A stretch of 36,485 bases of DNA, taken from NCBI GenBank assembly GCA_002256025.1, contig NKIB01015337.1:1-36485 (forward strand). Reading direction: 5' to 3'. Positions 1 to 36,485 of this stretch are shown here, in pieces. Made by a program: the position numbers and the translations under genes. A model generated the notes under the pieces. The model did not search any database, was not told the origin of the DNA, and was given only the letters and a program-made list of their open reading frames with translations. The DNA is from Asterionella formosa. Its lineage: Eukaryota. Every line of letters begins with the position of its first letter. Positions within the stretch are counted from its first letter, which is position 1.

Positions 1-270
1 ACTCGAAGAGAGTCTTAGAATGACTTTGCAGGAAGCAAAGATGCATGGAAAGGAAACAGTTAGATTAGCTCATAATTTAATTTGAGTTTTAGATTATCAA
101 CCGAGGAAACAGTGTGTTAATTGACAGGAAGGTCAATTAGTCTATCTAGCAGGAAGGCTAGAAGCAGAGACAAGAGAGAAAGTAAGTGGTACTAGGTAGT
201 ACTCCGATCACGTAAGAGTCTACGTGAAGAGATACCCAACCCGCGGGAAGGAGTACGGACCATTTCAACA
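1..270 (+). repeat. 3' end of a probable copia-type LTR, truncated by the window edge
   Basis: Ends in TCAACA (265-270), like the LTR at 27765-28288. Shares similarly ordered patches with that LTR's 3' end (ACTAG.TAGTACT, CGT..AAG, AGAGAT/GGAGAT). No primer-binding site recognised after it, so it is likely a 3' or solo LTR. Confidence 0.45.
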
Positions 271-2210
271 TAGTTCATTTCAACCTCAACCAAAAGTTTG
301 GAATGTAGATGAAATGAATAGCTAACAATAAGTAGTGTCAGTGCTACTTGTTCTGTTGAAAATTGCTGACAACATTCAACAATGGCATGATTCTTCGGTA
401 CTACTAGCTAGGACCTGGAGAAGGGGATTTATGCAAGCTACAGAGAACCAAATTCAAAAAACCAACTATGATTCTCGAGATAAGTTGGTGCAGAGAAAAC
501 ACAAAACAAAAAAACTTGACGGGAAAGCACGGGAATATTTGCATAAAAAGGGAGTCGAACAAGTTTGTAATTGAGTCAAAGTATCTTCTTTATTTTGTTC
601 TCATCCTAGTACATACTACCAGGTAGTAGGGCAGTATATAATAATAAAGTTCTGTTGTACAATTCTTCTGACACATAGTGTATTCGAAAGCACAATGACG
701 TCGTGCCCACATTTAATTATAATAAAATTAATTCTATGGGAAGAATATTATTATTCTTGTAAATATACAGGGAATGGCTTACCGGTATTGGTTTAGCACC
801 GTTGTGTTTGATCTGAGGTTCGATTTCCGCAATTTTTTGAGAAGCAATTGTTTGTTTTGACTCCCACACTTCTTCTTACCATAATCCTCCTGCACGGTCT
901 TGCCTGCTGGTGCACAAGAAAAAATAGTGGCTTGCCCCCCTACAAGCAGCTTGTGCCGCCTTCCTAGGCGGTCGTAGTTTCCACTAACGGTGGGGCTAAG
1001 ACAATCACCTTTCACGAAAGGTGGTTCGGGACTCACCTACGCTAACAAATCTATGGAAGTACAGGTCCTGTTTGGTAGGTAGCACAATGAAATACTTGCT
1101 TAGAAATAGGGGAGTACGAATGAGCTATAAGACATACTATCTTGATTCCTGTATATATACACATATAGAAAAGGCGATGCCACCAGCTCAATGGAGTAAA
1201 TGTGAAAATATCCATTTTTTGCAATTTCGCGTCAACAGCAACCTTTGGACCATAATAAGTACTCAAGTTATTAACAACTTAAACAATGCAACAATACAAG
1301 TACTCAAGTATTTACCCGCTAAAAAATCTGAACAACTCTTTCGTGACAATAATTAATGTGTCTTGCAAAATTAGTTCGAACTGTGCGTTGATTCCGTTTA
1401 CCAGTGGTTTAGAGTTCAAAAGTCGTCATAGCGGTGGCTTACAGTTTTTAGGTGGTACCAATGCAACTCTTGATCAATACACAGGTCTGTACTTGGAGTT
1501 TATCATGGCCTGTAGAGAGTGCATTCAAACTAAGCAATAGGTATAGTAGGAGCATCTTCACCACATTGACCAAAATCCCAGACAATTGAAGTTTAGGGTC
1601 ATAACACGTCATGATGCATCACATTCTTGGACAAAAAAATATTTTAGTCACAGCATCAGCCAAGAACAAATTTGTTTTCGTAAACTATGAGCCACTTATC
1701 AACCTAAAATCTGGTATTTGGTTAAAATAAGCATATATACTCGTCCGCCCAGATTATGGCTCATGCTGGCAACATAGGAGCTAACATTGATGGTTTAATT
1801 AGTGCACACATAATTACAATACAAATTTCATACTTTATTCATGTTGACCACCAATACAATCATCACTACGTCAGTTTGTAATTTATCCTTATTTTCAATC
1901 CACAAGTGATTGATCAAATCATTTTACAATTGGCAGTGCTCACCTTCATTCGAATTTTTTGAATCTAGGAAAGCACCAGTATGCTACTTCAGCATTGGAA
2001 CATTTTCACAAGTGTACCTGAGACAGTACTGGCACCAGGTAATGGGAGTCTACTCGTCTACCCAGTTATTCACTTCAATTATAAAAGTAGGTATGAAATA
2101 TGATTATTCTATAACCATCGTAGTCATTTATTTTTGTTTCAAATAGACACTGAATTACGTACTTAAAGGAGCCAAGTATACACAACGTGCCAACACAACA
2201 TGGAAATGAT

Positions 2211-5200
2211 CTAGTCCAAATCACCAGCAAAATCAATGTCTGTTCCTCCTCCTTTTACTTCCCACGATTGTTCTTCGCCCGATACAAAAGATTGCTCTTC
2301 CTCGATGGGAACATTTGTCTTGTCTTCGACATGCGCAGCACTGGGGATTTTGTTGGTCTTCATCCTTGCCTTCGCCATCTGCAAAATCAATGCGCGCCGA
2401 GAAGAACGGTCTCCAGTAGAAGTATCCGTCCACACTGATGAACCAGACACCGCTGAGGCGATTTCAGATCCCAGTGACTCTTCGTCGATCCTAGGGGATA
2501 CTACATCACTGTTTGGGTCGTCTGGTATAGCTTCAATAACCATCGGTGCAGTTGGTCGAACAGCTGCCAACCGCTTATCTCTATTTTTCTTCAGTAACTC
2601 CTTTGCAGATCGCATGGCTGACGATTTCAGGTTATTTCCGCTTTTTCCGGATACTTCGCTACGAGGGGACCTGTCATGGTAATGTATCGCAGTCTTGGTC
2701 ACAGGGACAAAGTCATCTTGGGATGAACCTGTTGCTTCCGTGTACACTGGTGAGTTATAGTATTGGCCTTCGCGGGGCGAATAGCCTGGATCGCTTGATT
2801 CCGTCTTATCGGGTGAGACATAAAATTGTCGGTCTTGCGGTGGTGGCGGATATCCATGCCCTGGTGGATAATCTTCGGGTCCATATTGACCTGGCATGTA
2901 TCTTGGAAATCCATCAGCTACATATTCTTCTCTTACAAATTTCTCAGGAGGAAATTCACCGTTATTGTACTCATCATTTCTAGGAGGAGGAGGAGGGTAT
3001 TGAGCACGATGCAGAGCCTCTGGGGAGTCGTAATACTCGTCCTCGCCTGGATAGTAGTTTTCTCCGTCTTGATAGTAACCATCATTAGGCGGATGGCGTT
3101 GATGTCGGTACCCACCTTCTGAAGTTTGCAAAGGCTGCATTTCAGGTGAGGAATAGGCCAATCGGGTCAGTGATCCATCGGGTCCATATGATTCTTGAAA
3201 TGATTCGTCATCTGGTGCTTCTCGTAAGGAGAGACTCGGTGGCTCGTCTACTGGAGGGTCCATCTTGCTTCCTGTCAGGCTACCGGTATAACTGTCAACG
3301 TGGTGTGATTGAGTCCTTCGCCCTGGAGGCGACAACCGAATCGCTCCAGATCCAGATTTGGATGGCGATGCTTCTTGAAATTTCATCGTTTTCGAAGCCA
3401 TCTGCTCATCAATCCTGTGAAAGAAGGACGGAAGGAAAAACATGAGAAAAAAGTGAAACATGTCGCGATACACGAAAAAAAAGAAACTCACGGAGCACTG
3501 CTGTCAACAAACGCGCCCTCCTCCTCTACTTCACGTTGGGAGACACTGCCACTCGTAAGTGATTGCGGTCCAGAGGTGTACGATTGAGGTACTCCCGAGT
3601 ACGATGAAGGTGGCCCTCTCGAATAAGGTTGACGCCCTCCCTTATACCAATCCGGCCCTTCTGTATACACTGGAGGTTCACCGGTGTATGGCTGCGTTGC
3701 TTCATTCGTTTCAGGCGAAACAGGATCATAGTAGCCGTACCTGACAAGTGGTCCAGTCACCCCGCCGGGCGGTAGTTGTGGAATCGGTGCAAATTGTGAT
3801 GGCGGGTATGGAGCTTCTTGGGTTGGCATTCCTTCGAATGGAATGGGACCTGATCCAATTTGAGTCGGCCCTTGGTCCCAATCTTCCTCGTAATATCCAG
3901 TGACGTCGCCGTCTGTCCCCACTGGCAGGTGTGATGGATTTAAGCTGACATCACCCTTTGGTCCAGGTTGCTGTAGCGGCGGATCTAAACCCATTGCTAT
4001 CATCTCTTCGGGAGACATGATAGCTTGATTTGATTCATTGGTAGGAGAGATCACACCAAATGTCAATTCGTATTGTCGTGCAATGACAAATGCATCCTCG
4101 CGAGCTTCCAAAAAGTGAGGTGGGAGAACCTTGTGCCAAGCCTCTGGTTGCAAAATATAGGGAGGCCTTCATAACTATCATGTTAGTATTACTAAAGCAG
4201 CAAGTAAGAGGGAAGACACACACATAAACTTACAATGCTCGACATGGGCCCAAATGATAAAGTTTCAGGTCCTCGAAATCACGTTCAGTCAAGTCATACA
4301 CACTTTCAACTTCTTCAACTTCCCTGCAACTCGTAAACCCAATTTCTTCGCCATCTTCTCCTTGAAGTTTATAAAGCTCCTCAGGAGTCAAACTTGGACT
4401 CAAAAATGCCAACATGTAGATTGGGTTACCATCGAAGTCAGCTTGGTAATATACATCTTCTTCTGTGTTAATTGGACCACCAGAAAAGAAGCAAAATTTA
4501 TCAACCAACGTCCACTGCTCAGGATCTTCAATCAATTCAGTTGGGGCAGCATCGCATTGAGTAGGAAAGTCGGTTTCAAGCAGAACAAGAGTGTCTCGAG
4601 ATAATGGTTCCACGTCAATTGGGCGGATCATGCCAACCGCAGCAGCAAGCAAGAAATGATAGCCTCCATTTGGGTGGTTGCGTAGTTTTGAGTCTACAGG
4701 AAAGGAGAAACTGTGAGATGTTTATTAATACCCAAACACAAAGTTAACAAGCCATTCTAACTAGTTCACTTACGGAAAAATGGAACACCATCAGGGATAG
4801 GTTTGCTGGAAAAATGGCAATATTTTGATATACGCCTCCAACCAGATGATAGCAAAAGTTCATCTGGAAGTCGTGAAAATTGGTTTGGGTAAGTTTGTTC
4901 GACTCGCCGCAAATCCTCATCACAAATGGTCGGGCATCCCTTCAACTTCATTGCAGATGCTAACATCAACACAATGTTTCCGGTAAGTGTTAGACCTTCA
5001 TAATGTTGCGTATTCTTGCCTATGCCGGCCTTGGTGAAATAACACCTCTTGGCAAACGAGCTTGCCATTGGCTTGTTCAATTGACCTGGGCCAACATCCG
5101 ACGTGATATCTGTAACAACGGCTGCGGCAAGTTCCTTCTCTTTCGCCTTTTTTCTTTGCAACAAAGACGCCTCATCTTCCGACTCTACATAGGACTGACT

Positions 5201-5641
5201 GTCGTCGCTTCTTTCTTTTTTGCTTGAAGCACGCTTGGAATCCTTAGTCTTACTTGCCTTCTTTGCCGCTTCGTTGTCGATGTCAGACTGGCTCATTATA
5301 GATTCTGATTCGCTCTCCGCCTGTTTCTTTCCTCGCCTTCGGCGTCGATCAAATTCGTCGAGAGTATCACTGTCGGAAACAGTCCGTGAATCGTCCTCAG
5401 ATACATCTTCCGAGTAACCAAAGCTGGTGGAACGTCCGGATCGCAACTTGTCGTCATCAAAAACATTTCCACACAACGAATCGAAAAACTGGGTCGCTGG
5501 ATGATCGTCGTCGAGTTTCCTGACCGATGTGTTCACAAAGGTATGCATATCTCCAACCATTTTCTTGGCCCTTTCCGATGCTGTTTCAGGACTCTTGCTC
5601 CGTCGGCTTTTGCTGCTTGTCTTTGATGGAGAGTTGCCCAT
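2211..5641 (-). CDS. Uncharacterised 1068-aa protein, 4 exons: complement(join(2211..3414,3492..4166,4234..4693,4774..5641)); putative N-myristoylation
   Basis: Four ORF-track pieces join in frame through GT-AG introns of 80, 67 and 77 nt (donors GTAAGT, GTAAGT, GTGAGT; TACTAAC branch site at 4182-4188). Spliced length is 3207 nt. The N-terminus MGNSPS fits MGxxxS. A globular-looking core (KRCYFTKAG...WHKVLPPHFL) is flanked by low-complexity S/D/P/Y-rich regions. Confidence 0.85.
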
Positions 5642-6482
5642 CCTGAATGAGTGGGTCCGAGGTGAATCTCCTCAGCACAAGCGAGCAACGTGTGGAGAAT
5701 CTTCCAGAGGCTTTGAGCAAATAGACTACCTAAACTTATATGCAATGCTGAATCCCTGTCACAATGCTTGTGATTCGTCAGCAGTGTTATTTAAATGTGC
5801 AAAGCTATACTTTGACTTTTTCGATTCTCACGCCTGCAGCACTTCCTGGGCTAGCGCTGACGAAGGAAGCACCCGGGAACAGACTTCAAATCTTCGTTTG
5901 AATGGAGCACTCACAGTAGCTTCTTGTTCACACGAACCAAGTGTTCAGCGACGACACACTCTTGGCCACTGTTGGGTGAGCAAATGCTTTTTGTTGCCAG
6001 GATCAAATGACGAGAAGGACTATTCGGATGACCAAAACAAATGCTGTGTGTTGATATTTGGTAAATCAAGAGTTTCTTTGAGGGAGTTCGGCGTCCACGG
6101 CTGGACAACCCACAAGACTGCCGAAAAGTCTTCTATTTGTTTTGCCTGGTTCATCACGCGGCGCTTTGGGCAAGTACGCGGGAAGACGACGCTGGCGTTG
6201 CATTCGAATTTAATAGCTATATTGGGGATATACATGATTGAATAGTTTCAATATATTATTGTTTGTACAACGGAAAAGAATGTCAAGCGCAGCGAAAGTA
6301 CTCATTATCTCTTTTCTGCCTTTCGCTTGATACCTCACGAAAAGAATACTATTTTTAAGAAAAATATTATATGTAGATAAGTATGAGTGTAATCTTACGA
6401 TTCTATATGCAAAATAGTTATATGTACCCCACAACATCGACACCAACGGTCCGCTTGGCTACTCGTGCCCCCCCCCCCCTCT

Positions 6483-8034
6483 TTATTGGATGACGTCCAC
6501 AAGAAAGTCAAAAATATCGGTTCGTTGAATAGCTTCACGAATGTCCTCCTTTTGCAGTGTGCGCCGTTTGTGATGCTGCGAAAAATTCCAAGACCTCAGC
6601 GTCAGTTCAAGAATAAAGAGCTCGCAGGCCTTAGCAAAGAGAACAGGAGCTTCGGCAGAAATCATGCGGACATCTTCATCTGATTTCATTATTCGCTTGA
6701 TTCTAGCCAGAGGCAAGTCGTTGTGATTCTTAAAGTCTTGTTCTGTGCTGGGAGGAAGGATTTGCACATGCTGAAACTGTTCGGTCCAAAAGCCACTGAG
6801 GGCCTCATTTAGTTTGGCAATGAATTGAGGTGATGTCGCCGAAACAACAGGTTCGGTGTTGGGATCGGGTGGTGTGGCAACAACTAGTGCACCGCTGGAA
6901 CTAGTAGGGTTGGGTACTGCGGGAACTTTGACACCGGCATATTCCGCCGCAGCGTTTTGCTTGCGAAATGTTTTGTGAAGTTCTTGAATTTGCTGTTTGT
7001 GAGCGTTATCGAGGGCGGCATTCTCGCCTTTCTTTTGATGTTCAGGAATGGAAGGGGTGGTATGACGTTGCTTCATGGCTTCCTTTTCACGTTCCTGGCG
7101 AGCCGCGAGAGTCTGCTGTTGTTGAATTTGGGTAGGCGTCAAATTCGTCAACAACTGAGTTGTGGCGGCCGAAGGGGCAGATTTGGCTGGCGCTGACGCA
7201 TCCTTTTTGCCTGGGATATCACCCTTGTAGATTCCGGCGGCAATCTGAGCCTGTGTGTGGGCATGTACCAAGGCTTGAGCCTGCAGTTGAATCTGTGTCT
7301 GGATCTGTTGGGGGGTACTGGCCGCTGCAAATGACGCTAGTTGAGCTCCTTTGGTCTCCTTAGACAATTCAGCCATCTTTTTCCACTTACTCTTTCTTGC
7401 ATGAACAATTGCTTGTGCTTGGATCTGACTGAGAGCAGCAATCTGAGCGGCATTCATGGGAACCTTGTTGATGCGAGTAGTCCAAGGTTAGGATGGCAAC
7501 AAATATTGGAAAAAAATAAAGTTGGGCAACATGACTTACCAATCCATCTCCTCGCGTCTTGGCAGCAGCAACAACGGCCTGAGCTTGGGCAGCTGCTTGG
7601 ACCATCGCCTGTGCCTGAGCCTGTGCTCGAGGGAAATTCGTTGGGATAAGTAAACAAATTTTCACGGACCATTGCAGGTGTAATTAGAAGTAAAAGGACC
7701 CCACGGACGGACGTACCTGGATTTGTGCAGGAGTAATATTAGCTTGCTGACCACGAGCAGCCGCTGCTTGGAGCTGCGCTTGTAACTGTGCTTGTAGCTG
7801 TTGTTGAATCTGCTGTTGAAGAGCTTGTTGTTGGGTCTTCTTCGCCGCAGGAGCTATAGTTGCGGCCACAGTCGTAGCAGGTCGCTTCTTGGCGCTGGTG
7901 GCGTCCTCGGCACTGGCATCCTCAGTTGCTGGTGCTACAGCAGCTGCTGCAGGCACAACCGCTACTTCTACTAGAGGATTAGCAACAGCGGCAGCAGCAG
8001 CTCCATTGGCAACTGGCGTTTCCGCAGAGTCCAT
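6483..8034 (-). CDS. NFYC: Nuclear transcription factor Y subunit C (HAP5/CBF-C histone fold), about 459 aa, 3 exons: complement(join(6483..7463,7540..7620,7717..8034))
   Basis: C-terminal LPLARIKRIMKSDEDVRMISAEAPVLFAKACELFILELTLRSW...RRTLQKEDI...DIFDFLVD is the NF-YC histone fold. Two phase-0 introns (donors GTACGT, GTAAGT) join a Q/A-rich N-terminus. The exact exon 2 acceptor is uncertain because several CAGs are in frame. Confidence 0.93.
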
Positions 8035-8795
8035 GATTGTGTACCGTTTTGGCGCCCAAGTCAATTGAAATACAGAGCCCGTCAAACGTCGGTTTGATAG
8101 GTATGCTTATTGAGTGACAAGTGTAAGACGATGAAGCGTTGTGAGCTCCAACTGCCTCCATTTGGATGCATTCAAAACAAGGCAGCCAGCCAGCCGGTGT
8201 ATGACGTGATCGCTGTGAATGATGGCTGCCTGATGGTTGCTTGTCGGACAAACAGAAGAACGTCTGTCCTACCTCCGACTTTGTAACAGCCAGACAAGCG
8301 TGCAAAATTTAGAACTACCACTATGATCGCCCAACGGATGAGCGACGCACAGCCAGGAAAGGTGCAACGCACCAGTCACGAATTTTGGCTTCCCCGACCA
8401 AATATTTGGGACACTTTCAGTGGTTTGCGTTAGGGATAACTGTACAAAATTGTCGACCCTCCATCATATCAAAGTGTTCGCGGGAGTATTCGTTAGGTGA
8501 AGGGCATTTGTATTGATGACTTTCTTTTGGGCAACGGCACGAACATCATGATATAAGGGTACTCCATACAGCCAAAAAAATCATATCCTCTATAAAAATA
8601 TATATATGATATACATAATATACGGTAAATGCAAGAAACAGCTAAAGCGGTAAGAATGAGGTAAACGACTCACCCCACGAGCGAAGTACCAGTATACGTA
8701 TTTTTGTACAGTACTACAAAAGCTGGTTTTCTCATTTTTTCTCGATTGATGAATTTCTAAAATTCACAATTACAATCGAACAGAGGCGAGGGATC

Positions 8796-10856
8796 ATGTT
8801 GGCTACCTTTGACACAGCAATCAAGTACACGGAACGCAAGGAGCATCGTCATCAGCTCATGATGGAAATGCAGAAAAGATCTGAACTTTCCAACTACCTT
8901 CCAAGCGACGGTGAAGTGGCATTTAACAATGCAGAATCTCAATCGCAACTCACTGACCACCAACAGCAACAAGTACAGAGCAGTTTGTGTGCACCATCGT
9001 CAAGGCGAGGATCGCTAGCTGCCATAGCAAATGCTCGTAAGCTGATCACTGAGGTACAGGACGATGACGATGCAACATTCGTTTTCACCGACAGGGAAGG
9101 AAACTACCACCCTGGATTGTTCAGGGCACGTCCATATCAAGAAGACTACGGCAGTGACTCGAATCATCAAGTGAACCTTCACGATATTAACCTTTCCATT
9201 GGTGCCGCGGATAATCGGGATCAACCTAGGCATGGGGGGTTGCACTCTCGCGCCCTTATTGCTTTCCATTATATTCCCCAACGTAAACGATTGCCTATTC
9301 TGGCTGCTATTTGTATGGTTATAGTTCTTATTGGAATCTCTGTCGGAATTCACAAAAACAACAACAACTCGACAGATCAAAATACTCCAGTTGACCTTTC
9401 AAGCCCAGCCTATACCAGCGGCGGCATCCATGCCCTTATCAGTACGCTCTTGGTTAATTTGAACGTCTTGGACATGACGAAATTAAACGACAATGAAAGC
9501 GCTCAGTCCCGTGCTATTGATTTTCTCGCACAGACGCCCACTGGGTTTACATTGGACAGTGAACTAGTCAATGTGATCAGTGAGTGGACGAGTCACCCAG
9601 TCATCCGACCTTTTGTGGAAGCCTACGTCCTAGCTGTCTTCTTCTTCTCGACAAGTGGTGCCGATTGGAAATACAATGATGGATGGACGGATCCAAGCCA
9701 GTCGCATTGCAACTACGAAGGAATTACCTGTTCAATGGTTGACGTTGGCGCAATATCCACTCCTACTGGTATTACATCAAAATCCGGTGCAGGTACGGAT
9801 ATAGACAATGAATCAACTTCCGCTACAGCTGCTTTGGTCCAGGTCGTAACTAACGTTACACTGAATGCGAACAACCTTGAGGGAATGCTTCCGACAGAGA
9901 TAGGCATTCTATTTGATGTACTTACCCTTGACCTGAGTACGAACCGACTTGTCGGCTCTATTCCGTCTACTCTTTTCTCCCTTCTGGCACTTGATTCACT
10001 CTATCTGCAAGAAAATGAGTTGACAGGCTCGATTCCTGAGATTTTGCCAGATAAATTGGGTGTATTGGTGTCTCTATCCTTGTACCACAACTTTTTAGAT
10101 GGTACTATCCCAAGTAGCATTGGCCTTCTCGGCAACTTAGAGGTTTTACTTTTGAACAACAATCGTTTTTCCGGTGAACTCCCAACTACACTTGGGACAT
10201 TATCCAACTTGAACTTCTTGCGCGTTGCTGACAATCATTTGGTCGGTCATATCCCTAGTGCACTGAGCACTCTTGCGAATTTGTGGATCTTAGACCTTGG
10301 TCAAAACGATTTGACGGGTTCGATTCCATCATCTCTTACGCAACTTACGTGGTTGGTGGAACTCCACTTGTACAAGAACAGGCTGACTGGTACTATCCCC
10401 GAAGGTATCGACAGCTGGAAATATATGACCGTCTTTGCAGTGGACCTAAATCAGCTCAATGGATCAATTCCCACGTCTCTCTGGCAATTGACCGACCTTC
10501 ATGATGTCCAACTCAGTCGCAACAAATTCACAGGAAGTTTACCCGAGTCGATTGGGGATTTGACAGAATTGATATACTTCGAAGCAAGCAAAAATACTCT
10601 GCATGGATCGCTTCCTGAATCAATTGGTAATCTGGCCAATCTCAAGTCGCTCCACGTTGACGAAAACTTATTTACTGGCGCCTTGCCTGCATCCATTTCC
10701 AAGCTGTCGTCCCTTCTGTCTTTGGAGTTTTACTCAAACTTTATAACTGGAACCATTCCATCTGCTGTGTGCTCACTACGAACAGAGAACTTGGCTTCCC
10801 TCACAGCGGATTGTAACGACGAGGTAGCTTGCAGTTGTTGCACATCTTGCTTTTAG
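8796..10856 (+). CDS. Type II membrane leucine-rich-repeat receptor-like protein (686 aa, no kinase domain)
   Basis: Single hydrophobic helix LPILAAICMVIVLIGISVGI after basic QRKR. N-cap W...HCNYEGITC. Thirteen plant-type 24-aa LRRs (LxLxxNxLxGxIP). Cys-rich C-cap ADC...CSCCTSCF. Intronless. Confidence 0.92.
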   Translation: MLATFDTAIKYTERKEHRHQLMMEMQKRSELSNYLPSDGEVAFNNAESQSQLTDHQQQQVQSSLCAPSSRRGSLAAIANARKLITEVQDDDDATFVFTDREGNYHPGLFRARPYQEDYGSDSNHQVNLHDINLSIGAADNRDQPRHGGLHSRALIAFHYIPQRKRLPILAAICMVIVLIGISVGIHKNNNNSTDQNTPVDLSSPAYTSGGIHALISTLLVNLNVLDMTKLNDNESAQSRAIDFLAQTPTGFTLDSELVNVISEWTSHPVIRPFVEAYVLAVFFFSTSGADWKYNDGWTDPSQSHCNYEGITCSMVDVGAISTPTGITSKSGAGTDIDNESTSATAALVQVVTNVTLNANNLEGMLPTEIGILFDVLTLDLSTNRLVGSIPSTLFSLLALDSLYLQENELTGSIPEILPDKLGVLVSLSLYHNFLDGTIPSSIGLLGNLEVLLLNNNRFSGELPTTLGTLSNLNFLRVADNHLVGHIPSALSTLANLWILDLGQNDLTGSIPSSLTQLTWLVELHLYKNRLTGTIPEGIDSWKYMTVFAVDLNQLNGSIPTSLWQLTDLHDVQLSRNKFTGSLPESIGDLTELIYFEASKNTLHGSLPESIGNLANLKSLHVDENLFTGALPASISKLSSLLSLEFYSNFITGTIPSAVCSLRTENLASLTADCNDEVACSCCTSCF

Positions 10857-11168
10857 ACTATGAATGCTTTCCTCGAAAATGCATGATTAATACATAAACA
10901 GTACACATATTCGATTTCATTGGCATAGTCTACTTCCGATGTACATAAATACAAACATAGTGGCGAATTTACCTGTTGCATCATCATTATGGATTCCTAT
11001 GTTTTGGGAAAGTAATTGTTTTACGAGCCAATCTCCAAAGGGAAAAATAGCCGCATTCTCGAAGCAGTGCATTTCATCTTTGTAGCTTTTCTTCATTTGC
11101 ATCTCTCCGAAGTAATTCTAGCAAAAGTTTTTTTCTATCGACTTCACTGCACACAAAAGCATCAAGTC

Positions 11169-11340
11169 GTGATCTGTGGAATTTAGATACCGGTATTTAG
11201 CTTAATTTCCCCCGAATATACAGGACCTACCAGTGATAGTACGGTATACAATAAAAAAGCAGAGAGTGATCTGTGGAATGGAAATATTTAGCTAATATTT
11301 CCCCGTTGCTAATTTACAGGACCTCCTACTGGTAATAATG
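11169..11340. repeat. Diverged direct repeat of about 70 bp (copies at about 11169-11240 and 11266-11340)
   Basis: Both copies read GTGATCTGTGGAAT...TATTTAGCT.A..TTTCCCC...TACAGGACCT. Confidence 0.75.
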
Positions 11341-11545
11341 CATACCCTGGTGATATTCATCTTTATCGCTCATGACTCGAATACCAGTACCAGTATCAAC
11401 ATGATTAAAAAATAGCAAAAGGGAACTCATTCACAGTTTCCATATTTCTTGATGAACCACGTTAGCATCACAAAAAGTAGTGGCAATCGCGATCACTTTA
11501 TTTCCAACAACTAAAAGAAATCATAACAAAGAAATCTTCTTGACC

Positions 11546-13560
11546 ATGGGCCGCATTACCGTCTTTACTGAAAGTCTTTGTTCTGAATCAGACAATGTCA
11601 AGTACTTGTTGGACTGTTATGAGTTGCCTTTTGTGGAGATCAATCTATCCACTCACACTGGTAAGTTCTGGAGCCCTAGTTCTGAACTGATACAAAAAGG
11701 CAGCATATGAAAGTGATTGCATCGACTCATTCTCAGTAATGCTACTTGCCGTTAGATCGTCGAAGCGACATGATATCTCTAGTTGGAGATGTTACGACTC
11801 CTCAAATATTTTTCAACTCCAACCATGTGGCATCTAATGTCGCTACGCTGAAAATGATCTTGGAAGAATGGAACGCACAAACCATTTACAATCCGTTGCT
11901 TCGGTTTAACTCCGAGGTCGAATCGGCTCCAGATCCTACCGACGAAAAGCTTCGTTTACCTCAAGGTTCAATGTCGAACCGAAATTCATTGGTTGTCAAA
12001 TTTAGTCCAACGCTCATCACATTGCCTAATGGAACCTCAATGACGAAGGTTGCGTTGCTTCGTCACTTGCTCAAGATCCTACCTCGACACACCATTGACG
12101 ATAGTACGCAGAAACACGTTGATGCATTCAAAGGCCATGAAGCCATGACGTTGTGGAGTCAGTGGTTCCATATCTCAGCCAAGGAAGCTGCTGACTTTGG
12201 CAAGACGCTATTGGATCATGGCATTTTTCAAAGCTTGTGTTCCGATTCGACCGTGTTTCGAGATATGGCACCCTACCGACTCCAGCCCTATGAAACTCCT
12301 AACGCATTGAATACCTTCTGTCGTGCTAACCAAAAGGAAAGCGGCTCTCAAGATCCTGTCCGACTCATTGCCGACCTTTGTGATCTTATGGACGAAGTTT
12401 ACTCCGACAGCGACTCTCCACTGAACATGTTCAAAACTTATGCATACTTAAATTTTCAAGAAATGGTAGCTCAACTCCAGACTGTATCTCTTGACCGCTT
12501 GGCGCTTCCAGATCGCACAGCATGCATGCTGAATCTTTACAACTTGATGGTCCGCCACGGACTGCTGGAGTTTCAAGATTCAAACTGGGAAGAGAATATT
12601 AAGGACATCTGCTACATCATTGGTGGCCGCGAAATGAGGCTCATAGATCTCTACCAACGTCTACTGTACGAAACAACGAAGGGCGCAAAAAGTAAAAAGT
12701 GGACACGCTTCTTTACGTCCTGCCGTTCCCCGCCAGAACGCTTGGCGGTGGATCCACGGATATACTTTTGCCTTTCCTGGGGAACCAAGTCTTCCCCTCT
12801 GATTCGCACCTATCATGGAAATTTTCTCGACCAGGAGCTTCGAACTGCTGCAGAGGAATATTGTCAAGAATTCATTAGCATGGACGAGAACAAAGGAATT
12901 ATTCTGCTTCCCGCACTCTTTTCTTGGCATGCCATTGACTTTGGTGGATCTGGGTCTACTTTGATAGGACGATTGGTCCACTATCTGTCTAGTCACCAGT
13001 GTGAATCACTTCAACGCATGCATTATAAGCAAGGGGGTTCCGTGAAGGTTCAGTATTCAGAGTTTGACTGGACAAAACAGTTTGGCAATTCATACCAAAG
13101 GTCCAATCAGATCACCACGGTATCAATTAGATCAGCTCTGCTCTCTCCTCTTGAGGACAAGTTTAGCCAAGCATCAATGCAATATACTAATGATTCGACA
13201 TTGTCTCCCTTGCAACCAACAAGTGACGTGATCCACCATAGAGAGACCATGAAGGAACACCAAATAATTCCTCCTCGCAAACTCTCCCAAGCTATACATT
13301 ACTCCTCGTATAACCAATCACGACCTTCCAGTCAGTGGTCACCAGAACGCAAGTTGGTCGCCCCAAAGTGTACTCGCATCCCTGAACGTGGAATCTTCCA
13401 TTCTCCCAGCAAAATGTCCCTAACCTCATTTGATGAGGAGTCCTTGTATTTTGACTTGGTGTTACCACCAAAGCATGAATATCAAGTGAGTACTGTTTCG
13501 GCCTTAACGACTGACTGGATGGTTGATGATGACAAGTACAGACGAGGCACAAAGAAGTAG
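11546..13560 (+). CDS. Glutaredoxin-DEP-DUF547 domain protein, 639 aa, 2 exons: join(11546..11660,11756..13560)
   Basis: Grx-like N-terminus (GRITVFT...PFVEINL...TTPQIFFN) is split by a 95-nt phase-1 GT-AG intron. DEP-like segment (DAFKGHEA...EAADFGKTLLDHGIF). DUF547 motifs LNLYNLMVRHG, VDPRIYFCLSWGTKSSP, LFSWHAIDFG and YSEFDW. Confidence 0.87.
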
Positions 13561-13666
13561 TGTGCAAAGTTGGGGAGCGATGTGTATGTGTGATTTTTTA
13601 TCATCGTTGGGTGCTGGTAAAGTGGATCGTTCTTACGTTCATACTTCAGCCATACCTCACATTTAC

Positions 13667-14560
13667 TGGTACCAGGTACAAGGAACATATATCGATAAAC
13701 CTAATGGTAATGGAATGTTCATACTACTGGTACAAACATGGATACATATCAAAAATAACCAAACATGTCTATAATGTCCGTATGTACCAGGTACCACGAC
13801 AGTGATGCATCATACATAATGCAGGGATAAATTTAACTGTATTCATATTGACATTTCGCAGTTTTTTAGGACAACAACATTTGTTCTGGAGTCGTAGTGA
13901 GGCAGAAACGAATAAAATATAACCGTACGAACTGCCGGTAGAGCCATAAATAAACCTACCGGTATCATGATTACCGGTATGACAAATACCGGTAGACTCT
14001 CGACGCACATCATAGGATCAATACACCAGTACCAGTACTACCGGTAGGTGCACCATTTTTGAAATTTCAACAAAAATGTGATTCGAGGCCACGATAAATT
14101 TTGTCAAAATTTGGTTGAAAATGCCGCCAACAACAACACCCTCATCCTGGTACTACAAGGGTACCAAACATTCAGCAGGGAGTGTGACATTGACATACCA
14201 GTATCTCAACTAATACGTATGGTGCCGGGTACCTGGTACCGTACTGGAGAACATGGTACCAGGTACCTGGTGCCTGGTACATGGTATCGATGATAATTAT
14301 CCCTTACAAACCGGTACATATCTATAAATGCTCAGCACAGGTTTTGTCATACCCGTACTCCTACCTGGTACTGGTAATGCATTTTCCGTCTGTCCTTCCC
14401 CTTTGGCTTGCCTTAGATACGACATTTTTCAGAGGTCTGATCTTTTGTGGGTGGTACGCATGTTATCTCATGTATGTATACCGGTACTAGATCTCTTCCA
14501 CAGCCAAACAACTAACTGGTACCAGGTAAAGAGGACGGAGTGTACCTTGTACCAGGTACC
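13667..14560. repeat. Dense cluster of GGTACC / TACCWGG / TACCGGTA short palindromic repeats upstream of enolase
   Basis: Examples: TGGTACCAGGTAC at 13667, several TACCGGTA at 13957-14047, GGTACCTGGTACC and GGTACCAGGTACCTGG at 14228-14280, GGTACCAGGTA and GTACCAGGTACC at 14518-14560. Confidence 0.8.
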
Positions 14561-14626
14561 GATAATATTGCATACTATATCCAAGGGTCACAACATTGTA
14601 CTTTCCAACCTTAGTTCATTTCTACC

Positions 14627-16449
14627 ATGTTGACTACCCTCGCTCGTCGTTCCGCCGCCTCTGCTGCCAGCAAGCGCTCAATGAGTGCCATTACTGGTGT
14701 CCACGGCCGAGAAATCATTGACAGCCGCGGAAACCCAACCGTTGAGGTCGACATTACCACAAAGGACGGGACTTTCACTGCGAGCGTTCCTTCAGGCGCA
14801 AGTACTGGAATTTATGAGGCCGTCGAGCTTCGCGATGGAGGCAAGCGATATATGGGAAAGGGAGTTTTGAAGGCCGTGAACAACGTGAACACAATCCTCA
14901 AGGATGCTGTTATGGGCATGGATGCTGCTGACCAGCGCGCCATTGATGAGGTCATGCTCAAGGTTGATGGAACCCCGAATAAGGGAAACCTCGGAGCCAA
15001 CGCTATTCTAGGAGGTAAGTCCGCGGCTTGCTCCTTGTCTTCAGCAACTAGTCCGAACGTACGCACCGTGGTGGACCAGCAAAATCGGGCACCAACAAGG
15101 AACATGAAATCTCTTTCAGAAATTTCGTCATCAGGCCATACATCATGAGAAATGGTGCAATTGTACCGGCGCAGTGTTCGCAATTCTCGACTTGTCGTAT
15201 AACCTACAGCAATTGATACTGCACTATAGTTGCTACTGTTTTATACAGCAAACACGACAAACAGCTGCAGTTCGGCTACGGGTTTCCACATACACACATG
15301 GTGCTTTGTGACGTATTTTCATCCCCTCACTATTTGTTTATATGTTACATTTCATTTTTCTTGCAAAACATTTTGCAGTTTCCCTTGCTGCTTCCAAGGC
15401 TGGAGCCGGTGCACGTGGAATTCCTCTCTGGAAGCACTACGCCGATATTGCAGGTAACCCCATCCCAGAGACCCTCCCCGTTCCTTGCTTCAATGTTATT
15501 AACGGTGGTGAACACGCTGGTAACAAACTCCCTTTCCAAGAGTTTTTTGTTATTCCAACCGGTGCCGCCACATTTACGTAAGTTCATCTTTTATGCGTGT
15601 TGTAAGATATGCTTTCTTTGCTTCCTCCTATCATTTGCTGATTTATTTTCGTCCTCCAGTGAGGCCATGATCATTGGGTGTGAGGTTTTCCACAATCTCA
15701 AGGGTGTCATCAAGGCCAAATTCGGCGGAGATGCTACACTTATCGGAGACGAAGGTGGCTTCGCTCCTCCCTGTGATGTTTTTTCCGGCTTGGACATGAT
15801 CATGGAGGCCACTGAGAAGGCCGGATACCTCGACAAGGTTACTGTCGGTTTGGATGTTGCGTCGTCCGAGTTCAAGGTCAAAGGAAAGGATGCTTACGAC
15901 CTTGACTTCAAGGCCCCCAAGGATGAAAAGGACCCTTCGCAGATTCTTACCGGAGACCAAATGATTGCCTTATACAAGGACCTGATTTCTAAATACCCCA
16001 TCGTTACGATTGAGGATCCTTTCGACCAGGACGATTGGGAGCACTGGACAAAGATCACTGCTGCTGTTGGTGAAGCTGTCCAGATTGTCGGAGACGACTT
16101 GACTGTTACCAATCCTATCAAGATTAGACAGGCAGTGGACCAAAAGTCTGCCAACTGCCTACTCTTGAAGGTGAACCAGATTGGATCGATCTCTGAGTCC
16201 ATTGATGCAGTCAAAATGTCCAAGCAGAACGGATGGGGTGTCATGACTTCCCACAGATCGGGAGAAACTGAGGATTTTTACATTGCTGATTTGGCCGTGG
16301 GCCTTTGCACTGGACAAATTAAGACTGGAGCTCCTTGCCGTGGTGAGCGTCTTTCCAAGTACAATCAGCTCCTTCGCATTGAGGAGCAGCTTGGAGGAAG
16401 TGCCAAGTTTGCCGGTAAGGGTTTCCGCAAGCCTGCCTGGATGGCCTAA
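14627..16449 (+). CDS. ENO: Enolase with N-terminal mitochondrial presequence, 458 aa, 3 exons: join(14627..15014,15379..15577,15660..16449)
   Basis: Motifs [32 protein letters not shown] (restored by splicing), [41 protein letters not shown] and [10 protein letters not shown]. Introns are 364 and 82 nt, GT-AG. Presequence [18 protein letters not shown] is R/S/A-rich with no acidic residues. Confidence 0.97.
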
Positions 16450-16751
16450 ACAAAAGGGCTATGTGAGCATGACTTGGAATTTTACCCTCGATTGTTTATG
16501 GAAATGTACGCCCTCTTGTTTCAATCTAGGAGTATATGAGTCCAATAAATAGAGCCAACCATTTGAGTGGATCCTCCAATGTCTGTGTCGACAGAATTAC
16601 TTCCGGAAGGCACACCTTAGTGACCTTGTAACTACAAAACTAAAATGTAGGTTCGATTATGTTAATCCTGCAAATTAGGAGACTTTAATAACACAATGTT
16701 TTCGGTTTGATTATCTCATTGGTACCGGATTAGATGTGACAATTCAATAAA

Positions 16752-16826
16752 TGGCTATACGCTGTTTCAGACGTCGGAGCTTGCGGACGACATTCTGCAT
16801 GTCCAAAGGTCGTCATTCGCGTGCCA
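16752..16826 (-). promoter_or_regulatory. Candidate SECIS element in the msrB 3' UTR
   Basis: The minus strand reads UGGCACGCGA-AUGAC-GACCUUUGGACAUGC-AGAA-UGUCGUCC-GCAAGCUCCGACGUC-UGAA-ACAGCGUAUAGCCA. Helix I is UGGC/GCCA plus ACGC/GCGU, with an AUGA...GA core. Helix II is imperfect and the apical AA lies further from the core than the canonical 11-13 nt. It begins about 40 nt after the TAG stop. Confidence 0.5.
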
Positions 16827-16867
16827 AATACCTGCCAAAAGGAACGATTCCCCTTGAATCAAGCAGG

Positions 16868-17329
16868 CTAAAAGTAATTTTCATAGTAGACAATCTTGTC
16901 TTCCTTGGTGATAGAGTCTGGCAGTGGCACATCCTTGACAAAGGTTGTGCAAATACTGTTAACTCAGTGCCGCTGTCGGGTGTCAACAGCCGACGTCTCG
17001 AATACATGGCCTAAATGAGATCCACAATTGTTGCAGCAAACTTCGTTGTGCTCCCGGACGCCAACATGGGGTCTATCATCTCCTGAGTAGAAACATTTGG
17101 AGTAGGCGTCCCACGCAGAGTCGTGAAATTTGGAAGCCGAAGAGTAGAGTGGGAACTGGCAGGCACGGCATACAAAGTATCCATCGTTAGGGAAGAAGGA
17201 ACAGAATTCGCCAACGCCAGGAGATTCGGTTCCTCCACAGCGGAGCACAATGTACTCTTCCCGTGTCAGTTGCTTGCGCCACTCTGCGTCGGTCTTCTGG
17301 AATGGGTAGGACGTGGTGCTGGTGTCCAT
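16868..17329 (-). CDS. msrB: Methionine-R-sulfoxide reductase B, selenoprotein form (153 aa; Sec at residue 122, TGA at 16964-16966)
   Basis: [23 protein letters not shown], Zn-binding CRAC and CNNC, SASKF and GSHLGHVF. The frame then reads R-H-TGA-V-N-S-I-C, matching the MsrB catalytic RxCxNS motif, and stays open for 31 more sense codons to TAG at 16868-16870. Confidence 0.92.
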
Positions 17330-17644
17330 TGTTTCGCAGCCCAAAGGTTGATGTCGCAATTTCGGAGCTCGATACTGTCAACGCACGACCAATCGCTTTC
17401 GTCGCTGTCGCTGGTTGATGCACAATGATGTGCGACTGCTGGTAATATCTAAATGACCGCGAGGAGCAGATTCACGAGTTTTTGGCCCCCCACAGCACAT
17501 TTGTGTCCGAGAATCATGGCAAATTATTTTATATCCTGAGGGCGACAGAAAATAGAACTCGGACTTCGCAAGGAATGGACCTGCGCGACATCATGGCATC
17601 ATCGTCAGGATAATTCGTCAAAAGTTGCATATTTACCGCATCTG

Positions 17645-17688
17645 TGGTACCTGGTACCTGGTTACCAGGTACCAGGTACCAGGTACCA
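17645..17688. repeat. (TACCWGG)n array containing a perfect 18-bp inverted repeat
   Basis: TGGTACCTGGTACCTGGT (17645-17662), T, ACCAGGTACCAGGTACCA (17664-17681), followed by one more unit. Confidence 0.9.
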
Positions 17689-17971
17689 TCAGGTATTAGT
17701 CTGATGCACAATCAATCTTGTGTTATTGTTACTTCGCTGTGACATTTGACAGCTGACAGCTCTACATAATAGTCAAGTTGATTCCTCTTTATTTCAATAA
17801 TTACGATAGATCATTTTAGCAGCTGCGTGTTCTCAAGTGCGAGATGCAATCATGCTAATTGCTAGCTATAGTAGTCTTAAACTTGACTTTCATTACGAGA
17901 TTGTTGTTTGTTGACTGACTATAGGCGCTCCATGGCAATATTGATCGTTTTTGCGACTGATGATGAATGAT

Positions 17972-18922
17972 TCAAGAACCCCATTGAGCAAGGGCGAATC
18001 CAAAGGCTTGATATGCATTCAAAGGTGCCTTGTAATCCAGATGAAAGGTGTGAGGATCCACTTTTGCTAATTGCAAAACTGTTCGTTTCTTCTCGTCCTG
18101 CAAGATACAATTCTTCTTGGATGCGCATTTGCCTCGACCCCGACGAAAGCGTAGACCAAATGTTCGACTACCCTTGGAATATGGTGCCTTGCTTTTCAAA
18201 ACCGCAGCGCCGTCGCATGCACGTCGAATGACCATGTGTGCCTTACGAGGAAGTAAGCTCGATGGTGCAGCCAATATTTGAATAGAAGCGACCTTTTGTT
18301 GAGTCGCTTGGAATCCACGAGATTGATACAATGCGAATTCAGAATGATTCTCATCTTCATCGTATATTTCTCTACGAAGCAAAGTTCCGACACATCGGAA
18401 GTCATTGCTTCTGATTGGCTGGTTTGGAAAGCTGTTACAACCAGTCACATCAAAAATGCAGGTGGGATAGCTTTTCAACATCTGAGCAATCAATGCAGGA
18501 ACTTCCGACTCATCTCCTTGCTCTTCAGTGTTTTGAAAGGAAAGGGTGACGCGAGTTGCTCCATACTGTCGAATAATGCATTGTACAAATCCATGTGACA
18601 AGTGCTCGGCAGCAGGAGGCAACATAACAAGTGGTGGTCGATAGTAGCTACTGTCGTTAACAGTTACCTCGCATTTTCTCGCGTTGCCAGCTTTTTCTTC
18701 TATCCCCATCCTTCCAAACATGAGCAACGCTGAAAGACCTCGAACAAGTGGCGGTCGATAAAAGCTGCTGTGATTTTCAGGTTTTGAAATTAATCTGTCC
18801 TGGTCATTCTTGTCTTTTTCCCGCTTTCCAAAAATGAGCAACCACGAGAGGCAACTGTATTTCTTGTTCGTTGACGGTTCAGCATGATCAACAAAGGGAA
18901 CATAGTTTCGATGCTTTCTCAT
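17972..18922 (-). CDS. Tubby C-terminal domain protein, divergent (about 316 aa)
   Basis: C-terminus FRRGRGKCASKKNCIL...VLQLAKVDPHTFHLDYKAPLNAYQAFGFALAQW resembles the Tubby end (F.GRV..ASVKNF...LQFG.V..D.F.MDY.YP..A.QAFAIALS). The first in-frame ATG is at 18922; the ORF-track start is a GTG. Confidence 0.8.
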   Translation of the reverse strand: MRKHRNYVPFVDHAEPSTNKKYSCLSWLLIFGKREKDKNDQDRLISKPENHSSFYRPPLVRGLSALLMFGRMGIEEKAGNARKCEVTVNDSSYYRPPLVMLPPAAEHLSHGFVQCIIRQYGATRVTLSFQNTEEQGDESEVPALIAQMLKSYPTCIFDVTGCNSFPNQPIRSNDFRCVGTLLRREIYDEDENHSEFALYQSRGFQATQQKVASIQILAAPSSLLPRKAHMVIRRACDGAAVLKSKAPYSKGSRTFGLRFRRGRGKCASKKNCILQDEKKRTVLQLAKVDPHTFHLDYKAPLNAYQAFGFALAQWGS

Positions 18923-19581
18923 TTCGTCGATTGTAAGAATTATTATGTTGTGAAGTCTAAATATAATGCTTAGTAAGTGATGGAAGCTAATCAGAGAAGC
19001 CTTCACAAATCAAAAAGGAAAGGATCAAGTGTCATGCAAGACTTGACGAACTTTAACTTCAAATTGTGAACATCACATAACGGCACCCGGTAATAACTTC
19101 TTCTATTATGAAAGAAGAATTCCAACATGAGCCACCATTTCGATTCTATATATAAGTAGTAATATTCACATATACTTGAATATTTATATATTAGCCAACC
19201 AGATCGACTCCTTATAATTTATAATTAAACTTTATTCATTTATCTATATTGAGAAACGTCTAAATGCATAATTATACCGTATCGCAAATGCAGATACGGG
19301 TACAAGACGTCCCGGCGCAATCAAAACCTTAAAATTCGAGCAGCATTCAGGTAAAACTCCAGACAGATGATATTTGCAGTAGTTTTCTACATACCTGCTT
19401 GTTTATTTCAGCTGATGGCTGGTCGAGAGATATTTACGTACCAGGTACCATGCACACAAGTTTGGCCCTTCGCTTGGACAATCTGTTTGACACCACACAA
19501 ACACTCATTCAATCGTATAGCTAAGCATACTATCTTCAATAGCCACCGACTGCACTGCATTCACCTCTGTCACTAACCAGC

Positions 19582-21579
19582 ATGAGCGAAGCAACAGCAA
19601 CTCCAACGGAACACCACATTTATGAAGCGGCAAAGATCCACGCACCAAAGGTAGGGCTTTCGCTGGATCGCTACCAGATTGATCATGCGGAATCCATTGC
19701 CAATCCAGGCGCCTTTTGGGGAGCGAAAGCGAGGGAAATGCTTCACTGGTTCTCCCCCTTTGACAAGTCCATGCAAGGATCCTTCGAGCACGGAGATGTG
19801 GCCTTTTTCGCAGGGGGGAAGCTCAACGTTTGCTACAATGCCATTGATCGACACATTGATTCCGGGGCAGCCAACGACGTCGCCTTGATCTGGGAAGGAG
19901 ATGAACCCACCGACGTCAAGTCTTTCACCTATCACCAGCTGCTTCGCAAGACATGTCAGATCGCCAATGCCCTCAAAGCGCAGGGCGTCAGAAAAGGCGA
20001 CGTTGTTACCATTTACATGCCCATGATTCCAGAACTGGCCATGGCCATGTTGGCCTGCGCTCGCATTGGGGCGGTGCATTCTGTCGTTTTTGCTGGATTC
20101 AGTAGCGAAGCCTTGGCGCAACGCATCAGTGCTGCGCAGTCAAGGTTCATCCTCACGGCTGACATTGGCATGCGGGCTGGCAAGAGCATTCCGCTCAAGA
20201 GTATTGTCAACGACGCTTTGACCAAACTGGATTGCGGGGCCTTGGTACAAAGTGTGATGGTTTTCGAACGCTTCTATGATCCAGAAGCTGACGCTGCTCC
20301 GTACGTCATGGGACCAATGGACGTCCGCATGGATCCCTTGGTACATGTACAACGTCCCTACTGTCCTCCGGAATCTATGGATGCCGAGGACAGTTTTTTC
20401 CTGTTATACACGTCCGGTTCCACTGGCAAACCCAAGGGTCTCCTTCATACTACTGGAGGATATGCCTTGTATGCCATGTACACGTGTGGAATGACCTTTG
20501 ACTTGAAAAAGGGAGATGTCTTCGCGTGTGTGGCGGATTGTGGATGGATCACTGGTCATACTTATGTAGTCTATGGACCACTTTTGACCGGCGGAACGAC
20601 ATTTATGTTTGAAAGTACCCCAGTATACCCGGATCATGGACGGTATTGGGATATGATTCAGCGTCACAAGATTACGCAGTTTTATACAGCTCCTACTGCC
20701 ATTCGGCTCTTAATGCGCTATGGCGACGAGATCCTTTCAAAGTATGATACTAGCAGTCTAAAGATTCTCGGTACCGTCGGTGAACCCATCAACCCAGAAG
20801 CCTGGAGATGGTACTATGAAGTGGTGGGCGAGTCTAAGTGTACCATCGTCGATACGTACTGGCAGACGGAAACAGGCGGGCACATGATTAGCAACCTTCC
20901 TGGCGTCACCCCTATGAAACCTGGCAGTTGTACGTTGCCCTTATATGGAATCGACGCTGTTGTGTTGGACCCCATGAATGGAGATGTTTTGGAAGGTCCC
21001 CATGTAGAAGGTGTCATGGCAATTCGTCAACCTTGGCCCGGTATGGCTCGAACGTGCTTGGGCGACCATGACAGATACCTGCAAACCTATTTTCAACCAT
21101 ACCCTGGCTACTACTTTACGGGAGATTCGGTCCTTCGAGACCTTGATGGATATCACTTTATCATCGGACGTGTCGATGATGTCATTAATGTCAGTGGTCA
21201 CCGTATTGGAACGGCCGAAGTGGAAAGTGCTTTGGTAGCACACCCTGCTGTGGCACAAGCAGCGGTAGTTGGACAGCCCCACGAGATCAAAGGACAAGCC
21301 ATTTGCGGGTTTGTCATGCTAACCAATGGCTTCGAGGAGAATCCAACGTTGATCCAGGAGCTTCGTTTCATGGTGCGTAAGGAAATTGGAGGGTTCGCGA
21401 CTCCAGATGTCATTGTTGTTTCACCTAGCTTGCCGATGACTCGAAGTGGGAAGATTATGAGACGTATCTTGAGAAAGATTGTAGCTGGTGAGATTGACAG
21501 CCTAGGAGATACCAGTACATTGGCAGATCCTTCCATTGTTGATACTCTCATTGAAAAGGTTCATTCCCTTAAAAGTTGA
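19582..21579 (+). CDS. ACS: Acetyl-CoA synthetase (AMP-forming), 665 aa, no obvious targeting peptide
   Basis: GKLNVCYNAIDRH, YTSGSTGKPKG, DCGWITGHTY, GTVGEPINPEAW, DTYWQTETGG, GRVDDVINVSGHRIGTAEVESAL, PMTRSGKIMRRILRK and LGDTSTLADP. Intronless. Confidence 0.98.
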   Translation: MSEATATPTEHHIYEAAKIHAPKVGLSLDRYQIDHAESIANPGAFWGAKAREMLHWFSPFDKSMQGSFEHGDVAFFAGGKLNVCYNAIDRHIDSGAANDVALIWEGDEPTDVKSFTYHQLLRKTCQIANALKAQGVRKGDVVTIYMPMIPELAMAMLACARIGAVHSVVFAGFSSEALAQRISAAQSRFILTADIGMRAGKSIPLKSIVNDALTKLDCGALVQSVMVFERFYDPEADAAPYVMGPMDVRMDPLVHVQRPYCPPESMDAEDSFFLLYTSGSTGKPKGLLHTTGGYALYAMYTCGMTFDLKKGDVFACVADCGWITGHTYVVYGPLLTGGTTFMFESTPVYPDHGRYWDMIQRHKITQFYTAPTAIRLLMRYGDEILSKYDTSSLKILGTVGEPINPEAWRWYYEVVGESKCTIVDTYWQTETGGHMISNLPGVTPMKPGSCTLPLYGIDAVVLDPMNGDVLEGPHVEGVMAIRQPWPGMARTCLGDHDRYLQTYFQPYPGYYFTGDSVLRDLDGYHFIIGRVDDVINVSGHRIGTAEVESALVAHPAVAQAAVVGQPHEIKGQAICGFVMLTNGFEENPTLIQELRFMVRKEIGGFATPDVIVVSPSLPMTRSGKIMRRILRKIVAGEIDSLGDTSTLADPSIVDTLIEKVHSLKS

Positions 21580-22071
21580 GGATAGTCAGGAGAGAAAAAG
21601 TGGGCAAAGAAAGGATGAGTCCTAATGGTGCAATGAATTTTTATAAATTACTATTTTATATGACCAAATCTAAGTACCAGTGAAGAACTGCTGTGATCCA
21701 CAGAGTTTTCCTACTATTTGTTTGATTAGTTTGACTAAACTTATTCCATGCTTGTGGAAATCAAACTTCCAGGTCTTGCTAACGAAATGTGTCAGCAGGT
21801 TTTGGATTTGTTGATATTCTCATTGAAGGTCAAGGTGTTGAGATATGAACCCTTAAATGTGGAGTAATGGGTCACCACAGCAGTACTTAAATTTTTATCT
21901 AAAATTGTATATAATTTTATAGAGCCATTACGATCACAGATTACATTGTTTGAATTTCGCAAATGTTCTTAAGAATTTTCGCATTCAGATTTAACATGGT
22001 TTATATATCACAATTACCACACAAATATACTGGCTGGCATGGTGGCAAAGCGTTTATATTAAATCCTTGTG

Positions 22072-22143
22072 TCCATCAACACCACTGCACCATCATCCTC
22101 ATCCATCAGCCACTGTACCATCTTCCTCGTCCATCAGCTACTG
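22072..22143. repeat. About 28-bp tandem repeat, about 2.5 copies
   Basis: TCCATCAACACCACTGCACCATCATCCTCA / TCCATCAGCCACTGTACCATCTTCCTCG / TCCATCAGCTACTG. Confidence 0.75.
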
Positions 22144-22189
22144 CCCTCCCACAACAGGCACATCAAGAGGTCAAATTGGATATTGAGAA

Positions 22190-22816
22190 TCTTTTCTCAA
22201 TGGCAACAAGTCTCCAACTATCTTGCCACCAAGTTCTGTTGGGTTGTGGCAAGCAGTGCATCGCCTTTGCACTTGTATCAAGTCACTATTATTTTCAGTT
22301 CCACTACATTGTAGCTTCCAGCCAGTCTCCTTTCCAGTCTCTCTGATGGCCTGTACCTTCTGTAACAATTCAAAAAACTATTGATTTAATTTCTGCTCCT
22401 TGTTTTGTTCCCGGATATTCTTGCTAGCATTTAATTTGCAGCATGTGCTCAAAAAGCGGTCGGTGGTCCTAGCAAGACAAAAGAGTTTCCAACAGCAAAG
22501 TGAAGTCCTGTTGTCATTTGTTTCAGTCCGCCCATTATTTGCTATCAAACTTAACACCTTTTTTCGCCTTGACATTCAGCCCATTCCGCTTCACAAATCC
22601 TCGCCAGTAACCCTTTCCCAAATCCTTTGCCATCCCTGAATGAAATACAATGCTAATGACATCAACTTTAATCATTTGCCATTATTGACTTTCCGATTAC
22701 AAGTGAATTTGCTAGGTGTAGTCGTTCCTTGGCATGTCATGGGCAAACGCATTTTGCATAACTGATCAATGAACTAAACAATATAAGCAAGGTTCCACTT
22801 CAAGCATAAGTGACAC
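22190..22816 (-). mobile_element. Decayed, internally deleted pogo/Tc5-like (CENP-B HTH) DNA transposase remnant
   Basis: Manual translation across frameshifts gives SLMLEVEP...FIDQLCKMRLPMTCQ..LHLANSLVIG...DLGKGYWRGFVKRNGLNVKAKKGVKFDSK*, then almost directly LLQKVQAIRE...YNVVELKIIVT*YKCKGDALL...LETC. The G.YWRGF.KRN helix resembles the CENP-B/Tc5 HTH. Family assignment is from recall. No DDE core is seen. Confidence 0.6.
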
Positions 22817-24315
22817 TACAAAGGGGGGGAGTTGAACCCCGAGAATTTTTCAAGAAGCAGGCTGAGGTATTTGCAGCAACAAAGGGTTTCAAGAAGGTAT
22901 TACTTGAAGAAGGAGTTCTTCCAAGTTGGGCAGAGAAAGAAGATTTGACAAAAGAAGAGATGGAGTTGGCGAGACAAGATTATGAAGCAAAGCATTATCT
23001 TATTATGTCGTGCAGAGGCGACGCTTTTGCAATCATTGAATCATATGAAACAGCCTACCAACTGTTTCAAGCTCTCAAGGCCTGGTAGGACTCAAAGAAG
23101 ACAACAACAAAAATTAAAAAAATTTACATGAAATCAGACATTGATAATCCCTACCTTTGGATTGTCGAAATTGAATGATTGAACAGAGAAGTGGAAAAGT
23201 GCGAAAATGGATTAAGACGCAGCGAAGAGCAAATGCAAGCAAGACCATATTAGCAAGACTACCAAAACGAAGGTATGAATCAGTGATTACATCTCTAAAT
23301 GGAAAGATTGGTACAAAAGGATTTGACAATAAGGACTTCATTGCTGAGATCATTGGCCATTATGAGATGTTTATGGAGCCATTCAAAAATCGTCAAAATC
23401 GTCAAAATCGCGAAAAATAAGATCAAAGAGAGAACTGGGAAAGAGGAAAGCATCTGGCTCTTAATAATACAAGTGGAAAAGGCGCAAGGAGAGCCTTTAA
23501 AGTTAAATGCAACAAGTGTGGAAGACAAGCAAGGCCATAGAGCAAGAGACAGCAGAAACAATGGCAATGGCAACAGCAACAACAGTGGAGAGAAAGACAA
23601 TGAAAAACCGAAGGTGAAGTGCTACAACTGCAGTGGATTTGGACATATTGCAAGAGATTGTCCAAAGAAGGAAGAGTCTGGCATGTCTGTTGGTATAACA
23701 ATCCATGGAGCTGATATCTGGGAGGATGACATCAAGAAGAATCAAGAAGCTAAAACAGAGTATTTTGACACAAATAAATTTGAAATTGAACTTTTGCAAG
23801 AAATTGTAGACTATAACAAGAAGAAGAGAAGTGTCTTGAATGACATAAGAGAATTTACGTGGAAACCCAAGAAGAAAAAAAAAGATCCAACAAACAAGTG
23901 AGAAGCCAAAATAAGAAATTAGAGAAAAAGACCATGAGCTGGGCTGATATGTGTGAGACAATTGATGAGGAAGAATATGACAATGTCACCAAAAATGAGA
24001 ACAGAATTGTTGATGAGAAAGAAATTTACCAGATGGACAAAACAAGCAAGCCATGGAGTAGAATGGATGTGGGATGAGGAAGTTTTTGATACAAATTCAC
24101 GGAAAACCATAAGCCCTGTCACAGAGAGTGGACATGAAAGCTGGCTTGTTGACTCAGGGGCTACAACCCATGTGTCCATCAACACTATAAAAATGAGTAA
24201 TTTTCAGACTGCAACTGAAGTGAATGGGTTGGAAACAATGAAACCCTTAAGGCAACAGCGATTGGTAACTCTGGAGCATAGTAAGGACACTAGGAAAACA
24301 TTGAAATTGGAAAAA

Positions 24316-24403
24316 GTGATGGCTGTTCCTGGTTTTTCTCGAAATTCGACTAGTGTTGGGTGATGGCTGTTCCTGGTTTTTCTCGAAATTCGACAAGTGT
24401 TGG
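24316..24403 (+). repeat. 44-bp tandem duplication inside copia pol
   Basis: GTGATGGCTGTTCCTGGTTTTTCTCGAAATTCGACWAGTGTTGG occurs twice (24316-24359, 24360-24403) with one mismatch. Confidence 0.95.
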
Positions 24404-27400
24404 CAGGTTGAGAGAGAAAGGAAACGAATTTGTGGCTGGAAAAGAATGATCCAAGAAGATATTTAATGAGTCTGGTGACTGGTATCATGAGTTTTGAGAC
24501 AGGAACCGATGGTATGGCTTATCTGATTGCACAGCGTGTTGCTGGGCGGAGCAAAAGAGGTCTACAATATTTAATAAATGAAAAATAATTATGGAATGAT
24601 TAAGAAACAGAAGAGAGAATTAATGGACATTAATGAGGCACACAGAAAATTTGGGCATGCAACTGAAAAAGTGGTGCGAAAAATGCTGCAATCATGGAAA
24701 AATGTTGGTGTGTGATGGCTGTGCATGCTGAGCAAAAGCTACCCAGAAAAGAACAAACAAGGTGACTACAGTGGTAGCAGAAAAACCTGGCAAGAGAATC
24801 TATATGGATAGAACAAAACAAGGAAGTCATGGGATTTTTATGGAGCAAGAAAAAATGGCATAACAAAGGTACTGAGCAAAGGAAATTTTGGACAATTTGA
24901 AGGCTGCTGGGACGAAGCCAGTAAAATATCTACCACAGTGTGAGAATGCGGGCGAGCTTACAGACGCAGTATGTTTGAATTACAAAAATATGTGAAAAAG
25001 GAATATGGAATTCATTTGGAGTACACAGCACAATGGAGTGGTTGAAAGGATGTTTTCACGTGACGCAAAGCTTGTGCTGGCAATAATGATATCTGCTGCA
25101 TGGACCAACAAGATGCAAGCTAAATTATGGGCTGAAGCGCGAGACAAAAACAGCAGCAATAGCTACAAGGAAATGCCCTTCCAAAGCAATACCCGAAGTA
25201 CAGTACCACCTGATGAGTTATTCTATGGAAAACCAAGTGACATCTACACACACTTGATTGAGTTTGGAAGAGTTGGCAATGTTACAAACAGGTCCACAAT
25301 GAAAGTGAAGTTCAGAGTGTGTCTGTTATGCTGTTGATGTCAGGAGGTGCCTGAAGACTAGATGTAGTCTGCTGAGAAATGTCTAAACGGAAATGGACAG
25401 GATTTATATAGCAAAACAATTTGCAGATGAGCGGCGCAAGAAAGGCGCCATATATTTCAACATGGTAGAAAAAGCAAATCCCATGTTGATGATTGGCTAT
25501 GGTGAGAACCATGCCAGGCAGGGATGTGTATCGTATGTACAATCCACCACCCTTGCTGAGTTGATTTTGGAAGAGCCAGAGCCTCCAGAAGTGATTGAAG
25601 AACCTGATGAGGACAGTCCTCCTGTCCATTCTACATTCCCCACATATGAGGATGAATTAGCAGAATTCACAGCAAACCTGGATTTTCCATTGTCTGGAGC
25701 AGAAAGGATGTAATATGAGGAGGAAAAGAAAACTTTTGAAGAAAAAGGCTCAAGAATTGAGCAAGAAAAATCTGATGAAACACAGAGGACGATGAAGATG
25801 AGTCAAATTCGACGCAGACAGACGACAGTGATGATGATGACTTGGAAAAACTTTATCAAATGCTCCAGAAATGGCTCCAGAAATGGAGACGTAGCTATGG
25901 AGCAGATGATGATGCCGTGGAAACTGGTGAGCAAGAGAGCTGAGAGACCACAACACAATTCGACAAGGTTGAAAAATGAAATGAAACGGCTGGGAATTGA
26001 AGTGCCAATAATGATTGAAGATGATGAAATTGGAATAAGAACACGCAGTAAGACGGATCTAGTGGCATTCAATGCAAAACTAGTGTCAGATCCTTGAGAA
26101 CCTAAGACATTTCGGAAAGCCATGGATGGTAAAAACCGTGACAAGTGGGAACCATCAGCAAGAGCAGAAATCAATATCTTTTTTATCAAGAGATGCATGG
26201 CATAAGTTTCCAAGAGAAAATTTGAAGGACCGTAAGCCCATACCCCCCGTGAAATGCATATTCAAGGTTAAGGAGGAGGAACAAGATAGTGCTAAAAGAT
26301 TCAAGAGCAGTATTGTACTGAAGGGATATGTGATGGTCCCAGGAGTGGACTACACAGAATCTTTTTCGCCGGTCGCAACAGGCACAACAGTCAGGACAGC
26401 AATTGCTATGGCTTTATATCGCCAGAATGATGAATAATGGAAAATTGAGATGATAGACATCGAAGCAGCATTCTTAAATGCAAAACTTGAATCAGACAGG
26501 CCATTGTATGCAGAATGGACAGAAGGCATGGTGGAACTCGGATTTATCACAGAAGAAGAAAAGAAGGAGTTTTGCATCAAGCTGACAAGAGCCATGTATG
26601 GTGGAGTCGATGTCCCAAGACTTTTTACGAAGAATTGTGCAAATACTTAACGAAGGAAATGAAGATGACTCAGGGCTTGGTGGATCCATGTTTATATTAC
26701 TGGAAGAGTTAAGTAGATGAAGTCATTCTGATGGCTGGTGGTTGTGGTGCATGTTGATGACGTTTTATTTATCGGAACAAAGACAACAATTGAAAAGTTC
26801 AAGTTGGAATTGCAGAAGAGGTTTAATATTTCGGATTTGGGAAGATTGAAGAAGCATCTTGGCATATTTTATGAATGGAAAACTGATAAAAATGGTGAAA
26901 TCTACATTGTGGCTAGTATGACAAAATTGGAGGATGAAATTGTTGAGTCATTCGAACATATAATTGGGAAGAAGCAATGCTAAGGAGACATAGACACCAG
27001 GATATCCAAACAAGTTTCTCAGGAAGAATCAAGGAGAACCAGTAAAAATGACGGAATATCGTTCTACTGCTATGGTTGGAAAAGTAATGCATTTGAAGAC
27101 AACGTTGGCACCAGATTTGGCAAACCTTTACAAGAGTTGGCACAACATCTGTCAATCCCAGGCGAGGAGCACTGGAAAGCACTTGAAAGAATGGTTGGAC
27201 ACATTAAAGCAAGAAACTATGATGGGTTGACATATCGGAGCCCAATGGAGCTGAGGCCTATATTGTTTGTGGACTCAGACTATGCAAAGAATATTGATGA
27301 CAGGAAGAGTGTTTTGTCTGGTATACATACAATCGGTGGTACTTTGGTGCGTGAACTGGGAGTCAAAGACACAACATGCAGTTACATTGTCAAGCACAGA

Positions 27401-27764
27401 AGCGGATTATATCAGTGTGGCAAAAGGAGCATGTGAGAACAAGAAGTTCATATCCATGCTACTTGAAGAAGGGATGCAATATCCAAAAGAGGAGAAATTG
27501 GTTGGGCGTGCATACGAAGAAAATTTAGGAGCTATCTATTTGGTAAAGAACCAACATGTTGGTGCACGGACAAAGCATATTGATGTCCGGGCACATTTCA
27601 TCCGAGAACTTGAAGATCAAGGATATTTGATGGTACATTTTGTACAATTGGAAGAGAACTCAGTTGACATCTAGTAAGCAAGAACTGTCGTCCAGAGGCG
27701 AGAAGTTGCACACAAAGCATGCAGCCAGGATAAGAAATGGGAATCTTGAATGTTGGAGGGAGGA

Positions 27765-28288
27765 TGTTGAGGATAAATGAGAGACTACTGTTTGCAGACA
27801 GTAGTATATCTAGCTAGTAGTAATGTGAATGACTGCATACTCTGCATGACCAACAGTCATGGTGGTGAGCCGAGGAATTCCATGGAACAAGAAGGTCCGT
27901 TCAGTAAAATATATGCGGGATTCGTAAATGGAATAGCAATTCCTACAGATCAAGTCCAACATGCAAGATTAACTCGTAAGACTGACACAATTGGAGTTGC
28001 AAATCGTATGAAGTCGACCAATGAGAGAGAGTGGATTGAGGTGAAGAACAAATCCAAGAAAGTAAGATTCATGAAACAAGATCAATTTGGTAAGAACAAG
28101 TAATTTGGCAGAATCGATAGATTTTGGTAAGATTGATAGAAAAAGTAATCTTAAGTAATCACAACATTAAAAAAGGCAAATCTAAAAGCAGATTAAAGTG
28201 TTGTCGAAAACTAGCTAGTGGAGAACTAGTAGTACTAGACACTTGACGTGTAAGTAGTACTATCAAGGAGATCTGGAACACATCAACA
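27765..28288 (+). repeat. 3' LTR of the copia element (about 524 bp)
   Basis: Polypurine tract GGAGGGAGGA (27755-27764) is immediately followed by TGTTGA. The matching inverted end TCAACA is at 28283-28288. The right boundary cannot be confirmed without a 5' LTR. Confidence 0.7.
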
Positions 28289-28499
28289 GATACAATAACA
28301 CTTATAATAACATCACTATATATTTAGCTAAGCATGATCCTATGATGTGTATACTTTCGTCATATGTCTATCTTAACATGATCGTAATTCTAATCAAAAT
28401 CACTGTTCAAAATATGTTGAAATGAATTAAATATATTCAACCATATTTAGAAATGGTTCCATATTTCTAAATCTCATGTGGCTACAGATTGTTCTACAA

Positions 28500-31170
28500 T
28501 TCTCTCATCTCAATGTTTGCTTTCACTTCCACTTCCACTTCCACTTCCCTTCTACTCCAATTCTGAATGTTGTCGCACTGGTTGCCTTGCTTCCCCTGCT
28601 TTCCAATTACTCCAGCCGGTTCTGAGTCCTCATTCATGTTCACATTCTTTGTAAATTCGTTTTGTTTGCCTAATCATACTAACAATTAGAAAAAATTCAT
28701 GGTTAGTAGTTAGCATGTTTTGCTTACCACACAACAACATTCACTTTGATTCTATCTTCACTTACCACAAATTGAAGTAACTGATGCATATTTCTGTAAT
28801 ATCATGATTGCATGCTGAGTATCGATCAATAAATAGTCAAATGCTGTCTTTTGCAACTTCTTTGCTTACCATTCTTGTCCTGAACAAAGCAACACATATG
28901 TATCAGTTATGTTCTAAAAGGTGTGAATTGACCCAACAAAATCACACTTACCAATTTCTTTTGTCTACATTGGTGGGTTCCCACTGAATCCAAAATGAGC
29001 TACTATTGAATGACCTGAAAAGGGAAAAATCTTTCATTATTTGTTATCCCAACAATTGATCATCCTTGCATTTGACCTTCGCTCATGTGCGTACCATAGC
29101 TAGCTATATTCCGTTCACTTCTCCATATCCAATCCTTCTTACTAGCCGCAAGGTGTATCATTGCTTGTCCTGTATCTTCACTCCAATTTTCATCGTCATG
29201 TGGATGATTTGATGATCTATCCTTTCAGGAAGTGCATGCATGAAAAGGAAAATGCAAACATGATTTCAAAGGTATGAGCTATGCATACATTTATAAAATT
29301 TTTTAAATGTATACATATATACTTTGCAGTTGAACATTTGCATAGTAGTAGTTCAAAGACACTCCTTATATGGCACATCTTGTGTATACTATCACCAATT
29401 TAACTTATACATGGTAGATGTGTTATTGAGACATTCGAGGTGGATGGGAGCAGTAGTGAACTGGAGCTGAAGCGGCAGCAGCCGGAGGTGCGCAGTACTA
29501 GAAGACATCAAAATAAATTTTAATATCAACAATAGGATTTTCAATTGGAGTTGAAATTGCAACTGAACTGCTCACATCAGGAGGAACAAGTGCAATATCG
29601 GAAGTATATATATCGGGAATTTCAAGCTGGTCCTCGGCGTCTTCAAACTTCTCGAAAACTGCAATCCTTGCTTGATGCTGCATTTCCTTTGATGGCAGCT
29701 GGTACCTGTTTTATAATTTCAGCCGATCCATACCTGGATTTATCAAGAATGATTTTTGTAGGTAAAGAAACACTAGAATTGACAAGGGAAGAAATCATAA
29801 TCTTCCTCTTCCCATGGGCAGCAGTGCAACGAGTAGGATTTTTCATACCTAAAGCTGTAACTAAGTCAACGCAAAGCCTAGTAGTAGCCTAGTAGTAGCA
29901 TAGCCTTTACCAAAGTAGTAGTCTCCCTTCTTGTCTCCTGCCTTGTATGTTAGTCATAGTAGCTTGAGTCGGTTCTTAGTACCAAGTATACAAGAAGCAT
30001 TATAGAAAGAGATGCACATGAGTAAGAACATATGTAGGATTGCATAACAAATTACCGTACCTGGGGATGGTACCAGCAGTACACAAGTATTGTAGAAATA
30101 CATTCCTTGATCTCCTTCTCAGGAGCAGCATGTCGCTGAAAGAACAACGGTTGGTTGATAGTCTACTAGCTAGTTACCATCTCGGGTGAACAGAGGGTAG
30201 TGATGTATGAGTTTCACTATCATGCATGTAGAGTTGCCAGTATCCTCAATCATGCTACATTACTGTAGACCTTGCTTGGTACTTCCGCTCAGGATGTTGC
30301 AATGTCAGGGCCTTTTTTTATGTCACTTGGCTGGATATGGCATGATGACAGTTCGCAGTCCGTCCAAGAAACCGACTGTCACCTTGTTGAAAGTCAAATC
30401 GCACATTTCAATTGAACCTCTAACACTGAACGCTTTGCCCATTTTCCATAGTATCATGGACTTGAGTCCTCAATCTTCACAATTCAGGTAAGGCTGCAAT
30501 GCAAGGCCATGGGCTTGTGACCGCATTCCTCCAATGGACAGTGCTTGGCAGCAATTGCCATATTTTTAAAAGCTTGTATCTCAGCCCCACAAGAAGTATG
30601 GTATGCATTGACAGGAGAAGCAGCAGAAAGGATCTTCCAGTTTGGTTTGGGCGGTGTTCAGTTGGGACATTGGTGATGCAATGGTTCCGTCAGAAGCACT
30701 TGTGAGGATGAGGTGTGATTTTTTTGAAGAATTTGGTTGCAAACCATCACAGGACAGCAGCGTTGAGGATGTCTTGCTTTTGTGACGTTAATTCATAACC
30801 CACCTCATAGTAGATAGAATCGAAAGATTGGCTGGTTTCCATTGATGAGATCCAGTTCCATAGAAGCAAGCAACAAGCCCAAGCAAGGTTGGATTTTTGG
30901 AAAGAGTTTCAAAGAATCTGACTTCAATGACAATGTCAAGTCCTTGGTGTATTTGCTTGTGTTGTGCGACAGATTTCTAATAGCATTTATTTGTGTTGTA
31001 GAACCAAAAACAGAATTGCTGGATCGAAGCAATGGCATTGGCATAGTCTTCAGCAGTTGCATAAAATTGACAATTCGGTCAGCATGGAAGCATACAACAA
31101 TCAACAATGTACCCAAGCCTCTTTTTCCTTTCTAGTGCACACAATGACAGTGCAGCACGCCAGATATCAT
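28500..31170 (-). pseudogene. Decayed multi-exon pseudogene or TE-borne gene of unknown family
   Basis: Minus-strand exon-like blocks, several bounded by AG / GTA signals: RKKRLGYIVD...PC*PNCQFYATAEDYANAIASIQQFCFWF (about 30790-31130), RHAAPEKEIKECISTILVYCWYHPQ (about 30061-30135), PWEEEDYDFFPCQF*CFF (about 29734-29815), YQLPSKEMQHQARIAVFEKFEDAEDQ (about 29600-29705). Several further GTAAG donors lie at 28720-28955. Boundaries are approximate. Confidence 0.4.
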
Positions 31171-32503
31171 CTTGCTCTTTTCGCTTAGCGGTTTTTGACA
31201 CTGCTCTTTGATAAAAATGACGGCTGCAACTAGCTAGTTCCTGTTGCTTGTCATTGTTGAATATTCAGTATTTTATAGCTAATTATAATAACATTGAATT
31301 AAAACAGCGCAAATATGATATATATTTTAGATCAGCTTAAAAAGCACAATCAAACTTGCTTCCGAGACATCATATCTGATATTCAAGTAGAAAGCATACT
31401 GAAAAATAATTTCTGAATAAAAACTGAACATAATGCCTGAAAATAGTAGCACCAAAAATGTGACAACAATGGCGCAAAATTGACGCCTTACCAGCGCAAC
31501 CCATGAATCTTGGTTCCCAAAAATTCAATCAATGATTTTATTGACAAGCCATCATTTGAATTGTCAGTATTCAGCAGGTCGGATGATGAATGATGGGACT
31601 TTTGGAGATCAATTGAATTAGGAATAGCAATTTTGGTGTCACCACGCACGACGAAGTAGGTACAATATCATGACATGAATCCCACAAGAAGAAGAGTCAT
31701 CCAACAATCAACAACCAAAAACCACATCCGTTTGAAGAGTGATTTCCAACTGGCATGGAAATGACGAAGAAATTTTGCTTCAAATTGGGCATGATGGTTG
31801 ATGATTGACTTTGTCAAAGTTGTATTTCCACCCCCCCCCTCACATTTTAGGAAACAAACAAAATCGATTTTTATTACAACAGATTGGTGAATAATAGATA
31901 TGTTATAATCAAATCGCTCTGTAGAGTATAGAAAATGGTTTCCTTATTTAAAGTAGACCCCTTGCCAATTTCAGCAATCCCAGGGCTGGAAAACTGAGGG
32001 GCAATTGGCTTAAATTGTATAGCCAAATTCTACTAACATATGAAATAGACAAAATAAGATATTTTAATGATGGGACCCATTTCCGACTTTGATTTGAAGA
32101 TAGGGAATATTCAAAATATTTTCTATATGATGGGCAATATCCAGCTAGAAATGGTATTTATGCTCAATGATTGGGCAGTAGGTAAGTGAAGAATGGCACG
32201 ACGATAGCTACTTAGTGAATTGCTGGAATAATATACTGCTACATATTTATCCCTTCTCGGTGCCCACATGCCTTCCTGTATACATGTGTAATTGCAGGCA
32301 TGAGACCTCCACGGGCGAGTATTGCCTTCAGCAAAACATGGTGTTGTTGGATACTTAGCAACGTGTATTGCTGTATCGCTCGCTGGCTTGCAACGACATA
32401 CCGGTAATCGAGTTCACTATGTAAAAGAATGGAGACCAGGTATCGTAGCAGTCAATCCATGTGGGACAGCTTGAACAGATACAACTATGACCAAACTTAA
32501 GTG

Positions 32504-32624
32504 CCAGGTACCTGGTACCTGGTACCAGTTACCGCTAATGATTAACAGGGTAACTGATACCTGGTATATACCGGCAGCTGTTACCAGGTACCAGATACCA
32601 GATACCTGGTACCAGGACCAGGTA
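32504..32624. repeat. (TACCWGG)n array upstream of the 962-aa gene
   Basis: CCAGGTACCTGGTACCTGGTACCA (32504-32527) and TACCAGGTACCAGATACCAGATACCTGGTACCAGGACCAGGTA (32582-32624). Confidence 0.85.
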
Positions 32625-32898
32625 GCGTAACATTTAACTGTGGAAGGTCCGGTAAAACGCGTTTTTACTTAGGGAAAGATATAGCTAAATCTCTCGAATA
32701 CTGGACCTTCAATGGTCGGGTTCCTATGTCTGTACCGGTCTCACAATTGTAGAGCTACAAGGAACCGTATTGCTTCTTGTTACTAATTGAACTCCACCAA
32801 CTCGCTCATACTATATATAAAAACCAAATCAAAAAAGCCTTTCCCCCTTCCAAATCGACTATTTATTGACCAACATAACATCAACCGACCGAGCGAGG

Positions 32899-35787
32899 AT
32901 GAAGTACACTGCGTTTCACGCTGACCAGTTCCGACGGGATGTCGATTTGGCATTAAAGTCCGTCCAACAGATTCTCGACACGACCCGAATACCGCGCTAC
33001 GCCCAAGACATTACGGAGCATTCGTACGACGACAAGTATGCGCTGGCGGAGTCATTGGTCAACACGGCCATTAGCGCTCACATGAATGTTCTCGAACGAA
33101 TGGGTCTCACTAAGGAAAAGCTGAAGCAATTTCAAGAACTAGTGCAGGTCGACAGGCGAACAGTGACTCTGTGCTTGGACTCTCACGATACGTGCCACTT
33201 TCTTAAGGAGCAAACTGTCGTTTCCCCGTCGTCTGGAGGAGAACGGGTTATCGAGACGTCGACGCAGTCGACAGGATTCTTTGGTGGGACGGCAGCCAGA
33301 AAAGATGAAGTCAAACTGAGCGTTAGGACTGTTGTCAAGGAGTATCATTGGAAAGTTGGCTTCAACTACAGAATTTATGCCTATGTTGGAAACGAACCAA
33401 CCAACAAACCCATCGAGCTTCAGAGCCGCTCATCTTCGTCTGTCATTATAACAAAAGGTGTAAAGGAAGCGCCTTTTCCTGAAAGAACAAATCATCCGCC
33501 AATCGCGACACTCTTGACGTGGATCCTGCAACGGATCTCCATGGACAAACTTGGGTGCACATTCAAGATAAATCGATCCAAGAACACCTGCAAGACTCCA
33601 GTTCACAATGAATGTACCAATGCGGCCATGTCCTTCTTTCATGACATGAGTAAGTGGTCTCATAAATGCTCACGACACTTCATTGATCGCATCGACTACC
33701 AAATCATGGGCAGGCACGTTCCAAGCACCACTGGAGTACCACAGGCCAAGCAGGATCTACAGTCCATCAGGAGCACTTCCATTTTCTGTCCGATTTTACC
33801 TCTAATGGAAATTCCTCGTGAAAGGGCTGGTACAGCTGTTTCTCTAGAAAATCCAAAGTCCATGTTAGTCTTGAATTCGCATGGGTTGAACGATTCGACA
33901 TCTCCTCTTTTATCAGTGAGTGACATTGACAGCCTTTTGAATGAACAGATTAGAACCTTGGATGAGCAGTTGCTATTGTTGCAATCATCTTATCCTTCCC
34001 ATCAGCTTGTGAAAATTGTGACTGTGGCGGAAGCAAGCTTAGTCGTTCTTTGGTTACATATAAGTGATCTTCTTAGGTACCTTGAAAATGGCATTGGATA
34101 CATTGAAGACATGTTGAAGAACCAGCTCATCGCAGCAATTGGGAAGGAAGTTCATCAAAAGGAATTTGATCTGTTCATGTCCTTCCATAACCAAAGATTT
34201 TTCGCAAACAAGTATGCACCGAAGCCATTTTGCTACGCCATTCGACGACCCGACCACTATCCTGATGGAATCCTCGCCATAGAGCGAACGTCTGACTCCC
34301 GAGATACTCTCGAGCCCGTTGAAACATTTGTTCAAATGATCTCAGGGAAATCTGCTCCGTCGATGTTCATTCCCATCAATGCAGCCACTTCCATTGAAAT
34401 GACTGGTCCACGCTTTCTCCACGGTTGGATACAACATAGATTTGCTTCGTCTCCCAATCCACCGCAATTCAGCTTGACGGCTCGGGCCCGTCAATTTTCT
34501 AGTTTCATGTTGATGATAGGCGTAATGGCTGGCTCGAATAAGTTTAATCCCAAGGAAGCCATCATTCTTCAAAACAAGGATGAGCTCTTGATTCCGCTTA
34601 TACTCAATGATCTGCCAACTGCCAAGGAATTCAAGGATGCAATTGCTTCGTTAAGTCCGGAGCAGAGGCGCTTCGCGATAGCCTTTCGCGGTATGCAACT
34701 GGAGTCGTCACTTTTTGGAGTGTGTGTCGTGCAGCTGAAGCCTCAATTGGAAGTGTTGCTTGGTCTTCCCGAAGATGCTTTGACCAAGGAAATTGGTTTG
34801 ACACAAGACTTGATGGCCTTGTTTGTTGATTACCAGATTCCGTCGGACTTGTTGTCTTTTGATGGCGACGAGGGTGCGACTCTAGCAGACAAAGTTGCAG
34901 TCGTCAAGAAGTATGTCAAGGGAGTGATGGATGTGATTGTTGACGCCAAAGCCAAACAACTTGAAGAAGCGAATCAAAAAGCGAAAATGAACGTTCAAAG
35001 AATTGTGGCGAATGTGAAGCAACCCCTAGGATCGTATGGCTCATCTGACTCTTTTGGAACCGGATCACCGGCTGGTAGGGATTTTGATTCGCCTGTATTG
35101 AGGATGGCATGCATGTCCGCGCCATCACATCCACGGGATGCTCCGACTCCAACGCAGCCTATGCAGCGAAAACAAAGGAGCATGAATGCTTCAGAAGGTC
35201 CTCGATCTCAACAAAGTTTGAGAAATGAGGATCCAAATGTATTCCAATCACTCCAGATATTAGAAGATTCATCGAATGCTATTGTGCAGCCACCAGCAAC
35301 CGCTGTTCCTTGCAAAGCAAGTGGTGCCCTTGACTTCACCATGATTCCAAAACAACTAGACGCCAAGTTTGATAAATACGACAATGAAAACTCGATTCGA
35401 TCCACCATAATTGAAGCTGGCAAGGCGTGGACAAGGAAGCGACAGGAGAACCTTCTGACTAAAATTTGCGAAACCTCTCTCTCCTTTGATGACACCAAGT
35501 CGGAACAGAAGAAAGCATTCGATCTCTTGGATGCTTTGAGTCGGAGTGGCACTCTCCCAATTGCATGTGCAGAACTTCATGTAGTCGTTGCGGTCACCCA
35601 TTGCTTTGAAAATGATGTCATGGGTACCGTGATTCAAGACAATTTAAACCCTATTGAAAAGGTTGAAAAGTCATCACTGCTGGTTGCTTCTACTATTTAT
35701 GGTAGCAACACTGCAGAATTGATCAATACCCAATCCGACAGTACCAGGTTGAGCATATCCTTCCCTGAGTTGTTTGTATCCGAATGA
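32899..35787 (+). CDS. Uncharacterised 962-aa protein (resembles a conserved protist family of unknown function)
   Basis: Uninterrupted ORF with first ATG at 32899 (the track start is TTG). Globular composition, with blocks such as PFCYAIRRPDHYPDG, LTARARQFSSF, ILQNKDEL, LSPEQRRFAIAFRGMQLES, YQIPSDLLSF and AFDLLDALSRSG. Function not recognised. Confidence 0.88.
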   Translation: MKYTAFHADQFRRDVDLALKSVQQILDTTRIPRYAQDITEHSYDDKYALAESLVNTAISAHMNVLERMGLTKEKLKQFQELVQVDRRTVTLCLDSHDTCHFLKEQTVVSPSSGGERVIETSTQSTGFFGGTAARKDEVKLSVRTVVKEYHWKVGFNYRIYAYVGNEPTNKPIELQSRSSSSVIITKGVKEAPFPERTNHPPIATLLTWILQRISMDKLGCTFKINRSKNTCKTPVHNECTNAAMSFFHDMSKWSHKCSRHFIDRIDYQIMGRHVPSTTGVPQAKQDLQSIRSTSIFCPILPLMEIPRERAGTAVSLENPKSMLVLNSHGLNDSTSPLLSVSDIDSLLNEQIRTLDEQLLLLQSSYPSHQLVKIVTVAEASLVVLWLHISDLLRYLENGIGYIEDMLKNQLIAAIGKEVHQKEFDLFMSFHNQRFFANKYAPKPFCYAIRRPDHYPDGILAIERTSDSRDTLEPVETFVQMISGKSAPSMFIPINAATSIEMTGPRFLHGWIQHRFASSPNPPQFSLTARARQFSSFMLMIGVMAGSNKFNPKEAIILQNKDELLIPLILNDLPTAKEFKDAIASLSPEQRRFAIAFRGMQLESSLFGVCVVQLKPQLEVLLGLPEDALTKEIGLTQDLMALFVDYQIPSDLLSFDGDEGATLADKVAVVKKYVKGVMDVIVDAKAKQLEEANQKAKMNVQRIVANVKQPLGSYGSSDSFGTGSPAGRDFDSPVLRMACMSAPSHPRDAPTPTQPMQRKQRSMNASEGPRSQQSLRNEDPNVFQSLQILEDSSNAIVQPPATAVPCKASGALDFTMIPKQLDAKFDKYDNENSIRSTIIEAGKAWTRKRQENLLTKICETSLSFDDTKSEQKKAFDLLDALSRSGTLPIACAELHVVVAVTHCFENDVMGTVIQDNLNPIEKVEKSSLLVASTIYGSNTAELINTQSDSTRLSISFPELFVSE

Positions 35788-36220
35788 GGTGACGTTTATT
35801 TCATAGTGAGAGTGTCTGGTTTTTATGGCTGAGGCGGTATACTCGTACCAAAGCTTTCGAATAAATAAGTACCAAACATTCCCTACCACTTTCCTCGTTG
35901 TCTACGAGAAATGGAAATAAAGATAGCAACTTCCATTTCGTTTCTTTCCGCTAATACACTTTTGCTGATTTATTCCCTTCTAGTGATGTAGGCAACAGTT
36001 CACCGGTATCATCGCTTAATTTATTTTTGTTTGTATCTGTTTTATTCAATAATTTTTGCCTTCAGTCTTCCAATTATTTCGCACATTGTCTTTACGTAGA
36101 CTATGGAACAGAATTGGTGGTACCAGTAGTGTTTTCTATCAATACCCGGGAAAAGGCTATACAACCTTCTATTGAACATATACAAACAGGGGATACAATA
36201 AAGTTAAGATAGGAATATAA

Positions 36221-36425
36221 GGGTCGTTCTTATCATTCCGAATTTGCTGTATCATTTCCGGGTTGCGGGCAAAAAGTGACGGTTGGTATCAAAACACGGT
36301 ATCAGCAACGGTAACTTGATGGTATCAATTTTGTATCATTGATACAAAATTGATACCTTTTTTTGCCCCCTCCAAAAACGGTATCAGTGATACTGACGTT
36401 TTCACGCGGGTATCATTTCCGTTGT
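36221..36425. repeat. GGTATCA/TGATAC-rich segment with perfect 18-bp palindrome; possible DNA-transposon/MITE terminus
   Basis: GGTATCAATTTTGTATCA-T-TGATACAAAATTGATACC at 36321-36357. About 10 GTATCA/TGATAC motifs in about 180 bp. GTATCATTTCCG occurs twice (36249, 36410). Confidence 0.65.
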
Positions 36426-36485
36426 CACTAATAAAATAACCGAAAATAAGCCTGCAAGGCAAGGCACCAGTGATAATATAAATGG

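What the first reader, a model, noticed from the sequence alone, without database searches (positions are those of the whole stretch)
16868..17329. Hidden selenoprotein: MsrB with in-frame UGA at the catalytic residue
Seen: the ORF track stops at ...TRQRH*, but the DNA continues TGA GTT AAC AGT ATT TGC (U-V-N-S-I-C) in frame to a TAG 32 codons later. Established: the MsrB catalytic motif is Rx-C-x-NS, Sec replaces this Cys in animal MsrB1/SelR, and algae including diatoms have selenoproteomes. Inference: this is a 153-aa Zn-containing Sec-MsrB that gene callers would truncate or mis-splice. The usual resolving-Cys motif (GxGWP) reads DSAWD, and a Cys lies five residues after Sec, so its recycling may be atypical.
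Basis: partly seen in the sequence, partly recalled or inferred. Interest (0 to 1): 0.85.

Follow-up and report, generated by a model that had tools for sequence, protein, structure and literature searches.

The report
Selenocysteine MsrB gene in a diatom
This is a methionine-sulfoxide repair enzyme gene whose catalytic residue is encoded by a UGA "stop" codon read as selenocysteine, a known kind of gene that public annotations of related diatoms routinely cut short.

Summary
On the minus strand, ATG 17329 to TAG 16868 gives 153 codons of an MsrB (Pfam SelR, E 1.2e-22). An in-frame TGA (16966-16964) sits at the catalytic Cys column.

- **Homologs:** in an alignment of 109, 43 end exactly before this column, 4 read W there and continue with a conserved tail, and 62 carry Cys. 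The TGA forms fall in one strongly supported clade that includes named diatoms.
- **RNA:** contigs from four studies keep the TGA, colinear and unspliced.
- **Genetic code:** TGA ends neighbouring genes, so the code is not reassigned.
- **SECIS (the RNA signal for Sec insertion):** only a hand-found candidate in the 3'UTR (16832-16746). Its core fits the published consensus, but Rfam does not detect it and chance would give one in roughly 4-9% of such regions.
- **Sec machinery:** could not be checked, because no genome is held.
- **Recycling:** TGA forms lack the canonical resolving Cys. They always carry Cys at column 43 (47 of 47, against 0 of 62 Cys forms) and at Sec+5 (4 of 4, against 1 of 62). 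They keep the His/Val/Asn active site that vertebrate MsrB1 lost.

Sec-MsrB is already listed among algal selenoprotein families, so this is a new member of a known kind.

The parts
16868..17329 (-). Single-exon coding sequence of a 153-residue MsrB (SelR domain), stop codon TAG 16870-16868 included
   Evidence: Translation. Pfam PF01641, E 1.2e-22, residues 21-131. AF2 pLDDT 93.2 and MsrB fold matches. No joints in RNA contigs.
16964..16966 (-). In-frame TGA, codon 122, at the catalytic Cys column: proposed Sec codon
   Evidence: In alignment A2 this column is Cys in 62, W in 4 and absent because the protein ends in 43 of 109 homologs. Unchanged in RNA contigs of X1, X5, X6 and X8.
16871..16963 (-). 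31 codons downstream of the TGA (VNSIC... tail), needed to complete the MsrB fold
   Evidence: The tail alone matches P0001 (E 1e-10) and P0060 (E 0.003). Model pLDDT is 98/95/88 for residue blocks 121-150. In the diverged X8 contig, 2 synonymous changes and 1 non-synonymous change (Y152N).
17201..17203 (-). Cys43 codon (TGT): Cys present only in TGA forms, candidate resolving Cys
   Evidence: Cys in 47 of 47 TGA forms against 0 of 62 Cys forms in A2. It lies 4 residues after the column aligned with the FCG Cys of X. campestris MsrB 3hcj.
16949..16951 (-). Cys127 codon (TGC), five residues after Sec: second Cys specific to TGA forms
   Evidence: Cys in 4 of 4 W-read forms of A2 and in P0272, against 1 of 62 Cys forms (55 Ser, 6 Ala).
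17024..17170 (-). Span holding the two CxxC pairs (C54, C57, C99, C102), the structural zinc site
   Evidence: All four are invariant in 110 sequences.
16746..16832 (-). Candidate SECIS stem-loop in the 3'UTR: helix I 16832-16819 / 16762-16746, core AUGA 16816-16813 with UGAA 16769-16766, helix II 16811-16794 / 16787-16770
   Evidence: Script searches and constrained fold, -23.6 kcal/mol against an unconstrained MFE of -23.7. The core fits UGAN/KGAW (PMC3753652). No differences from 16714 to 16836 in the diverged contigs X1 and X8. Weak points: no Rfam match, 26 of 300 shuffles do as well, fold z-score -0.89.
16681..17491 (-). Stretch covered colinearly by RNA-library contigs (approximate transcript extent)
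   Evidence: X5 polyA contig 16681-17311, with 0 differences and 0 gaps. X8 and X6 contigs reach 17491 and 17489. Contigs cannot fix the true ends or the strand.

Best explanation
This is a single-exon nuclear gene of a diatom-like alga. It encodes a cytosolic, zinc-containing methionine-R-sulfoxide reductase (MsrB) whose catalytic residue is selenocysteine, inserted at UGA codon 122.

**Shown:**
- The TGA is real, is kept in RNA, and sits at the catalytic Cys column.
- The same column is a stop or TGA in a whole clade of diatom homologs.
- The tail after it is conserved.

**Inferred:**
- Decoding as Sec uses a 3'UTR SECIS. The best candidate is at 16832-16746, and I give it about 0.55 odds of being the true element.
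- After the selenol attacks the sulfoxide, a selenenic acid is resolved as a selenenylsulfide by one of two Cys found only in the TGA forms (Cys43 or Cys127). Thioredoxin then reduces that bond.

Unlike vertebrate MsrB1, the enzyme keeps the His/Val/Asn active-site residues of Cys-type MsrBs. It therefore resembles the engineered Sec-MsrB2/3 with an added resolving Cys.
For: **The gene and the column**
- TGA in frame; Pfam SelR match spans it.
- Among the 120 best homologs, 4 read W at the column, 33 end exactly before it, and most of 16 further rows that the local alignment did not carry to the column also end in ...ERQ/...ERH; 67 have Cys.
- Alignment A2 has 109 homologs; 17 of the 120 were dropped and 6 added. 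It gives 43 stop, 4 W and 62 Cys.
- P0007 (W-read) and P0026 (ends at the column) are identical over residues 9-121. One gene is therefore read both ways, which points to TGA.
- Transcriptome-derived ORFs marked complete (MMETSP) also stop there.

**Clade**
- A quick tree puts all 48 TGA forms and 2 Cys forms in one clade with SH-aLRT 100.
- Named members are diatoms: Seminavis, Trieres and Cylindrotheca.

**RNA**
- The X5 polyA contig covers 16681-17311 with 0 differences.
- X6 and the roughly 3% diverged X8 also keep the TGA, and no joints are seen.
- X8 changes in the coding sequence are 6 synonymous and 1 non-synonymous.

**Code and structure**
- TGA ends the Tub-domain, acetyl-CoA synthetase and other ORFs in the window.
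- The fold is confident through the tail.

**Literature**
- Diatoms hold 20-44 selenoprotein genes and MSRB is an algal selenoprotein family (PMC7539508).
- tRNA-Sec was sequenced in Thalassiosira (PMC2375036).

**Recycling**
- Census of the Cys columns.
- Sec forms of MsrB2/3 need a resolving Cys for thioredoxin (PMC1278935, abstract and sections 6 and 14).
Against: - No SECIS was found by Rfam at gathering score in the window, at E<=10 in 16300-17000, or at E<=10 in 16740-16840.
- The hand-found candidate is matched by 26 of 300 shuffles under a loose core rule. Like candidates occur about once per 4,300 nt in the window (16 in 72,970 nt).
- Its conserved AA lies 18 nt after the core, or only a single unpaired A lies at 13 nt. 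By my recollection of the usual spacing this is atypical.
- No genome is held, so tRNA-Sec, SBP2, eEFSec, PSTK, SepSecS and SPS2 were not sought.
- The W residues are taken to be TGA without seeing the DNA.
- RNA evidence is from contigs, which may include DNA and show no strand.
- No coordinates of the model were available, so the distances from Sec to Cys43 and Cys127 are unknown.
- One Cys form has Cys at column 43 (P0170), and 12 further representatives seem to stop at the column without Cys43.
Confidence: 0.85

Rival explanations
1. The TGA is a true terminator. The gene makes a 121-residue MsrB stump without its catalytic residue, either a decaying gene or a non-catalytic zinc-binding protein, and the open frame behind it is a remnant.
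For: No validated SECIS. Public gene models and transcript ORFs end there. TGA is an ordinary stop in this genome.
Against: A stop at one exact column is kept across 47 homologs from pennate and centric diatoms while the tail stays conserved. In the diverged X8 contig the tail carries 2 synonymous changes against 1 non-synonymous. The column is the catalytic Cys in 62 relatives. Two Cys columns co-vary with the TGA, including one behind it.
Confidence: 0.05
2. The UGA is read through as a standard amino acid (Trp, Cys or Arg by near-cognate tRNA, or a local recoding signal) without selenium.
For: The frame and tail are conserved, which any read-through would explain. No Sec machinery was shown for this genome.
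Against: Only Cys or Sec would give an active enzyme at this column. Cys is cheaply encoded by TGC/TGT, yet the clade keeps TGA. Diatoms are documented Sec users (PMC2375036 and PMC7539508). The gain of extra Cys together with TGA fits the resolving-Cys need reported for Sec-MsrBs (PMC1278935).
Confidence: 0.05
3. Artefact: an assembly or sequencing error turned TGC/TGT into TGA, or an unrecognised intron removes the codon.
For: None was found.
Against: Contigs from four RNA libraries of four studies carry TGA. These include one identical 631-nt polyA contig and one about 3% diverged strain. No joints were seen. Homologs share the feature.
Confidence: 0.01

Closest known systems
Algal Sec-containing MSRB as catalogued in 'The algal selenoproteomes' (Jiang et al. 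2020, PMC7539508)
   Same: An MsrB with Sec at the catalytic position in an alga. The paper counts MSRB among 42 algal selenoprotein families and reports 20-44 selenoprotein genes per diatom (passages and section 5 read).
   Different: The main text says MsrB is Cys or other in nearly 90% of the 36 algal genomes. It does not say which species hold the Sec form. That is in figures and supplements I could not see (supplements closed). I found no text on resolving Cys or SECIS type for this family.
Vertebrate MsrB1 (SelR/SELENOR)
   Same: A zinc-containing MsrB fold with Sec at the catalytic column, and a need for a resolving Cys to use thioredoxin (PMC1278935). Human and mouse MsrB1 structures 3mao and 2kv1 are sequence hits.
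   Different: MsrB1 has Gly77/Glu81/Phe97 and an N-terminal resolving Cys4. This protein keeps His105, Val109 and Asn124 as in Cys-type MsrBs and has no Cys in its first 30 residues. It sits in a separate clade with Cys-type relatives. The two are probably independent Cys/Sec exchanges.
Engineered Sec forms of mammalian MsrB2/MsrB3 with an inserted resolving Cys (Kim and Gladyshev 2005, PMC1278935)
   Same: A Cys-type active site (His/Val/Asn) combined with catalytic Sec. The paper found more than 100-fold higher activity, but thioredoxin dependence only after a resolving Cys was added (abstract).
   Different: Those are laboratory constructs with the Cys placed as in MsrB1. Here nature supplies Cys at column 43 and at Sec+5, and their role is untested.
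Xanthomonas campestris MsrB (PDB 3hcj/3hci), with a Cys in the N-terminal loop
   Same: It lacks the GCGWP Cys and carries a Cys in the loop after GTE. From my recollection of Ranaivoson et al. 2009, not read here, that Cys31 is the recycling Cys.
   Different: Its Cys aligns with column 39, four residues before Cys43, and its catalytic residue is Cys, not Sec.
Corynebacterium diphtheriae MsrB (PDB 6tr8)
   Same: The best PDB sequence hit (E 5e-23). It also has a Cys five residues after the catalytic residue, RYCINSVC.
   Different: It has catalytic Cys and keeps the canonical HCGWP resolving Cys. It is bacterial.

Membership tests
MsrB / SelR domain (PF01641) | Significant match to the family profile over the whole domain | tested here: met
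   E 1.2e-22, 80.4 bits against a cut-off of 24.9, residues 21-131 on profile positions 1-115 of 116.
MsrB / SelR domain (PF01641) | MsrB fold | tested here: met
   AF2 pLDDT 93.2, pTM 0.88. Foldseek top hits are 3cez, 6qa0/6q9v (MSRB3) and 6sym, probability 1.00.
MsrB / SelR domain (PF01641) | Catalytic Cys/Sec in R-x-[C/U]-x-N-S, with the HxGHVF histidines | tested here: met
   R120-H-U122-V-N124-S125. H105 and H108 are invariant and R120 is invariant in A2.
Zinc-containing MsrB subtype | Two CxxC pairs | tested here: met
   C54, C57, C99 and C102 are invariant in 110 sequences. Metal binding itself was not tested.
Eukaryotic selenoprotein gene | In-frame TGA aligned with Cys in homologs | tested here: met
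   62 Cys, 4 W-read and 43 ending at the column, of 109 homologs.
Eukaryotic selenoprotein gene | Coding conservation downstream of the TGA | tested here: met
   Tail-only BLASTP E 1e-10 to P0001 and 0.003 to P0060. Confident fold of the tail.
Eukaryotic selenoprotein gene | TGA present in mature RNA | tested here: met
   Colinear RNA-library contigs in 4 runs of 4 studies, including a polyA library. The caveat is that these are contigs, not raw reads.
Eukaryotic selenoprotein gene | SECIS element in the 3'UTR (core UGAN/KGAW, helix II, unpaired A's) | tested here: inconclusive
   The candidate at 16832-16746 has a fitting core and two helices. There is no Rfam hit and the chance rate is about 4-9%.
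Eukaryotic selenoprotein gene | Sec machinery in the same genome (tRNA-Sec, SBP2, eEFSec, PSTK, SepSecS, SPS2) | not testable with these tools
   No genome is held for the window. Only literature for other diatoms is available.
Eukaryotic selenoprotein gene | Selenium in the protein | not testable with these tools
   Needs 75Se labelling or mass spectrometry.
Vertebrate MsrB1 (SELENOR) subtype | Gly/Glu/Phe in place of the His/Val/Asn of Cys-type MsrBs | tested here: not met
   H105, V109 and N124 are retained. The definition comes from PMC1278935, section 6.
Vertebrate MsrB1 (SELENOR) subtype | N-terminal resolving Cys (Cys4) | tested here: not met
   The first Cys is C31, and that column is Cys in only 3 of 47 TGA forms.
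Canonical 2-Cys MsrB | Resolving Cys in the GCGWP motif | tested here: not met
   The motif reads DS-AWD. In TGA forms it is GWDAY without that Cys, and only 1 of 43 has Cys at the neighbouring column 71.

The most novel reading that the evidence does not exclude
Diatom Sec-MsrBs form a distinct, independently evolved class of selenoprotein MsrB. They keep the full Cys-type active site (His/Val/Asn) and have lost the canonical resolving Cys. Together with Sec they gained two new Cys, at column 43 and at Sec+5, one of which forms the selenenylsulfide. They are decoded through a SECIS that current covariance models do not recognise. [quoted passage not shown]
Probability: 0.4. Interest if true: 0.5.

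Novelty: new member of a known kind. Interest (0 to 1): 0.35.

Why it matters
- **Annotation:** dozens of database entries for this clade, including NCBI models of Seminavis robusta, end one codon before the catalytic residue. Diatom MsrB activity and selenium demand are therefore under-counted.
- **Mechanism:** the strict co-occurrence of TGA with two extra Cys and the loss of the usual resolving Cys gives a simple mutational test of how a Sec-type MsrB with a Cys-type active site is recycled by thioredoxin.
- **Expectation:** it does not change what is expected of diatoms, which are known to have large selenoproteomes.

Tried and rejected
- **Rfam for a SECIS:** nothing in the whole window at gathering score or at E<=10 in 16300-17000. 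At E<=10 in 16740-16840 there were only three chance-level hits to unrelated families.
- **Metagenome scan for homolog DNA:** the back-translated patterns caught generic, mostly bacterial-type MsrBs at 43% identity or less, and none of the diatom clade.
- **Whole genome:** none is held, so there was no search for the Sec machinery.
- **Earlier findings of the scan:** nothing by place, sequence or words.
- **Supplements of PMC7539508:** these would say which algae carry Sec-MSRB, but they were closed.
- **Model coordinates:** not available in the script box, so Sec-Cys distances were not measured.
- **Second ATGA at 16719-16716:** rejected by eye as a SECIS core because no matching 3' GA follows.
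- **P0081 and P0082:** these read C at the column followed by unrelated AT-rich tails. I left them out as unexplained.
- **Careful tree:** it did not finish, so only the quick tree was used.
- **Literature on recycling of algal Sec-MsrBs:** searches returned no paper on it within that library.

Full report
**Observation.** The feature is on the minus strand. Reading from ATG 17329-17327, the frame runs 121 codons to TGA 16966-16964. It then continues V-N-S-I-C and on for 31 sense codons to TAG 16870-16868, 153 codons in all. An in-frame stop precedes the ATG at 17380-17378. With the TGA read through, Pfam SelR (PF01641) matches residues 21-131 at E 1.2e-22, so the match runs across the TGA.

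**Is the TGA conserved and is the tail coding?**
- A search of 5.8 billion proteins gave 1,242 hits. Among the best 120, 4 read W at the TGA column and continue W-[VI]-N-S-[IV]-C.
- Another 33 end exactly at the preceding residue. Most of 16 further rows that my local alignment did not carry to the column also end in ...ERQ or ...ERH. The remaining 67 carry Cys.
- I then aligned 109 homologs (A2). From the 120 I dropped 17 rows: fragments, near-duplicates, three further forms that end at the column, and the odd P0081 and P0082. I added 6 rows from the tail search.
- That census gives 43 that stop at the column, 4 that read W, and 62 that read Cys.
- P0007 (W-read) and P0026 (ends at the column) are identical over residues 9-121. 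The same gene is thus read both ways by different callers, which is what a TGA codon would produce. I did not see their DNA.
- ORFs from transcriptome assemblies marked complete stop at the same column.
- The 31-residue tail alone matches the tail of P0001 (19 of 26 identical, E 1e-10) and of the Cys form of a brown alga (E 0.003).
- The AF2 model is confident through the tail: mean pLDDT 93.2, and 98, 95 and 88 for the residue blocks 121-150. Its best structural matches are MsrBs.

**Who has it.**
- A quick maximum-likelihood tree on residues 9-121, with the catalytic column excluded, puts all 48 TGA forms and two Cys forms (P0047, P0049) in one clade with SH-aLRT 100. A long branch separates it from 60 Cys forms. 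The careful search did not finish.
- Named members are diatoms: Seminavis robusta, Trieres chinensis and Cylindrotheca closterium.
- The two S. robusta NCBI models are 123 residues long and end at the column.
- An exhaustive HMMER search added one more W-read form (P0272, also with Cys at +5). It also found 12 representatives outside this clade that seem to stop at the column, by a heuristic rule. Sec-MsrBs may therefore be wider than diatoms.

**RNA.**
- Runs that hold the stretch are lake and freshwater metatranscriptomes and one polyA library.
- Laid on 16300-17700, the polyA run X5 has a 631-nt contig over 16681-17311 with no difference and no gap. X6 covers 16582-17086 in two contigs. X8, about 3% diverged, covers 16783-17107.
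- X1 spans the whole stretch in one contig. None changes 16966-16964 and no joint was reported.
- The X8 differences in the coding sequence are 6 synonymous and 1 non-synonymous (Y152N). Of these, 2 synonymous and the 1 non-synonymous lie after the TGA. X1 has V53A and Y81F.
- These are contigs, so they cannot show strand, ends or level, and RNA libraries may hold DNA.

**Not a code change.** ORFs in the window with Tub and acetyl-CoA synthetase domains, and others, end in TGA. Enolase ends in TAA.

**SECIS.**
- Rfam found no SECIS at any setting.
- A script found one candidate in the 418-nt stretch between the TAG and the convergent enolase gene: AUGA at 16816-16813 and UGAA at 16769-16766, enclosing 44 nt that fold at -10.9 kcal/mol. 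This core fits the published UGAN/KGAW (PMC3753652, passage read).
- With the core held unpaired, the region folds into a 12-bp basal helix, an internal loop and a helix II of about 14 bp at -23.6 kcal/mol. This equals the free MFE of -23.7.
- It starts 51 nt after the stop and lies within the polyA contig.
- Neither X1 nor X8 differs anywhere in 16714-16836, while both differ just outside, at 16837, 16846, 16855, and at 16713 and below.
- Against it: 26 of 300 dinucleotide shuffles give an equal candidate under a loose core rule. The strict rule finds 16 such candidates in 72,970 nt of the window, about 1 per 4,300 nt. The overall fold is not unusual, with a z-score of -0.89.
- The unpaired A's are not where I recall them in typical elements.
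- I rate it about 0.55 as the true SECIS.

**Mechanism.**
- The four zinc Cys, both active-site His and Arg120 are invariant.
- The canonical resolving Cys of GCGWP is absent from the TGA forms (GWDAY).
- Column 43 is Cys in 47 of 47 TGA forms and in 0 of 62 Cys forms. Column 127 (Sec+5) is Cys in 4 of 4 W-read forms and in 1 of 62 Cys forms. Column 98 is Cys in 40 of 47 against 2 of 62.
- Among 142 further representatives, one Cys form has Cys43.
- The two Cys-type sisters inside the clade (P0047, P0049) instead carry Cys at column 71 next to GWD, Val at column 43 and Ser at +5.
- Kim and Gladyshev (PMC1278935; abstract and sections 6 and 14 read) showed that vertebrate MsrB1 replaced His/Val/Asn by Gly/Glu/Phe and uses a unique resolving Cys.
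- This protein keeps His105, Val109 and Asn124. It is therefore not of the MsrB1 subtype, and it looks like a natural form of that engineered design.
- Cys43 lies four residues after the column that aligns with the loop Cys of X. campestris MsrB (3hcj). The best PDB hit, C. diphtheriae MsrB (6tr8), also has Cys at +5.
- Which Cys resolves the selenenic acid is inference, because I could not obtain model coordinates.

**Known or new.**
- Lobanov et al. 2007 (PMC2375036, passages read) listed 16 Thalassiosira selenoproteins without MsrB and called Sec-MsrB animal-specific.
- Jiang et al. 2020 (PMC7539508, passages and section 5 read) list MSRB among 42 algal selenoprotein families, Sec in roughly a tenth of 36 genomes.
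- The gene is therefore a new member of a known kind.
- The Cys covariation and the retained Cys-type active site were not found in print in the searches.

**Verdict.** A genuine Sec-MsrB gene (confidence 0.85). The SECIS and the Sec machinery are unproven here. Interest is modest.

Noticed in passing
window 14221-14281, 17646-17688, 32507-32606: A partly palindromic heptamer array (GGTACCW)n occurs three times, each in an intergenic stretch 5' of a gene: enolase, this MsrB, and the ORF 32821-35787. There are 14 matches to a 20-mer at up to 2 mismatches, against 0 in 100 shuffles. TRF gives period 7 and 6 copies. Many unrelated RNA contigs of X8 touch 17645-17695 with loose ends, so it is a dispersed repeat, perhaps promoter-associated.
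   Followed up: partly
window 16450-16720: The convergent enolase gene (stop TAA 16447-16449) has very high contig depth in the polyA run up to about 16720, while the MsrB contig reaches down to 16681. The two 3'UTRs may therefore overlap on opposite strands by some tens of bases. Contigs cannot prove this.
   Followed up: no
proteins P0081, P0082 (homolog search): Two ENA proteins of the TGA clade read C at the Sec column and then continue with unrelated AT-rich sequence. Possible causes are a caller using a code with TGA=Cys or an intron right after the codon. This is unexplained.
   Followed up: no
proteins P0173, P0204, P0224, P0225, P0229, P0242, P0253, P0266, P0276, P0284, P0298, P0162: Representatives outside or at the edge of the diatom clade, mostly with GWP-type motifs and without Cys43, also appear to end at ...ERH just before the catalytic column. 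This hints at further truncated Sec-MsrBs in other lineages with other recycling arrangements.
   Followed up: no
window 14615-16449: Enolase is split into at least two exons (Enolase_N in 14615-15145, Enolase_C in 15217-16446), whereas MsrB is a single exon.
   Followed up: no
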